A DNA stretch of 64,000 nt from an uncultured delta proteobacterium. Its GTDB lineage: Bacteria; Desulfobacterota; Syntrophorhabdia; Syntrophorhabdales; Syntrophorhabdaceae. Position numbers and translations under genes: made by a program. The notes under the pieces are model-generated. The model saw nothing but the letters and a program-made list of their open reading frames with translations, was not told the origin of the DNA and did not search any database. The stretch spans positions 189,605 to 253,604 of the forward strand of contig CAWFIZ010000008.1 of NCBI GenBank assembly GCA_963816115.1, written 5' to 3'. Positions 1-64,000 of this stretch are shown here, one piece after another. Each line of letters begins with the position of its first letter. The first letter of the stretch is position 1.

Positions 1-2
1 GG

Positions 3-206
3 TATAACGAAGACCGCTTCAACCCCCGTGACGGGGCCATGGTAAAGGCAGTTGACGACCTGACAGCCTATGTTGAAACTTACTGTTCAATGGAGAGCGG
101 CGTTAAATCGTCAGATCTGATGGAAGCCCGCCGTTCAATCAAGGAAAAACACAAGGAAACCATTATCGGCAATATCGATTTCCCCGCCCTCTTCGCAGAA
201 TTTTAA
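3..206 (+). CDS. 3' end of a CDS that starts upstream of the window (product not identified; ends ...GNIDFPALFAEF)
   Basis: Frame 3 is open from the window edge to TAA at 204-206. The other two forward frames hit stops within the first ~45 nt. A structured terminator follows. Confidence 0.45.
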   Translation, partial: YNEDRFNPRDGAMVKAVDDLTAYVETYCSMESGVKSSDLMEARRSIKEKHKETIIGNIDFPALFAEF

Positions 207-215
207 ACGGATTCG

Positions 216-308
216 AAAAAACCTTAAAGGCTGTCTCACGCCCGCTCGTCAAAGTTAAAAAGCGGGATCAGGACTGCGACGAACGGGCGTGAGACAAGGT
301 TTTTTTTG
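216..308. terminator. Bidirectional structured terminator between two convergent genes
   Basis: TGTCTCACGCCCG (232-244) pairs with CGGGCGTGAGACA (284-296). It is flanked by an A-run on the left and T8 on the right. An inner CCCGCT/AGCGGG hairpin is also possible. Confidence 0.6.
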
Positions 309-322
309 AAACAGCTTCTCTC

Positions 323-1762
323 TTACCTCCAGAATCGGGGGGTGAAGAGCACCAGTACGGTATAGATCTCCAGGCGGCCCGCCATCATGAGAAAGGAGAG
401 GACCCATTTGCCTGTAGCGGGGATATGTGCGTAGTTCTCCGTGGGGCCCACACTGCCAATGCCCGGCCCCACATTCCCCAGGGTTGCGGCCACGGCGCCG
501 ACGGCGGTGTCGATGTTGAGTCCCAGGAATGTCATGGTCAACACGCCGGCGACAAAGAGGAGCATATAGAGGGCGATAAATGCCACGATATTGGAGACGA
601 TATTCTCCGGCACCAGCTTGCCTGCCATCTTTACCGGAAAAACACCGCGCGGGTGGAAAAGTTTTTTAAGCTCGCTGGCAAGATATTTGAACAGCACATA
701 GATCCTAACGTTCTTGATGGCACCTCCCGTTGAACTGCCGCAGCCGCCGACGAACATGAGGAGCAGGAGAATGAACTGCGTGGCAAAGGGCCATAGTTCA
801 TAGTTCTCCGTCACAAATCCCGTCGTCGTGACAATGGACACGGCCTGGAAAAGGCAGCCGCGGACCAGCTCTTCCGAAAAAGCCGACCCCCTGATGAAGC
901 GGATCGCGATGATCAGGAACGTGGAGATCAGTACAATGCCGTAAAAAAGGCGGAATTCCGGGTTTCGAAAATAGTGGCCCGGCCTGCCTTTCAGGGCCCA
1001 ATAGTGGAGGTTGAAATTTGTTCCAGCAATAAGCATGAAAAAAATGATCACATACTGGACATAGGGTGATGGATATGCAGCGATGCTCGCGTTGAGCGGG
1101 GCATACCCGCCTGTCGCCATGGTCCCGAAGGTCACGCAAAGGGCCTCAAAGAAGTTGAGCCCTCCCAGCATGAGGCAAATTGTCTGGGCGACGGTAAATA
1201 TCAGGTAGACCCACCAGAGAATCTTAGCGGTCGCGCTGATCCTGGGCGAGATCCTGTCCTTTGTCGGCCCGGGCACCTCTGCCTTGAAGAGTTGCGCCCC
1301 GCCCACTCCCAGGAACGGGAACACGGCAACGGCGATGGCGATGACGCCCATACCGCCCAGCCACTGCGTCATGTTCCGCCATAAGAGGAGGCTCTTCGGC
1401 ACCACCTCGATATCAGTGAGGATCGAGGCGCCCGTGGTGGTGAAACCTGACATGGTCTCGAAATAGGCGTCGGTAAGGCCCGGGATGGAACCGGAAAACA
1501 TAAAAGGGAGCGCGCCGAAGAAGGCCAGGCTGATCCAGCTCAAGGTGACGGTGAGAAAACCCTCCCTGGTGGAGAGTTCCGTCGGCATGATGGTAAATGA
1601 CCTGACAATGACGCTCAATACCGCCAGTCCGGCGGCCGTGGAGATAAAGATCACATGGACCCCGTCCCTGTAATATAATGAAAAGGCCAGCGGCAAGACA
1701 AAACACCCGCCCAGGATCAGCCACAACCGTGACAGCACGTAAAAGATATTGGATGCCTTCAA
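323..1762 (-). CDS. trkH: Trk-type potassium uptake membrane subunit TrkH
   Basis: 479-aa polytopic membrane protein of typical TrkH length. It contains repeated pore-loop-like motifs (TTTGF, MATGGY). It lies directly downstream of trkA. Confidence 0.85.
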   Translation of the reverse strand: MKASNIFYVLSRLWLILGGCFVLPLAFSLYYRDGVHVIFISTAAGLAVLSVIVRSFTIMPTELSTREGFLTVTLSWISLAFFGALPFMFSGSIPGLTDAYFETMSGFTTTGASILTDIEVVPKSLLLWRNMTQWLGGMGVIAIAVAVFPFLGVGGAQLFKAEVPGPTKDRISPRISATAKILWWVYLIFTVAQTICLMLGGLNFFEALCVTFGTMATGGYAPLNASIAAYPSPYVQYVIIFFMLIAGTNFNLHYWALKGRPGHYFRNPEFRLFYGIVLISTFLIIAIRFIRGSAFSEELVRGCLFQAVSIVTTTGFVTENYELWPFATQFILLLLMFVGGCGSSTGGAIKNVRIYVLFKYLASELKKLFHPRGVFPVKMAGKLVPENIVSNIVAFIALYMLLFVAGVLTMTFLGLNIDTAVGAVAATLGNVGPGIGSVGPTENYAHIPATGKWVLSFLMMAGRLEIYTVLVLFTPRFWR

Positions 1763-1773
1763 TCAAGCCCCTT

Positions 1774-3117
1774 TCAGGAAAAGCGCCCTTCGATGGCCGC
1801 TATGGCCTGGGGGAGGGCAAAGATGATCACCCTGTCCCCGGGCTCGATCGTACTGTCACCATAGGGGACCATGACCTCCTTGCCCCTTACGATGGCCGCC
1901 ACCATTGATCCGTCGGGCAATTTCAGTTTTTTTAAAGACTTTCCTGTAAGCTTGCTTCCTTTGCCGATCTCGATCTCGATAGCCTCGGCGTCAATACCGT
2001 GAAAGGTGGCCACGGAAACTATCTCCCCCCTTCGTATCAGTCTGAGGATCGCGTTTGCCGTTACGAGACGGACATTCACCGTGGAATCAATACCAATGAC
2101 GGGCATGAGCGGCAGATAGGTCACCTTGTTCACCAGGGCGATGGTCTTATGGATGCCGAGGTGTTTCGCAAGCAGGCACGATATGATGTTCGTCTCGTCA
2201 TCGGATGTAACGGCAACAATGGCGTCCATGTTCAGGATCCCTTCCTGGGCAAGCACATCTATCTCCGTGCCGTCGGCATGGACAACCATGGATCTTTTCA
2301 GCGTTCCCGCGATCTGCAGTGATTTTTCCCGGTCAGACTCGATGAGGGTCACATCGATATCCTTCTCTTCGAGGTTCCTCGCCACCGCCCGGCCGATCTT
2401 GCCCCCTCCCAGGATCATGATCTTTTCAAGTTTCTCATCGCTCTTACCCGTCATGGCCAAAAGTTCCGGCAGGCTGTCCTTTTTGGTGACGACGAAGACC
2501 TGGTCATTCTTGTTGATGTATTCGTCCCCGTCGGGGATGATCGTTCTATCGCCTTTCCAGATCGCGATGATCCTGAAGTTCTTTCGCTGCTGCTCCGTTC
2601 CAATGTTCTTGAGCTGTGTGTTCAGGATCGGGCAACCCGCGTCCACCTTGAGACCCACCATCAGGATCTTCCCATCCTCGAACTCAACGATCTCCGACGC
2701 GATGGACCGCATGAGCAGGCGCGTTATCTCTTCCGCTACCTCATCTTCGGGGTGTATAAAGAGGTCTACCCCCACGTCCTGCGGCTTGAGGACCGACGAT
2801 TCGCTGTAATAATCGGGGTTGCGCACCCGGGCGATCTTGCGCTTCACCCCCATCCTGGAGGCCACCATGCAGGCAAGGATGTTCACCTCGTCGACGGTTG
2901 TGGCGGCAATGAGCATGTCAGCCGACTGGAGTCCGGCCTCTTTCAGCACGTGCTGGCTGGCGCCATCGCCATGTATGACGGCAATATCGAGCACCTCCTG
3001 GATCTTTTCACATTTTTTCCCGTCCCCGTCAATAACGACGAGGTCGTGTTTTTCCTGGGACAGGCGCGTGGCCAGGTGAAGGCCCACCTCTCCCGCTCCT
3101 ATGATGACGATCTTCAT
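1774..3117 (-). CDS. trkA: Trk system NAD-binding peripheral subunit TrkA
   Basis: 447 aa with two tandem Rossmann motifs (IIGAGEVG and ILGGGKIGRAV), each followed by a TrkA-C-like segment. Adjacent to trkH. Confidence 0.9.
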   Translation of the reverse strand: MKIVIIGAGEVGLHLATRLSQEKHDLVVIDGDGKKCEKIQEVLDIAVIHGDGASQHVLKEAGLQSADMLIAATTVDEVNILACMVASRMGVKRKIARVRNPDYYSESSVLKPQDVGVDLFIHPEDEVAEEITRLLMRSIASEIVEFEDGKILMVGLKVDAGCPILNTQLKNIGTEQQRKNFRIIAIWKGDRTIIPDGDEYINKNDQVFVVTKKDSLPELLAMTGKSDEKLEKIMILGGGKIGRAVARNLEEKDIDVTLIESDREKSLQIAGTLKRSMVVHADGTEIDVLAQEGILNMDAIVAVTSDDETNIISCLLAKHLGIHKTIALVNKVTYLPLMPVIGIDSTVNVRLVTANAILRLIRRGEIVSVATFHGIDAEAIEIEIGKGSKLTGKSLKKLKLPDGSMVAAIVRGKEVMVPYGDSTIEPGDRVIIFALPQAIAAIEGRFS

Positions 3118-3249
3118 TTAATAAACCTTTCCTGCCATTTAGTTCAAAGACATTAGCAAAAAAGATTTTCCCTGTCAAACCCCAAATCGCAGGGCGCAGG
3201 TCGCGCTTGACAAAAACCCAACATGCCGATAACCTTTCCTAAGGTATCC

Positions 3250-4515
3250 ATGAAAAACACCCGGGTAAAAATCCCAATTTTTCTTCTCATATCAGTGTTC
3301 ACTTTTTTGCTTATTGGCAGCTTCGTCCTGCTGTCTCCTGCAAACGCCGCTGAAAGCGGCTGCGTGAAATGCCACACCAGCGAGAATCTGCTCAAGACGC
3401 TCCATAAACCGTCGAAGGTCGTTGTCTCGGAAGGTGAGGGGTGAGCGGGCCCCCCTCCGTCGGTGCCGGCGGAACTGCAGTACAGGATCTTTCTTGTAGA
3501 TAAAAAGCTCATCGATACGGACCCCCATTTCGTTGACGGGTGCGCCTCATGCCACAGGGGTGACGAAAAGGCACCCTCCAGGGACAAGGCGCACAAGGGG
3601 CTCGTGAAAAGGCCGTCGTCAGACCTCACGGTCTGCGAGAGGTGCCATGACAACGTGGCAAAGACATACAAGGATTCCCTCCACTTCACAACTGCAGGCC
3701 TGAAGCACGGGGTATCGGGCAGGTTCTCTGCGAAGGAGCAGAAAATATTCGACGAAAAGGTCTTCCGGCAATCGTGCAGGAGCTGCCACGCGTCATGCGG
3801 CGACTGCCACGTGAGGTCACCCAGGATAGGCGGCATTACCACAGGCTTTATCAAGAACCACCAGTTCGTCGGGAAGGATGATGGGAAAACCTGCTCAGTG
3901 TGCCACGGGGGTCGGGTATACCCTGAATTCACAGGCGACTACGGCGGCGCGGCCGATGTCCACTACCAGAAGGGCATGACCTGCCTCGATTGCCATAAAA
4001 AAACAGAGTTCCACGGCACCGCAACGATCTATAAAACAAAAAAAGATGTAAAGGAAAAGCCGGCCTGCGTGGGCTGTCATAAGAGTGGTGACGAAAAGAC
4101 GGAAAAGGCAAAGACCTCACACGCGCAGCACAAGGACAAAGTGAACTGTTACGCCTGCCACTCCGGGGGTTCGTACAGAAATTGCTATGACTGCCACCTG
4201 GGAAAAGGGGCAACGTCGAAGCCCGGGTTCATTCTCGGTCTGAGCACGAAAGACAAAAAGACCGTCACGACCCTTCGGATCACCCCCACCGTCCGGGACA
4301 CCTTTAAGAGTGCCGGGATCATGATGGAAAAATACGATGCCCTTCCCAATTACTGGGACGCGGCCACGCACAATATCAAAAAAAGGACTGAAAGGACCCG
4401 ATCCTGCGAGATCTGCCACGTCGAAAAGCAGGACTTCCTCACAAGGGAAACGCTCATCAAGAACGGCTCAAAGGCCAATGAAAGCCTGCTCTATAGCCCG
4501 AAACCAATAAAATAA
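3250..4515 (+). CDS. Periplasmic multiheme c-type cytochrome (11 CxxCH motifs) interrupted by one in-frame UGA at 3442-3444; candidate selenoprotein or pseudogene
   Basis: Signal peptide MKNTRVKIPIFLLISVFTFLLIGSFVLLSPANA. Heme motifs: CVKCH, then CASCH, CERCH, CRSCH, CGDCH, CSVCH, CLDCH, CVGCH, CYACH, CYDCH, CEICH. Track ORFs 3223-3444 and 3463-4515 are in the same frame and are separated only by TGA plus 18 nt. Confidence 0.6.
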
Positions 4516-4530
4516 AGAAGGAGGCAATCG

Positions 4531-5427
4531 ATGAAAAGAAGGATATTATACACTGTTGTTCTTGTTCTCCTGGCGTTCCTGGTAGTCCCTTTCACAACCG
4601 TCGCGAGGGACATCAAACCCGTTGTATCCACCGACTGGCTTGCAAAGAACATGGATAATCCGAAGCTTGTCATTCTCGACATCAGGAAGGTAGAGGACTA
4701 CAAGGCCGGGCACATACCTAAGGCCGTCAACATTTTCGTCAATTCACTGGCCGTGATGAAAGGCGGCCTGAGAAACGAAATTCCCCCTCTCGATGACCTT
4801 GCGGACATCATAGGTTCAGCCGGCATAAGTCCCGATTCTCTCGTCGTCGTCGTTGGCGACGCAGACATACTGCCAAACCGTTCCGGCATTACACGGGTCG
4901 CCTGGACCCTCAGATACGCGGGCATCGCCAATGTGGCCGTCCTGAACGGCGGTTACGAAAAGTGGAAGGCGGACAAAAAATCAATTTCAACGGATGTGGT
5001 AAAACCCAAACCGGTGAAGTTCCAGGTCAAGGCCAACGAAGCCATGGTGGCGAAAAAAGACTACGTCATCGGCGCCATCGGCAAAACAACAATCGTAGAT
5101 GCGAGGGATGCCGAGTTTTACGAGGGTAAAAAGAAATTGGATTTTGTCGCCAAAACGGGGAGGATAAAAGGAGCGGTCAACCTCCCCGCCATGGCCGCAT
5201 ACAATAAGGACGGGACATTCAAGAGCAAGAAGGAACTCGCCGACCTGGCTGCAAAAGCGGTCGGCACCGATACCGCAAAAGAGATCATCGTGTACTGCGA
5301 TACGGGGAGATTTGCCACCGTCTGGGCTTATATTCTGGGCGATCTCCTGGGATACAAGAACGTGAAGAGCTATGACGGTTCATCGGAAGAATGGATGAAA
5401 GACCCCAAGGCGCCGACGGAACCGTAA
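4531..5427 (+). CDS. Secreted tandem-rhodanese sulfurtransferase (thiosulfate/3-mercaptopyruvate sulfurtransferase-like)
   Basis: 298 aa with an N-terminal signal peptide and two rhodanese-like halves. Active-site loop CDTGRFA is in the second half. Starts 16 nt after the cytochrome stop, preceded by GAAGGAGG. Confidence 0.8.
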   Translation: MKRRILYTVVLVLLAFLVVPFTTVARDIKPVVSTDWLAKNMDNPKLVILDIRKVEDYKAGHIPKAVNIFVNSLAVMKGGLRNEIPPLDDLADIIGSAGISPDSLVVVVGDADILPNRSGITRVAWTLRYAGIANVAVLNGGYEKWKADKKSISTDVVKPKPVKFQVKANEAMVAKKDYVIGAIGKTTIVDARDAEFYEGKKKLDFVAKTGRIKGAVNLPAMAAYNKDGTFKSKKELADLAAKAVGTDTAKEIIVYCDTGRFATVWAYILGDLLGYKNVKSYDGSSEEWMKDPKAPTEP

Positions 5428-5445
5428 GAAATAGGATTAAGGGAT

Positions 5446-5513
5446 CAGGGCCAAGGGGTCAGAGAAAAGCAAAGGATGGATTGGTTTTGTCTTTCTCTGA
5501 ACCCTTGGCCCTG
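5446..5513. terminator. Long-stem hairpin between convergent genes
   Basis: CAGGGCCAAGGGGTCAGAGAAAG pairs with CTTTCTCTGAACCCTTGGCCCTG (about 22 bp, one mismatch). Loop is about 21 nt. Confidence 0.6.
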
Positions 5514-5522
5514 CCTTTTCTA

Positions 5523-6641
5523 TCACTTTTCTTTCACCGTTATCGTTATCTCCTTCTCCAGCTCCATGTTCCCGAGGAAATGGTGTTTCACGAGGATGCG
5601 GACCTTTGAGGTCCCCGGCTGCTGCGCTCTCAACTCCCGGGTGAGGCGTGTTTCCCCAACAAGCCAGCCTTCCTTGTCAATGATGTGGCTGTATGCGCTT
5701 GCCTTTTTCTGGGGCACGATCGCGTCCCCCTCGACGGTCAGGTCATAGAAAGGGCCGCTCTTGCTTCCTTCCCGGCCGTATTGCAGCACTGCAGTTTCAC
5801 CCACGGTGAGGGCGGCGCCGTCCCCAAGGTAAAAAAAGGTATAGTTCTTCATAATGGAGCTTCCCTCGGAGCCCTTCGCGATGACGGTAAGGGTGTTCCT
5901 GCCTTTTTTCCATGCCGGTTCAAAGGAGCGAAGGGACATGTCGCCGCCGGAGAGCCTGGGGTAGACATCGTTGCCGTTGAAAAGTATCCTCACATCATTG
6001 ATGTTGGCCGTGGCAAGGGTAAGTTTCTCTTTCGCGAAGACCAGTTCCCGTTCACCGGTATGCTGCAGGAGGCTCAAGAACGGTGCCGGTTTCCAGTCAA
6101 GGGTGTCTTTTGCCTCGATCTTTTTTCCGTCAACAACGGTCCTCACCGTTACCGTTTTTTTGCCGGCTTTTCCCGGAACAAAGAGGATGCTCACCATGTT
6201 GCGGTCTGTTGAAAAACCGCCCGAACTGTGGCGCGTCCTGACATGCTTCCCGCCGACCTCAACAGTGAATTTCGGGTCCATCCACGCCTTGGGGAATTCC
6301 AGGCCGACCGAGGCATACACCCTGTCCTTCAGCGCCTCGATCGAAGTGATCCTCAACGCCTGCGGGGGCAGGCACACGTCCTCACAGGCCTGCTTTGTCT
6401 CAAAGGGCACCGCTCCCTGGCACCCGCCCCAGAAGAAAGCCTTGCACTCTTTGCCCTTCCCGTCAAAATAGAACTTTTCGAAAAGCGCCTTGCATGGGCC
6501 AACCTCCGGCTTCATGTCACACTTCAGGAACATAAGGTCCTCGTCGGGTCTGTCTTTTCTTGCCGGCTCGCCGGCATAGGCAGCTGAAAAAAAGAACAGC
6601 ATAAGTAACGAACAGAGGAAAGATCTTTTTAATACGCTCAT
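5523..6641 (-). CDS. Secreted protein with an N-terminal Kunitz/BPTI protease-inhibitor domain and a ~280-aa beta-rich C-terminal region of unknown function
   Basis: Signal peptide, then CDMKPEVGPCKALFEKFYFDGKGKECKAFFWGGCQGAVPFETKQACEDVC. This carries the six-Cys Kunitz spacing and the GPCKA and GGC signatures. The ATG at 6641 has an AAGGGTGG ribosome-binding site; a GTG at 6650 is an alternative start. Confidence 0.75.
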   Translation of the reverse strand: MSVLKRSFLCSLLMLFFFSAAYAGEPARKDRPDEDLMFLKCDMKPEVGPCKALFEKFYFDGKGKECKAFFWGGCQGAVPFETKQACEDVCLPPQALRITSIEALKDRVYASVGLEFPKAWMDPKFTVEVGGKHVRTRHSSGGFSTDRNMVSILFVPGKAGKKTVTVRTVVDGKKIEAKDTLDWKPAPFLSLLQHTGERELVFAKEKLTLATANINDVRILFNGNDVYPRLSGGDMSLRSFEPAWKKGRNTLTVIAKGSEGSSIMKNYTFFYLGDGAALTVGETAVLQYGREGSKSGPFYDLTVEGDAIVPQKKASAYSHIIDKEGWLVGETRLTRELRAQQPGTSKVRILVKHHFLGNMELEKEITITVKEK

Positions 6642-6775
6642 AGTTGCCACCCTTTAAGCCCGATGTGTTTCATGTGCACCCTTTTGAACTCCCGAAAAAG
6701 GAAATAAATGCCGCGCGTAAAGCAATGAGAAGCGTGTGACATGCGAAGTGGGACGTGCGACAGTTTTTTCAAGCC

Positions 6776-7336
6776 CTACTTGATCTTCGGCAGGACCTTC
6801 TCGGCAACTTTCCGGGATTGGTCAAGGTCCTGGTCGGCGCGTGCCTTGTCCATGGCTTCCCTGTTCTTGAAACTCCCACCAAGATAGGAACTGACATGGA
6901 TATTCACAAGATGATCCCCCTTCACTATCCACAGGTCATAACCGTTCCAGAAGGCATCGTCACCCAGGCCGGTTATCACCTTTAATTGTTTTGCCGTGTT
7001 CTCGTTGGCCAGGCGGGCCTTTTTCTGCCTTGTGAACACGTCCTTCGCGGAGCTGAACATCCCTTCCTTTTTGATCTCCTCCGTCGACGATATCTTCAGC
7101 TTTACGCTGTACGTGCCGCCTTTTTTCTTGTAAAAGTAGGTGCAACTGTTGCCGGCGGGTGCTGCGGTCTTGTCGCTGCGCTCAGAGGAAATTATCTCCT
7201 TGAGGAATGCCTCCGCCTCCGCTTTTGTAAAAAGATCGCAGGGATTGACAGCGCCAGCCGCCCCGGCAGGTGCCGGGGAAAAGATAATGGCCACGAACAT
7301 GACCGCAAAGATAACAGGTACACACTTTTTCATCAT
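6776..7336 (-). CDS. Secreted hypothetical protein
   Basis: 186-aa ORF. Signal peptide MMKKCVPVIFAVMFVAIIFSPAPAGAAG. AAAGGGG ribosome-binding site before the ATGATG start. Confidence 0.6.
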   Translation of the reverse strand: MMKKCVPVIFAVMFVAIIFSPAPAGAAGAVNPCDLFTKAEAEAFLKEIISSERSDKTAAPAGNSCTYFYKKKGGTYSVKLKISSTEEIKKEGMFSSAKDVFTRQKKARLANENTAKQLKVITGLGDDAFWNGYDLWIVKGDHLVNIHVSSYLGGSFKNREAMDKARADQDLDQSRKVAEKVLPKIK

Positions 7337-7401
7337 CGCCCCTTTAAAAAGATCGTTCAAACCGCTCGAGCGGCTTGAACAGCTTTAACGTAGATATTGC
7401 T

Positions 7402-7419
7402 ATTTATAGTACTATAAAT
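7402..7419. promoter_or_regulatory. Perfect 18-bp palindrome ATTTATAGTACTATAAAT (candidate operator)
   Basis: The sequence equals its own reverse complement. It lies in the AT-rich spacer about 65 nt upstream of the 7336 start. It is nested between the 11-bp inverted repeat GCGGCTTGAAC (7372-7382) and GTTCAAGCCGC (7456-7466). Confidence 0.4.
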
Positions 7420-7469
7420 TGAAGACAGTTTAAATGGAACTAATGGTCTTGAGCGGTTCAAGCCGCCCT

Positions 7470-7863
7470 TAATGCTGTTGGCTCAAGACCGCGTCGCATG
7501 AAGCAGTCGTCCAGCGGAGCGTTCTCGGCGTCAGAGATGATGAAGCGAATGTTATCTGGCCTGTGCAGGCTCTGGTTGATCTTCGATCATCTTTTCCGCG
7601 AAGTCGAGCTCATAGAGCGTGCCGGTCGCCGTGATACGTTCCAGAATGTACGGAACCAGAACGCCCGTTCCGCATCCGGCGTCCAGCACGCAGTCTCCCG
7701 GCGTAAACGGGAGCAGTGAAAAAAGGCGCTCAAAGTCCTTTGTCATGCTTGTCGTATCGCCCGGTCGCTTTGGATCGCGGTACCACATGTCGATCCACTT
7801 TTCGGCGTGTTCATTAAAAAATTGCTTTCGCGCGCGATAGATCTCATCCGGCGTCATTTTCAT
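7470..7863 (-). pseudogene. Class I SAM-dependent methyltransferase, frameshifted and 3'-truncated
   Basis: Motif I (VLDAGCGTGVL) is in ORF 7552-7863. Homology continues in a second frame (DNIRFIISDAENAPLDDCF) and a third frame (DAVLSQQH*). It then ends at the AT-rich spacer. Confidence 0.65.
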
Positions 7864-7881
7864 GGAAGAGGTTTTCCTTTT

Positions 7882-8705
7882 TTAACCTTGATGCCAACGG
7901 CGTTTGGGCGAGAATACGAACGCAGCGGCAAAGATGATCGTTGCCATCAGCACGACCGACGCGCCGGATGGAAGATCAAAAACATAAGATACGACAAGTC
8001 CCAGAACGCAGGCCAGAATGCCGGCGGCCGCGGAAATGAGAAAAAAGTACTTCAGGTTGTAGGTCAACTGCAGCGCCGTCGCGCCCGGCTGAACCAGCAG
8101 CGCAAAAATGAGCAGCCCGCCGACGGTGGACAGGTTCGCAGAAACCACCGCGCCGGTAGAAACAGCAGGGCGTAGTAAATCACCCGCTCCGGCACGCCGC
8201 TGGCGCGGCAAGCCGCCGGTTGAACAGGACAGCGCGGATTTCCTTGAAAAATAACAAGACAAAAGCACGAAACGCAACGTGACGACCGGCAGCACCATGA
8301 CGTCCGAGTTCCGACAGCGACAACAGGCTGCCCCACATCAGATTGAGCGCGCCGGCCTTGGTCCTGGTGAGAATGCCCATCCCGAGAAACGCAATCGCCC
8401 ATCAGGAAGGAAAACAGGATGCCGAGGACGTTTTCCGGAGCGATATCCGTGCGGTCCGAAAGCGGCCCGAGAACGGCCGCCGCAAGGAGGCACAGGACGA
8501 ACCCGCTGAAAAAGGGATTGATGTCCAGCAGCATGCCCAGCACGGCGCCCGCAAAAGCGGCGTGCGACATGGAGACGCCGATCAGCGGCATTTTCATCAA
8601 CACCACAAAGACGGACAGAAGCGAGCAGCTGGCGCCGCACAGAATGCAGGCAACGACGGCGCGCTGAATGGGCGGGTACGTAAGAGCATCGAACAGATGG
8701 TTCAA
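7882..8705 (-). pseudogene. ZnuB/TroC-like metal ABC transporter permease, multiply frameshifted
   Basis: Family-like sequence can be followed through at least four frame changes. The segments are MNHLFDALTYPPIQRAVV..., GILTRTKAGALNLMWGSLLSLSE, GVPERVIYYALLFL and TVGGLLIFALLVQPGATALQL...DLPSGASVVLMATIIF. Confidence 0.75.
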
Positions 8706-9482
8706 CCATAGGAGACAAACCGCCTTCCGTTGCGTTCGAAAGTCTCGAGCGGATATTGAAACAGCCCGCTCAGCGTATCGCCCGACGAGCGCTTTGTGAA
8801 TGTCGCCGTCAAAGACCTTTTTGCCGGCGCTGCAGCATGACGGCGCGGCGCATCGCAGACGGGAAGCATGTTGAAATCGTGCGTGACGAAGAGGAAGGTC
8901 AGGCGCTTCGCGCTCGGGAATTTCACTCGATCAGGTCCAAGACCTCTTTCTGAACGGCAATGTCCAGATTGGCGGTCGGTTCATCCAGGAGCAAAATATC
9001 CGGCTGCTGCAGAATAGCGCGTGCCAGCGATACTTTCTGCCGTTCGCCTCCGGACAACTGCCCCAGGGGCCTTTCGGCAAGGTGGGCCACGCGCATCATC
9101 TCCATGAGCCGCAGAGCCTCTTCATGCTCTTTTTGCCGGGAGTTCGGAAGAGGCCCGAGTCGGCCCGACAGCACCCGTCATCACGGCCTCGGCCGCCAGA
9201 ATCGGAAAAGCCGGGTCGATAGGAAACAGCTGCGGAACGTACCCGACGCGAAGCCGGTTGTCCGGCGCGGCTCCACGACTCGCGACGTCCGAAAAGGCTG
9301 AGGTTCGCCGGAAATTTTCGAACCCGGCTATGACATGGAGAAGCGTGGTTTTCCCGGCGCCGTTGGGGCCGATGATGCCGACAAACTCGTTGCGCAACAC
9401 GCAGAGGCTGATATTCGTCCAGGAGCAGCGTCGTCTTACGTTTGCGGACGGTTAAATCCTTAAGGTCTATGATGGTTGTCAT
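8702..9482 (-). pseudogene. ZnuC-like metal ABC transporter ATPase, multiply frameshifted
   Basis: Walker A (GIIGPNGAGKTTLL), the signature plus Walker B ([27 protein letters not shown]) and the H-loop (FVTHD) lie in different reading frames. Confidence 0.8.
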
Positions 9483-9505
9483 TCATAGAACATTACAGTG
9501 ACAGG

Positions 9506-10347
9506 TCATTTGCTTTCCATAGCGGCGGCAAGAACGGCGTGAACATTTTCTCTGAGCGTTGCGAGATAGCCATGCTCCGTCGGGAAGTTGGTCAGGACAA
9601 TATGAGGCACGCCCAGCGTTTCGGCGATGCGTTTTCCCGCATCAGGTCCGGATTGCAGGTTATCGACAACGGCGACCACGCGCTGATCTCGCCCGGTTTT
9701 CGACAGTCGCACCACATCCTGTGTGGACATGGACTCCGGTCGGCCGTAAACGCCCGCAACGCGAAATCCCATCCATTCCAGCGGCTCTTTCTGCAGGGAA
9801 GAGGCCATGACCGGCTTGCCGGAGAGTCCCGCCTCAGCCCGATGCGTCGAATCAGAGATTTCGCATGCGCCTTGACCTCGAGGATCGCATGCTTCTTGCG
9901 GTTAATCATTTCATCGCGGTCCGCAGGGAAATATAAGGAAAGCTCTGTCGGCCAGACGGTTCAAGCCGAAGATGGTAGGAATCGGGCGCCATCCAGTTGC
10001 GCGCATCGGTATCAACAAGCAGGTGCAGCTCCGCGGCCGGATTCGGCTTTGTCTAAAAACGGCATTCCCGCGAAGGAAATGATCAGATCGGCTTTTTGCA
10101 TCTTTTCGATATCCGACAGTTTGACGTCATAGTGGCCCGGACACTGGCCGGGAGGAAGAATGGCTTCCACGGTATAGCGATCGCAGGCAGAAGCGCAGCG
10201 GCCATGCCGGACAGGATCGTATCGGATGTAACGATGCTGGCGCACTTTCTTCGCTTTGAGGCCCTTCGTCCGGTTGGCGCATCCAAGGAAATCCGCAGCA
10301 CCAACAGATCGCCGCAACGACGATAATGATGTTTTAATGGATCTCAT
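9506..10347 (-). pseudogene. ZnuA/TroA-like periplasmic metal-binding protein, frameshifted
   Basis: An N-terminal-like piece (VEAILPPGQCPGHYDVKLSDIEKMQKADLIISFAG) and a C-terminal-like piece (VVAVVDNLQSGPDAGKRIAETLGVPHIVL) lie in different frames, with broken sequence between them. Confidence 0.65.
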
Positions 10348-10369
10348 CTATCGTAACCTGACGGCACGG

Positions 10370-11860
10370 CGCAACGAACGCGCTCAATTACGAACTTCAG
10401 CGTCAAACCGGCAAACACGGTGATGCCGGGCATGCTGTAGCCCTTCGCGTATTCGTAATGCTCGGTTGAAAATATTATTGACCGCCACATACACCTCGGA
10501 ATCACCGAGCGACAACGGCTTGTAATCGAAATGATAGCTCAGCCGCGCGTTCGCCAGCGCAAAGTCATCCAGCTTGTTGTTGTCTGTAAGCTGTCAGGCG
10601 TAATTGAAGGTGCCGCTGCGCATGCTGGTAGCCTGGTAAACGTCTTTGAAATACTGCATGTCCAGACGCAGACGGAAGTGTTCCAGAAACGTCCAGTTGA
10701 CGCCGGCCTGAAACTGAAAAGCCGGGCGTATAAGGCATATGATCGCTTTCGACGCCGTCGCTGCCCGAGGCTTTGGCCTCCATCAAGGTGGCGCGCGGCA
10801 AATATCTCAAGTGCTTTAACCGGGATCAGCGTCCCGGTCAGTTCCAGCCCGCGAATCTCGTATTGGCCGATCGGATCGTTGAACGCGACCGGAACAGGAC
10901 CGAACATGTAAGCCTGAAAGCGGTCCTTGCCTTTGTCGTAGAAAACCGTTGCGCCCAGGGAGCCTTTGTCCGGCCAGGTGTGGGTCAGGCCCGCTTCATA
11001 ATGATCCACCGTTTCCGGTTTGATCTTTTCTCCAGTATTGTCCGGGATTGCTGACCGGCGAACTCGTCGAGGACCATGTTCATCAGAACGATGGGAGAAG
11101 GATAATTGACGCCACGCGAATAATTGATATTGAGGTCCGTATGCGCGTAGCCCGCAACCATGCCTGCCTGAGGTGCGGATTTATCTTGAATTCGTTGTGA
11201 TGGAGGTAATAGCGGTATCCCGCTGAGGGCGTGGCATGGAAGGCTTCCGGACGGCCGAACACGGTGGCTGATGGCGGCATAGGGCGACAACATCATGATT
11301 TTCGGAAAATCCCAGATTCGTTCCGCCCGGCCGCCGTTGATGCCGGGAACAGCAAGGCCGCTGTATGTCCGCTGCGTGTTTTTCAGTTCCGTCATATCCA
11401 GATCCACGCCCATAACGATTTCTCCGCCGGGCCACAGCAGAAGTTTTTCTTTGCCGCAGACGTCCGTAGAGCGACATGTTCTGACGCGACAAGAGGCCGG
11501 CGGTGTTGCCTGCGTAGCGCACGCCGTTGGTCAGTTCCTGCAGCAGATCGAAATCGGTTTCGTTCACATAAGCTTTCAGGTATCCGCTGAGCCGTCGGAT
11601 ATGATGGTTCAGCGTCAGAGTAGAAAGAAAGTCTCTGTATCAAAGCGTTCCGCCATGGGCCAGCTCACGCCGTTTGCGGCGGTGGGGTTGATGTTTCCGG
11701 CATGGGCGCACGGTCTGGCTGTCGACATAATTGGCCAGAAACCGGACATTCCATTTCTGTTGATCTGATAGCCGGTATTGGCATAGTAGTTTGCTGCTGA
11801 GCGCGGGAATGGTCGACGATGGCCGTCGTGACATCCCAGCTCTGGGACACGTAGATGTCA
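10370..11860 (-). pseudogene. TonB-dependent outer-membrane receptor, beta-barrel fragments only; frameshifted and lacking the N-terminal plug region
   Basis: Barrel-like stretches (YEAGLTHTWPDKGSLGATVFYDKGKDRFQ...IRGLELTG and a C-terminal ...AGLTLKF) are scattered over several frames. Only ~1.5 kb remains, and it abuts the stop of the next intact gene. Confidence 0.6.
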
Positions 11861-12757
11861 TAAGTCCTTTTTTAACTCCGCCGGAAAAGCTTTGTGAATG
11901 AGCGTAGCTGCCACCGCTGAATCAAGTAAATTGCTGCCATCATTTGTAAGTATTGGAAGGATATTCACCGGCATAACCGCTGCCAATTCCGACGCTGCGG
12001 CGATGATGGCGGCGCCCAGGGCGGCGGTGATCTGCGGCTCGTCTGGGACGAAGACCATTGTACCCAGTTCGGCCTCGATGGCCTTCACCAGCCCTATGTC
12101 TTTCGCGCCGCCTCCGGTGACGGCGCAGTCAGGGGTGAGGCCGACGCGGGTCACGAGGGTCACGATCTTTGACGCCATGGCGTTATGAATACCTGCGAGG
12201 ATGTCGGCAGGAGAAGCACCTTCGGAGATGCGTGATACCGCCTCCGATTCGGCAAAGACGGCACATCCCGTCGTAAATTCTACGGGTTTCACGGCGGTGA
12301 GGGAGAGTTCGCCGATGTCGCTCACATTCATGCGAAGTATCCTGGCGGCAACCTGGAGGAACTTTCCACTCCCCCCGGCACATTTCTCGTTCATTATGAA
12401 ATTCGCGATCCTTCCGTCATTATCGAGGCGGATCGCCCTCGAGTACTGGGCGCCTATGTCCATGACGGTCCTTACGGAAGGAAAAAGGTGATGAACGCCG
12501 GCGGCGTGGCAGGAGATATCGGTGGAGGTCTGGTCGGCAAGGTCGGACATGTTCCCGCCATAGCCGGCGGCAACGGTGCGGGCTATATCATCCATGGAGA
12601 GGCCCGCCTTTTGAAGCGCCGTTTCGGCAGCGCTCCTTGCCGCCGCACGGTAGTCCCCGCCTGAAGGCAGGACCGCGTAAGACCTTATCTCGTTGCCTTC
12701 AAGCACAACGGCCTTGGAATAACCTGAACCGACATCGATGCCTAACACAAAAGCCAT
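11858..12757 (-). CDS. BcrD/BzdP-like ATPase subunit of an ATP-dependent aryl-CoA reductase (BadF/BadG/BcrA/BcrD ATPase family)
   Basis: 299 aa. N-terminal phosphate-binding motif LGIDVGSGYSKAV. Acetate/sugar-kinase-fold ATPase similar to 2-hydroxyacyl-CoA dehydratase activators. Last gene of the four-gene set. Confidence 0.7.
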   Translation of the reverse strand: MAFVLGIDVGSGYSKAVVLEGNEIRSYAVLPSGGDYRAAARSAAETALQKAGLSMDDIARTVAAGYGGNMSDLADQTSTDISCHAAGVHHLFPSVRTVMDIGAQYSRAIRLDNDGRIANFIMNEKCAGGSGKFLQVAARILRMNVSDIGELSLTAVKPVEFTTGCAVFAESEAVSRISEGASPADILAGIHNAMASKIVTLVTRVGLTPDCAVTGGGAKDIGLVKAIEAELGTMVFVPDEPQITAALGAAIIAAASELAAVMPVNILPILTNDGSNLLDSAVAATLIHKAFPAELKKDL

Positions 12758-12768
12758 CTATAAAAACC

Positions 12769-13608
12769 TCATTTGAAGAATGTCGCTTCCTCGAGGCAGT
12801 GCCCACTTCTGGTGGGTTTCTGCCCTTCGGAGGCATACTTATCATAGATATCTTTTCCCATCAGAGCGGCACCAAGGGCACCCGTAATAAGCGGTTCCGG
12901 CGGGACCAACAGGGAACGGCCGAACTTGGACTCCAGCGCCCTGACAAGGCCGATGTTCTTTGCACCGCCGCCGGTCACCGCAATGTCCGGCTCCACGTTG
13001 AGCTTTTTAACCAGCGAGTAGACCCTGGTGGCCACAGCGTCGTGGATGCCCGCCAACAGGTTTGCAATGGGTTCGCCTGTTGCCAGCTTCGAGGTAACTT
13101 CCTGCTCCGCAAAGACCGTGCAGGTACTGCTCACCTGGGCTATCTTTTCCGCTTTGAGGGAGAGTTCACCGATCTTTTCAAGGGGAACGCCGAGAGAGTC
13201 GGCTATGATCTCGAGGAAACGCCCCGTGCCGGCGGCGCATTTGTCGTTCATGACAAAGTTCATCACCTTGCCGTCTTTTATCTTGATACCCTTGCTGTCC
13301 TGGCCGCCAATGTCGATGACAGTTCTTACGGTGGGAAGGAGGCTGTACAAACCTTTAGCATGGCAGGTGATCTCGGTGATCTGTCGGTCTGCAAAGGGAA
13401 CGTTGATCCTGCCGTATCCGGTAGCAACTACATATTCAATACGGTCAAAGGTGAGGTGCGCCAGACCGAGCGCCTCCTCCATCACTCTATTGGCAAGTTT
13501 CCGGTGCTCCGGGCCCGTGGGACCTATGAGCGAGGCTTCGATCCTGTCGCTCACGATGACCACCTTTGTCATGGTGGACCCGATATCGACACCGGCAAAA
13601 TAATTCAT
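12769..13608 (-). CDS. BcrA/BzdQ-like ATPase subunit (BadF/BadG/BcrA/BcrD family)
   Basis: 279 aa. Motif AGVDIGSTMTKVVIV. Paralogous to the downstream ATPase. A 12-nt gap separates it from the next gene. Confidence 0.7.
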   Translation of the reverse strand: MNYFAGVDIGSTMTKVVIVSDRIEASLIGPTGPEHRKLANRVMEEALGLAHLTFDRIEYVVATGYGRINVPFADRQITEITCHAKGLYSLLPTVRTVIDIGGQDSKGIKIKDGKVMNFVMNDKCAAGTGRFLEIIADSLGVPLEKIGELSLKAEKIAQVSSTCTVFAEQEVTSKLATGEPIANLLAGIHDAVATRVYSLVKKLNVEPDIAVTGGGAKNIGLVRALESKFGRSLLVPPEPLITGALGAALMGKDIYDKYASEGQKPTRSGHCLEEATFFK

Positions 13609-13648
13609 CTGTTACTGCTCCTGCGTTACTTACCGAAACCTCCGGGCC

Positions 13649-14980
13649 TTAATTCCCTCTCTTTTTCGATGCATCCAGCGTCTCGATAAAGGCGTCGATC
13701 CTGTTGTGGGTGTCTGCCTCGTTGTAGGAGCTGATATCAACAATATCGCCCTCCATGATCAGGATGGGGATATCCTTATAAACCTTTTTCAGCGTGGCGG
13801 CCTGCTGCATGATACCGGCGTGCCAGCTCCGGCATGAGAAAGCGGAGTGGAAGACCGCGCCGTCACATTTGTAATCCTCGATATATTCAATGATCCTCTC
13901 CACCTTTGGGGTGGAACCGGGGCGTTTCTTTGCCGCGTCATACCAGTGGGTCCAGTACCGCACCCATCTCCAGGCGATATGTTCCAGCGGGTCGTTCGTC
14001 TTCGGCAGGTCGAGGCGATCTATCTTTTCGCAGCCGCGATAGGTCACTTCCACGGGGAAAACGACGCCTTTGCCGTTGAAGTACTGAAAGTCGCCGAGCG
14101 CGAACCATGACGGCAGTCCGGCGGCCCAGATGATCCTGTATTTTTCGGGATCGGCTACGGCCACACCGTCAGCGATCTTCTGTTTCAGCTCAGCGTGGAG
14201 GTCAACGTAAAAATCATAGGCCTCCTGGGTCCCGAGGTTGAAGGTCAGGGGCACCATGGTGTTCATGGCATCGCCCGTGTCCATAGGGGTCGGGATGGCC
14301 TTGCGCAGTTCGTATGTATCGATGAAGAGGTCCCAGGTCTTGTCGGAAAGCGCGACGGTCGCCGCGAGGCGGTCCCAGTCCATCTTCTTGCCGGTTATCT
14401 TCTCGCAGAACTTGACGGTCTCCCTCAGTTCCTCCGTAATATACTTTACGTAGATCTGTTCCTGTTCATGGTGGTTAACGCTGGGATCCCAGGGAGGGTA
14501 GTACATGTTGGTGACGAAAACGGGAACATCCTGCTGATAATGCTGGGTGGCCTGTGGCCACTTGAACCGAGGGTCACAAAGAAGCTGACCGTTGCCGAGC
14601 ATCATGTCCGGCCGTCCCATGCCGCCCCAGGGGGCTCCTTCAGGCGTCGCTCCGCCCAACTCCTCGCGTATCATATCAAAACCGATGTTGCAGGTGGCAT
14701 AGGTACACAAGGACCGTGAAAAGTTGTCCGATTCGGCCTTCTGGAGGTATTTTTCCGCGTCGCGCTTTGCCGCGCAAACCCCTGAGAAACTCTCACCCCA
14801 GGCGGGAACGATGTCCATTGCCCGCATGATCTCATCCTGACCGTCAGCGATAAAGGCGGCGGCCACTTTCTTTCCTTCTTCTTTTGCCTTTAAGGTTGCA
14901 GACAGGTTGCCCCGTACAAATTTCGGTATCTTTGCTGCCGTAGTTGTTGCAACTGCTCTTCCTTTTTTTTCTTCAGCCAT
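13649..14980 (-). CDS. BcrB/BzdO-like subunit (2-hydroxyacyl-CoA dehydratase/benzoyl-CoA reductase B-C family)
   Basis: 443 aa, the length and position expected for the beta subunit in a bcrCBAD/bzdNOPQ arrangement. Conserved Cys residues. Confidence 0.65.
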   Translation of the reverse strand: MAEEKKGRAVATTTAAKIPKFVRGNLSATLKAKEEGKKVAAAFIADGQDEIMRAMDIVPAWGESFSGVCAAKRDAEKYLQKAESDNFSRSLCTYATCNIGFDMIREELGGATPEGAPWGGMGRPDMMLGNGQLLCDPRFKWPQATQHYQQDVPVFVTNMYYPPWDPSVNHHEQEQIYVKYITEELRETVKFCEKITGKKMDWDRLAATVALSDKTWDLFIDTYELRKAIPTPMDTGDAMNTMVPLTFNLGTQEAYDFYVDLHAELKQKIADGVAVADPEKYRIIWAAGLPSWFALGDFQYFNGKGVVFPVEVTYRGCEKIDRLDLPKTNDPLEHIAWRWVRYWTHWYDAAKKRPGSTPKVERIIEYIEDYKCDGAVFHSAFSCRSWHAGIMQQAATLKKVYKDIPILIMEGDIVDISSYNEADTHNRIDAFIETLDASKKRGN

Positions 14981-14998
14981 GTGATTCTCCTCTCTCGG

Positions 14999-16159
14999 TT
15001 ATGCGATCATTTCGAGGAATGCCTCGATCCTGGTCTTCACCCGTGCCAGCGATGATGTGGAATATTCATCCTCCAGGTAGAGAACAGGCGTTCCTGCTGA
15101 CTCGATAAAGCTCTTGATAGCCGGTACTTCAAAGCCGTAGGGGTCGCAATACTTGTAAATGAAGAGAATGGCTCCGTCCACCTTGAACTCATTGATGTAT
15201 TTTTTCATGTGCCCGAAACGCTCTTCCAGGATCCCTTCATAGGTGTCCGCTGAGCCTACGAAGGTCGTTGGGATCTTCAGTTTTCTCAGGTAACGTTCCG
15301 CAATGCCCTGAAGCGGGTCAGTTGTCGCGTCCACATCCTGCCAGTACATCTTGGAACCGATGGAAAGGTCATCCATGACCAGGTACGCTCCGGCTGACTC
15401 GATGGCATCGATAATGGCAACGTCATCGATCTGGTCGCCTATTATCATAATGCGTTTGGCTTTCCCGTTCGATGCCGGTTTTCTCTGTTTTATCTCTTTT
15501 GTAACGGCCTGGATCAGGGCGCTCGATTCCTCTACCGGGAGGCTCATGGATGCAACGAGGACCTTCATCATCTCTGCGCCGGATATCATGGGGGGGTTGG
15601 ACTTTCTGAGATCGTAAAGCTCTCTCATGAGCTTTCTGTTCTCGTTGTGGGCCTTCACCGCTCCGGCTATCGCCTCATCGGTGATCTTCTTGCCCGTGAA
15701 TTTCTCGAGGGTATTGACAAAGATGCGCAGGATCTCTTTCGTAAAAGTTATCGAGGGATCACCCGTCACGTGTGGAATGTTGAGGAAGTGCCAGTAAGGG
15801 AGCTTCAGCGTGTAGCTCCAGGTCTCATTTGTGCGGTCGATAGAGTCACACTGGTGGGGAAGCACCATACCGTCCAGAAAATCATATTTTCCTTTGACCG
15901 CCGCGTCGAACACATTACGAACAAAGGGGCACACAATACTTTCCATGTACGCGTCGCCCTTGCTGATCGCCTCGGAAACATTGCCCTTCAACCTGATCGG
16001 GAGAACCCCGGCAGCCGTCATGATCTCAACCGGACCAAGCGCAGACAGGTACCCGATGACCTTTTTGCCCGTAGCCTTCAGTTCTCTCGCCCTTGACCCG
16101 TACTGGGTGTAGAGCTTTTCGGCGGTTGCCAAACCATTGCCGTCTCGTATGTCTGTCAT
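14999..16159 (-). CDS. BcrC/BzdN-like subunit (2-hydroxyacyl-CoA dehydratase/benzoyl-CoA reductase family)
   Basis: 386 aa. First gene of the operon. GGAG-type ribosome-binding site (ataaGGAGttaag) before the ATG. Confidence 0.65.
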   Translation of the reverse strand: MTDIRDGNGLATAEKLYTQYGSRARELKATGKKVIGYLSALGPVEIMTAAGVLPIRLKGNVSEAISKGDAYMESIVCPFVRNVFDAAVKGKYDFLDGMVLPHQCDSIDRTNETWSYTLKLPYWHFLNIPHVTGDPSITFTKEILRIFVNTLEKFTGKKITDEAIAGAVKAHNENRKLMRELYDLRKSNPPMISGAEMMKVLVASMSLPVEESSALIQAVTKEIKQRKPASNGKAKRIMIIGDQIDDVAIIDAIESAGAYLVMDDLSIGSKMYWQDVDATTDPLQGIAERYLRKLKIPTTFVGSADTYEGILEERFGHMKKYINEFKVDGAILFIYKYCDPYGFEVPAIKSFIESAGTPVLYLEDEYSTSSLARVKTRIEAFLEMIA

Positions 16160-16259
16160 CTTAACTCCTTATCCACCCCGGCTTTATCGCAGATGTCCGG
16201 GGGTAATGTATGCTTGTAGCCAAGCTTGCCTTTTATATAGAACATTTTTTCGGCGCATA

Positions 16260-16288
16260 ATTCTAACGGAACTGGTCGCCTTTGTCAA
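16260..16288 (-). promoter_or_regulatory. Sigma-70-type promoter for the reductase operon
   Basis: On the minus strand: TTGACA (16288-16283), 17 nt, TAGAAT (16265-16260). This is about 100 nt upstream of the 16159 start. Confidence 0.55.
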
Positions 16289-16314
16289 TGAGTTGCGTGA
16301 AGCTTCGCACGCGA

Positions 16315-16632
16315 TCACGCACAGGATACGCTTTGCTGAAGAAGTTCGTTGTTCTCGTGGACGACCTTTACGATTATCTTCTTTTTGTCCCTGTTCCCGT
16401 TGAATTCTATTACCTGCTTGTCGGGAGGCATGCACCCGAAGATGTCCACGATCGTCTTTTCCATTGTGCCAAGATTCGTTTCCGGCTGGACCATCGGTTT
16501 TCCTCTTCTCACATCGAGCCTGATGACCCTTTTGTAATCCACGGGCATGCAACCGAAAACTTCTATCAATGTCTTCTCCAACCGCCTGAACTTTAGGTTT
16601 GTAACTGTTTGCAGTGACCATTCGCGCGCCAT
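16315..16632 (-). CDS. Small (105 aa) internally repeated protein of unknown function, paralog 1 (FGCMP motif twice)
   Basis: MAREWSLQTVTNLKFRRLEKTLIEVFGCMPVDYKRVIRLDV...MEKTIVDIFGCMPPDKQVIEF. I count 79 of 105 residues identical to the ORF at 17023-17340. It has its own sigma-54 promoter. Confidence 0.7.
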   Translation of the reverse strand: MAREWSLQTVTNLKFRRLEKTLIEVFGCMPVDYKRVIRLDVRRGKPMVQPETNLGTMEKTIVDIFGCMPPDKQVIEFNGNRDKKKIIVKVVHENNELLQQSVSCA

Positions 16633-16706
16633 GTTGACCTCCTAAGTTTGGGCTTTCTGAAATATTTTAGCTTGATATTCCATCCTCTGCGCCCGCTATT
16701 AGTTAA

Positions 16707-16722
16707 AGCAAAGCCCATGCCA
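16707..16722 (-). promoter_or_regulatory. Sigma-54 (-24/-12) promoter 1
   Basis: The minus strand reads TGGCATGGGCTTTGCT (consensus TGGCAC-N5-TTGCW). It lies about 75 nt upstream of the 16632 start. Confidence 0.75.
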
Positions 16723-16740
16723 GACAATATTATCCTGTAT

Positions 16741-16803
16741 TATCAGTAAGTTGATAAAATGAGGGGTACCGTATCCTATCGCATATGTCAGAATAATACT
16801 GAC
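16741..16803 (-). promoter_or_regulatory. IHF-like site plus upstream activator sequence 1
   Basis: The plus strand has TATCAGTAAGTTG (fits WATCAR-N4-TTR). It is followed by the conserved block ATAAAATGAGGGGTACCGTATCCTATCG and the inverted repeat TGTCAG-N6/7-CTGAC. The block is duplicated at 17493-17558. Confidence 0.55.
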
Positions 16804-17022
16804 TTATTTTACAGTTATACATATATCCGTGACTATTGTCAGTTATGTTACAGCATTCTTGATGTAAGGATAGATCAGCTGAACTTGCTGACTGATCAAC
16901 AGAGCGCAGCGGTGGCAAGATCCGGTGCCACCGCTGTGTTTCTAAAATTTATGGTTACTAACTCGTATATCAGGACGGTTTGGTTCCTTTACCGGCATCC
17001 CGCGCCCATAGGTTGTCCGTAT

Positions 17023-17340
17023 TTATGCGCTGTGTGCGTAGAACTGAAGAGGCTCACTTTCATCGTGGACTATCTTCACAATGATCTTCTTTTTGTCCCT
17101 GCCCTCTTCGAGTTCGACCACCTGCTTGTCGGGAGGCATGCACCCGAAGATGTCAACGATCATCTTTTCCATCGAGCCGAGGTTGACCCCGGGCTGGACC
17201 ATGGGTCTTCCCTTTCTGACATCCAGCCTGATGACCCTTTTGTAATCTACGGGAATGCAGCCGAAGACCTCGATCAACGTCTTTTCCATCTCTCTGAATT
17301 TAAGGCCTGTAACAGTTTTTAGTGACCACTCTCTTGCCAT
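17023..17340 (-). CDS. Small (105 aa) internally repeated protein of unknown function, paralog 2
   Basis: MAREWSLKTVTGLKFREMEKTLIEVFGCIPVDYKRVIRLDV...MEKMIVDIFGCMPPDKQVVEL. Tandem paralog of 16315-16632. Confidence 0.7.
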   Translation of the reverse strand: MAREWSLKTVTGLKFREMEKTLIEVFGCIPVDYKRVIRLDVRKGRPMVQPGVNLGSMEKMIVDIFGCMPPDKQVVELEEGRDKKKIIVKIVHDESEPLQFYAHSA

Positions 17341-17460
17341 GATATCCTCCCCTTAAGGCACGAAAATTGTGCCCGGCAAAACGCTTAAGCAATCCGTTGG
17401 AAACCTGACAACTGCCGTAAAAGCTCATATGTATCATAACTGTACTCCCGATATGTATAA

Positions 17461-17476
17461 AGCAAAACCTATGCCA
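17461..17476 (-). promoter_or_regulatory. Sigma-54 (-24/-12) promoter 2
   Basis: The minus strand reads TGGCATAGGTTTTGCT. It lies about 120 nt upstream of the 17340 start. Confidence 0.75.
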
Positions 17477-17492
17477 GGCCTTTATCCCATGT

Positions 17493-17558
17493 ATTATCAT
17501 ACAGTTATCAAAATGAGGGGTACCGTATCCTATCGTATACGACAGATATATTCTGACA
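17493..17558 (-). promoter_or_regulatory. IHF-like site plus upstream activator sequence 2
   Basis: TATCATACAGTTA, then TCAAAATGAGGGGTACCGTATCCTATCG, which is nearly identical to 16754-16781. This is followed by CGACAGATATATTCTGACA. Confidence 0.55.
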
Positions 17559-17746
17559 CAATTCACAGTAGGGTGCTTATTCTGTCTTATTAGTCAGTTT
17601 GAAAGGGCAGCCCAACATCAAAATGCTAAAAGCTTAAAAAAAACAATTCACGTGGACGAGCACACGAGTAGACGGGCGTTGGGGGGGGTATAAACCTTCC
17701 TTTTTCCCTTGTCTGCCGTTCTGTTATTTGGTTATTATCAGTTATC

Positions 17747-18898
17747 ATGGACCGATATGACTGCATAGTAGTTGGGGCCGGGCCGGCCGGGGCAACCGTT
17801 GCCCGCCACAGCGCCTTGAAGGGATTAAAGACCCTGCTCATCGAGAAAGAGTCCCTTCCACGGTACAAGCCATGCGGCGGTGCTACCACGCCGGCGATAA
17901 AACAACTTCTGGGTCTCGATCACCTCGCTGTTGTGGAGCGGGTTGTAAAGGGTGTCACATTCCTCTCCCGCAATGAACCGGAACATCATGTATTTTATCC
18001 AAATGGTATGAGAGTCGAGATGGTCTCCAGGGGGGACTTTGATCACCACCTCGTAAAAGGGGCCCTGCAGGCCGGGGCAACCCTCATGGAAAAAACAAGG
18101 ATAACATCGGTAGAGGAGTCAAGCGGGCAAGTGACTGTACGCACCGACAGGCGCGAGGCGCTCACCGGTCTCGTTGTCGTAGGCGCCGATGGCGCGAAGA
18201 GTGTTGTGGCAAGAGCCGCGGGGTTGCACAGGGGGCCCGGGGGCGTTGGTGTCGAAGCCGAGCTTTATCCTCGCGATACCGGGATCCTTGAACAGTACGC
18301 AGACAGGGCTTTCTTCGGGTTCGGGTTCATACCGAAAGGATACGGATGGGTCTTCCCGAAAAAAGATCATTTTTCTGTCGGTATCGCCACCACACGGGAG
18401 CACATGCCCGGCATAACATCCCTTTACCGGCAATTCGTCAACCATTTCGAATTTCTGGGGGACGTCAAGGATGAGTCCCTGCGGGGATGGTTCGTACCAT
18501 TCTGCAAAGGCCCGGGGTTGTTGAACACACGCAGGGTATGTCTCACCGGGGACGCGGCAGGCCTTGTTGATCCCTTCAGCGGCGAGGGTATATACTATGC
18601 CGTATTGAGCGGTATTATTGCCGCCGGCACCATCGCCAATGAACTGGAAGAGCATGGTAGTCTATCCAAAAAATATACAAAGGAGATAAACAGACAGATC
18701 GTGAAAGACTTTACCTACGCGAAGTGGTGCGCCGATATCTACTTCATGTCACCGTCATTCTTCTATCGAAGAGACAGGGTCATCGGTGCCTTCACTCGTC
18801 TATCCAACAAAGAAACGCGATACAGGAACATTTTCAATGAATTTCGCAGAGGCATCGCGGATCACGCTATCCGCCCTTTTCCTTTCCGGTTCGAATAA
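17747..18898 (+). CDS. Geranylgeranyl reductase family FAD-dependent oxidoreductase
   Basis: 383 aa. N-terminal motif YDCIVVGAGPAGATVA...RYKPCGGA is typical of this family. Internal GDAAG motif. Confidence 0.75.
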   Translation: MDRYDCIVVGAGPAGATVARHSALKGLKTLLIEKESLPRYKPCGGATTPAIKQLLGLDHLAVVERVVKGVTFLSRNEPEHHVFYPNGMRVEMVSRGDFDHHLVKGALQAGATLMEKTRITSVEESSGQVTVRTDRREALTGLVVVGADGAKSVVARAAGLHRGPGGVGVEAELYPRDTGILEQYADRAFFGFGFIPKGYGWVFPKKDHFSVGIATTREHMPGITSLYRQFVNHFEFLGDVKDESLRGWFVPFCKGPGLLNTRRVCLTGDAAGLVDPFSGEGIYYAVLSGIIAAGTIANELEEHGSLSKKYTKEINRQIVKDFTYAKWCADIYFMSPSFFYRRDRVIGAFTRLSNKETRYRNIFNEFRRGIADHAIRPFPFRFE

Positions 18899-19149
18899 TA
18901 ATAACGGCATGTCCCAAGGGGTCTATCGGAAAGGACACATAAATAAATACGGTTGCATATTCATTGAAATTACCGGAGAATAGAGATTAGCAACCGGTGT
19001 GGAATATACTTCTTTTGTGTGGTTGTTCCCCCCATGATATTTTCACAATATTCCGCCTGTACGGTGGTTCGCTATGTGATGGGAAAGACTCAATGTTAAT
19101 GATCACTAACAGGCACAAGAGGCCGGAAAGAACAAAAGGAGGGAGAAGC

Positions 19150-19485
19150 ATGGAAGGCATGAAAGAATGTCCGTACTGCGGGGAGGAGGTCAAGGCCGTG
19201 GCAGTGATCTGTCGTTACTGCCACAGTGAACTTCAGGGTGAAGCAAGGGACAGGAAAGGCAATCTCATCAAGGTGCGCCTGAAAGCCGGAGAAAAAAAAT
19301 ACGTCGGCGACATCTTTGTGCCGGAGGGACATTCACGTGTAAGTGATGTCATCAATGACAACAGGCATTTTATAGTGCTTTCCAACGCCATTGAGGAAGG
19401 GCATGCCAGGGACGTCCAGATCGGGTTTCTCGCCATCAACAAAAACCTGACAGAATGGATAGAGCTCAAGGGTTCGGGCGGTTAA
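19150..19485 (+). CDS. Small zinc-ribbon protein with a C-terminal domain of unknown function
   Basis: AGGAGG ribosome-binding site 6 nt before the ATG. MEGMKECPYCGEEVKAVAVICRYCHSEL contains CxxC-N10-CxxC. Confidence 0.6.
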   Translation: MEGMKECPYCGEEVKAVAVICRYCHSELQGEARDRKGNLIKVRLKAGEKKYVGDIFVPEGHSRVSDVINDNRHFIVLSNAIEEGHARDVQIGFLAINKNLTEWIELKGSGG

Positions 19486-19589
19486 AAACCCTAACCCATG
19501 GCTCAAGGCATATCGTGCAACAAGTGGAATGGACCGGGAACAATTAACGGTAAAAGAGGACGGGCCGGTGTTTTTATCTCACTTTATCA

Positions 19590-19826
19590 TCAGGCCTCGC
19601 CGATGATCTCTTTCTCTTTCGCTTTTTTCATGGCCTCTCTGAGCAGTTCAACAAGGCTTCCTATCTGGTCTGGACTGATGGTGACACCATCTGTTGTCGC
19701 CATGAGCTCACCATCGGTGAGCACCTTGTAGATCCTGCAATCGATGGACCTCGTACCCTTGAACTTGTCCAGCACTTCTACCACAAGGCGTTCGCGAACG
19801 CCCGTGGCCAGTTTTCCTACCAGCAT
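19590..19826 (-). CDS. PC4/YdbC-like small nucleic-acid-binding protein (tentative)
   Basis: 78 aa starting MLVGKL with a GAAGGGGG ribosome-binding site. The pattern ...KFKGTRSIDCRIY...DGELMATTDGVTISPDQIGSLVELL resembles bacterial PC4-like proteins. Confidence 0.45.
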   Translation of the reverse strand: MLVGKLATGVRERLVVEVLDKFKGTRSIDCRIYKVLTDGELMATTDGVTISPDQIGSLVELLREAMKKAKEKEIIGEA

Positions 19827-19845
19827 ACTACCCCCTTCAGGACCA

Positions 19846-21075
19846 TTATTTGAAACGTCCTTTCTGAATCGTTTTGTGTGTTCCGCGCCGGCGGTAGGTA
19901 ACTTTTTTAGCTGCAGTTGTCGTGTCCGTCGTGGTTGTTCTGCCGCTGAGCTCAATGGAGAGTGTGGCGTGGCGTTTTATCTTCGTCTTCGCGTAGGCCT
20001 GGATGCCCCGGAGCTTTCCCATCTCTGACGGCAACACAAGGGTAAAGGCCTGACCGGTTCTGCCCATCCGTGCCGTTCTGCCGATCCTGTGAACATAATA
20101 CTGGTCATCGAGGGGAACATCATAATTGATGACCGCCTCGACCCTGCTGACGTCTATACCCCGGGCTGCAACGTCCGTTGCAACCAGTATGGTTGAATGG
20201 CCTCTGCGGAAATCCGCCATCACCCGGTCACGTCTCGACTGGGTCATGTCACCGTGCAGACCGTCTGCCCCGTAACCCATGACCTTGAGATTCTTTGCGA
20301 TCTCATCGACACGTCTTTTCGTATTGCAGAAGATGAGCGATGAAGAAAAATTATAGGTATCGACGAGCTTGCACAGCAGGTTGAGCTTCATACCCTGCAT
20401 GACCTCGATATAGGTCTGTTCGACCTCTGCAACGGTCAATTCTTCGCCTACAACCTTTACGAGGGTGGGGGTCTTCTGATATTTTCCAGCCAGTTTGCGT
20501 ATGCTCTCTGGCATGGTGGCCGAAAAAAGAAGGGTCTGCCGGTTCGCGGAAGTCGCTTCGAGGATCGTCTCGATGTCATCGAGAAATCCCATGTTGAGCA
20601 TCTCATCGGCCTCATCGAGCACGACCTTCGTGACGGTACCGAGCCGTATCGTTCTGCGTCTCATATGGTCTATCATTCTCCCCGGCGTTCCTACCACGAT
20701 ATTGACACCTCTTCTAAGGCTCGCTATCTGGGTCTGTATCGGCTGACCGCCGTAAACGGGAACAATGATGATGTCCTTTCTGTAACGTGCCAGTTTCTTC
20801 AATTCACCGGCAACCTGGACGGCCAGTTCCCGGGTAGGACAAAGGATAAGCGCCTCGGGCTCCCTTCTTTTCGCTTCAATGAGCTCGATGATGGGAATAC
20901 CGAAGGCGGCCGTCTTCCCTGTGCCCGTCTGTGCCTGGCCGATAATGTCTATGCCGTCGAGCACAAGCGGTATTGATTGGGCCTGGATCGGGGTCAGTTC
21001 ATCGAACCCCATGTTTTCAATGGCCTTTTGCACCATTTTGGACAGGTGCAGTTTCTCGAATTTCTTCTCTTGCAT
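19846..21075 (-). CDS. DEAD-box ATP-dependent RNA helicase
   Basis: Q-motif (FDELTPIQ), motif I (AQTGTGKT), DEAD (VLDEADEM), SAT and HRIGRTAR are all present. Basic C-terminal tail. Confidence 0.9.
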   Translation of the reverse strand: MQEKKFEKLHLSKMVQKAIENMGFDELTPIQAQSIPLVLDGIDIIGQAQTGTGKTAAFGIPIIELIEAKRREPEALILCPTRELAVQVAGELKKLARYRKDIIIVPVYGGQPIQTQIASLRRGVNIVVGTPGRMIDHMRRRTIRLGTVTKVVLDEADEMLNMGFLDDIETILEATSANRQTLLFSATMPESIRKLAGKYQKTPTLVKVVGEELTVAEVEQTYIEVMQGMKLNLLCKLVDTYNFSSSLIFCNTKRRVDEIAKNLKVMGYGADGLHGDMTQSRRDRVMADFRRGHSTILVATDVAARGIDVSRVEAVINYDVPLDDQYYVHRIGRTARMGRTGQAFTLVLPSEMGKLRGIQAYAKTKIKRHATLSIELSGRTTTTDTTTAAKKVTYRRRGTHKTIQKGRFK

Positions 21076-21452
21076 GTTTTCTCCATAAAAGAATAGTATT
21101 TGGCCGCTTTTATCCGCCCGGCTTATCGACCATTCCTTCAAGCTGTTTTAAACTATGGAAGAGCAGAGAGGTTGTAAGTAGCTTGATCATAATACCACAA
21201 AATTATAAAAAAAACACCTACTTAATTGTCATGTTAGGTGTAAGGTATGAGGTGTTACACTTTATTCTTCACACTTTACTCTTTACGGGACGTCAAAAAA
21301 GACTTGACGGCAAACAGGAAAGAGCAGGAAAATTAAAAAAACAAAAAGGCGCTGCAACCGGGTCCGGCGATACCCGTGCAAAGCAATCTGTCGTTGACGC
21401 GGCTTGTGATCGTTCATGGGACGATCGAACGAATACGAAGGAAGGTATTACC

Positions 21453-22349
21453 ATGAAACGTTCCATTATCTTTTGTTCCTGCCTTTTCATCCTGGCCTCG
21501 ATCATCATCGCTGACACCGCAAACACTCAGCCGTTGAAGCCGGTACCGCAACCAAAGGTCACATTTAAAAAACCGATCGCCGACCTCGTGGTATCGAACG
21601 TCAAAATAACACCGGAGAATCCCAGGGCGCAAAAAGATATGATAACCATCGAGGTCACGGTAAAGAACACCGGCAGCGGCGCCCTCCCCAAGGTCTGTTC
21701 GCTGGCGATGGACCTTATTAATCAGGACACCAAGCCGGACTACCACCACCAGATCATACCCTGGTATACCAATAACATTCCCCAACTTTCACCCGGCGCC
21801 GAGGTCAAGATATCGAAGACCATCACCATACCCTACCCGGGAAGGTACAAACTCAGCATGGTCATCATTACCGAAGGTCTTCAGGTGGGTGATGAAAAGC
21901 CTGGGAACAACCAGCATGCAGTCTATTTTCAGGCCGCTGTGGCGCCGGAGCGGTCCGACCTCATCCTCGACAACGTGTCTCTTGATCAGGAAGGCCGCGT
22001 CGTGCTCAGGATGCATAACGCCGGCGCCGGGATCCCCGATCAGGATTTCAATACATCATACGTACGTGTCAAGATCGACAACACGCTGCAAAAAAGCATA
22101 TATTTCAAAGAGATCGACCCCAACGGGATCCTGAAGAGAGGACAGGGGGCCCCCTTGGGCGGCTCGGTGCCCTGGGGCGGAACGACGACATATCTCAATT
22201 TTACCTGGCCCAACACGGGGTACAACGCGATCAAGCTGGAACCCGGGCATGCCTGCATAGTTGAGGTCATCCTCGATTACAACTCCCGCATCTCGGACAA
22301 GAACGGGACCAACAATAAAAAGACGGTGACGCTCACCTACAATCCTTGA
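21453..22349 (+). CDS. Secreted protein with two CARDB-like (Ig-fold) repeats
   Basis: Signal peptide MKRSIIFCSCLFILASIIIA. Repeated DLVVSNVKI...VTVKNTGSGA and DLILDNVSL...RMHNAGAG patterns. Confidence 0.6.
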   Translation: MKRSIIFCSCLFILASIIIADTANTQPLKPVPQPKVTFKKPIADLVVSNVKITPENPRAQKDMITIEVTVKNTGSGALPKVCSLAMDLINQDTKPDYHHQIIPWYTNNIPQLSPGAEVKISKTITIPYPGRYKLSMVIITEGLQVGDEKPGNNQHAVYFQAAVAPERSDLILDNVSLDQEGRVVLRMHNAGAGIPDQDFNTSYVRVKIDNTLQKSIYFKEIDPNGILKRGQGAPLGGSVPWGGTTTYLNFTWPNTGYNAIKLEPGHACIVEVILDYNSRISDKNGTNNKKTVTLTYNP

Positions 22350-22354
22350 TAAAG

Positions 22355-22429
22355 ACAGGTTATGGGTGATTGGTTATAGGTTACAGGAAGAGAAAGTATG
22401 GGACCTATAACGGTGAACCCATAACCTGT
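22355..22429. repeat. Composite palindromic repeat (GGTTATGGGT...GTTATAGGT family), probable terminator
   Basis: Arm ACAGGTTATGGGTGATTGGTTATAGGTTACAGG opposes the arm whose reverse complement is ACAGGTTATGGGTTCACCGTTATAGGTCCCATA. This gives 13-bp and 9-bp paired segments. A single related arm is at 37045-37070. Confidence 0.6.
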
Positions 22430-22516
22430 ATTTCTCAATTTGACTTCATTCCCTTAAAACGCATATACTTCAAGGGTGTGAAATTTCAGCGCTGACCACC
22501 CATAGAGAGGCGATAA

Positions 22517-23494
22517 ATGGAATTTGAACAGACCTTCATGAACTTCCTCCTCCAGCACCAGGAGAAGCACAACCGGACCTACCACTTCCTTGTCCTCATG
22601 GACGCCATCATAAGCGCGGCTAAGCACATCGAACGCTACTATGTCACGGGGGCGCTCAAGGGCAACCTCGGCTCGGCAGGCAAGGTCAACGTCCAGGGCG
22701 AGAACGTTATGCACATGGACGACATTGCCCACAAGATCATCATCCATTACCTGAAGACAACGGGGCGCGTCATACACGCGGTCAGCGAAGAATCGACAAA
22801 GATCATACCCCTCAACGAGGAAGGCGGACGTTACTTCATATACTTCGATCCCCTCGACGGGTCTTCTAATATCTCCCACGGCCTGCCCGTCGGTTTCCTC
22901 TTCGGCATAGCCAAGCGCAACCTCAAAGGCCCCGAGGACTTCCACCTGAGGGCCGGCAAGGACTACATCGCCGCAGGGATGTTCGTCATCCCCACCGGTA
23001 CCTTCACCATTGCCTTCCGGGAGGCGGGAACATGGCGCTTTCACATCGACGAGATCATGAACTACGTCAAACCGGCAAGGATAATGCTGCCCGAAACACC
23101 GGACACCTGGGAACTCTCCTTCAACGCCACGAACCGCTACACCTATAAGAAAGAGGTCCAGGAGTGGGTGCATGAGAATGAGCGGAAATACATCTTCCGC
23201 TACCTGGGCGCCCTGGCGGGTGATTTTCACCGCATCCTCACAAGGGGAGGGATGTTCATGTATCCCGCGATCGTCAATCACCCCGACCCGAAGAAGAACA
23301 GACCTGACGGCAAACTGCGCCTGATGTACGAAGCGTCGGTGGTTGCCTTCATGTGCCGGGAGGCGGGCGGGGCCGCCGTCGATGAACACGGCACCCCCAT
23401 ACTCAACATCAAACCAAAGAACCACCATCAAAGAACGGCCCTCTACGTGGGGTCGAAACCGCTCGTGGACGACATAACAAAGGTGCTGAAGTAA
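22517..23494 (+). CDS. fbp: Fructose-1,6-bisphosphatase class 1
   Basis: 325 aa. Metal-binding motif FDPLDGSSN and a family-like C-terminal GKLRLMYEA. Confidence 0.85.
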   Translation: MEFEQTFMNFLLQHQEKHNRTYHFLVLMDAIISAAKHIERYYVTGALKGNLGSAGKVNVQGENVMHMDDIAHKIIIHYLKTTGRVIHAVSEESTKIIPLNEEGGRYFIYFDPLDGSSNISHGLPVGFLFGIAKRNLKGPEDFHLRAGKDYIAAGMFVIPTGTFTIAFREAGTWRFHIDEIMNYVKPARIMLPETPDTWELSFNATNRYTYKKEVQEWVHENERKYIFRYLGALAGDFHRILTRGGMFMYPAIVNHPDPKKNRPDGKLRLMYEASVVAFMCREAGGAAVDEHGTPILNIKPKNHHQRTALYVGSKPLVDDITKVLK

Positions 23495-23508
23495 AGACGC
23501 ACACGTTT

Positions 23509-24189
23509 TTATTTTATCTGCTTTTGGTCCTTCTGCATCTCCACTATTGTTTCTCTGAACTTTTCCGCCGCATCGGTCACGGCCTGCTTCGCGGCGTCTA
23601 GGCCTGTAAAGATGGTGGTTATGTTCATGGCGTTTGGAGACTTGTTCGTCAAAAATGCGCCCTCGAGCTTTCCCGTTTCCCCGTCGAAGAACTCCCCGCC
23701 AAAGACGATCGACCCCATGAAGGACCCCTTCAGGTGGGCGGCACTCAAACCAAGGTTCACGACCAATCCCGCGGGAAGGGCGTGGGTCACCGCCGCCAGG
23801 GGGGTCACGGTCTCCTGGATACCCGCCAGGGTGAACCTGATACGCAGCACGGCCGGTCCCGGTTTGTCAACGACCTTTAAACTTTTCTTCAGTGCCTTGA
23901 TAAATTCGTCCCGGATAAAATCGGCCATTTTTTGTTTCTGCTCCTCGGTAATACTGCCGAACTGGGCATCCGCGCCCCGGTAGATCTGCACGGGCTCTAT
24001 GTAGAATTTCGTGTATTTCTTCGCGTCGACGCCCGGCTTCACATATATCAACGTGTTGTGAAAATCCTGGCTGGGTTGCACCTTCCGGGATGCTTCATCG
24101 CCCTCGAAAGCCTGCGGCATACTCGCGCAACCCGCGAGGAGAACAAAAATTGAAAAAACGATAATGAAGCTTCCTGCCCTAATTTTCAT
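23509..24189 (-). CDS. Lipoprotein (DUF3313-like)
   Basis: Lipobox LLAGC after a signal peptide. 226 aa. Confidence 0.6.
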   Translation of the reverse strand: MKIRAGSFIIVFSIFVLLAGCASMPQAFEGDEASRKVQPSQDFHNTLIYVKPGVDAKKYTKFYIEPVQIYRGADAQFGSITEEQKQKMADFIRDEFIKALKKSLKVVDKPGPAVLRIRFTLAGIQETVTPLAAVTHALPAGLVVNLGLSAAHLKGSFMGSIVFGGEFFDGETGKLEGAFLTNKSPNAMNITTIFTGLDAAKQAVTDAAEKFRETIVEMQKDQKQIK

Positions 24190-24472
24190 AGGTCCTCCTT
24201 TTTAATCAACCTTACTTGGCTAATCCAAGCATACCGCGAAACCAAAGGGCAGTCTGTAACTTTTTTTACATTATAGCTGCCGTCCTGTGACAATCACAAT
24301 AATTATTCCTGCGGCAAAGCTTCTCATTACACGCCGCCGCCTTGACGGAACGGCGCTGCGCGTCCTGCCACCGATTGCCTGCCGTCGAAAAATAGGTTGA
24401 ATATTCAGCAGAATTGAAGGAAAATGAGAACAAGTTTACGCTTCACATGTAAAGACAGGTCAAGCCGGAGGA

Positions 24473-25336
24473 ATGGACAAAGCACAGACCGCCAGGGTGT
24501 CGGAAGTGATAAAAGGCTTTGCATTCATTGTCGTCGGCCTTTTCTTCGGGGTTCTTGCGTTTTTATCGATACAGAACAGACCTGACCTGTCCTTTGCCGT
24601 TGCCATATTACTGCTTGTTTCTGTTTCTTCGGTGGAGGGAGGCGTCTTCTGGATCAAAAAATACCTGCGGCTGAATATCGGTGCAGATATTTCAAGACCG
24701 GGGTTTTGGGCAAAACTGGCCGGTACCGGCGTATGGGTGTTCTTTGCATCCAACATCCTGGGGGCATTGGCCATCGTGGCCATCATTTATCTTTTCGGCA
24801 GACTATACCTGGAAAGTGCCGGGAAGAACTTCTCATGGGAAAACAGGCATTCATGGTTCCTTATCGCGCTGGTCATATATGCCGCGGTCAGGCCTTTTGC
24901 CATACGCTCCATAAAACCCCTTCTGCGAAAGATCGAAAGGGACAACCGCAAGCAGCTCGCTACATATGAACTGTCACCGGACCGCGTGGTCCTTAACATC
25001 CCGGGCTGGCCCGAGAACAAGCGTTACATAACCATACAATTCAATGAGCTCGACGACGTAAGGGTCCTGGACCGTTATCAGGGCACGGCCTGGCAGGAAT
25101 ACGGCATCGGCCCCGACCTTAAGCTCGGATATGATGCAATAAAGGACCTCATCGACTACAACACCGGCAAGATCGACAGGCCGAGATATTTCAGCTGGAT
25201 GGCCAATGTCTCGGGCGTGAAAACATTATTTCTGTACGGACGCGGGTTGACATACCTCATCGGGATCGCCTATCCCACCGGGCAGGATCTGATCGATGCC
25301 TTCGAGAACTATCAAGGAATGAACAAAGAACCATGA
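24473..25336 (+). CDS. Integral membrane protein of unknown function
   Basis: 287 aa with about four N-terminal hydrophobic helices and a soluble C-terminal half. Confidence 0.55.
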   Translation: MDKAQTARVSEVIKGFAFIVVGLFFGVLAFLSIQNRPDLSFAVAILLLVSVSSVEGGVFWIKKYLRLNIGADISRPGFWAKLAGTGVWVFFASNILGALAIVAIIYLFGRLYLESAGKNFSWENRHSWFLIALVIYAAVRPFAIRSIKPLLRKIERDNRKQLATYELSPDRVVLNIPGWPENKRYITIQFNELDDVRVLDRYQGTAWQEYGIGPDLKLGYDAIKDLIDYNTGKIDRPRYFSWMANVSGVKTLFLYGRGLTYLIGIAYPTGQDLIDAFENYQGMNKEP

Positions 25337-25368
25337 AACATAGCTTCATAACATGTCGGGGAGGACAT

Positions 25369-26169
25369 ATGAAAAAAAAGATCCTTATATTATCGGTTAT
25401 GTTCTTATGCGTGGCGTCGACGGTTTGCTTCGCGGTCGGCCCGGCTGAGACATTCCTTGATGAGACCGTACGAAGGATCTCGTCTGTCTTTAAAAACATA
25501 GACGGTGATATCTCGAAAGCGGCCAGAAATTTTGGCGATGGGACAGCCGCCGGCACAAGCATGAGGGAAACGGTCGGGAACCTCTGCGCCGGAAAGCCCT
25601 ATGCGATAGACTGTTCATTTGTCAATGCCAAGGGCATCATGGAGATCATCGAACCGGAAAAATACAGGAAGTATGAAGGTTCAAACATCAAGGACCATCC
25701 CTCGATGATCCGCCTTCGCAAAACCAAAAAACCCGTTTTCAGCGAGATCTTCACGGCCGTTGAAGGGTTTCAGGGGGTTGTCTTCGAATACCCGGTGTTT
25801 GACAGGAAAAAGGAGTTTACCGGTTCCGTGCACCTGCTCGTCTCACCGGAGGTCCTTGTCCAGGAGGCCCTTAAAGGCATAACGTCCGGCAGCGGCCTGG
25901 GCCTCGTTGTCCTTCAGCCGGACGGGACGAACATCTACTGCACGGATCCGGGGCAGACACGGCTCAACGTCCTGAAAAGCACCGAATATAAAGGTTTTCA
26001 CGAGTTGCGGGAACTCGGTAAGCGGATCGTCAGCGAAAAGGAAGGATCCGGAACATACCGTTATGTTCAGCCCGGCACCGGGAGGGTCCTGAAAAAAATG
26101 GCGATCTGGAAGACCGTCCCCTTCTATGACAGCTACTGGCGCATCCTCGTCAATACAGAGGGCCGGTAA
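25369..26169 (+). CDS. Secreted Cache/PDC-like sensory-fold protein (tentative)
   Basis: GGGGAGGA ribosome-binding site. Signal peptide MKKKILILSVMFLCVASTVCFA. No transmembrane or output domain follows. Confidence 0.45.
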   Translation: MKKKILILSVMFLCVASTVCFAVGPAETFLDETVRRISSVFKNIDGDISKAARNFGDGTAAGTSMRETVGNLCAGKPYAIDCSFVNAKGIMEIIEPEKYRKYEGSNIKDHPSMIRLRKTKKPVFSEIFTAVEGFQGVVFEYPVFDRKKEFTGSVHLLVSPEVLVQEALKGITSGSGLGLVVLQPDGTNIYCTDPGQTRLNVLKSTEYKGFHELRELGKRIVSEKEGSGTYRYVQPGTGRVLKKMAIWKTVPFYDSYWRILVNTEGR

Positions 26170-26286
26170 AACAGAGAATTCAGTTGAAAAGGTGGGGCGA
26201 TTGGGGGAAAATAGATATAAAAAAACGCCTGCACCGCCGGAAACGGCAACCGGTGAAATAACAAACAACAAAATACCGGAGCGATC

Positions 26287-27381
26287 GTGAAAGACATGAA
26301 GAAAAGCGAATCAGAGAACATTAAATATGACATCATACACTTTGAGGCCCTCGGCCCGGAGGCGAAACACCTCGAGGAAGAAATAGAGAAGGCAAGGCTC
26401 AGAGGCGAGCTCCCCGAAGGCCATACCTACCTGATCACTCCAAAGAACGTACAGGACTTCCTCAGGGACAATCCAGGGACCGGCCTGCCTGAAATTATAA
26501 CGACAAAAACACATTCGGTCCTTCCGGAAAGCTATTTTGCAAAAGGCAAAAAGAGCGTCATAACACGAAGCGCCGGATATGACCATTTCGAACACCTTGC
26601 AGAAAAGTTGAACATCGCGTCCCTTCGTGAATACTGCGTGAACTCCGTCGCGCAGACGGCAATGAAGTTCCTTTACGCCACGGCGGGAGAACTGAATCAT
26701 TACTCGAACAACACTGTGACCTTCGAAAGGAAGGACTCCAGGGCCTTCATGGAACTCGACGGGCGCAGGACCCTCACCGTCTTCGGCGTCGGCAAGATAG
26801 GCAAGAGGACCTACGAGCTTGCCGAGGCAAACGGGCTCGCCGTCCAGGGTGTCGATATCAGGCAGGAAGAACTGGGTGATCTATACGGTGGATCGGTGCG
26901 CTTCGTCTCGAAGGAAGAGGCCATAGCATCCAGCGACATCATCGTCAACGCCATGAACCTTACAAGGAACGATCAAAGCAGGTTCTATAACGTACGGTAT
27001 TTTTCAAAGCAATACCTGGCAAAGGCGACGAAAAGGCTCATCTTCATCAACGTGACGCGTGGAGAGATAGCGCCTGAGGCAGGTCTGCTGGAGCTCTACC
27101 GGTCGGGAAAGATAACGGGTATCGGCCTCGACGTCTTCACAAGCGAATCGGAATTCGCGCGCCTTCTGCTTGGCGAGCCCATAACCGGAGCCGACCTGCT
27201 GGCGGCAAAGACACTGGTCGAGCGGTCCATCGACCGCAGCGCCAATATCTACGTCCAGCCCCACCAGGCCTTCAATTCCGATATTGCGTCACAGACAAAG
27301 GCCGTCGAGGCGATCAAACATCTCGTGTCATGGTACCGCAACGGCAAACAACGCTTCGACGAACAACTGCCCTATTATTGA
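26287..27381 (+). CDS. D-isomer-specific 2-hydroxyacid dehydrogenase family protein
   Basis: NAD-binding motif VFGVGKIGKRTYELA. Catalytic-domain-like C-terminal region. The start is uncertain (GTG at 26287 or ATG at 26296). Confidence 0.7.
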   Translation: MKDMKKSESENIKYDIIHFEALGPEAKHLEEEIEKARLRGELPEGHTYLITPKNVQDFLRDNPGTGLPEIITTKTHSVLPESYFAKGKKSVITRSAGYDHFEHLAEKLNIASLREYCVNSVAQTAMKFLYATAGELNHYSNNTVTFERKDSRAFMELDGRRTLTVFGVGKIGKRTYELAEANGLAVQGVDIRQEELGDLYGGSVRFVSKEEAIASSDIIVNAMNLTRNDQSRFYNVRYFSKQYLAKATKRLIFINVTRGEIAPEAGLLELYRSGKITGIGLDVFTSESEFARLLLGEPITGADLLAAKTLVERSIDRSANIYVQPHQAFNSDIASQTKAVEAIKHLVSWYRNGKQRFDEQLPYY

Positions 27382-27680
27382 GAGGTCACTTCATCCTGAA
27401 ACGGAAACCGCAGTGGCATCTATGCAGATGGTCTTTGATGGGTCCGCTATTACCGCCGGTCCTGAAAAATTACTTGTATATCCGAAGGCAGTACATTATA
27501 CTGAAAGTGCACATTGATGTGTGTCCCCCCTCAACGGCCTCGAGGAAATTACAAGCTTACCGAACAAAGAAGTTCACTTAAACGTCAAAGTTACAGACTG
27601 AACGAGCCTTTCCTGATCTAATGGAAGGCATGACAATACATCGGCTTTGTCCGGTTAGAAACTTGTATAAGGAGGAGATC

Positions 27681-29777
27681 ATGGAGCTCACAGAAATTTT
27701 TGGTTCTAACGTCTTTAACGACAAGGTAATGAAGCAACGTTTGCCGAAAGAGGTCTACAAGGCCCTGAAGAAGACGATCGAGCAGGGCACCCCGCTTCGC
27801 CCCGACGTCGCTGACGTGGTCGCCAATGCCATGAAGGACTGGGCCATTGAAAAAGGCGCGACCCACTACACCCACTGGTTCCAGCCGTTAACGGGCATCA
27901 CTGCGGAAAAACACGATTCATTCATTTCTCCGGCCCCGGACGGCGCCATTATCATGGAGTTCTCCGGTAAACAGCTGGTCCAGGGCGAGCCTGACGCGTC
28001 GTCCTTCCCGAGCGGCGGCCTCAGGGTAACCTTCGAGGCGCGGGGTTATACGGCCTGGGATTGCACATCGCCCGCATTCCTGAAGGAAGACGAAAGCGGC
28101 AACGTGACCTTCACGATCCCCACGGCCTTCTACTCCTATCGCGGTGAGGCCCTCGATAAAAAAACGCCCCTGCTGCGGTCCATGAGGGCCCTGTCCAAAC
28201 AGGCGCTTCGGGTCCTTAGAGCTCTCGGCAACACGACCTCCACGCAGGTCACCTCCACCGTCGGCCCTGAGCAGGAGTATTTCCTGGTTGACAAGAAATT
28301 CTACATGGATCGCCTCGACCTGCTGCTGGCCGGCCGGACCATATTCGGAGCACCCGCACCCAAGGGCCAGGAACTTGAAGACCAGTATTTCGGGGCCATC
28401 AAGGACCGGGTTTCCGACTACATGCACGACCTCGATATCGAACTGTGGAAGATGGGCATCATGTCAAAGACAAAACACAACGAGGTGGCGCCGGCACAAT
28501 ACGAGATGGCCCCGATCTTCGCCACCACGAACATCGCCACAGACCACAACCAGCTCGTCATGGAGACCATGCAGAAGGTGGCCTTCCGCAACGACCTCGT
28601 GTGCCTCCTTCACGAAAAACCTTACGCCGGCATCAACGGGTCCGGCAAGCACAACAACTGGTCGCTTTCCACCAATGACGGCACCAATCTGCTGGAACCA
28701 GGGAGCACGCCCAGCGAGAACGTCCAGTTCCTTTTGTTCCTGAGCGCCATGATCAAGGCCGTAGACACCCATGCCGATATCCTCAGGGCTACCTGCGCTT
28801 CGGCGGGTAATGACCACCGCCTGGGCGCCAACGAAGCGCCCCCGGCCATCATTTCCATATTCATGGGTGAAGAATTGACGGAAATACTCGAGAAGATCTC
28901 GAAAGGTGAAAAGATCTCCTCCAAGGACGAGCAGTTCGTCAGCGTAGGAGTCGATACGCTTCCCATCATCCCCAGGGACAATACGGACCGCAACAGGACC
29001 TCTCCCTTTGCATTCACAGGGAACAAGTTCGAGTTCAGGATGGTCGGCTCGGCGCAGTCGATAGCCGGCTCGAATGTCGCCCTCAATACCATCGCCGCTG
29101 AGGCGCTTGAGGAGATCGCTGCCCGACTGGAGAAAGCGAAAGACAAGAACGCCGAAGCTGCGGCTATCATCAAGGATACCTATAAGAAACATCACCGGGT
29201 GATCTTCAACGGGAACAACTATTCAGACGAGTGGCTAAAAGAAGCTAAAACAAGAGGTCTCCCCAACGTGGGAAACACCGTTGATGCCCTGAAGGCATTC
29301 ACCACTGAAAAGGCCTTCAAGCTCTTTGAGAAATATGATGTCCTTTCACGCAAAGAGCTCCATTCCCGCTATGATATCTACGTGGAGCATTACGCGAAAC
29401 AGATCAACATCGAGGCCCTTATCGCGATCGACATGGTCAGGAAACAGTTCCTGCCGGCCGGGTTGGAATATGCGACCTTTCTTGCCGATTCCGTCGACGA
29501 TCTCAAATCCGTCAGGGTTTCGGCCGCCGTTCCCGAAGACATGCTGAAGAAGCTCAGCGCGATCCTGACCTCTTCCTACAAGAACCTCGCCAGGCTCGAA
29601 GCGGCGGTTGCGAAGGCCCAGGAGATCGATGAAACGGTCAAGAAGGCCGAGAGCTACCGCGACAAGGTCTTTACTGTCATGCAGGCGCTTCGCGTCGATA
29701 TCGACAGTCTGGAGATGATCGTTCCCAGAGATACGTGGCCCGTTCCGACCTATACGGACCTTCTCTTCAAGCTTTAA
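27681..29777 (+). CDS. glnN: Glutamine synthetase type III
   Basis: 698 aa. AGGAGG ribosome-binding site. N-terminal [33 protein letters not shown] and overall length are typical of GSIII. Catalytic-core-like [10 protein letters not shown]. Confidence 0.85.
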
Positions 29778-29800
29778 ACGACACAGTCGTAGAGAATAAG

Positions 29801-29838
29801 AAAACGGCCGGTCCCTAACAAGAAGGACCGGCCGTTTT
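29801..29838. terminator. Rho-independent bidirectional terminator
   Basis: AAAACGGCCGGTCC, loop ctaacaagaa, GGACCGGCCGTTTT. Confidence 0.85.
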
Positions 29839-29959
29839 CACACACAGGGCCCGGGGCCGGAAAGATCTGAATTCCGGCGTAAGCCTTCGTTGACAATCAA
29901 ATATAATTTTAGTTGACAATTGATTGACAAAAGCTGTTCGGATGCACCGCGTTGCCGAT

Positions 29960-30952
29960 TTATCCCTGAATTCTGGCCAGGGCTTTTTTGACTGTTTCAC
30001 GGACCCACTCATCGGGGTCCTGTGTCATCGCGCGAAGTGCCGGGGCGGCATCTTTCGCGGCAGGGCCGATCTCGCCGAGCGCTGATGCGGCACAGCCGCG
30101 TATCCAGTTATCCTCATCGCTCAGGACCGCCGTGATCGCGGGAACCGCGGGTGCGGCCCGGGCACCCATATTCCCGAGCACATCGATGGCGGCGCCACGG
30201 ATGTCACGCCCCTTTTCGGCAATTGCCTTAACAAGGGCCGGGATGGAATCTACCGCCGCCGGGGTGGCCCTTCCCAGGGCCTTTACCGCCCACTCCGCCG
30301 CATATCGAGCGGTGTCCTCTTCAAGAACACGTACCAGGGCCGCTGCGTCATCAGGGCCCACGGGCCCTATGAAATAAATTGCGGCGGCCGCATGCCACCG
30401 GTCGGGCCAGTCCCTGTCGGAGAGCGCATCAAAAAGAACCGGCAGTGCCTCCCGGGCATTCTCACCTATCTTTTCCAGGGCATCTACCGCTTCCAGGCGG
30501 ACGTCATGGTCAACGCTGCGTACCCATTTGATGAGTTCGGCAACGGCCGCATTTCCATCCTCCCTGAAATTGGACAACGACAGTGCCGCCTGGAAGCGCA
30601 CACCTTCATCGGGATCTTTCAGCGCCCCCGTCAGGTCAGCTATGGCCTCGCGCCCCTGATGCCACAGCTCCCCAAGGGCTTCGGCCGCTGTGCAGCGAAC
30701 CGCCGGATCGGGGTTTTCGAGCTTTTTTCTCAATCTCTTCAGCTTGACCTTGTACCCGAGCCTGCCGAAAAGCATGGTGAGGCCGATGAGGGCGGCAATA
30801 GCGGCAATGATAAGCAGGAATGTGAGGACGCCCTTCCACAGCGACCTCTGGCCGAATGCGATGACGAGGGATATACAAAGGATAGCCGCCAGTATCCAGT
30901 ACTCCAGGAGCCTACCGTGACTATCGTTCAGCATTCTTTTCATGGTGTGCAT
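29960..30952 (-). CDS. Membrane-anchored HEAT-repeat (PBS lyase HEAT-like) protein
   Basis: Two N-terminal transmembrane helices followed by repeated ...VRxxAAxALGxIG... units. Confidence 0.7.
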   Translation of the reverse strand: MHTMKRMLNDSHGRLLEYWILAAILCISLVIAFGQRSLWKGVLTFLLIIAAIAALIGLTMLFGRLGYKVKLKRLRKKLENPDPAVRCTAAEALGELWHQGREAIADLTGALKDPDEGVRFQAALSLSNFREDGNAAVAELIKWVRSVDHDVRLEAVDALEKIGENAREALPVLFDALSDRDWPDRWHAAAAIYFIGPVGPDDAAALVRVLEEDTARYAAEWAVKALGRATPAAVDSIPALVKAIAEKGRDIRGAAIDVLGNMGARAAPAVPAITAVLSDEDNWIRGCAASALGEIGPAAKDAAPALRAMTQDPDEWVRETVKKALARIQG

Positions 30953-31029
30953 ATTTGCCAGAATATATCCTTCCGTTGAAAAATACAAACTCTTTTCAAG
31001 GCGGGAACGCGGACAGGCTGACCAGCCCG

Positions 31030-31983
31030 TCAGGTTATGGAGCCCACTCAGGTAGAACCGCGGGCGGCGGTGCAGCCATAGCAATGTTCGCCGGTCATGA
31101 TCTTTCTTTGCGACAGCGCGGACAGGTCAAAATCCCCTATATACTGCGGACAATCACGATGAACGGCAAGGTTGCTGATCTGGTTGAAATCGCAATCGTA
31201 GAGCCTCCCGTCCCAACCGACATTGATGCCGTGACGGCACATGAGCCCGGCAAGTGTGTCTTTATTCAGGGAATCCTTGAGGAGCGCCATGTAAAGCCCG
31301 AGATTGCCCGATCTTTCGAGAAAATTACGGAACCTTCCAAGGGGCATGTTCGTGAGCGCATACAGATTGTCAAAAACAATGCCGTGTTTTTCAAAAAGGA
31401 CCTTTTTATAAGCCGCTTCAAGTGTTGTCTGTTCGGGTGGCATGTCCACACCCTGCGGGTTATACATGATATTCAGGACCAGCCCCGTCGATCCATGGCC
31501 ATAGCCCAACCTGTTCAGCATACCGAGGGCCTCGATGCTTTTTTCAAAGACCCCGGGGCCTCGCACCCTGTTCACGTCCTCTTGAAGATAGTACGGCAAT
31601 GACGCGATAAGTGCGACGCCGTTATCCTTATAGAATTCGGGCAAGCCTTCCATCCCGTCCTCGAAGAAAACCGTCAGGTTTGTCCTCACGATCACCGGGC
31701 AACCAAATCCTTTTGCCCTTGAAACGAGATACCTGAAATACGGATTGAGTTCGGGCGCCCCACCGGTTACATCGAGGATGACGGCGGGGTTCTCTTCCAG
31801 GACCTTCAGAAGATGGTCGACACTCTCCCCGCCCATCTGTTCTTTCCTGCCCGGGCCCGCGTCCACATGGCAGTGCGCGCAGGCCATGTTGCAGGCAAAT
31901 CCCAGGTTCACCTGTATCGTTTTGATACCGGCTGCCTTCAGTCCTTCGGATTGTATCTGCTGTATGGCGGCGGCAAAGCTCAT
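31030..31983 (-). CDS. Radical SAM/Cys-rich 'selenodomain' protein (ArsS family), with probable Sec at UGA 31048-31050
   Basis: CNMACAHC radical SAM cluster motif. C-terminal HCYGCTAARGST-UGA-VGSIT-stop. The track ORF stops at the first TGA (31048). The next stop is the TGA at 31030-31032. Confidence 0.7.
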
Positions 31984-32083
31984 AATATGGAGTAATTATA
32001 ATACGTTTTGTCAATATTGCAAAGAGGCCTCACACGGTTATTGCATCAAAGGGGAATGTCGGATAGAATGGTATCTCTCCCTT

Positions 32084-33595
32084 ATGGACACAACACCTGC
32101 CATCTCCGTAATCATCCCCGTGCTCAATGAAGAAGGCGCAATTAATGACGTAATAGACCGCATTTTTAAAGAAAACAGCGGGAGCGGCTTCGAGGTCATC
32201 GTCGTGGATGGAGACGCCGGCGGGAGCACGGTTTCCCGTATAGAACGTAAAGACGTGGCCACACTTGTCGCCCCTTGCGGGCGAGGCCCGCAGATGAACG
32301 CGGGGGCGGCGGCGGCATGCGGCAACATCCTGCTTTTCCTCCACGCCGACACAATTCTGCCGTCTCGCGGCCTCGGTGAGATCGAGGCGATCATGAAAGA
32401 TCAACGGTTCGTAGGCGGCTCCTTTGACCTAGGTATCGCTTCGCGGCGATGCATCTTCCGGCTCATCGAAAAGGTTGCATCCCTGAGGTCTCGCATCACG
32501 AGGGTACCTTTTGGCGATCAGGCGATCTTCATTAGAAGAGACCATTTCAAGGAAATAGGCGGTTACCGCAAGATACCGATCATGGAGGATGTTGAGCTCA
32601 TGCGAAGGATCAGGAAAGATGGCGGCAGGATCTTTATAATCCCGCGAAAGGTTGTCACCTCGGCCCGAAGATGGGAACAGGAAGGGGCCCTTTATTGCAC
32701 GCTGAGAAACTGGTTCGTTCTCATTCTTTATCTTTTGAAGGTACCGCCGGAGAAGCTTGTCCGGTATTATCAGGGATGCCGGGCAAATAGTTCACTACTG
32801 CATTATATTTTATCATTCCGCACCGGGGATCGGAGGTGCTCTAAACTTGACCGCAGGTTTACGGGGTTTGACGTGACAAGAAACGACAGGTGCCTGATCA
32901 TGCTGGTTAAATATCCCGAAAAGGGTAAAGTGAAATCGCGCCTGGCGGGATCGATCGGTGAAAAGCACGCCCTGGCCCTGTACCGTTCTTTTGTCGAAGA
33001 TATCCTTAGCGTTCATGGACGCGGTTGCTACCAGACAGTGATCGCATATGACCCTCCGGGATCGCAAGCAAAGGTCGAAGGATGGCTCGGCAGCGAATGG
33101 ACGCTCGCAGAGCAATCACGGGGCAACCTTGGAGAAAGGATAGAGAACGCTTTTTTGGAGGCCTTTGCGCGGGACCATAGATATGCCGTCGTTGTCGCGA
33201 GCGACAACCCCGACCTCCCGGCTTCCTTTATCGATAAGGCATTTGATGCTGTAGAACGTGACGGCTCGGCCATAGGGCCGACGCGGGACGGGGGATTCTA
33301 TCTTCTTGGATTCAGAAAAGACAGGTTCTCGAAGGGTGTCCTGGATGGCATCCCGTGGAGCTCCGAGAGGGCGTGTGCGGCAGCATTAGAGAACATGAGG
33401 CAACGGGGCTGCCAGACCGTCATTCTCGACGAATGGTACGATATCGACACCATTGAAGACCTGCTTGCATACTATAAGCGCCAAGCTGCAGCAAACAAGG
33501 GTGATTCTCTGACCTATGCCTATCTTTCCGGCCAATGGGAGGCCATCCTGAAACAACACGGGCCGGAACATTCTGATAAGGAGAACAAACCGTGA
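32084..33595 (+). CDS. Fusion of a GT2-type glycosyltransferase (rSAM/selenodomain-associated transferase 2-like) and a DUF2064/CofC-like transferase (transferase 1-like)
   Basis: N-terminal half: ISVIIPVLNEEG...FLHADT...FGDQAIF...MEDVEL. C-terminal half: LIMLVKYPEKGKVKSRL...DNPDLP...GPTRDGGFYLLG. There is no stop between the halves. They are joined by a ~40-aa low-complexity linker. Confidence 0.7.
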   Translation: MDTTPAISVIIPVLNEEGAINDVIDRIFKENSGSGFEVIVVDGDAGGSTVSRIERKDVATLVAPCGRGPQMNAGAAAACGNILLFLHADTILPSRGLGEIEAIMKDQRFVGGSFDLGIASRRCIFRLIEKVASLRSRITRVPFGDQAIFIRRDHFKEIGGYRKIPIMEDVELMRRIRKDGGRIFIIPRKVVTSARRWEQEGALYCTLRNWFVLILYLLKVPPEKLVRYYQGCRANSSLLHYILSFRTGDRRCSKLDRRFTGFDVTRNDRCLIMLVKYPEKGKVKSRLAGSIGEKHALALYRSFVEDILSVHGRGCYQTVIAYDPPGSQAKVEGWLGSEWTLAEQSRGNLGERIENAFLEAFARDHRYAVVVASDNPDLPASFIDKAFDAVERDGSAIGPTRDGGFYLLGFRKDRFSKGVLDGIPWSSERACAAALENMRQRGCQTVILDEWYDIDTIEDLLAYYKRQAAANKGDSLTYAYLSGQWEAILKQHGPEHSDKENKP

Positions 33596-34290
33596 AAGGG
33601 TTTTTTACCAAAGGCAGGGTTGCCCTCATTGTTGCGCTCATCGCCCTTATCGTGCTGATCAAGTTCTCGGGGCTTACCGCCTTTCTTACACTTGGCCAGC
33701 TCAGGGCTCACCGGGACCTGCTTCTCGGAGAAGTGAGCGCCCATTATGTGCTTTCAGTTGTGCTTTACATTGCCCTCTACATTGTTGTCGCGGCATTATC
33801 GATCCCGGGCGGCGCGGTCCTCGATCTTGCCGGGGGATTCCTGTTCGGCACCGTGAGGGCGACGGTATTTGTAAGCGCAGGCGCCACGCTTGGGGCAACA
33901 GGAGCCTTTCTTATAACGCGCTATCTCATCGGGGACTGGATGCATAATAAATACGGAGGCCACCTCAAAAGGTTCAATGATGAGATCGACCGCAACGGCA
34001 TATATTATCTCCTGACGGTCCGGTTCATCCCGGCCTTTCCCTTTTTCCTGATCAATATTCTCGCGGGCCTTACCAGGGTCCCGCTGCGGTCTTTTTTGTG
34101 GACCACCGCCGTTGGCATACTGCCCGGGGCCGCTGCCTACACCTTCGCGGGCAGTCAATTAGGAACGATCAATTCACCCGGGGACATACTGTCAGCCAAT
34201 ATAATAGCCGCGTTTATCGTTCTGGCTCTTTTAAGCCTGGTACCCGCCATTGTGAACCACTTCAGAAAAAGGGGCCAACCCTCGCCTTAA
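33592..34290 (+). CDS. TVP38/TMEM64 (DedA-related) family membrane protein
   Basis: 232 aa, polytopic. The motif RFIPAFPFFLINILAGLT is typical of the family. Overlaps the upstream stop by 4 nt (GTGA). Confidence 0.75.
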   Translation: MKGFFTKGRVALIVALIALIVLIKFSGLTAFLTLGQLRAHRDLLLGEVSAHYVLSVVLYIALYIVVAALSIPGGAVLDLAGGFLFGTVRATVFVSAGATLGATGAFLITRYLIGDWMHNKYGGHLKRFNDEIDRNGIYYLLTVRFIPAFPFFLINILAGLTRVPLRSFLWTTAVGILPGAAAYTFAGSQLGTINSPGDILSANIIAAFIVLALLSLVPAIVNHFRKRGQPSP

Positions 34291-34576
34291 AGCTTTCAGG
34301 AAAACGGGAGAGCATTATCATCACAATGGGTGGCAACGATCTCAGGTCGATAAATTAAGTTGAATATTCGTCAATTATATATAAAAATGGGAACAACGGC
34401 ACGAGGCCGTGCATGACCAACGGCTACTATCAGCGATACGGACCTGTCATCGCCCAACATTCAAACCCTTATCCAGAATGGCCGGATCCAGGTCGTCACC
34501 GCTTCGACTAAAAATAAACCAGCAAAGACCGCTCCATCTTCCAGGGGCAACCGATATTAGCACATTGATGACAATC

Positions 34577-34633
34577 TGTCACATGTCAAGGGCAAACCCC
34601 CAAGGATGAGGGGTTTGCCCTTGACATGTGACA
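34577..34633. repeat. Perfect 24-bp-stem palindrome (TGTCACATGTCAAGGGCAAACCCC, 9 nt, reverse complement)
   Basis: Arms 34577-34600 and 34610-34633 are exact reverse complements. The element ends 3 nt from the stop of the minus-strand gene. A half copy is at 41308-41340. Confidence 0.9.
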
Positions 34634-34636
34634 TTA

Positions 34637-35446
34637 TCAATATCTGTATAGCGTTTCTCCGCCTGTTATGGTGATCCCCAGACTGAAATAGAAGGCGCCC
34701 GTTACCTCCACCGGGCCCAGGTCCGCGACCTCCTCGAACTGAGATTCGTAAAACTTCACGTCCCCGTCCCCGACCCACACGTCAGCCACCTTTGGATCAA
34801 CAACTTTGCTCGACGTGATCTCGTGTATGTCAGGCTTGCTTGTATCTTCGATCCCGGGGAAATGGCGCATAAGATAGAATTTCACAGGAGGTGCCTCGGA
34901 AGGTTCCGCCTGCCTTTTGAAGACCATTGACCCTTCCACGATCCTTTCCGCGTGGGAGGCGCAGATGCCTTTCACCTTTGCGCCCGGTTTTTTTCCTCCT
35001 ACCTTCGGAGTGAGATCGTGGAGCCTTGTCATGTACACGTTGCCGAGTTTTTTGGGAAACCCCTGAAAGAGCCCCCTGACGAGGGTGAAATCGTTGTCGA
35101 CCCATATGTACGGCACATAGTAGCCCGGCACACCGCGGAACTGGCAACTCACCATGACAATACACTCTTTGTACTGCGAACGTTCAGGATTCACAAAACT
35201 GAGGTCGGGATTCGCCTCGCTCGCGGAGACCCATTCGGTGAACCATACAACCCCTTCCCCCGGATTAGGCCCTGCCTCAAGCGGCGGCGGAAGGAGCTCC
35301 TTCATCTTTTTTTCGTCTGCCCTGAATACCAGGTGAAGTACATCACCCCCGTAATGCCAGGGCGGAGGATCGATCATTGACGCCCTCCCTTTAGGACTTA
35401 GCGGCAATGAGTAACCTTTCAATGAAAAATCTTTATCCGTTCCCAT
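34637..35446 (-). CDS. Acetoacetate decarboxylase (ADC) family protein
   Basis: 269 aa. PPPWHYGGDVLHLVF... and the overall pattern fit the ADC-like beta-cone family. Confidence 0.65.
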   Translation of the reverse strand: MGTDKDFSLKGYSLPLSPKGRASMIDPPPWHYGGDVLHLVFRADEKKMKELLPPPLEAGPNPGEGVVWFTEWVSASEANPDLSFVNPERSQYKECIVMVSCQFRGVPGYYVPYIWVDNDFTLVRGLFQGFPKKLGNVYMTRLHDLTPKVGGKKPGAKVKGICASHAERIVEGSMVFKRQAEPSEAPPVKFYLMRHFPGIEDTSKPDIHEITSSKVVDPKVADVWVGDGDVKFYESQFEEVADLGPVEVTGAFYFSLGITITGGETLYRY

Positions 35447-35536
35447 AAAACCCTCCCCCTGTAAATGATATCTAAGAGTTTTTTCCGCATCTCCTCATTG
35501 ACAGAAAGTATCACATTATAGTTTACTGGAACAAGC

Positions 35537-36052
35537 ATGATCGTTGGATTTGACGGTAAATATCCCAGGGTGGACCCGACGGCATTCATTGTTGATAATG
35601 CCATGGTCATCGGCGATGTGGAGATAGGGCCCAGAACGAACATCTGGTTCCAGAGTATTCTCCGGAGCGATACCAACTACATCCGCGTCGGTTCAAGGTG
35701 CAACATCCAGGACGCCTGCGTCCTTCATGTGGCAAAGGACCTCCATCCCGTGGTCCTTGAAGACGATGTGGTCCTTGGCCACCGCGTGGTCGCCCACGGG
35801 TGCCGCATCAGGCGGGGGGCGCTAATCGGTATCGGGGCCGTCGTTCTCGACGGGGCCGAGGTCGGTGAAGAATCTATCGTCGGCGCAGGGTCGGTGGTAA
35901 GTCCGGGAAGCGTGATACCCCCGCGGACTCTTGCAATGGGTATCCCGGCCAGGGTCATCCGAACCCTCGAAGACAAGGACATCAAAAAGATCCGCGACAT
36001 CGCCGAAGAATACCTTGAGTTGATGGAACTCTATAAAAAACAACCGCTTTAA
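35537..36052 (+). CDS. Gamma-class carbonic anhydrase-like / left-handed beta-helix (YrdA/PaaY-like) protein
   Basis: 171 aa. Hexapeptide repeats. NIWFQSILRSD...IRVGSRCNIQDACVLH. Confidence 0.8.
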   Translation: MIVGFDGKYPRVDPTAFIVDNAMVIGDVEIGPRTNIWFQSILRSDTNYIRVGSRCNIQDACVLHVAKDLHPVVLEDDVVLGHRVVAHGCRIRRGALIGIGAVVLDGAEVGEESIVGAGSVVSPGSVIPPRTLAMGIPARVIRTLEDKDIKKIRDIAEEYLELMELYKKQPL

Positions 36053-36152
36053 AACCCGTGAATTCCACCATCACAAAAATGTTTGCAAAACACACCCGGG
36101 CTGTAGGAAAATAGGAGGTGTCAGTTTTCATCACGGTGAATGAGAGGGTGAC

Positions 36153-36512
36153 ATGAAGTCCGGCACGATCATTCTAGCAGCAGCGATCATTATACTATTC
36201 TCTTTCGAATGCGGCGCGCAGTGGGTCCCCAAGTCTACGGCACCTGCGCCGCGGGGAAAAACAGGTGACTCCGTAACGCCCACGGCGAACCCGAAAACCA
36301 CGGGCTCCAGGGTTGCCCCTTCTGTCGGCATAGTCATCAACACCCAGACGCTCACCATAACCGGGGCACCTTCCGCTTCACAACCTTTTTCGCCGTTGAT
36401 GATCAGCACGGCGACCCTTACCATAACAGGCGCTGCCACGGACGGGAAATTCTCACCCGTCAATATCAATACGCAAGCACTCACCATAACCGGTATCTCC
36501 GGAGGCAAATGA
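36153..36512 (+). CDS. Small secreted protein with three ~21-aa repeats ending in TLTITG
   Basis: Signal peptide MKSGTIILAAAIIILFSFECGA. Repeats INTQTLTITG, ISTATLTITG and INTQALTITG. Confidence 0.5.
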   Translation: MKSGTIILAAAIIILFSFECGAQWVPKSTAPAPRGKTGDSVTPTANPKTTGSRVAPSVGIVINTQTLTITGAPSASQPFSPLMISTATLTITGAATDGKFSPVNINTQALTITGISGGK

Positions 36513-36527
36513 GCATGAGGAGGATCT

Positions 36528-36971
36528 ATGCTTAGAAATATCATACATACCAGACATTACATTTTTGCGTTTATCCTGCTGCTTGGCAGTACCGGATTAT
36601 GTTTTGCGGAAGATTTCACCTTTAACGTACCCGTCGCACTCTATAATATTCCTGCACAATATGTCACCGCCAAAGTGCAGTGCCGCTGCAATTTGGCGGC
36701 CTCTTCTAATTCAAAAATGGGTGCATATGGCCAAACCATTGGCTACGGTGAAAGAGAGCTTCCCATCACGAACGGCACTTATGTCGGAACGGCCGTCATC
36801 AAGTTCAACACTTTATCCGGAGCAAACCCCGCCAGCGCCGCCGACTGGTTCTGTTCGCTTGCCTTCTTTGACAAAACCTCGAACAGTTGGAAAGCAGCGG
36901 ACCGCTTGATGTACAACTCATACAACAGATCCAAACCCTATAAGACCAGTGACCATGGCTATCTCAAATAA
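36528..36971 (+). CDS. Secreted hypothetical protein
   Basis: 147 aa with a signal peptide ending LCFA. Starts 16 nt after the upstream gene, preceded by GAGGAGG. Confidence 0.55.
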   Translation: MLRNIIHTRHYIFAFILLLGSTGLCFAEDFTFNVPVALYNIPAQYVTAKVQCRCNLAASSNSKMGAYGQTIGYGERELPITNGTYVGTAVIKFNTLSGANPASAADWFCSLAFFDKTSNSWKAADRLMYNSYNRSKPYKTSDHGYLK

Positions 36972-37044
36972 CAATCCCCTTTTGCTTGCATACGCAAATA
37001 AAAACAGGTTGAATGTTGGCCATATTACAGTAGAATGGGAAAAC

Positions 37045-37070
37045 CAGGTTATGGGTTATAGGTTATGGGA
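37045..37070. repeat. Single arm of the GGTTATGGGT/GTTATAGGT repeat family
   Basis: CCAGGTTATGGGTTATAGGTTATGGG matches the arm at 22355-22387 apart from a ~5-nt deletion. Confidence 0.55.
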
Positions 37071-37109
37071 ACAACCAAATTACCTGAAGCGTTCTAAATC
37101 GGAGGGAAA

Positions 37110-37823
37110 ATGAAGGCACTTGTGCTCAATGGTAGTTCGAGGGGGAAGAAGGGGGTCACGTGGAAGATCCTCAATGAACTCATCGGGGGCCTTAAAGAGG
37201 GCGGCTCCGACGTCCGGGAATTCCAGCTCAAGGACCTCGATATCTTTCATTGCAACGCGTGCCTCATGTGTATGCACAAGACCCCCGGAGAATGCGCCGT
37301 CAAGGATGATATGCAGGTGCTGTACGCGCAGATGAAGGAGGCGGACCTTCTCGTGATAGGCTCACCGGTATACACGGACAGCGAAAGCGGGCTTATGAAG
37401 ACCGTTATAGACCGCAGCATGTGCTGCATGGAACCCTTTTTCCGCGTCGACGAGAATGGCAGGGTGCGCCACACCTACGTGTGGAGGATGCCCAAATCCT
37501 TCTTCCTTGTTTCAACCTGCGGCTTCCCTGAATACGAGAACTTTTTCCCCATCATCGCGACATACAAGGCACAGGCCGCCACGTTCGGCTCCGAACCCAT
37601 CGGCGAGATCTGCATCCCCGGCTCGGTGGCGCTCCAGACTGCGCCGCAGTACCTGGATGCACGCCTCGGGCAGGTCCGTGCAGCCGGGAAAGAGCTGGCA
37701 ACGAAAGGTCACGCTTCGGCAGACCTGCTTGCACAATTGAACAGCCCGCCCTTCGATCGTGAAACGTATCTTGCCGTCGTCGCAAAGTACGAGGACTGGT
37801 GCCGGCAACACAGGGGGAAGTGA
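37110..37823 (+). CDS. Flavodoxin-fold NAD(P)H-dependent FMN reductase / iron-sulfur flavoprotein-like protein
   Basis: MKALVLNGSSRGKKG..., a Cys cluster CNACLMC...C, and GSPVY are typical of the family. Confidence 0.7.
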   Translation: MKALVLNGSSRGKKGVTWKILNELIGGLKEGGSDVREFQLKDLDIFHCNACLMCMHKTPGECAVKDDMQVLYAQMKEADLLVIGSPVYTDSESGLMKTVIDRSMCCMEPFFRVDENGRVRHTYVWRMPKSFFLVSTCGFPEYENFFPIIATYKAQAATFGSEPIGEICIPGSVALQTAPQYLDARLGQVRAAGKELATKGHASADLLAQLNSPPFDRETYLAVVAKYEDWCRQHRGK

Positions 37824-37828
37824 TAACG

Positions 37829-37862
37829 GTTTCAGAAGTTTCAAAATTTCAGGGTTTCAGAG
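37829..37862. repeat. Four direct TTTCA repeats with 8-9 nt phasing
   Basis: GTTTCAGAAGTTTCAAAATTTCAGGGTTTCAGAG. TTTCA occurs at 37830, 37839, 37847 and 37855. Confidence 0.7.
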
Positions 37863-38067
37863 AGAGGGAAAAATACCGGGAAAACAGACATTAACTGTTT
37901 CTCCTGCAACCATTTCTACATCACCTACGAGTAAAGCTTTCCCTGCGGGTGCCGGGCAATGGGCTTTAAATCGCGGCTCATGCCTTCACGGGAGGTTTAC
38001 GCGAGTTCCGGGATGAAATGTCAGCTTTTCGAGAAAAAAGAACGGTCGTGAGGGACAGGAAAAAGGC

Positions 38068-39075
38068 TCAGACTTTTTTGCACGCGCAGGAAACAAGCCT
38101 TTCCCCGCACCTGGGGCACCGCTCCATATAGCATCCGTCATGATGGAACCCCCCCGGTTCAACCCCGCACCTGGGGCACCGCTCTTTTTCGTCCTCTGAA
38201 TAACGAACTCGACGATGGGACTCATTGTCCAGGTAGTCAACATATCCGCCGGCGCAGGTGGTCGTCCTGGGGTCGAGCACGTTCTTGCCGCAGTGCCTGC
38301 AAAGGACAACCTCTTTCGTTTCTTCAATGTGGCTTGTCGGCCTTCGTTGTTCCTCGGCCGGTTTTACTGCCGCGACGTCTTTCGGTCCCCCTTCTTTGAT
38401 TTCCCTTTTTGGAAGGACATCTTTTTTTGTTATGGAGACCGCCGTACGAGGGCGCTTAACCCTCTCTGTCGTTTCGATCTTCCTCGTTTTGAGATAGCTC
38501 AGCAGGTTCGATGGCGAGGTTTCAAGTATCCGCGCAAGCGAGGCCTTGCTCACCCCTTTCGAGAGATATTCAACGATAAGCTCTTTTTTTCCGTCAAGCT
38601 TTGAGGGAGAGATGCTGCCCTTTGGCCTCCCTAACACGACCCCGTCTTTTTTCCTCCCGGCGAGGGCACCCTTGATCCGAGCGGAGGCAAATTCCTTTTC
38701 CAATCCGGCAAGCATGTCGAATACGTGTGCCGTGACCTTCGATTGAGCGTCTCCGGGCCCATTCATGTCCATGCCCTGCCTGACGGCAATAAGCCGTATC
38801 CCTCTCCTGGACAGGCTGCCCACGAAACTGACAACCTCGGCAACGCTGTGGCCGATCAGGGAGAGATCCGGGATCATCACCACGTCCCAGCTGCTCATGT
38901 TGACGAACAATTCCTCTATCCTGCGGCCCCTTTCGCCCTTGCCGGAAGATGCCTCGATGGTTATATAGCTATCTACCCGGAGGCTCTTTTCCCCGGCGTG
39001 GGCTTCTATCATGGCCTTCTGGTCACCCGTGTCCTGCTCACCGGACAACAAAAATAGATATGCTATGACGGCCAT
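38068..39075 (-). CDS. Resolvase-fold (serine recombinase-like) protein with HTH and a duplicated Cys-rich zinc-knuckle tail; catalytic residues apparently not conserved
   Basis: The fold pattern aligns by eye with gamma-delta/Hin resolvases (…IAYLFLLSGEQD…, …VVMIPDLSLIGHS…, …GLEKEFASARIKGAL…GRPKG…HTH). The tail carries CRHC, ERCPRCG twice and CAC. Confidence 0.6.
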   Translation of the reverse strand: MAVIAYLFLLSGEQDTGDQKAMIEAHAGEKSLRVDSYITIEASSGKGERGRRIEELFVNMSSWDVVMIPDLSLIGHSVAEVVSFVGSLSRRGIRLIAVRQGMDMNGPGDAQSKVTAHVFDMLAGLEKEFASARIKGALAGRKKDGVVLGRPKGSISPSKLDGKKELIVEYLSKGVSKASLARILETSPSNLLSYLKTRKIETTERVKRPRTAVSITKKDVLPKREIKEGGPKDVAAVKPAEEQRRPTSHIEETKEVVLCRHCGKNVLDPRTTTCAGGYVDYLDNESHRRVRYSEDEKERCPRCGVEPGGFHHDGCYMERCPRCGERLVSCACKKV

Positions 39076-39413
39076 CGATCACCTCGTTCTATTAAATAAT
39101 CCAACATGAGTTATTATAGCATAATAGATGATGATGTAATCAATATATTTTATAACTTGTAAATGACCTACTACTACTAATATTTATTTTATTAGAACAT
39201 TATCAATGTATAAAATATACTATCATTTGACCTCCACCGAAAACATGGGGAAGCAGCCACCACTGAGAAGCGTTTTCAGTTGTCTCAGAGACATGGCGAG
39301 ACAGGTCGGTTATCATCGATAAAAAGTAATATATCTTATGAGTGGTTAAAATTGGTCATGTAAGGTAATCTACTTCCGGGTATATTCGGGCTTATTTAAA
39401 AGAGGGATTTTAT

Positions 39414-41279
39414 ATGGGAAAAGCAGGCATTCAGGTATCACCTCACAACATTCTCAAAAAATATTTCGGGTACAGCGGGTTTCGCGTTCATCAGGAAGAG
39501 GTCATTGACCATCTTGTGGCGGGTGGGGACGCCTTTGTGCTCATGCCGACGGGCAGCGGAAAATCGCTTTGTTACCAGATCCCGGCGCTGATCCGGCCCG
39601 GGGTATGCGTTGTGATCTCCCCGCTCATCGCACTGATGCAGGACCAGGTGGACGCGATACGCGAGCTCGGCATCAGGGCCGGTTTTTTGAATTCCACGCT
39701 GGATGCCCGCGAAGCACGCTCCATCGAACAGCTGGCAATGAACGGTGAATTGGACCTCCTTTACGTAGCGCCGGAGAGGCTCCTGACAGAAAGCTTCATG
39801 GGACTCCTCGACAGGATAGAAATATGTCTCTTCGCGATAGACGAGGCCCATTGCGTGTCCCAGTGGGGCCATGATTTCAGGCCCGAATATTTAAGGCTCA
39901 ATTTGCTTGCCGACATGTTCCCCGGCGTGCCCCGCGTTGCGCTGACCGCAACCGCTGACGATACCACCAGGAAAGAGATAATCGACAAACTGCGCCTTGG
40001 CAGCGCCAGGCGCTTTATTACAAGCTTTGACAGGCCGAACATTCGCTACAGGGTCGGGATCAAGCAGAACGAAAAGGACCAGCTGATAGAGTTCATCGGG
40101 TCTGAGCACCCCGGAGAGTCCGGTATTGTTTATTGCATGACAAGGAAAAAAACTGACGATATCGCGAAGTTCCTTGCAGACAAAGGTTTTGTCGCCCTGC
40201 CATATCATGCCGGTCTTGACAGGGACACGCGGCTGAAGCACCAGAGGCGGTTTCTCCGGGGAGATGGGGTCATCATGGTCGCAACGATCGCTTTCGGCAT
40301 GGGTATCAACAAGCCCGATATCCGCTTTGTCGCCCATCTTAACCTTCCGAAAACGCTGGAAGGTTACTACCAGGAGACCGGCCGCGCCGGCCGCGATGGC
40401 GAGAGCGCCGACGCGTGGATGGTATACAGCATGGCGGATATCGTCATGATGCGGCAGATGCTTGAAAGCTCGCCGGGGGACGATGACTTCAAGGGCATCC
40501 AATACAAGAAAATGGAAGCGATGCTGGGCTACTGCGAAACCGCCAAATGCCGCAGGCATGTCCTGCTTGGATATTTCGGGGAAAACTTTCCCGATACATG
40601 CGGAAGGTGCGATACATGCCTGGGAAATGTGGAAGTATCGGACGGTACCCTCGTCGCGCAAAAGGCCCTGTCATGCGCATACAGGACGGGACAGATGTTC
40701 GGGACCAACTACCTCATAGACGTGCTGATGGGCAAAGACACTTTAAAGATCCGCAATTACGGGCACGACAAGATCTCCACCCATGGAATAGGCGGCGAAC
40801 TCTCCGTGTATGAATGGAGATCGGTTTTCAGGCAGCTTGTTGCCGCCGGACTATTGAAAGTGGATATGAGCAAAAAAGGCGGCCTGCGCCTGTCAGCCAA
40901 ATGCGGCCCCATCCTGAGAGGCAAAGAGACCTTTGAACTGCGCAAAGATCCCCCTCCGATAAAAAAGACCGCCGGGCGGAAAACCTCCAGGGTGTTGCCC
41001 GATACGCCAGGGAAAGAAATGCAGGTCGACGTACAATTTGATCAGGACCTCTGGGAGCGCCTTCGTTCATTGCGACTGGAACTGGCCCGCAAATTCTCCC
41101 TCCCCGCGTACACGATCTTTCATGACAGCACGCTCAAAGAGCTTGCGAATCGTCTTCCAGGAACGCTTGAGGAGATGATGAACATATCAGGGATAGGACA
41201 GGCAAAACTCGACAAATACGGAGAACTGTTCCTTGAGGTCATAAAGCAATACAGAGAGGGAAAGGGTTTGTCTTCCTGA
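39414..41279 (+). CDS. recQ: ATP-dependent DNA helicase RecQ
   Basis: 621 aa. [29 protein letters not shown] and the zinc-binding CRR...CGRCDTC are present. C-terminal HRDC domain ([22 protein letters not shown]). Confidence 0.92.
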
Positions 41280-41307
41280 GTGCGGCGCGAAACTGTGCCT
41301 GTTCTCT

Positions 41308-41340
41308 TGTCACATGTCAAGGGCAAACCCCTAATGATCA
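41308..41340. repeat. Half copy (left arm plus loop) of the 34577-34633 palindrome
   Basis: TGTCACATGTCAAGGGCAAACCCC is identical over 24 nt. The following TAATGATCA resembles the loop CAAGGATGA. No right arm is present. It lies 28 nt after the recQ stop. Confidence 0.85.
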
Positions 41341-41605
41341 CTCGCCAACAAGCCTCAACTCGCCTGACCGTTAAAAGGCTTTAGCGTGAAGGATCCGGGA
41401 TCGGGAAAATGTGGTTGAACATTGGATCAAACTGTAGGAGAATAGGAAGAAAATCGGTTACGGGCCATGGGTGGGAGTATCTGCAACCCTAAAAAACTCG
41501 CAGCCATAAGAGGGCAGTTTCAGAAGAACGGCCCCGGGGCTTTTCAGGGTTGGAAGTTGGTCTATTGTCCGGATCTAAACAGGGCAATCAAGAGAGAGGT
41601 TCAAC

Positions 41606-42883
41606 ATGACTGACGGAAAATATGAAACGTCCCACAAGAAACAAAGCCCAATGGCCGGCATTATCGGCAATGTCCTTGAGTGGTACGATTTTGCCGTTTT
41701 CGGATACCTTGCCCCGATCATCAGCCTGCAGTTCTTTCCATCCGAAGACAAGATGGCCGGATTGCTCAAAACGTTCGGTGTCTTTGCCATAGGATATGTG
41801 ATCCGCCCTCTCGGTGGAATAATATTCGGTCAGATAGGGGACCGCTATGGAAGAAAAAAGGCACTCGTTATGTCCGTCGCCATGATGGCCATCCCCACAA
41901 CGCTTGTCGGATGTTTGCCCACCTACGCCCAGGTGGGGATCCTGGCACCGCTCCTTATGCTCACCCTCAGGATACTGCAGGGTTTTTCCGTTGGAGGGGA
42001 ACTGATCGGCTCCATTTCATATCTTGTGGAAGTCGCCCCTCCGAAACGTCGCGGCTACCTTGGGAGCTGGTCGCTCTTCAGCGCTGTGACGGGAATATTG
42101 CTTGGTTCAATTGTCGGCGTCATTGTTCATTCCATTATGTCAACACGCGCGCTCCAGGCCTGGGGTTGGCGCCTGCCTTTCCTCGCAGGTCTCGTTATAG
42201 GCGTCGCGGGCGTATGGATGCGCCGGTCCATGGTTGAATCGCCTGAATTTTTGAACGCGGCAAAAACAGGCCAGATACAAAAAGCTCCCGTTATCGAAGC
42301 TATTCGCACCGCCCCCGGCAGGATCTTCCAGGTTCTCCTCATGAATATGGTCATGGGCACCGGCCTTTACATGCTGTTCCTCTGGATGCCCACCTACCTT
42401 CAGGGCATCCTTCACCCTCCAGTTCCCCACGCACTCCTTATCAATTCCATGGCCATGGTCCTCCTCATCTTCGTGATGCCATGCGCGGGCTGGCTCTCTG
42501 ACAGGGTCGGACGGAGGCCCGTCCTCCTCACTGCGGCCTTGGGAATGGGAATAACCGTCTACCCGCTGTTTCTCCTGATCGACAAAGGCGATCCAATGAT
42601 GGTCTTTCTCGCCCAATGTATATTCGCCATATGGGTAGGCGCCCTTTACGGGGTCATGCCGGCAACGATGGGCGAGCTTTTTCCCGCGAACATTCGGTAC
42701 AGCGCCATGGGCCTTGGCTACAATACGGCCTTCGCGTTATTCTGCGGTACCGCGCCCATGGTGAGCACATACCTCATCAAGGCAACCGGCATCCTCACCG
42801 CCCCTGCTATATATCTCATGGTCCTTGTGCTGGTCGGCCTGCCGGCGTACATGCTCCTGAGGACAAGGACAATACCCGGCTGA
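41606..42883 (+). CDS. MFS transporter (metabolite:H+ symporter, ProP/KgtP-like)
   Basis: 425 aa with about 12 transmembrane helices. Motifs GNVLEWYDFAVFGY and GQIGDRYGRKK. Confidence 0.8.
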   Translation: MTDGKYETSHKKQSPMAGIIGNVLEWYDFAVFGYLAPIISLQFFPSEDKMAGLLKTFGVFAIGYVIRPLGGIIFGQIGDRYGRKKALVMSVAMMAIPTTLVGCLPTYAQVGILAPLLMLTLRILQGFSVGGELIGSISYLVEVAPPKRRGYLGSWSLFSAVTGILLGSIVGVIVHSIMSTRALQAWGWRLPFLAGLVIGVAGVWMRRSMVESPEFLNAAKTGQIQKAPVIEAIRTAPGRIFQVLLMNMVMGTGLYMLFLWMPTYLQGILHPPVPHALLINSMAMVLLIFVMPCAGWLSDRVGRRPVLLTAALGMGITVYPLFLLIDKGDPMMVFLAQCIFAIWVGALYGVMPATMGELFPANIRYSAMGLGYNTAFALFCGTAPMVSTYLIKATGILTAPAIYLMVLVLVGLPAYMLLRTRTIPG

Positions 42884-42905
42884 AAAGTGCCCATAGGCGG
42901 TCCCC

Positions 42906-44987
42906 ATGAAAGTATGTGACATCCTGCTGAAACAAGGCTGCGTTGAAGAGAAGTACATTGAAAAAGCGCTCAAGATCCAGGCAGGCAGCAGCAAACCCGT
43001 CGGGGAGATCCTCCTTGAGATCGGCGCGGTGCAGGAAACGGACCTCAAGGGCGCGCTGGACCTTCAAACCGATCTTGAAGCCGAACGTTTTTCGGACAAA
43101 GCCGCCTTCCTGGAGACTATAGAGCCATTCAACGAACTCGATACCGCCGGCCTTGAAGAGATCTGCGAGACCATGGAATGGAAACAATTTGCAGCCGGTG
43201 AAACGGTCCAGAAGGAAGGGACGCAAGGGCAGTTTTTTTACATTCTGAAGAACGGCCTGGCAAAGATATCCATGGAGAAAGACGGCGAAGGGAAGGTCAT
43301 CGGTTTCCTCGGCGAAGGAGATTTCTGCGGCGCCACGGCGCTGCTCTCCGATGGCATCAACCCATCCACTGTCGTGACGATCGAGCAGACACTCTGCCTC
43401 GCTCAGGACGGGAAGGCCTTTGCCGCCATGATAGGCATCCACCCTCAATTTACCGGCTATTTCAATCAACTGATCGTCCGCCGGTCGAAAACTATCTTTA
43501 CCAAACTTCTCGCCACCGGGACAGGGACAATTGCTCAGGTGGAACCCTTCCTGTACAGCAAGCGCGTAAAAGAACTGATCTCCCCGAAGCAGGTTTTCTG
43601 TTCTCAAAGCGACACCCTTGAAGAGGCCGCCCGCAAGCTTGTTGATGAAAACGTCAACACGGCGGTCGTCGTCGGTGACGATAAGGGGCTGCTCGGGACC
43701 CTGGGACTGAAGGAACTTGCTGAGGCTTCCCTCCTCAAGGGCAGTGATCCCCGTCAAACCATCGGCCCTATCATCGAAAAGGATTGCAGCGTCATCGATG
43801 CCGACAGTTACTTCTTTGACGCCCTCCACGAAATGATGAAAAAGAGAAGGGACACCCTCATCGTGATGGGCCATGAGAAGATCGAGGGGGTTTTGACGAG
43901 CCTCGATCTGTTGAGGTTCCGGGGGAGGGAAGTGCTTTCCCTCATACGGAACATAGAGGACGCAAAAAGTTTCGATGAGCTCAACCTCCTGCGGCAGGAT
44001 GTGGAGAACGTACTGAGGGTACTTATAGCGGACGGCGCCGTCGCCTCTCACGCATGCAAGATCGTGAGCGAACTGAACGACAAGATGGTCCGAAGGGTAA
44101 TAAAGCTCGCGGAGGAGGCCACGGGACCGCCGGCGGTCCCCTTCGCGTGGCTCGGCCTGGGAAGCGAGGGGAGAAAAGAGCAAACGCTCCTTACCGACCA
44201 GGACAATGCCGTCCTCTTCGATGCATCCGCAAGCGCTGGGGCAACAGTGTCAGCAGAGGAATATTTCAAGACCCTCTCGGACAGGATCGTGAACGGTTTG
44301 AACCGGTGCGGTTTCCCCCTCTGCAAGGGCAATATAATGGCGACAAACCCCCGGTACTTTGGCGATCTTCCGTCGTGGAAAAACAAGACGACCGAGTGGA
44401 TAAGCGTCTTCGCGGAAAAGGGAAGGGATCTCATCGACATTTATACATTCCTCGATTTCAGGGTTGTTTACGGCAGCGAGGTCCTCGAAGAGGCGCTCAG
44501 GTCCCACGTCATCGGCGAATTTCGGGAAAACCCGGTTTCCCTGAGGGCCCTCGCCCAGCCGATCGTCTCGATCCCCATCCCCATCGGTTTTTTCAAGAAT
44601 TTCATCGTAGAGAAGAACGGCAAGTACAAAAATATGGTCAATATAAAGGTCCACGGGCTTCTCCCCCTGACCACCTGCGTGAAGCTCCTCGCCTTTCACG
44701 AAGGGATCACGGAGGTCAATACCCTCGAGAGGATCAGGAAGCTGGCGGAAAAAGGCGTCATACCGGCCGACCGGTCAGAGTTCATTGAGCAGGCCTTCGA
44801 GACCTTTCTGGCTCTTAAGATCCACAATAACCTGAACAGCCTGGACCAGGGCAGGGATTTCAGCAACAACATCAACCCGGTGCTGCTCGGCACAAAGCAG
44901 AAGCGATTATTGAAGGATTCTTTTCTCGCCGTCTCAGAGATCCAGAAGATCACAAAAGATGTCCTGAGGGTCACAGACAACGCCTGA
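42906..44987 (+). CDS. Cyclic-nucleotide-binding / CBS-pair / DUF294 putative nucleotidyltransferase protein
   Basis: 693 aa. A cNMP-binding-like segment (FFYILKNGLAKI...GEGDFCG), a CBS pair, then a DUF294-like region (WLGLGSEGRKEQTLLTDQDNA). Confidence 0.7.
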   Translation: MKVCDILLKQGCVEEKYIEKALKIQAGSSKPVGEILLEIGAVQETDLKGALDLQTDLEAERFSDKAAFLETIEPFNELDTAGLEEICETMEWKQFAAGETVQKEGTQGQFFYILKNGLAKISMEKDGEGKVIGFLGEGDFCGATALLSDGINPSTVVTIEQTLCLAQDGKAFAAMIGIHPQFTGYFNQLIVRRSKTIFTKLLATGTGTIAQVEPFLYSKRVKELISPKQVFCSQSDTLEEAARKLVDENVNTAVVVGDDKGLLGTLGLKELAEASLLKGSDPRQTIGPIIEKDCSVIDADSYFFDALHEMMKKRRDTLIVMGHEKIEGVLTSLDLLRFRGREVLSLIRNIEDAKSFDELNLLRQDVENVLRVLIADGAVASHACKIVSELNDKMVRRVIKLAEEATGPPAVPFAWLGLGSEGRKEQTLLTDQDNAVLFDASASAGATVSAEEYFKTLSDRIVNGLNRCGFPLCKGNIMATNPRYFGDLPSWKNKTTEWISVFAEKGRDLIDIYTFLDFRVVYGSEVLEEALRSHVIGEFRENPVSLRALAQPIVSIPIPIGFFKNFIVEKNGKYKNMVNIKVHGLLPLTTCVKLLAFHEGITEVNTLERIRKLAEKGVIPADRSEFIEQAFETFLALKIHNNLNSLDQGRDFSNNINPVLLGTKQKRLLKDSFLAVSEIQKITKDVLRVTDNA

Positions 44988-45066
44988 AGGCGGTTCTAAG
45001 TGTTTCGGGAACCCTTTTTTCTCATTGAAGTTGAAGGTACGATATGCCAGAATGGGTAACATCAAT

Positions 45067-46239
45067 ATGCTATCAAAGACAGGGCAGACCGCAATAAAAA
45101 CACCTCAGCAAATAAAGCCGGCCCAGCGGATGTTCTATATCGACAACCTGAGGCTTTTCTTCACGGTCCTCGTCATTCTCCATCACGTCTGCCTGACCTA
45201 CGGCGCTCACAGCGGCTGGTATTTTTACGAGTACCTGCAGGACGCTTTCACGAACCTCTTTCTGAATGTTCTCATGGCGGTGAACAGGACATGGGTGATC
45301 GGGTGTTTCCTGATGGTATCGGGATACTTCACGCCGGGTTCCCTGGACAAAAAAGGTACATGGGGTTTCATGAAAGAGCGCCTCATACGCCTCGGCATTC
45401 CCCTTGCCCTGTTTTCATTCCTCATCCGCCCGACCCTCGTCTATACTATGAACCGGGACACCCTGTCCCAACACTACACTTACCTGGAAAATATCTTTCT
45501 GATGAAGAACGTTGCACCCGGGCCCGCATGGTTCCTGGAGGCGCTTCTCATCTTCTCGTTTGCCTATGCCATATGGAGGCTTGCCGGGAAATCCCGGCTT
45601 GCAGGAGAACGTGCGCAACGGCCTTTTCCCAAGGACCACATTATCGTGCTTTTTATTATCGCACTCGCTGCCTCCACATTCGTGACCCGCATCTTTTTTC
45701 CGACCGAAAGAGAGGTCTTTCATTTACGCCTCGGAAATTACGCCGGATACATCGCGTTCTTTTCCGTGGGGATCGTTGCTTACCGGCACAAATGGTTCGA
45801 TAAGCTAACCGATGCCACGGGCAGGCAATGGACGATCATTACCATAATAACCCTTTGCGTCTACACCTCTTTCGTTATTTCCGCGCGGAGTTCGCATACG
45901 AGCCTGTCCTTTCTCAGGGGCGGCCTGTCCGCAAAGACTCTCATCGCAACATACACGGAAACATTCATTGCCGTTGGAAGCTCCATCAGCCTTGTCCATC
46001 TCTTCAGGAAATTTCTTAACGGCCAGCCGGGTATTGTAAGAACAATGGCAAAGGACGCCTACGCGGTCTTTATCTTTCACGCTCCAATCATCGTTGCGCT
46101 GAGCTACATTGTACGCGGCATGCTTCCGGGATATCCTTTTGTGAAGTTTCTTTCGGTCTTTATTTCCGGAACCGCGCTGTGCTTTCTCATATGCCGGTTT
46201 GTCGTAAGAAAACTTCCTTACGCGCAGAAGATATTCTGA
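45067..46239 (+). CDS. Acyltransferase family 3 membrane protein
   Basis: YIDNLRLFFTVLVILHHV is the typical N-terminal motif. About 10 transmembrane helices. The start is uncertain (45025 TTG, 45052 or 45067 ATG). Confidence 0.7.
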   Translation: MLSKTGQTAIKTPQQIKPAQRMFYIDNLRLFFTVLVILHHVCLTYGAHSGWYFYEYLQDAFTNLFLNVLMAVNRTWVIGCFLMVSGYFTPGSLDKKGTWGFMKERLIRLGIPLALFSFLIRPTLVYTMNRDTLSQHYTYLENIFLMKNVAPGPAWFLEALLIFSFAYAIWRLAGKSRLAGERAQRPFPKDHIIVLFIIALAASTFVTRIFFPTEREVFHLRLGNYAGYIAFFSVGIVAYRHKWFDKLTDATGRQWTIITIITLCVYTSFVISARSSHTSLSFLRGGLSAKTLIATYTETFIAVGSSISLVHLFRKFLNGQPGIVRTMAKDAYAVFIFHAPIIVALSYIVRGMLPGYPFVKFLSVFISGTALCFLICRFVVRKLPYAQKIF

Positions 46240-46311
46240 TAAGCAAAACGGTTGACTACATATTTTTAATAATCTATTATTTTTAATAAATACGAAAAGG
46301 GGGTAAACAAC

Positions 46312-46746
46312 ATGGGTTTTACAACGAGGGGTTATCGCATTGTCATGGTCCTGGTTATGGTCACGATGGTTTTCTTTTTCGCCAGACCCGTATCGGCCTG
46401 TACCTGGGACCCTATTGTGAACAAATGCCACCCCGCGCCCGGCGAGGCCGTGGTGTATAAGCACAATTCATGTAACGGAACGGAATACTATGCATTCAAC
46501 GGCAACAATCAGAATGAATATCCCGATTTCACTAAATTAAAGTGGCCCGATGGAAGCAATCTCAACGACAGCGTTTCCTGCATAGTGGTCGGCCACAAGA
46601 CAACATTCAGGTGCTATCAGCACATAAATTTCGGGGGAAAGAGCGCCCTTATAAAGAACAAATCCAGTGATTCAATGACACAGAAAAAACTTGGCGGGAC
46701 CTGGTGGAATGACAGCATAAGCTCCGTGAAGGTCTTTCGTGATTAG
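46312..46746 (+). CDS. Secreted beta/gamma-crystallin-fold protein
   Basis: Signal peptide, then two Greek-key signatures: VVYKHNSCNG...NDSVSCIVV and FRCYQHINFGGKS...NDSISSVKV. Confidence 0.6.
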   Translation: MGFTTRGYRIVMVLVMVTMVFFFARPVSACTWDPIVNKCHPAPGEAVVYKHNSCNGTEYYAFNGNNQNEYPDFTKLKWPDGSNLNDSVSCIVVGHKTTFRCYQHINFGGKSALIKNKSSDSMTQKKLGGTWWNDSISSVKVFRD

Positions 46747-46800
46747 GAGATAAGGGGTTCTATCGCGGCCCAAACTGTTCAAAAGGAACAGGGAACCATT

Positions 46801-47967
46801 ATGAATACAATTCCAAGGTTCATCACGGTTTTGCCGGTAATCGTGCTGCTGCTGGCCCTGCTTCACCAACCGGCCGCGGGGTCCTCTCCCAAAGAAGCCT
46901 TGAGCCCTGCCGCTGTCAATGGCGCTGCGATGAAATTGGTACAATTTTGCATTGAGCCCAGGGCCGGTCTTGATGAACAAGCCATTGCCATCCTCGTGGA
47001 CCACGTCATGAGCCCCAAACAGAACAGGGAATACGCGCTCCCGAAATCCCTCGGAAGTACAGGGGCTTATTACGAATTCGACACCAAGATCACTTTTCTC
47101 CGATTCATGGAGTACTCCTACGGCTCGCTCACCCCGCCTTCGATCACCAGACCATCTTCTCTGCGCTACTCCATCTGGTCATCCCCTCGAGGCAAAACCC
47201 AAAAACTGCCCGAGAGCTGGAAGCCTCTCCCCCCTGCCGTGGCCCCGGTCATCATCCACGGCGTGCAAAACGAATCCGACACCCCGGACCTCAATACCGG
47301 TGTCTATCACGAATATGTTTTGAAAAGAACGCTGATCCTCCTCAATTATAAAGGACGTCAAGTGCTGGTCTCCGTATCGAAACAGATCGGTCTGTCCGGT
47401 GTCGGGAAAAAGGGGTATATTCTGGGCAATGACAATGACTGGAACTATTACTACTCCGGGAAACCTGGTTCTACGAAAACCGGCCTCGGATGGGCCAAAT
47501 CCTACATCTACGATTTTTTTTCAATTGGTGTATATGTGGAATCAAGCACTGCGCCGGCCATGGTAAGGGCAGGTTTTTTTCAATGGCTCCGCGCCGGTTG
47601 GTCAAAAATAAATTTTGTTAAATCGAGCCATATCCTTGGCGGGATGAACCGCTTCGCCCGCGATTGCAAGATGGTCCTTGAATCCCCCCGGCTGCCCACC
47701 CTGGACCAGATACGCTCCGCCCGCGACTGGTTTTCAAATATGCCTGCAGGCGATCTTGCCGACAAATATGCGGCCCTGCAGCAAGCTAAACGATCTTTGG
47801 CCATCCAGACCGGTAAAATAAGCAGATCCGAAGGAGAAGAAAAGATATCCTTTGCCAACATACCAAAGGAACAGATGATCGAAGAGCTTTTGCAGGAACA
47901 CCTGAAAATGACACTTGGAAAACCTGCGCTGCCCGGAAAACAATCTTTTTCGTTATCGCCCCCGTAA
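46801..47967 (+). CDS. Secreted hypothetical protein
   Basis: 388 aa with a signal peptide. No family recognised. Confidence 0.55.
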   Translation: MNTIPRFITVLPVIVLLLALLHQPAAGSSPKEALSPAAVNGAAMKLVQFCIEPRAGLDEQAIAILVDHVMSPKQNREYALPKSLGSTGAYYEFDTKITFLRFMEYSYGSLTPPSITRPSSLRYSIWSSPRGKTQKLPESWKPLPPAVAPVIIHGVQNESDTPDLNTGVYHEYVLKRTLILLNYKGRQVLVSVSKQIGLSGVGKKGYILGNDNDWNYYYSGKPGSTKTGLGWAKSYIYDFFSIGVYVESSTAPAMVRAGFFQWLRAGWSKINFVKSSHILGGMNRFARDCKMVLESPRLPTLDQIRSARDWFSNMPAGDLADKYAALQQAKRSLAIQTGKISRSEGEEKISFANIPKEQMIEELLQEHLKMTLGKPALPGKQSFSLSPP

Positions 47968-48024
47968 CGCGTAACAGCGAAATGAACATTCAACTTCATA
48001 CACCGTCCCAAAAAACTTGCACAA

Positions 48025-48846
48025 CTAATGTGCGTTTACAGGGCCCCCCTTCTTCTTTTGGTTCGCAATGCTTCTTCTATACCTGTCAGCATATTTATCG
48101 ATCAGCAGGTCCACGGTCCCGTTATTGATCAGTTCGTCAAGTTTTTTGTTGATCTCTGGAAGATATTTTACAAAGGGTGATCTCTTGGAGATCCCGATAT
48201 AGAAATTCTCCACCGATACACTGATCGGAAGAAATTCTATTTTGTCCGATATGTCAAAACGTTCGGATTCAAACAAACCCGAGTACATTGCGTAAATGAA
48301 GTAATCGGCGTGCCCGTTGATAAGCTTTGAAAAGTTCTCTTCAACTTTTGCGGAACGCGTGACCGTTAGTTTTTCAGAAATGAATTTATCAAATTCCTGA
48401 CCAAAACTGTCACCAATTGTTGTAGTGCCTTTTTTCCCGATCAGGTCATCCCATTTTGCATAGTTGAATGCCTTGCCTTTTGCAACAAAGACCACCACCG
48501 GATCTTTGGCGTAAGGATTGGAATATTCAAGGAACGCCTTTCTTCCTTCTGTCATGTAGAGACTTACGATCACATCGATCTTCCCCTGCTTTGCTTCGTC
48601 CTGTACTTTGTCCCATCTTCCCCGATATGGTGACCTTACTGTCACGTTGAGATCTTTAAAGAGCAACTTGACGAGTTCGACCCCGGCGCCGATGATGCTG
48701 TTGTTCTCTTTCCACATAATGGGCGGGTACTGGGGGTGTCCGGAGGCAGTGAGCATTTCTGCCGCTTGCGTTATACCTCCAAGTAATAAGAAACCCGCGA
48801 TAAGGGCAAGCAAGAAACAATTTTTCATGTGATACCCCTTGGACAT
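48025..48846 (-). CDS. ABC transporter substrate-binding protein, family 3 (amino-acid type)
   Basis: Signal peptide. The pattern YPPIMWKENNSIIGAGVELVK...IDVIVSLY fits the family. Confidence 0.7.
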   Translation of the reverse strand: MSKGYHMKNCFLLALIAGFLLLGGITQAAEMLTASGHPQYPPIMWKENNSIIGAGVELVKLLFKDLNVTVRSPYRGRWDKVQDEAKQGKIDVIVSLYMTEGRKAFLEYSNPYAKDPVVVFVAKGKAFNYAKWDDLIGKKGTTTIGDSFGQEFDKFISEKLTVTRSAKVEENFSKLINGHADYFIYAMYSGLFESERFDISDKIEFLPISVSVENFYIGISKRSPFVKYLPEINKKLDELINNGTVDLLIDKYADRYRRSIANQKKKGGPVNAH

Positions 48847-49085
48847 TCAGGCGTATATATCCGAAAACTTGCAAATACTATCATGACCGGAGGAGACGAT
48901 GTCAAATATACTGGAACATAATATGGCCCATTCGTGTCAACATTGGGTTGTTTCATAACATTATTCTGTTTCGACATTAAATCGTCCTGTAAATTTACCA
49001 TATAGTAAATAATTTAAACGCAGCACTTCCATCAAAGACACCAGAAAATGATCCATTGGCCACGGAACTCCAGGGTGTTCATATA

Positions 49086-51200
49086 ATGAGCTTTCGCGGT
49101 AAACTCCTGATCTTTGTTGGTTTGATCATTATTGTCAGTGTTGCGTTGTATTCTGCCATCACCTATGTCTTCGCAAGTCGTCAGCTTGAAAGGGTCGCAA
49201 AAAAGGAAATGGAACAGACCGTTGCCCTGATAGCCAAGCAAAGTCAGATCGCACTCAATACTATAAAGGTAGACATGGAGCTGTTGGCTGAATTGCAATT
49301 GATCCACGTGATCGCGCTATCCCCGGGGAACAGGACGCTCGTCAATGAAGCCAATCGGTATTTCCTGGAATTTGTGAAAAAGAATACAGTATACCAGTCC
49401 GTCAATCTGCTCAACCGGGAGGCCCTGTGCATTGCATCCTCCTACCCTGACCGCATCGGTTATGTCACCATGCAAAAGTTCGTTCAAGTAAGGGCTGATT
49501 TCAAGACCGCCATGACGGGGAAAACCGCCGTCTCCCAGATCCTCCTCAGCATGGGGACGGGCCGTCCTTTAATTGCCGTTTCCGCTCCCGTCAAACAAAA
49601 CGGGGCAGTGGTGGCCGTGGTCAGGGCAGTTCTGGACCTTGACTATCTAAACAATTATTTTCTCAAGCCCCAGGAGTTCATCTACGGCGGCAAGGCCTAT
49701 TTCTACGACCCGGGGCTTAACACAACACTGCCGAAAGGATGGGAGATCCCCAATGTCATTAAAACCAAACCCTATGTCAAACCGAACATTCCCTGCCTGC
49801 CTGAGCTATCGACCCAAAAGCAGGGGTTCGTCCGGTATTCCTCTAAGAACGGTCAAAGGATAGCGGCCTTTTACAGAACTTCCGATCCTGAGTTTATCCT
49901 TGTCATCGAAAGGCCATTAAATGACGTCCTTGCCCCTATCCAGACCATGGGGAGGGTCACGATGATAACGTTGGTCATGGTTCTGCTCGTGATCTCCGTT
50001 GCGGTATTTTTCATGGCCAACCCTTTTCTCTGCAGGCTTCAGCAATGTATGGCCTTTGCCCGGGACATCGAAGCCGGATCCCTCGATAAAAGGCTTAAGG
50101 TCAAGGGCAATGACGAGATCGCCCGGCTTGGCAAAGGACTCAATGCCATGGTGGAAAGCCTCGAAAAGAACCGCAAGGCGTTGGAAGAGGCAGAACGCAT
50201 GTACAGGGGCATCTTTGAGAACGCCGTTGAAGGGATCTTTATCACCGACCACAAAGGTTTCTTTCTGAACGTCAACCAGGCCCTTGCCTCGCTCCTCGGC
50301 TTCGATTCCCCGGCACAGATCATTGGGACAAACGTTACTCAATACTATTCCCCGGACAGGCGGTCATCACTGCTTGAACTATTAAAGGCACATGGCACAA
50401 TGAAATATTTCGAGATCCATTTCCATCGACGTAACGGATCGGAAAGGATCGGGTCCATCTATGCGCGGGCGGACAAGGATGAGGACGGAAGGATCATTCA
50501 GGTCCAGGGTATACTGGACGACGTCACGGATCTGAGAAAGATGGAAGAGCAGCGCCGACGGGCTGAGGAGACAGAACTGGCATCCGTAAGGTCACAACTG
50601 GAGGCCCTCCGGTACCAGATCAATCCTCATTTTCTTTTCAATGTTCTCAATTCGCTGGATGCCCTTTCCGAGAGCGCTCCAGGACGCATCCCCAAACTTA
50701 TCAATCATCTTTCACGCTACCTGCGCTCCACCTTTTCATCCGGCGACCCCGGTCTTGTACCTTTAAGAGAAGAACTGGAGACACTGGAAAGTTACTTGAA
50801 TATTGAAAAGGTCCGTTTCGAAGATAATTTCGATGTAACCTTTGATATATCTTCCCGGGTCCTGGATATCCCGGTCCCTGAACTGCTTCTTCAGCCCATT
50901 GTGGAAAATTCCGTCAAGCACGGAATGCGAACAGCTGCCCTACCGCTGCGGATCATGATCCATGGGTGTGCCATTGATAGTATGCTCAGGATCGAGATCG
51001 CCAATACGGGAAAGTTGGTCTCCATGGAAAATGATAACGGCAATAGAACGGGCGTGGGCCTCGAAAACATCCGGAAACGGTTAAAGTTGGTATACGCCGA
51101 CCATTACCAGCTGAACTTATACGAAGAGAACGGGTGGGTGCGCGTCATTATTGAGGTCCCGCTGACAGGTGAAAACAATGGAAAAAGAATTCGATTATGA
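49086..51200 (+). CDS. LytS/YehU-type sensor histidine kinase with Cache-like periplasmic domain, HAMP and PAS
   Basis: Two transmembrane helices flank a ~280-aa periplasmic domain. HAMP and PAS domains follow. The H-box QINPHFLFNVLNSL (His_kinase family) and an HATPase domain are present. Confidence 0.85.
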   Translation: MSFRGKLLIFVGLIIIVSVALYSAITYVFASRQLERVAKKEMEQTVALIAKQSQIALNTIKVDMELLAELQLIHVIALSPGNRTLVNEANRYFLEFVKKNTVYQSVNLLNREALCIASSYPDRIGYVTMQKFVQVRADFKTAMTGKTAVSQILLSMGTGRPLIAVSAPVKQNGAVVAVVRAVLDLDYLNNYFLKPQEFIYGGKAYFYDPGLNTTLPKGWEIPNVIKTKPYVKPNIPCLPELSTQKQGFVRYSSKNGQRIAAFYRTSDPEFILVIERPLNDVLAPIQTMGRVTMITLVMVLLVISVAVFFMANPFLCRLQQCMAFARDIEAGSLDKRLKVKGNDEIARLGKGLNAMVESLEKNRKALEEAERMYRGIFENAVEGIFITDHKGFFLNVNQALASLLGFDSPAQIIGTNVTQYYSPDRRSSLLELLKAHGTMKYFEIHFHRRNGSERIGSIYARADKDEDGRIIQVQGILDDVTDLRKMEEQRRRAEETELASVRSQLEALRYQINPHFLFNVLNSLDALSESAPGRIPKLINHLSRYLRSTFSSGDPGLVPLREELETLESYLNIEKVRFEDNFDVTFDISSRVLDIPVPELLLQPIVENSVKHGMRTAALPLRIMIHGCAIDSMLRIEIANTGKLVSMENDNGNRTGVGLENIRKRLKLVYADHYQLNLYEENGWVRVIIEVPLTGENNGKRIRL

Positions 51201-51948
51201 ACTGCATGTCATCATTGTAGACGACGAATACCTTGCCAGGGAAAAATTGAAGGACCTCTTGAAGAAGTACCGGCATGTCCGTGTGATAGAGGAGGCCTGC
51301 GATATCTACGAAGCTCAGAGGAAGATCCTCGAAAATCGGCCGGACCTCATTTTTCTGGATATCCAGATGCCCGGGGGTACCGGTTTTGATCTCCTGGAGA
51401 TGCTGGAAGATCCGCCTCGCGTCACATTCGTGACAGCTTTCGATCAATTCGCAATTCGTGCCTTCAAGGTCAACGCCCTCGATTATCTTCTAAAACCGAT
51501 TGATGCGACGCGTCTTGAGGATTCACTTAAACGGGCAGTAACAACGACCGGTCTACCGGAGGACACAGGCGGGCCGCTTTCCATGACAGACCAGGTCTTT
51601 CTGAACACGGGAAGGAAAAAGCTGTTCCTCCCCGTTGCCAACATTGCCGCTATCAACACCGAAGGGAATTATACGAACGTTATCGATCTTAAAGGCGAAC
51701 ACTTCATAATAAGAGCCTCGCTCAAAGATTGGGAAAGGCGCCTTCCGAAGGACGTCTTTGTTGTTCTTGACCGCACGCTACTCATCAACCGTCGCCAGGT
51801 CAGGTCCTGGACAATGCGATCACGCGGTATCGAGCTCTGCATGGCAGATGTTCCAACCTTTTTTCTTCTCGGCAGGGCCGGTTATCAGAGGTTCAGGGAA
51901 CTGGTAGTCTCTGCTCTTGCCAGAAAGAAGAGCTCTGAACGTTCTTGA
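51178..51948 (+). CDS. LytR/AlgR-family response regulator (REC + LytTR)
   Basis: REC domain (IIVDDE...DLIFLDIQMPG) and a LytTR DNA-binding domain. Overlaps the 3' end of the kinase gene. Confidence 0.85.
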   Translation: MEKEFDYELHVIIVDDEYLAREKLKDLLKKYRHVRVIEEACDIYEAQRKILENRPDLIFLDIQMPGGTGFDLLEMLEDPPRVTFVTAFDQFAIRAFKVNALDYLLKPIDATRLEDSLKRAVTTTGLPEDTGGPLSMTDQVFLNTGRKKLFLPVANIAAINTEGNYTNVIDLKGEHFIIRASLKDWERRLPKDVFVVLDRTLLINRRQVRSWTMRSRGIELCMADVPTFFLLGRAGYQRFRELVVSALARKKSSERS

Positions 51949-52092
51949 AAAAAATAACCTTTTCCATGACCATCAACGGATGTGATGTCATTCGGCCTAT
52001 CCATGGGGCCATCGAGCGCGGGCGAAGGGTTATTGCTTTCAACATTGAACAACTGAAACAGTTGAAACTTTTGAAACTGTCTTTTGAGCCTG

Positions 52093-52581
52093 TCATAGCC
52101 TGGCCCGTTTGTAAAAGAACCGCTTCGCCACCTCTGCCGAAATAATATAGAGCACGTCGAGTGCGCCCGCTTCCTTTTCCACCGGGCGGGTCTCGGCGGT
52201 CAAGGTTGCCTCGTCGACAAAAAGGTCCCTGGATCCGATGATCAGGCAGTCGCCGGGTATGATGTCTCCCGCGTTCAATGTGACGATATCGCCGGGGACT
52301 ATTTCCTCAACCGGCACCTCCTTGAGGTTCCCGTCGCGGAGTACGAAAGAGAGCCCGGTGGCAAAAAGCAATATAATGATGATCGGGCTCTTGAACTGTG
52401 CGATGAGAAGTGCGAGAGAATCCTTCCGATCCTTCGGTTTCAGTGTATTGAAGCCGTAAAGTTGAAGCCTTTTACGTGCCTCGGTCCCGCTCAAACCGCC
52501 GGGCGTGGCTTGAAGGCGGGCGAGTACAACATCCGGGGGGAGGCCCCAGAAGAACTGCAGATCATTGGCCGGCATGGTCAC
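52093..52581 (-). pseudogene. Relic of a P-type (MgtA-like) cation ATPase with large internal deletions, still an open 162-aa frame
   Basis: It retains the Cation_ATPase_N-like segment (GLSGTEARKRLQLYGFNTL...FKSPIIIILL), part of the actuator domain (VPGDIVTLNAGDIIPGDCLII...DLFVDEATLTAETRPVEK) and a C-terminal tail. The phosphorylation, nucleotide-binding and most transmembrane regions are absent. Confidence 0.6.
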
Positions 52582-52656
52582 CTTTGAGTCATTAGGGAAT
52601 ATAGCCCGCCCGGCGCATCAACCACCGGGCGGGTCTTGGTCGGCCATATGCCCCGG

Positions 52657-55105
52657 TTAGGGCTTATCCCTCTGTCCGGGCTCGTCTTTAGACTTATCCT
52701 TCTGACCGGGCTTTGCCGGTGCTGCCTGCTCGGGTACCACGACCTTACTCGGATGTTCAGGTTTTGCCGGTGCTGCCTGTTTAGGTGCCACGACCTTTGG
52801 GGGAGGTGCGGGTGGTTGACTCGGTTTTACCGGTGCCTGTTGAGGTGCCACGACCTTTGGGGGAGGTGCAGGCGGTTGGCTCGGTTTTACCGGTGCCGTG
52901 TGTTCTGGCACGACGACCTGTTTCGTTTGGCCCGGCCTTGCCGGTGCCGCGTACTTGGGTACGACGACCTGGCCGGGGCTTTCCTTCTGGTCCGGTTTTA
53001 CCGGCGTCGCATGCTCGGGTACGACGACCTGGCCTGTCTTACCCGACCTTGCCGGAGCCACGTGCTCGGGCACCACGGCCTGACCCGGATGTTCGGGCTT
53101 TGCCGGTGCCGTGTGTTCTGGTACGACGACCTGTTTCGTTTGGCCCGGCCTTGCCGGCGCCACGTGCTTGGGTATGACGACCTGACCCGGAGGTGCAGGT
53201 TGACTCGTCCTTGCCGGCACAACGTGCTCGGGCACGACGACCTGTTTCGTTTGGCCCGGCCTTGCCGGTGCCGCGTACTTAGGTACGACGACCTGGCCGG
53301 GGCTTTCCTTCTGGTCCGGTTTTACCGGCGCCGCATGTTCGGGTATGACGACCTTGCCTGTCTTACCCGGCCTTGCCGGAGCCACGTGCTCGGGCACCAC
53401 GGCCTGACCCGGATGTTCGGGCTTTGCCGGTGCCGTGTGTTCAGGTACGACGACCTGTTTCGTTTGGCCCGGCTTTGCCGGCGCCATGTGCTTGGGTATG
53501 ACGACCTGAGCGGGCTGGGCTGGCGGGACTCCCCTTCCGGCACCCTTGATCTCCTTCTGCTTAAGTGTTATTTCCGATTTGGGTCGGTTCACTTGATTGG
53601 CCGGGACGATATAGTTTGTGGTCTTCGGAGGTACGATCCGGGCCTCGCGGTTGATCTTGCCTTCCTTGATACCCTTCACCTGTTTCTGGAGAACGGCGGC
53701 ATTTTCCTTCTTGCCCTTGCGAATGACCGCATCATTCTGGTGGATTCGGTTGATCACGGTATTGTGAGGCTTCTCTTTTACCGTTACGTTCGTGTAGTTG
53801 TACCGCTTTTTGTCCGTCGTGTAATTGTTGACCACCGTGTTACTGACGACAGGCGCAGCGCGGTAGTTATTGATCATGGTGACAGGGTTTATGTTGGCCA
53901 CCTGCACTTTCCTGTAATTGTTCACACCGTAGAAATCGTTCCGGGGAACCACGACAGCACGGCTTGCATAGGCATAGTTCCGGATGTTGATGTTGATCCG
54001 TGTGATATTGACATTGGTTACGACCACATCGTGAGGGCCTCCCCAATTGCGGCGGCTGTAGTATGTCTCGCGCGGCGCCAGAGGCACCCAGCCCACATAA
54101 TTTCCGCTGTAGATCCATGAAACCCTTCCTGGACTCCAGAAGAAAAGAATATCAAGGAGGGAAAGACCGAGGCGCGCACTCCTCGACCACGGGCGGGGCC
54201 CAATACCAGTTATTCCGGGCGTAAATCCAATTACCGTAATGGTGGGTGACATAACCGAAAGGTTCTTCGGGGATCCACGTTTGGTCCCCGTTCCAATCGG
54301 TCCAGCGACCCGTGGTGAAGGGCGACCATCCCGCGGATATGGTGGTTGGCCGCCAGAACCAGCGCTCTGTGCCCTCATAGGGAACGCTTTCCCATCTCCC
54401 GTTCTCTTCAAGGGCATACGCCTCGGATTGGAGGCTTGGTGGAAGATATCCGACCGATCGTCCTCCCGCCCTGGCCTTTCCCATCCAGAAGCTTTCGCGG
54501 CCCCTGTTCCAATTGTCCCAGTCAGGATCGACGGTCCCCTCACCTGACGACACCCGGCTCTGGTCGGCAAGAATTGATGGGGACCCGACCGAAACATTGT
54601 ACCTGGAATTGGTTGCCGCGTGGACGAAACTGACTGTCCCCCTTACCGCAACGACTTCAACAGAGCTGTCGCCTACATAGAAGTCAAAGACCGCCCCCGG
54701 ATCAACCAGAACATATCCGAAAGGGCTCGTGGCTTTGATTACCGTACTGGAGCTTTTATTATAGAACCGGGCCATGCCCGCAGCAACGTCCATTTCGGCC
54801 AGGTTCCTGTCAAGGGCGACAAACTGGACCTGGGTGTTGCCTCCGATCCTGATCCAGGTCCCGTTGGGTATAATAAGCTCGGCCATGCTATTATCACCCG
54901 AGTAAAAGGCGTCACCTGTTTGAAAAGGTGTATCCCTGACCGCAGCTACCCAGTCGTTCTCTGCCGGAACGTAACTGAGCAGTTCCCCTTCGATGGCATA
55001 TACGCGACCAACCGTGACAGCTGGCGAGTTCGCGGCTGAAACCGGAGGAACCATCGCCAGCATTGCAAGAAATAAACAGACCGCCAATTCCACCCATCCC
55101 TTCAT
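52657..55105 (-). pseudogene. FecR-domain / Trp-rich / Pro-rich tandem-repeat secreted protein, split by a frameshift near 54150-54200
   Basis: ORF 54152-55105 has a signal peptide, a FecR-like domain and Trp-rich ...YGNWIYARNNWYWAPP. ORF 52657-54597 continues the same family pattern (WSPGRVSWIYSGNYVGWVPLAP) in the +1 frame. It ends in Pro-rich repeats. Confidence 0.6.
52690..53520 (-). repeat. Coding tandem repeats: 17-20-aa P-x4-QVVVPEHxAPA[KR] units nested in a 324-bp higher-order duplication
   Basis: Identical DNA strings recur at a 324-nt offset (for example TTGGCCCGGCCTTGCCGGTGCCGCGTACTT at 52927 and 53251). Confidence 0.85.
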
Positions 55106-55293
55106 CGCCTCTCTCCTTTCGATAGCTCTGCCTGGTTCTATTTTAACTCGAACCCCGTTTTAGTGAAAGATCTTTTCCGGGTCCCATGGCTAATTTCACA
55201 GGCCATGATATAGAAACCCCATCTGCATGTTATTGCCCACATCCTTTTATGTTCAATTCCTTCTCTGGCTCTTAAAATATCGCAGCAGGCCTT

Positions 55294-56796
55294 TCAATGG
55301 CTGGTTTTAAAAACTTTCCGGAAGTGGAACCCGTACACCATGTATGTTATTGCCATGGGCAAGAGCAGCGGACGCCTGAATAAAGACCAGATAACCAGTT
55401 TCCAGTAGTAAAGCCTGGCCTTATCCTTTATTCCCAATATCACCAAGGTTTTGAATGGGGCGTCAAGGTAGTGGAAATTATAGCGGATATATCTAAAATG
55501 CAAGCCCCGTTTTCTCTTCTCCAGAGGTTTGTATTCCCTGAGAAATGCCTTGACGCGCTCATAGTAGGCATGGGGCGAATAGATACCGTTCAGCACCTCT
55601 TTGTATCCCGCGACGAGCCTATCATAACCCATTTTTGGAATGATATTCGTGGAAAAATCCGTGTTGTCGCCGGAGACATCCTTTCCCAACCGGCCTTCCT
55701 CCCGGAGTCTTTCGTAAAGCCGGCTGCCCTTTGGCGCATTGAGCATGCCCACCATTGCGGTGACGATCCTGCTTTCCTGAATGAACCGGACCTGCCTTTC
55801 GAACGTTTCAGGAGAGTCATTGTCAAACCCCACGATAAAGCCCCCGCGAATACGCAGGCCGAGTTGCTGGATCCGTTTCACTCCGGCAAGGAGATCGCGG
55901 TTCCTGTTCTGAAACTTGTTGCACTCCTTCAGGGACCTGTCGTCAGGTGTTTCAATACCGACGAACACGCCCTCGAACCCGGCTTGTATCATCTGTCTTA
56001 TCAGTTCTTCGTCGTCGGCGAGATCGATCGATGCCTCTGTTGCCAGGTCGAAGGGATATCTTCTCTTTTTCATCCATTCGATCATGGCAGGCAGCACATG
56101 GTCTTTGAGCTTCTTTTTGTTGCCTATGAAGTTGTCATCAACAAAAAAGACGCTGCCCCTCCATCCTGCCCTGTAAAGGGCTTCCAGTTCATCGATCACC
56201 TGCCGGGTGGTTTTGGTTCGGGTCTTGTGCCCGTAGAGCGTTGTAATATCGCAGAATTCACAGCTAAACGGGCAACCCCGGGAATATTGAAGGTTCATTG
56301 AGTGATATCTGTTCATCTTGACGAGTTCCCAGGCAGGGGTGGGTGTCTTATCGAGATCGGGAAAGGCCCATGAGGAGTAAACGTGTTTGGCCTCCCCTGC
56401 GGCAAGGTCTTCCAGAAAGGGGCCAAGGGTAAACTCTGCTTCATTTAGTATCAAATGATCCACGTGGGAGTATTCTTCCGGGGTTGCGGTAAAGAGAGGG
56501 CCTCCGGCCACGATCTTGACGCCTGCCGCATGACACCGCTCAATGACCTCTTCCACCGATTCCTTTTGGACTGCCATGGCCCCGATAAAAACATAATCAG
56601 CCCACAGAAGGTGCTTGTCCTTCAAGATAGCGATGTTCATGTCGACAAGTTTCTTTTCCCATTCCCCGGGGAGCATTGCGGCCACGGTCAGCAGGCCCAG
56701 CGGGGGGTGAAGGGCCTTTTTCGATATGAACGACAGGGCATATTTGAAACTCCAGAAGGTATCAGGATATTTGGGATATATAAAAAGTATCCTCAT
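55294..56796 (-). CDS. B12-binding-domain radical SAM protein (DUF4070-containing class B type)
   Basis: N-terminal MRILFIYPKYPDTFWSF...PPLGLLTVAAMLP. Radical SAM motif CPFSCEFC. 500 aa. Confidence 0.8.
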   Translation of the reverse strand: MRILFIYPKYPDTFWSFKYALSFISKKALHPPLGLLTVAAMLPGEWEKKLVDMNIAILKDKHLLWADYVFIGAMAVQKESVEEVIERCHAAGVKIVAGGPLFTATPEEYSHVDHLILNEAEFTLGPFLEDLAAGEAKHVYSSWAFPDLDKTPTPAWELVKMNRYHSMNLQYSRGCPFSCEFCDITTLYGHKTRTKTTRQVIDELEALYRAGWRGSVFFVDDNFIGNKKKLKDHVLPAMIEWMKKRRYPFDLATEASIDLADDEELIRQMIQAGFEGVFVGIETPDDRSLKECNKFQNRNRDLLAGVKRIQQLGLRIRGGFIVGFDNDSPETFERQVRFIQESRIVTAMVGMLNAPKGSRLYERLREEGRLGKDVSGDNTDFSTNIIPKMGYDRLVAGYKEVLNGIYSPHAYYERVKAFLREYKPLEKRKRGLHFRYIRYNFHYLDAPFKTLVILGIKDKARLYYWKLVIWSLFRRPLLLPMAITYMVYGFHFRKVFKTSH

Positions 56797-56928
56797 TCTC
56801 TTTTCCTCGTCTGGGTCCCGCCGTTTTGCCGCTTTAACGGTGGGACAATCTGCCGATCCTGCAACACAGTGAAAGAAAGGGAGGGTATTTGTTCTATACC
56901 CTCCTCCTCCTCGCTTTTCATATTCGCG

Positions 56929-57438
56929 TTACTGCAACGCCAGGAAGTGAGCCCTTCTGTTCTTTGCCCAGGCCGCCTCGTTGTGCCCCGGATCGAGAGG
57001 TTTTTCCTTGCCATAGCTCACCGTTTCGAAAAGCCTCCCGTTTGCGCCGAGACTGACGAGGAAACTCTTCGTGGAGTCCGCCCTCTTCTGCCCGAGGACA
57101 AGGTTGTACTCCACGGTCCCTCTTTCGTCACAGTGGCCTTCGATCTTGACTTTCTTGCCGCTGTTTTCCTTCGCCTGGAACCACGCCATATTTTCTTTCA
57201 ATATCGCGGCATCTGTTTCCCTGATGTTGTATTTGTCGAAATCGAAATTGATGTCCTTCAATGCGGCAACAACCGCAGCCATGGGGACCTCAACTTTCTG
57301 TTCAGGCGGCATAACTGTAGCCGGACCCGCTGCAGGGGGCGGTGTCTCGCCCTTCATCTGCTGGTAAAAACATCCGCAACCGCCCAAAGACAACATCAAT
57401 ACTGCTGCAAGAATCAACATAAAAGACTTTGTTCTCAT
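56929..57438 (-). CDS. pal: Peptidoglycan-associated lipoprotein (OmpA-family C-terminal domain)
   Basis: Lipobox LGGC. FDFDKYNIR...IEGHCDERGTVEYNLVLGQKRA...NRRAHF. Confidence 0.85.
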   Translation of the reverse strand: MRTKSFMLILAAVLMLSLGGCGCFYQQMKGETPPPAAGPATVMPPEQKVEVPMAAVVAALKDINFDFDKYNIRETDAAILKENMAWFQAKENSGKKVKIEGHCDERGTVEYNLVLGQKRADSTKSFLVSLGANGRLFETVSYGKEKPLDPGHNEAAWAKNRRAHFLALQ

Positions 57439-57531
57439 GATCCACCCCTTTCAATATTTGTTGTTATGCAGGCAACCCGGGAATGTCTACCCGCGGTCAC
57501 AATGCCCCATCCGGCAAAGGATGGCGATCGC

Positions 57532-57846
57532 TTATTTCACGATCAGATTATTCCTTACGGACCTGACCCCTCCTACGCCCTTTGCTATTTGGACCGCCTT
57601 GTTGACGGCAGCCTGAGAATCAACGAAGCCGCTCAGCTGGACGACGCCCTTGCGGGTTTCAACGCTGATCTGGAATGACTTGAGAAAATCATCCGCCGCA
57701 ATCAACGATTTTACCTTCGTCGTGATGACCGAGTCGTCTACGAATTCTCCCGTACTTTCCTGTTTTGGTGAAGACGCGCAGGCCGCAAAGGTGGCGATCA
57801 GCATAAGCACCACCAAATAACCGATAAAGACATTTCTTTTTTTCAT
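57532..57846 (-). CDS. BON-domain lipoprotein (OsmY-like)
   Basis: GGAGG ribosome-binding site. Lipobox FAAC. BON-domain pattern ...VETRKGVVQLSGFVDSQAAVNKAVQIAKGVGGVRSVRNNLIV. Confidence 0.8.
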   Translation of the reverse strand: MKKRNVFIGYLVVLMLIATFAACASSPKQESTGEFVDDSVITTKVKSLIAADDFLKSFQISVETRKGVVQLSGFVDSQAAVNKAVQIAKGVGGVRSVRNNLIVK

Positions 57847-58003
57847 AGCGGGTATCCTCCTAATGTATCGTCTATCTCCTCTTCTAAACACTGTTGCTTA
57901 AAAAATTCCTGCAACATAGCGCCGCGGGGAGGGGTATTGGTATCATGTCCATTATCCCCGGCTTTGCGAGCGGCAGGTATGACATTCAAAATTACTTTGC
58001 ATG

Positions 58004-58276
58004 TCATACCCAAATAACACGGCTGAGGCTGCCGAACTCATTTGTCCACCCTTCTACAAAGCCTTCATCATCGTGCCACACACCGTCAACAATAAAGCGG
58101 TATTCATATACCCCGGGCTCCAGGTAGACGGCCTTTTCCCACATACCATTTCCTTCGCCGGTTTTGACCCGATCGAGCGGATGGGAGCTTGTGTTCCAGT
58201 CATTAAAATTCCCGGCAAGATGCACGCTCTTCGCGTCCGGTGAATGGAACTTGAATGTGATGCGTTTTTTTTTCAT
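58004..58276 (-). CDS. Small glycogen-binding (CBM48/AMPK beta-like) domain protein
   Basis: 90 aa. FKFHSPDAKSVHLAGNFNDWN...LEPGVYEYRFIVDGVW. Confidence 0.75.
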   Translation of the reverse strand: MKKKRITFKFHSPDAKSVHLAGNFNDWNTSSHPLDRVKTGEGNGMWEKAVYLEPGVYEYRFIVDGVWHDDEGFVEGWTNEFGSLSRVIWV

Positions 58277-58474
58277 TGTTCAGTCTTATCTGTGAAAATC
58301 CTTATCATGATTGCCTCATCTGCTCAAAGGGATCGCTCTTATTTACGATACAACAGGCATTTTTTCTTGTCTGTCGCAGAACCGACAATTATTTTGTAGT
58401 GCTTTTAGCGTACGAGCGTGTCATCTTTTTTGCTACGGGGATCAGGACCGGAAATGTGGTCGCTGGAAAAGCTC

Positions 58475-59110
58475 TTATTGTTCCGTCAGGTTATGTGCTA
58501 TGGCGTAATGGATCAATTCGTTGGTTCTCTTCACACTGATCTTTTCTAAAATGCGGGCCCGGAAGGTCCTTATGGTGTTTGGGCTCAGATGGAGTTCTCC
58601 GGCGATCTCCTTCACTGACTTTCCCTTACCGATCATGCGCAGCACTTGAAGTTCGCGATCGGAAAGGTTTTCGTGGGGAGGTTTTTCCGTATCCGATTCG
58701 AGATCGAACATCACTTTTTCGACAAATGCGGGGCTTATGTACCTCTTGCCGGACAGAATTTGCCGCACTGCCAGCACCAGTTCATCCGATGCGCTCCGCT
58801 TGGTGATATAGCCATGTGCTCCGGCCTTGATCGCACGGACAGCATATTGCTCTTCAGGATACATGCTTATGATAAGAACGGGAAGTTTGGGTTTTTTCTT
58901 CTTGATCTCCTTAAGGGCTTCCAGGCCATTTATGTCAGGAAGCGAAATATCAAGAAGGACCAAATCATAATGATTGTTCTGAACATTGCGTATGAGTTCA
59001 TAACCTGTGGAGGTTAAGTCGATCGTCGCGTTTTCGAAGCTTTCTTCAATGATCTCTTTCAGGCCTTTGAGTACGACCGGGTGGTCATCGGCAACGACAA
59101 TACGAAACAT
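58475..59110 (-). CDS. NarL/FixJ-family response regulator (REC + LuxR HTH)
   Basis: VVADDHPVV...DLVLLDISLPD. C-terminal LSDRELQVLRMIGKGKSVKEIAGELHLSPNTIRTFRARILEK. Confidence 0.9.
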   Translation of the reverse strand: MFRIVVADDHPVVLKGLKEIIEESFENATIDLTSTGYELIRNVQNNHYDLVLLDISLPDINGLEALKEIKKKKPKLPVLIISMYPEEQYAVRAIKAGAHGYITKRSASDELVLAVRQILSGKRYISPAFVEKVMFDLESDTEKPPHENLSDRELQVLRMIGKGKSVKEIAGELHLSPNTIRTFRARILEKISVKRTNELIHYAIAHNLTEQ

Positions 59111-60514
59111 TTATCCTCCCTTTTCCGGCTGTTTGTTTCGGCCATATCGTGCTGTCTCCCGATCCTTTATTGTGTCTTTATTGAGTGGAACACTAAAGGT
59201 AATGCTTGTCCCTTTTCCCGGAATGCCGATAACCGTCAAAGATCCCTCCACGGCGTATGCCCGTTCACGCATGCCCGTCAATCCGATAGACTTGGGGTCT
59301 ATAATCTCCTTTTTTTTAATACCCCTCCCGTCATCTCTCACTTCCAGGGTTATCCTGTCTCTATTTTTCTGCAGGGACACCTCAACTCTTTGCGCCAGTG
59401 CATGGCGTGTAATGTTTGTAAGCGCTTCCTGGAATATACGAAAGACCTCTGTAGATACTTCCTTGCTCACTTTCATATTGCGTGGCCTGGCTGAAAACTC
59501 GCATACAATGGTTGTCCTTCTTTCAAAATCTTTTGCTGCAGCATTCATTGCCTCGGTTAAACCAAAATCGTCAAGGGCGGGCGGCCTCAAAGTGGTAGAG
59601 ATCCTTTGCACGTCAAGAATGGCATTGTCAACATGTGTCAGCAACGAGTCCACTCGTTCAAAGATCAATGTATTATCTTTCGGCAATCTCTTTGCTATCC
59701 ATGACAGGTCCATTTTTATCCCCGTCAATACCTGTCCTAATTCGTCGTGGAGCTCCCGTGAGAGCAACGACCTCTCCTGCTCTCTGATCTTCTGCAAATG
59801 GGCGGTGAGAAAACGCAATCGTTCCTGTGAGTTCCGCAATTTTTCTTCACTGATCCTACGTTCAGCGATCTCCTGATTGAGCAGCCTGTTCGATTTGGAC
59901 AACTGGTCCGTCCGTTTCCTTACACGTATCTCCAGTTCCTCGCGCACCTTCCGGAGTTCTGTCTCGATCAATTTTCTGTCGGTAATGTCGCGGATATTGC
60001 ACTGGATAACGTTATGATGGTTAACCTGATAGACATTACTGACAAATTCCACGGCAATCTCCCGGCCGTCCTTTGTGTTGAGGGGGATGTCTTCGTAACG
60101 TACGTACCCCTTGCGCTGCAGTTTCCTGAACGCCGCCCTGCTTATCTGGATGTCATTAAAGGCACCTATCTCCCAGAGTTTCTTTCCCATGAGCTCTCCA
60201 TGGGTATATCCCAGCATATCTATCAGGAAGGGGTTTACGTCGGTTATCTCCCCCGTGCCTGCATCCAGTATCAAGATCCCGTCCTGGGCTGTTTCGAATA
60301 GCCTCCGGTAGCGCGTCTCAGAAACCTTCAATGCTGTTTCTGCCTGCTTGCGCTCAAGTTCCGCCTTTTCCAACTCGGCAACACGCTGCCGCATCATTGT
60401 CAGTTCATTCATGGGTTGTTCTTTCTTCCTGTCCCGGTCTTTCATGGCCATCTCCAAAGACCAAGAAATAATTGCGTGCATGGTGAGGAAAGACCAGTCA
60501 AATCGTTTCCGCAC
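59111..60514 (-). CDS. PAS-domain sensor histidine kinase (HisKA_3/NarX-type)
   Basis: PAS domain. H-box SRELHDELGQVLTGIK. HATPase domain. Its stop abuts the response regulator start. The start codon is uncertain. Confidence 0.85.
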   Translation of the reverse strand: MRKRFDWSFLTMHAIISWSLEMAMKDRDRKKEQPMNELTMMRQRVAELEKAELERKQAETALKVSETRYRRLFETAQDGILILDAGTGEITDVNPFLIDMLGYTHGELMGKKLWEIGAFNDIQISRAAFRKLQRKGYVRYEDIPLNTKDGREIAVEFVSNVYQVNHHNVIQCNIRDITDRKLIETELRKVREELEIRVRKRTDQLSKSNRLLNQEIAERRISEEKLRNSQERLRFLTAHLQKIREQERSLLSRELHDELGQVLTGIKMDLSWIAKRLPKDNTLIFERVDSLLTHVDNAILDVQRISTTLRPPALDDFGLTEAMNAAAKDFERRTTIVCEFSARPRNMKVSKEVSTEVFRIFQEALTNITRHALAQRVEVSLQKNRDRITLEVRDDGRGIKKKEIIDPKSIGLTGMRERAYAVEGSLTVIGIPGKGTSITFSVPLNKDTIKDRETARYGRNKQPEKGG

Positions 60515-61098
60515 CTTATTTAGTCATTATAAATGGGGAACCGTTTGGTGTCAACCCTTTGCAAAGACCTCGTTATTCTTCGACGATCCTTGTTCCGGGA
60601 GGGGAGTTGCTTTATATCCCCGGGGGAAGATCGACAAAGCCGAAAGAGGGGTCGAGGCAGACAAGTCGGAAAGTGATGCGAGTGCGTACAGAAATTAGGC
60701 AGGTGATGGGTGGTAGGCAAAAGTAAAAATCACTGATCATGCCCCTGTATCTATGACTTTTCTTACCACTTCATCAAATTCCTGAAAACGAAAAGGCTTC
60801 TTCGGGGCTCCACGGAAACCGTATTTTCTATAACCGGTCCATCCATATAACCCGAGGCAATGACGGCCCCGACGGACGGACCTTTCATTTGGTCTTCTCG
60901 TTGTCCTGCGGTAATTTATAGTTGCTATAAATGACCTGATCACAGCACACCGCAATATATCTGTAACCGAAGGGGATGATCCTCACTTCTTTGCCGCAGT
61001 GAGGACATTTTATTGTAGCCATTGAGATATGTTACCATGAAACAAAGAAGGGTACGGTGTTGATTTATTACGGTTATAATATGGGTACATTTACCATA

Positions 61099-62598
61099 TT
61101 ATTTAAGTGAGAGGAGATAGGAACGGAGGTTGGCCTTCTTATTGTTCAGGCCGAGCTTGATCCGTATGTTGTTCCTGTGTGAATCGACGGCGCTTGGTGC
61201 CACGCTCATCAACTCTGCTATCTCCTTGGTTGTCCTGCCCTCTTTTATGAGTGATGATACCTCGATCTCCTTGGGGGTGAAGTTGAGCTGTCGTACCGTG
61301 TTCAGGAAGGGCGATATTATCTCTCTGAGGTTCGTTTCGGCGATATCGAGATAGGCCCTGTGCTTGGGGTCCAGCCATTGGCCTTTTTTTATTATCTGGA
61401 TGTAGGGCAGGACCATCTCCCTGACATTGGACACGAACTTGCCTTCAAGCTCTTGCCTGTCCTCCTCCCTCTGTTTCAGCAACACCCTGAGGGCGGCGTT
61501 GACCTCCTCAAGGGCCTTTGATTTGACTGATAATTCCTTCTCCTTCTCCTTTCTCCTGGCAATCTCCTGCCGGATCTGCCCGGTACGCTCCGCCACCAGT
61601 TCGCCGAGGTGGTCGCGGTGCGCTTTCAGCTCTTCCTCCATACGTTTGCGGTCGGTGATGTCGGTGACTATTCCTTCGATCGCGACGGGTGAACCGCTTT
61701 CATCGCGGATCAACACGTTTCTCTGGTATAACCATCTTTCCCCGCCGTTGCGGTGTATGATCTTATATTCGTAGAAGGGCGGCATCTCACCCCGCAGGAG
61801 ATCTTTCCATTGCCGGTCAAGATATTCAGCAAAATCCGGGTGAATCGCTTTTTTTATGTCAATGGTGCCGTTATAGTGTTCTTCGGGTGTGAAGCCGGTC
61901 ATATCATATGAGGCCGGGCTTACATATTCATATTTGCCGTCAGGCAAGGACATGCGGTATATAAGGTCCGGTGCATTTTCCGCCAGTCGCCGGAGTCTGT
62001 TTTCGCTCTCCCGCAGCGCCTCCTCGGCCTGTTTGCCTTCGGTAATATCCCTGGAGATCTCAAGCACTGTGACGGGTTTATTATCTTTGTCCCTTGAGGC
62101 CACATTTGCCGTACAGTGGAAGTAAATTATTTTTCCTTCCTTATCGACAACTTCCGTATCGTGTTCATGTATCCCTCCATCCTCAAATGCTTTGAGGACA
62201 ATACAGGGATTGGGTTCGCAAGGCTCTTTTCGTCTATGATAGACCTCGTAACATTTTCTGCCAATAATATCGTTTCCGAACATTCCTGTAGCAACCACAT
62301 TGGCCCAGACAATGTTAAGTTCTCTATCGATCACACTTATATGGTCAGGGATCGATCGCAGCATGGCGTTGAGTTTGCCCTCGCTCTCCCGAGGTGCTTC
62401 TTCCGGCTGCTTGTGCTCTTTTTCCGATCGTTCCAGATCTTTGATCTTCTGCTTTGATAAGGAATTTTTTTTGATCGGTTCAGGTTTTCCCCTGGAAGGA
62501 TCTTTCATCCGGTCTCCTACAATGATAAACAGCGCCGGGAAAAGGGCAAGCTTGCAAAGCGATATTTCAGTTGGCACCTGTTGCTTATTACCACTCAT
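61099..62598 (-). CDS. PAS-PAS-LuxR-type HTH transcriptional regulator
   Basis: Two PAS domains and a coiled-coil. C-terminal TPKEIEVSSLIKEGRTTKEIAELMSVAPSAVDSHRNNIRIKLG. The start codon is uncertain. Confidence 0.8.
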   Translation of the reverse strand: MSGNKQQVPTEISLCKLALFPALFIIVGDRMKDPSRGKPEPIKKNSLSKQKIKDLERSEKEHKQPEEAPRESEGKLNAMLRSIPDHISVIDRELNIVWANVVATGMFGNDIIGRKCYEVYHRRKEPCEPNPCIVLKAFEDGGIHEHDTEVVDKEGKIIYFHCTANVASRDKDNKPVTVLEISRDITEGKQAEEALRESENRLRRLAENAPDLIYRMSLPDGKYEYVSPASYDMTGFTPEEHYNGTIDIKKAIHPDFAEYLDRQWKDLLRGEMPPFYEYKIIHRNGGERWLYQRNVLIRDESGSPVAIEGIVTDITDRKRMEEELKAHRDHLGELVAERTGQIRQEIARRKEKEKELSVKSKALEEVNAALRVLLKQREEDRQELEGKFVSNVREMVLPYIQIIKKGQWLDPKHRAYLDIAETNLREIISPFLNTVRQLNFTPKEIEVSSLIKEGRTTKEIAELMSVAPSAVDSHRNNIRIKLGLNNKKANLRSYLLSLK

Positions 62599-62904
62599 TG
62601 TCCTTTAGTTTTGGTCAATTTACAAGCAAGAAAAACCATTGCACGCGCCCTGCCGGGCAGATTACATCATGCCTGAAATAGTAGTGAATATTTTTTCAAC
62701 TCCTGTTGTATAATATTGACTGCATACCAATTGACATGGGGAAATAAAAAATGACCCTTTTTGATCGACACGAATTCCCCGGATACACCCCAATGGGCCC
62801 GCCGGCCCTTAAACACTGCGGCCTGTTCATAAAAGACCGCACACGTGTCCCGATACGCGCGGTATAGCGGCCGGCGGCAAGGTTACGATAAAAGGAGTAT
62901 AACG

Positions 62905-63604
62905 ATGACTTCCGCAACCCTCAAGCTGCTCGCCTGCGGGCTCATGGTCGTGGACCACCTCGGGTCCATTTTCTTTCCGGGCGAACCCCTCCTGCGAGCC
63001 ATCGGCAGGCTGGCCTATCCCATGTTCGCGTACCTCATCGCTGAAGGGTACGGCCATTCAAAGGACAAGACCTCCTACCTGGGACGCCTCTTCCTCTTTT
63101 CCCTCGTCTCACAGCCGTTCTACATGTTCGCCTTCCAGTATCCCGTCGTACACTTTCAACGTCTTTTTCACCCTGGCGGCCGGTCTTTACGCCATCTACG
63201 CGTACGAAAAGAAAAAGAGCTTCCTGCCCGTTCTCCTGGCCGGCCTCTCAACCGAGTTCGTGAAGGCATCCTACGGCATGCCGGGTGTTCTCATGATATT
63301 CGCCATGCATTATTTTATGGGGAACCACAAAAAGATGTTCCTCTGGGTCTTCATCACCGCGGTGCTGTGCACGCTGCGCGGGATCGTCTGGCGCTACTTC
63401 GATGACCCGAACTTTATACCCACCCTCGCCTGGATCCTGCCGCACGCCCGGGTGTCCCTCATGGAACCCCTGGCGGCGCTGTCAGTCCCCATCATCTCCA
63501 TGTACAACGGAAAACTGGGGCCCAAAATGAAATATTTCTTCTATGCCTTCTACCCGGGACACCTGGCAATTCTGGGCACGATACGGTGGCTCATATCAAG
63601 ATAA
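62905..63604 (+). pseudogene. TraX-family membrane protein, disrupted by one frameshift near 63140-63165
   Basis: AAGGAG ribosome-binding site. N-terminal MTSATLKLLACGLMVVDHLG...RLAYPMFAYLIAEGY is in one frame. FNVFFTLAAGLYAIY...YAFYPGHLAILG is in the frame of ORF 63260-63604. Confidence 0.7.
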
Positions 63605-63621
63605 AAACGGCTCGAAGGGCT

Positions 63622-63966
63622 CTACTTTTCTTTTGTTGTTATCGTAATTTCACCCGGCTCATTACACTGGTCTGCCATAAGTACCGCACGAAGGGCAAGC
63701 GGCGAGAGCCCCTCCACCACTTCGTCGTCGGTATTCAACCCGCAGGCCCCGCCCAAGGCCACCACCTGACGGTGAACCCTGTTGTCATCACTGTCCACAT
63801 AGAGAATACCTTCCTTGCCTGCGATGCCGATGCTGCTGCCATGCATATGCGAGGTGCGGGCAAGCAGAAATTCCCTTCCGTCTTCCATGACCATGTATGT
63901 ATTCACGGTTCCTGATGCATTGCCTGTCAATACACTCGAATCTGTTCTTTTGATCTTTATCTCCAT
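63622..63966 (-). CDS. Hypothetical protein (114 aa)
   Basis: An open frame with plausible composition. No family recognised. Confidence 0.4.
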   Translation of the reverse strand: MEIKIKRTDSSVLTGNASGTVNTYMVMEDGREFLLARTSHMHGSSIGIAGKEGILYVDSDDNRVHRQVVALGGACGLNTDDEVVEGLSPLALRAVLMADQCNEPGEITITTKEK

Positions 63967-64000
63967 TTCAAATATCCTCGAACATTAACCCGGTTTTCTC

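Follow-up and report, generated by a model that had tools for sequence, protein, structure and literature searches.

Locus organization

The window, by which we mean the entire 64-kb stretch of DNA analysed here, carries a multiheme cytochrome gene with an in-frame UGA, a gene for a periplasmic rhodanese that follows it on the same strand, and a long inverted repeat beyond the two. The features of this part of the window are:

3250..4515, + strand: coding sequence of a predicted selenocysteine (Sec)-containing 11-heme c-type cytochrome, 421 residues including U65; frame unbroken except for the TGA
3250..3348, + strand: predicted Sec-type signal peptide, read from the sequence, with its putative cleavage site between MKNTRVKIPIFLLISVFTFLLIGSFVLLSPANA and AE
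3361..3375, + strand: CVKCH, the first heme-binding motif, encoded ahead of the UGA
3442..3444, + strand: in-frame UGA, predicted U65 (counted from the ATG at 3250), motif G-U-[A/G]-G-x-x-P; a TGA/Cys column in homologs
3456..3473, + strand: SECIS-like hairpin, stem UCCGUCG/CGGCGGA (7 bp), loop GUGC, beginning 11 nt past the UGA
3541..4419, + strand: heme motifs 2–11 (CASCH, CERCH, CRSCH, CGDCH, CSVCH, CLDCH, CVGCH, CYACH, CYDCH, CEICH)
4531..5427, + strand: periplasmic tandem-domain rhodanese, 298 aa, with signal peptide (Pfam PF00581, two domains, E=1e-35)
5296..5298, + strand: codon for C256, the one Cys that the rhodanese has, located in the C-terminal domain in loop CDTGRFA
5431..5523, no strand assigned: long inverted repeat between the convergent rhodanese and Kunitz-domain genes (MFE −49.8 kcal/mol for 5429–5525)

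The original prediction divided the cytochrome between two open reading frames, one at 3223–3444 that carries the signal peptide and CVKCH and ends in the TGA at 3442–3444, and another at 3463–4515 that carries ten CxxCH motifs. Both were found as described, in a single frame that continues through AGPPPS after the TGA. Its start position fared less well: 3223 is an in-frame alternative, but the ATG at 3250 (MKNTR...), which follows AAGG at 3241–3244, is the likelier start. With one CxxCH before the UGA and ten after it, the joined frame has 11 in total, and together with the signal peptide read from the sequence and the Pfam domains found above cutoff (Cytochrome_C7, c3_2, MtrC/MtrF II–IV and c554) these mark it as a c-type multiheme cytochrome. 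The loop that would bear the predicted Sec is rich in glycine (G-U-A-G-x-x-P), and the residue would come 23 positions past heme motif 1. The predicted junction peptide around this column reads ...SEGEG-X-AGPPPSVPAELQYR, where X is the residue at the UGA (U if Sec). A scan for sigma-70 promoters returned no site upstream of the cytochrome gene.

Codons at the UGA column in related loci

Seen in the window alone, the locus is a mere stop codon between two open reading frames, as would be expected of a pseudogene or of a nonsense mutation confined to this strain, or if the assembly were in error, in which case the downstream 10-heme frame would be dead or its product unexported. Against this stand the relatives, in which the original prediction had proposed looking for Cys or UGA at this position. 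Among 80 related genomic loci a stop codon occupies the column in 51, and all 51 are TGA, TAA and TAG being absent; the 51 come from Desulfobacterota, Spirochaetota, Chloroflexota, Bacillota, Nitrospinota, Rokubacteria and Caldithrix. A column common to 51 other genomes and never filled by TAA or TAG is not the work of chance. The cytochrome architecture on both sides of the UGA is kept in the homologs of these 51 genomes, including the hydrophobic N-terminus and the CxxCH that follows it upstream of the TGA; this upstream frame is intact in 50 of the 51 loci, the exception (L003) having stops upstream. Purifying selection is evident on both flanks of the TGA.

A Cys codon (TGC/TGT) fills the column in another 19 of the 80 loci, most of them from Ignavibacteriota and Bacteroidota, in the motif GGCGGETPH, and this Cys-type family is large (918 database matches). 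The replacement of TGA by Cys in another clade again speaks against a pseudogene, and the 51 TGA and 19 Cys loci together form the classic Sec/Cys signature. In an alignment of 65 read-through sequences the column is Sec/Cys throughout (100%), heme motif 1 is invariant, and heme motifs 2–11 are all kept in Sec and Cys forms alike.

The remaining codons bear on a different alternative, that the UGA is read through without Sec, either by near-cognate insertion of Trp, Cys or Arg or by leaky termination that would give a short mono-heme product and a minor full-length one. Some database entries (P0096, P0104) show W at the column, and ordinary sense codons occur there in a few homologs (CGA, TCA, TAC, CCC, and TGG in L059), so that residues such as R, S and W are tolerated in paralogs. 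Cys, in contrast, is the sole sense codon conserved clade-wide (19 loci), and in P0096 the W stands for a TGA that was wrongly called with a different genetic code. At least four of the sense-codon homologs (P0031, P0061, P0073, P0091) lie in a three-gene operon of cytochrome, second cytochrome of 655–683 aa and rhodanese; a further one, P0112, has a two-gene arrangement instead. We take the three-gene group to be paralogs that form a subfamily of their own. The sense-codon homologs do not refute Sec in the family discussed here; the tolerance of R, S, Y or P at the column in a paralogous subfamily does indicate that the residue is not indispensable for folding. Non-Cys residues in full-length homologs were considered as a refutation of Sec and set aside, since they were either TGA miscalled as W or belonged to the sense-codon group.

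A SECIS-like hairpin downstream of the UGA

A hairpin shortly after the UGA, claimed in the original prediction, is present at 3456–3473. Like known SECIS elements of bacteria, the one in E. coli fdhF for example, this candidate starts about 11 nt past the UGA and has G and U in its apical loop; unlike the fdhF type, the stems in this family are short (6–11 bp) and the window's copy has no evident bulged U. An Rfam scan of the window found nothing, no Rfam model fitting the candidate hairpin.

The 65-nt region taken alone folds no better than shuffled sequence (z=−1.0), which would suit a pseudogene, and the hairpin gains its significance only from the comparison with other loci. That comparison bore out its reading as a candidate SECIS. 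Most loci of the Sec type have a hairpin of 6–11 bp that begins at the canonical distance, 10–11 nt past the UGA, with clade-specific stem sequences and apical loops of GGUC, GGU, GUU or GUGC, and the equivalent hairpin is absent from Cys-type loci. Median hairpin energies are −10.9 kcal/mol for the Sec type vs 0 for the Cys type (p=2e-9), a contrast inflated by the lower GC content of the Cys-type loci (0.45 vs 0.63). We controlled for this bias by ranking each post-UGA window within its own gene: it was more stable than the own-gene median in 52 of 52 loci (median percentile 6%), and the segment in our window ranks within the top 6% of its gene for stability.

Since a MAFFT alignment across all clades left the post-UGA stems out of register, covariation was counted within clades. 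In the Chloroflexota clade both sides have changed in five of eight stem pairs, which are thus compensatory, and 90.6% of cells are paired, compared with 36–54% in slid controls; none of 500 shuffles reached the observed value. In the window's own clade covariation is weak (one pair), because the hairpin is almost invariant and overlaps conserved codons (PPPVxAE). A position-specific, covarying hairpin after the TGA is hard to reconcile with a decayed gene, and with the recurrence of TGA in many phyla these comparative data effectively refute a pseudogene, nonsense mutation or assembly error, which we regard as extremely improbable. The same hairpin, with its bacterial SECIS spacing and G/U loop and its loss from the Cys forms, also weighs against read-through without Sec.

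A second candidate selenoprotein gene in the window

A second UGA, at 31048, had been placed in a family that includes selenoproteins. It is real, and lies in the following gene:

31030..31983, − strand: ArsS radical-SAM (seleno)protein gene, with an in-frame UGA at 31050–31048 (...CTAARGST-U-VGSIT-stop); TIGR04167

The match to TIGR04167 (391 bits vs a cutoff of 300) assigns the gene to a known selenoprotein family, and its UGA is followed by an 8-bp hairpin with the loop GGUC. The presence of this gene, UGA and hairpin included, is indirect evidence of Sec use by the organism, and a hairpin of the same kind in the same organism argues further against insertion of Trp, Cys or Arg, or leaky termination, at the cytochrome UGA, which we judge very unlikely. 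The Sec reading of the UGA at 3442–3444 is strongly supported by these sequence comparisons: what looks like a stop codon very probably specifies selenocysteine, and the two open reading frames are very probably one gene for an exported 11-heme cytochrome.

Within the 64-kb window we found none of selA, selB, selC and selD (ARAGORN, Rfam and an ORF scan), and ARAGORN found no tRNA or tRNA-Sec. A window-wide scan for further selenoproteins gave 96 in-frame TGA joins, almost all of them noise in this GC-rich sequence, and an ORF pair at 11898–12491 was rejected since it looks non-coding.

The rhodanese partner

As the original prediction had it, a periplasmic tandem rhodanese lies downstream; it begins 15 nt past the cytochrome stop codon, with GGAGG at 4520–4524 ahead of it, and is probably co-transcribed with the cytochrome. 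The inverted repeat at 5431–5523 is probably a bidirectional terminator that closes this two-gene unit. With two PF00581 domains and a predicted catalytic Cys in the C-terminal domain, the protein is a tandem-domain rhodanese of the thiosulfate/3-mercaptopyruvate sulfurtransferase type; judging from rhodanese active-site loops in general, we take CDTGRFA, around C256, to be the catalytic loop. Because its match to the 3-MST equivalog model (110 bits) falls below the cutoff of 250, we do not assign it to a specific enzyme.

The association of the two genes is widespread. Of 63 ORFs scanned downstream of the cytochrome, 54 encode a rhodanese, and clustering of neighbours placed one after the cytochrome in 59 of 75 loci, where it was the sole widely conserved neighbour. 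Three proteins (P0081, P0269, P0297) are cytochrome–rhodanese fusions.

Comparison with known systems

The original prediction knew of no described Sec-containing multiheme cytochrome, which is now outdated: there are MccSep/ExtKL (PMC13510729) and the Sec forms of the GSU2204 and octaheme tetrathionate reductase (OTR) families (PMC13188914). MccSep/ExtKL (GSU2937-2936) of Geobacter sulfurreducens is a 5-heme Sec polysulfide reductase, reported in 2026, that also reduces selenite and whose gene cluster includes a rhodanese, ExtH (PMC13510729). Both there and in our locus, an in-frame UGA with a SECIS-like hairpin after it interrupts the gene of a periplasmic c-type multiheme cytochrome, Sec and Cys homologs form pairs, the Sec (predicted in our case) lies in a Gly/Pro loop (DGUP in MccSep, GUAG..P in the 11-heme family), a rhodanese-like gene adjoins (ExtH for MccSep), and the carriers are mostly Desulfobacterota and other anaerobes. 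Unlike MccSep, however, the present family has 11 hemes rather than five, and the two share no detectable sequence homology; its predicted Sec, residue 65 of 421, is close to the N-terminus, whereas that of MccSep is in a C-terminal Ig-like domain; it lacks a second conserved Cys for His/Cys heme ligation; and its rhodanese is directly downstream and sometimes fused. The MccSep model NF040886 was not among the NCBIfam matches at E≤0.01, nor was an MccSep-like chain among the PDB sequence matches at E≤1. The 11-heme cytochrome thus falls outside the NF040886 family, which is defined by five CxxCH, a C-terminal Ig-like Sec domain and a ligating Cys.

Two other cytochrome selenoproteins are listed in a 2026 review, the Sec form of the octaheme cytochrome of the tetrathionate reductase family (TIGR04315) and the GSU2204-family CXXCH protein NF041027 (PMC13188914). 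Like ours, they are Sec-bearing c-type heme proteins of anaerobic respiratory bacteria; unlike ours, they have other heme counts and another motif around Sec, and the 11-heme protein matched neither model at E≤0.01 (NCBIfam), which places it outside both families.

Further parallels come from sulfur metabolism. TsdA and SoxXA, heme enzymes with His/Cys ligation, are periplasmic c-type cytochromes with two hemes that owe their thiosulfate or sulfane-sulfur chemistry to one chalcogen residue at a heme. The 11-heme family recalls them in that Sec/Cys is its only conserved non-motif chalcogen and its conserved His fall two short of its hemes, a comparison that draws in part on the discussion in the MccSep paper (PMC13510729). 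Unlike TsdA and SoxXA, the family shows no sequence match to either and has 11 hemes instead of two.

In the Sud–Psr system of Wolinella succinogenes a periplasmic rhodanese-like carrier of polysulfide sulfur feeds polysulfide reductase, a molybdopterin enzyme without Sec. The pairing of a periplasmic rhodanese-type sulfur carrier with a respiratory reductase would be shared; the catalytic subunits, in contrast, are non-homologous, and Psr is no cytochrome. As a sulfur or selenium redox enzyme, the cytochrome–rhodanese pair would function in the manner of MccSep/ExtKL and ExtH, or of Sud–Psr, without homology to them.

Proposed function and heme ligation

In the mechanism we propose, the UGA at 3442–3444 would be decoded as Sec with the help of the hairpin at 3456–3473 acting as the SECIS, and the product would be an exported periplasmic 11-heme c-type cytochrome with one Sec. 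The rhodanese may load sulfane sulfur, or selenium, as a persulfide and pass the S or Se atom to the cytochrome Sec; the resulting Se–S (or Se–Se) adduct would then be reduced by electrons from the heme chain, or oxidized in the reverse direction. The comparative evidence supports the conserved UGA recoding, the Cys homologs, the covarying hairpin and the linkage to the rhodanese; that the pair is a redox enzyme for polysulfide, thiosulfate or selenium, as well as its substrate and direction, we infer. As a joint explanation of what lies at 3250–4515, a single gene whose UGA is read as Sec and whose product is an exported 11-heme cytochrome, paired with a rhodanese in sulfur or selenium chemistry, seems to us highly likely.

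The cytochrome could instead contain Sec and yet not act on sulfane sulfur, serving as an electron wire or as a reductase for selenite, tellurite, (thio)arsenic or metals, with the rhodanese as, for example, a selenium carrier or detoxifying partner. The best NCBIfam matches, weak as they are, do point to the ext operon of selenite/tellurite reduction (ExtM, ExtN, ExtO and ExtH); MccSep too reduces selenite, and Pfam detects MtrC/MtrF-like heme domains. One cultivated carrier of the family is Geobacter sp. OR-1, which respires arsenate. The scores, however, are far under the equivalog cutoffs for ExtM (39.7 vs 800 bits), ExtO (32.5 vs 200), ExtN (31.4 vs 200) and, for the rhodanese, ExtH (61.4 vs 200), and we take these matches to reflect only generic heme-motif or rhodanese resemblance. 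A pure wire, moreover, would have no need to conserve a Sec/Cys, to devote a SECIS to it or to leave two hemes without a conserved distal His, and the linkage and fusion of the rhodanese across phyla point to transfer of an S or Se atom. We therefore consider a role away from sulfane sulfur possible, though distinctly the less likely course.

The heme complement has enzyme-like features. In the 65-sequence alignment there are nine conserved non-motif His for 11 heme motifs, and no further conserved Cys, Met or Lys. With 11 motifs, nine candidate distal His and Sec/Cys as the only other conserved ligand, and with no separate conserved heme-ligating Cys such as MccSep has, the family allows for a His/selenolate heme. 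We put forward, tentatively and as a rather doubtful proposal, that Sec (Cys in the Cys forms) is the distal axial ligand of one heme rather than a free nucleophile, and that this heme would form a His/selenolate catalytic centre loaded by the rhodanese. We know of no natural Sec-ligated heme. The predicted structure of the closest full-length homolog, P0031 (AlphaFold), has a pLDDT of 74.8 and a pTM of 0.70, with pLDDT <50 in the region of the Sec loop (residues 53–67). Foldseek gave no match to the PDB at E≤0.001, and a PDB sequence search returned generic heme-motif matches only, the best to cytochrome c552 (E=9e-5).

Distribution and significance

Our literature searches found no description of an 11-heme Sec cytochrome family, and from sequence comparison this looks like a second family of Sec multiheme cytochromes, widely distributed and unrelated to MccSep. 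The enzymatic nature of such cytochromes was first established in 2026, when MccSep proved to be the long-sought sulfur reductase of Geobacter (PMC13510729). With MccSep the new family shares a plan of heme chain, one Sec and rhodanese, and as a convergent instance it would offer an independent case for the study of Sec–heme chemistry. Its carriers include syntrophs, spirochaetes, Chloroflexota, clostridia, Nitrospinota and Caldithrix, with the Cys forms in Ignavibacteriota and Bacteroidota. Among cultivable organisms, Geobacter sp. OR-1 and Caldithrix abyssi carry the TGA form. If the pair does turn over polysulfide, thiosulfate or selenium, respiration of sulfur or selenium would extend to many unsuspected lineages.

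Current annotation obscures this distribution. Of the best 120 database homologs about 90% are miscalled as proteins of 340–351 aa that begin just past the UGA column, and most database entries are 5′-truncated, lack the signal peptide and are named ‘cytochrome c3 family’ or ‘hypothetical’; metabolic reconstructions of the anaerobes that carry the gene consequently miss an exported redox enzyme.

Locus organization of a candidate selenocysteine-containing cytochrome

An 11-heme c-type cytochrome gene in the window carries an in-frame UGA (putative selenocysteine, Sec, residue U65), and the original prediction that read-through of this codon joins two ORFs of one frame agrees with what we observed: frame 1 is open from 3223 to 4515, and its single interruption is the TGA at 3442–3444. 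As had been proposed, a hydrophobic signal peptide and the first heme motif lie 5′ of the TGA, ten CxxCH motifs lie 3′ of it (11 in total), a hairpin follows shortly after the UGA, and a rhodanese is encoded directly downstream. The likelier start is the ATG at 3250 (MKNTRVK…), preceded by AAGG at 3241–3244, over the in-frame ATG at 3223. The closest relative of the locus is found in Syntrophorhabdus sp. PtaB.Bin047 (75% identity).

Features of the two-gene unit (window coordinates)
5′ of 3442–3444, + strand: hydrophobic signal peptide (sequence reading)
3361–3375, + strand: heme motif 1, CVKCH
3442–3444, + strand: UGA, putative Sec codon, sole stop in frame 3223–4515
3456–3473, + strand: 7-bp hairpin UCCGUCG-GUGC-CGGCGGA, 11 nt past the UGA
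3541–4419, + strand: heme motifs 2–11, CxxCH
15 nt past the cytochrome stop codon, + strand: rhodanese, 298 aa, two rhodanese domains (domain match) and its own signal peptide, GGAGG before the start
5296–5298, + strand: codon of C256, sole Cys of the rhodanese, in the catalytic-loop sequence CDTGRFA
5431–5523: very stable inverted repeat (−49.8 kcal/mol), closing the unit ahead of a convergent gene

Conservation of the UGA among homologues

Selenoprotein genes are classically recognized by a conserved TGA together with homologues that carry Cys. Searching protein databases with the joined (read-through) sequence returned 501 homologues; of the 120 best matches, about 90% are 340–351 aa long with an N-terminus just past the UGA column, the pattern expected where gene callers halt at a conserved TGA. 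We then took 80 related loci from a one-genome-per-species collection and translated in frame 5′ of each match. In the resulting orthologue alignment, a check proposed in the original prediction, the column is a stop in 51 loci, TGA in every case (TAA or TAG, 0/51), and TGC or TGT within the motif GGCGGETPH in 19 others; we refer to these as Sec-type and Cys-type. The frame 5′ of the TGA is intact in 50 of the 51, with a signal peptide and C-x-x-C-H-T followed after about 25 residues by G-E-G; the sole exception is L003, where stops break it. The TGA-bearing loci belong to Syntrophorhabdaceae, Syntrophaceae/Smithella and Geobacter sp. OR-1, to Spirochaetota/Treponema and Bacillota/Gudongella, to Anaerolineae and other Chloroflexota, and to Nitrospinota, Rokubacteria, Tectomicrobia, Fidelibacterota and Caldithrix abyssi. 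The Cys-type loci come from Ignavibacteriota, Bacteroidota, Melioribacter, Kapabacteria and Acetothermia, a large branch with 918 database matches, all unnamed. In a read-through alignment of 65 proteins the column is 100% Sec or Cys, within the glycine-rich motif G-[U/C]-[G/A]-G-x-x-P. These comparisons argue that the UGA at 3442–3444 is a conserved recoding site rather than damage, and we consider it highly probable that the cytochrome gene is a genuine selenoprotein gene.

Nine full-length database homologues have R, S, Y, A, W or P at the Sec column. One Trp entry (P0096; L082 162–1385) was set aside as a TGA read under a genetic code that assigns it Trp, since table 11 fails to reproduce the entry from its contig and the codon in the DNA is TGA, and the Trp of P0104 is probably the same artefact. 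True sense codons are CGA (P0031), TCA (P0061), TAC (P0073) and CCC (P0112), the first two each a single substitution from TGA with most of the hairpin kept; these homologues are 50–58% identical to the window cytochrome. At least four (P0031, P0061, P0073, P0091) occur in a three-gene order of cytochrome, second multiheme cytochrome (655–683 aa) and rhodanese, with CGA (R), TCA (S) or TAC (Y) at the column (L081 6001–7257, L083 2501–3751, L085 2501–3739 and the P0091 contig), while P0112 has a two-gene arrangement. In our interpretation the three-gene loci form a paralogous branch that looks to have lost Sec through a single-base change, and in which the extra cytochrome may have taken over catalysis. 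The sense-codon homologues show the residue to be dispensable for folding, but not that UGA simply ends translation. Two further loci lack both Sec and Cys: TGG (Trp) occupies the column in L059 (Anaerolineales, around 4960–5000; GEGWGGEVAPLEPWEK), and the Sec motif is gone altogether in L039 (Anaerolineae, around 4960–5000; …PFLWPRLRTAPWLMEPWERVW), apparently by a frameshift or through local decay.

A SECIS-like hairpin

Most Sec-type loci have a 6–11 bp hairpin that starts about 10–11 nt past the UGA, with an apical loop that is mostly GGUC.., GGU or GUU. The stems are clade-specific, changing in step with the encoded peptides; an equivalent hairpin was looked for at the same site in the Cys-type loci, and none was found.

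Hairpin stems by clade (5′ arm / 3′ arm)
Window's clade: CUCCGCC / GGCGGAG
Chloroflexota: GUGGCUCC / GGAGCCAU
Nitrospinota and Tectomicrobia: UCCCCC / GGGGGA
Gudongella: CACAGU / ACUGUG
Sphaerochaetaceae: GCACCGGA / UUCGGUGC

Median hairpin energy was −10.9 kcal/mol in Sec-type against 0 in Cys-type loci (p = 2e-9, a value that overstates independence as the loci are related). GC content also differs (0.63 versus 0.45), and we therefore used an internal control in which the 36-nt post-UGA window was compared with windows of the same gene. It was stabler than the gene's own median window in all 52 Sec-type genes, at a median stability percentile of 6%, which is also the value for the window's own gene. 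Covariation is strong in one clade, the Chloroflexota, and weak in the window's own. In the former, five of eight stem pairs have both-sided changes, some of which swap Ala and Pro codons simultaneously on both arms; 90.6% of cells are paired, against 36–54% with the partner slid by 1–3 columns, and the observed covariation was reached in 0 of 500 shuffles. In the latter, the stem is 93.5% paired and adds little independent evidence because it is nearly invariant. The E. coli fdhF SECIS has a spacing of ~11 nt and a G/U-containing loop, and the window hairpin agrees with it in both. By these comparisons, the hairpin at 3456–3473 behaves like a SECIS element.

Probable selenocysteine decoding in the host

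A second in-frame UGA (31048), originally assigned to a family that includes selenoproteins, indeed belongs to an ArsS radical-SAM gene (31030–31983, − strand; UGA at 31050–31048). Against TIGR04167, 'arsenosugar biosynthesis radical SAM (seleno)protein ArsS', the ORF from 31983 to 31051 reaches 391 bits, where the cutoff is 300; the gene ends …CTAARGST-UGA-VGSIT-TAA, and an 8-bp stem capped by a GGUC loop lies just 3′ of the UGA. The ArsS family (GxxU) is among the known selenoproteins listed in a recent review (PMC13188914). Scans for tRNAs, ORF profiles and Rfam families found no sel genes or tRNA-Sec within the 64-kb window. The host very likely decodes Sec. The divergent neighbour of arsS (31745–33595, + strand) encodes a GT2 + DUF2064 protein; transferases of this kind accompany the ArsS-type radical-SAM family.

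Relationship to known selenocysteine cytochromes

That no Sec multiheme cytochrome had been described, as originally stated, is no longer true. MccSep of Geobacter sulfurreducens (ExtKL, GSU2937–2936), reported in 2026, is a periplasmic five-heme selenoenzyme without which sulfur respiration fails; it reduces polysulfide, with selenite a poorer substrate, and its U325 adjoins a His/Cys-ligated heme (PMC13510729). By NCBIfam names, the MccSep cluster also includes a gene for the rhodanese-like ExtH. Two further heme-related Sec entries are the GSU2204 family and a Sec form of the octaheme tetrathionate-reductase family (PMC13188914). The window cytochrome matched none of the NCBIfam models for these three at E ≤ 0.01, its best matches being ExtM/N/O at 30–40 bits against cutoffs of 200–800, and a PDB sequence search gave no relative beyond generic heme motifs. 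It has 11 hemes whereas MccSep has five, and it differs further in its N-terminal Sec and its lack of an additional conserved Cys. Literature searches found no description of an 11-heme Sec family. Because of the unmatched models, the different architecture and the absence of a paper, we regard the cytochrome as a separate selenoprotein family, one that would share the principle of MccSep without belonging to its family.

All 11 heme motifs are kept in the Sec and Cys forms of the 65-protein alignment (the last as CxxxCH in Cys forms). Only nine non-motif His are conserved, and besides Sec/Cys there is no conserved Cys, Met or Lys outside the motifs; thus one heme at minimum, and probably a second, would have no conserved His as distal ligand, a trait that would suit a catalytic multiheme protein better than a pure electron carrier. 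The closest full-length homologue was modelled with AlphaFold (pLDDT 74.8, pTM 0.70; Sec loop pLDDT <50), and a fold search with the model gave no significant neighbour among solved structures.

The rhodanese partner and a proposed mechanism

Of 63 ORFs lying first 3′ of the cytochrome and scanned with Pfam, 54 encode a rhodanese, several of the remainder being mis-picked ORFs. All-against-all clustering of neighbours recovered the cytochrome in 63 and the rhodanese in 59 of 75 loci, the only gene families common to most of them (the next occurs in 10), and the linkage is kept in Sec-type and Cys-type clades alike. Three mutually distant proteins (P0081, P0269, P0297) are apparent fusions of the cytochrome with two following rhodanese domains, candidate Rosetta-stone evidence for a physical partnership. 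Gene order thus marks the rhodanese as a conserved genomic partner of the 11-heme cytochrome. In the Gram-positive Gudongella/Bacillota loci (L032, L033, L037, L073) a ResB-like cytochrome c maturation gene, not a rhodanese, is next. In JGI many of the cytochromes bear the name 'thiosulfate/3-mercaptopyruvate sulfurtransferase', a label that seems to derive from the rhodanese beside or fused to them.

We propose that SelB-type recoding of the UGA at 3442–3444, via the hairpin at 3456–3473, would yield one exported 11-heme protein with U65 in a flexible Gly-rich loop, co-encoded with a periplasmic single-Cys rhodanese; the comparative evidence supports this much. With polysulfide, thiosulfate or a similar compound as donor, the rhodanese might then form a persulfide (or perselenide) on C256 and hand the S or Se atom to the U65 selenolate, and electrons from the heme chain could reduce the Se–S adduct to sulfide, or the reaction could run in the oxidative direction. 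Sulfane sulfur may be the substrate, with selenium, tellurium, arsenic or others together slightly the more probable. In about 6–10 loci, upstream ORFs resemble an NrfC/NrfD-like quinol-dehydrogenase pair on a reading of their sequences; no such genes adjoin the window cytochrome.

Other genes and loci

In the Syntrophaceae/Smithella loci L017 and L018 the frame 5′ of heme motif 1 stays open, about 360 nt upstream of the TGA (4974), and holds extra CxxCH motifs (…DCKECH…CFGCH…CNGCH…) in place of a signal peptide; here an additional c7-like module seems to be fused to the N-terminus of the Sec cytochrome. Beyond the two-gene unit, 5523–6650 (− strand) encodes a secreted 375-aa protein with a Kunitz/BPTI inhibitor domain (PF00014, E = 3e-12, residues 44–93) and no NCBIfam match; this domain is uncommon in bacteria. 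Two adjacent genes at 13649–16159 (− strand) resemble subunits of benzoyl-CoA reductase (bzd-type N/O) or of double-cubane-cluster reductase, all below family cutoffs, and fit an aromatic-degrading Syntrophorhabdaceae-like host.
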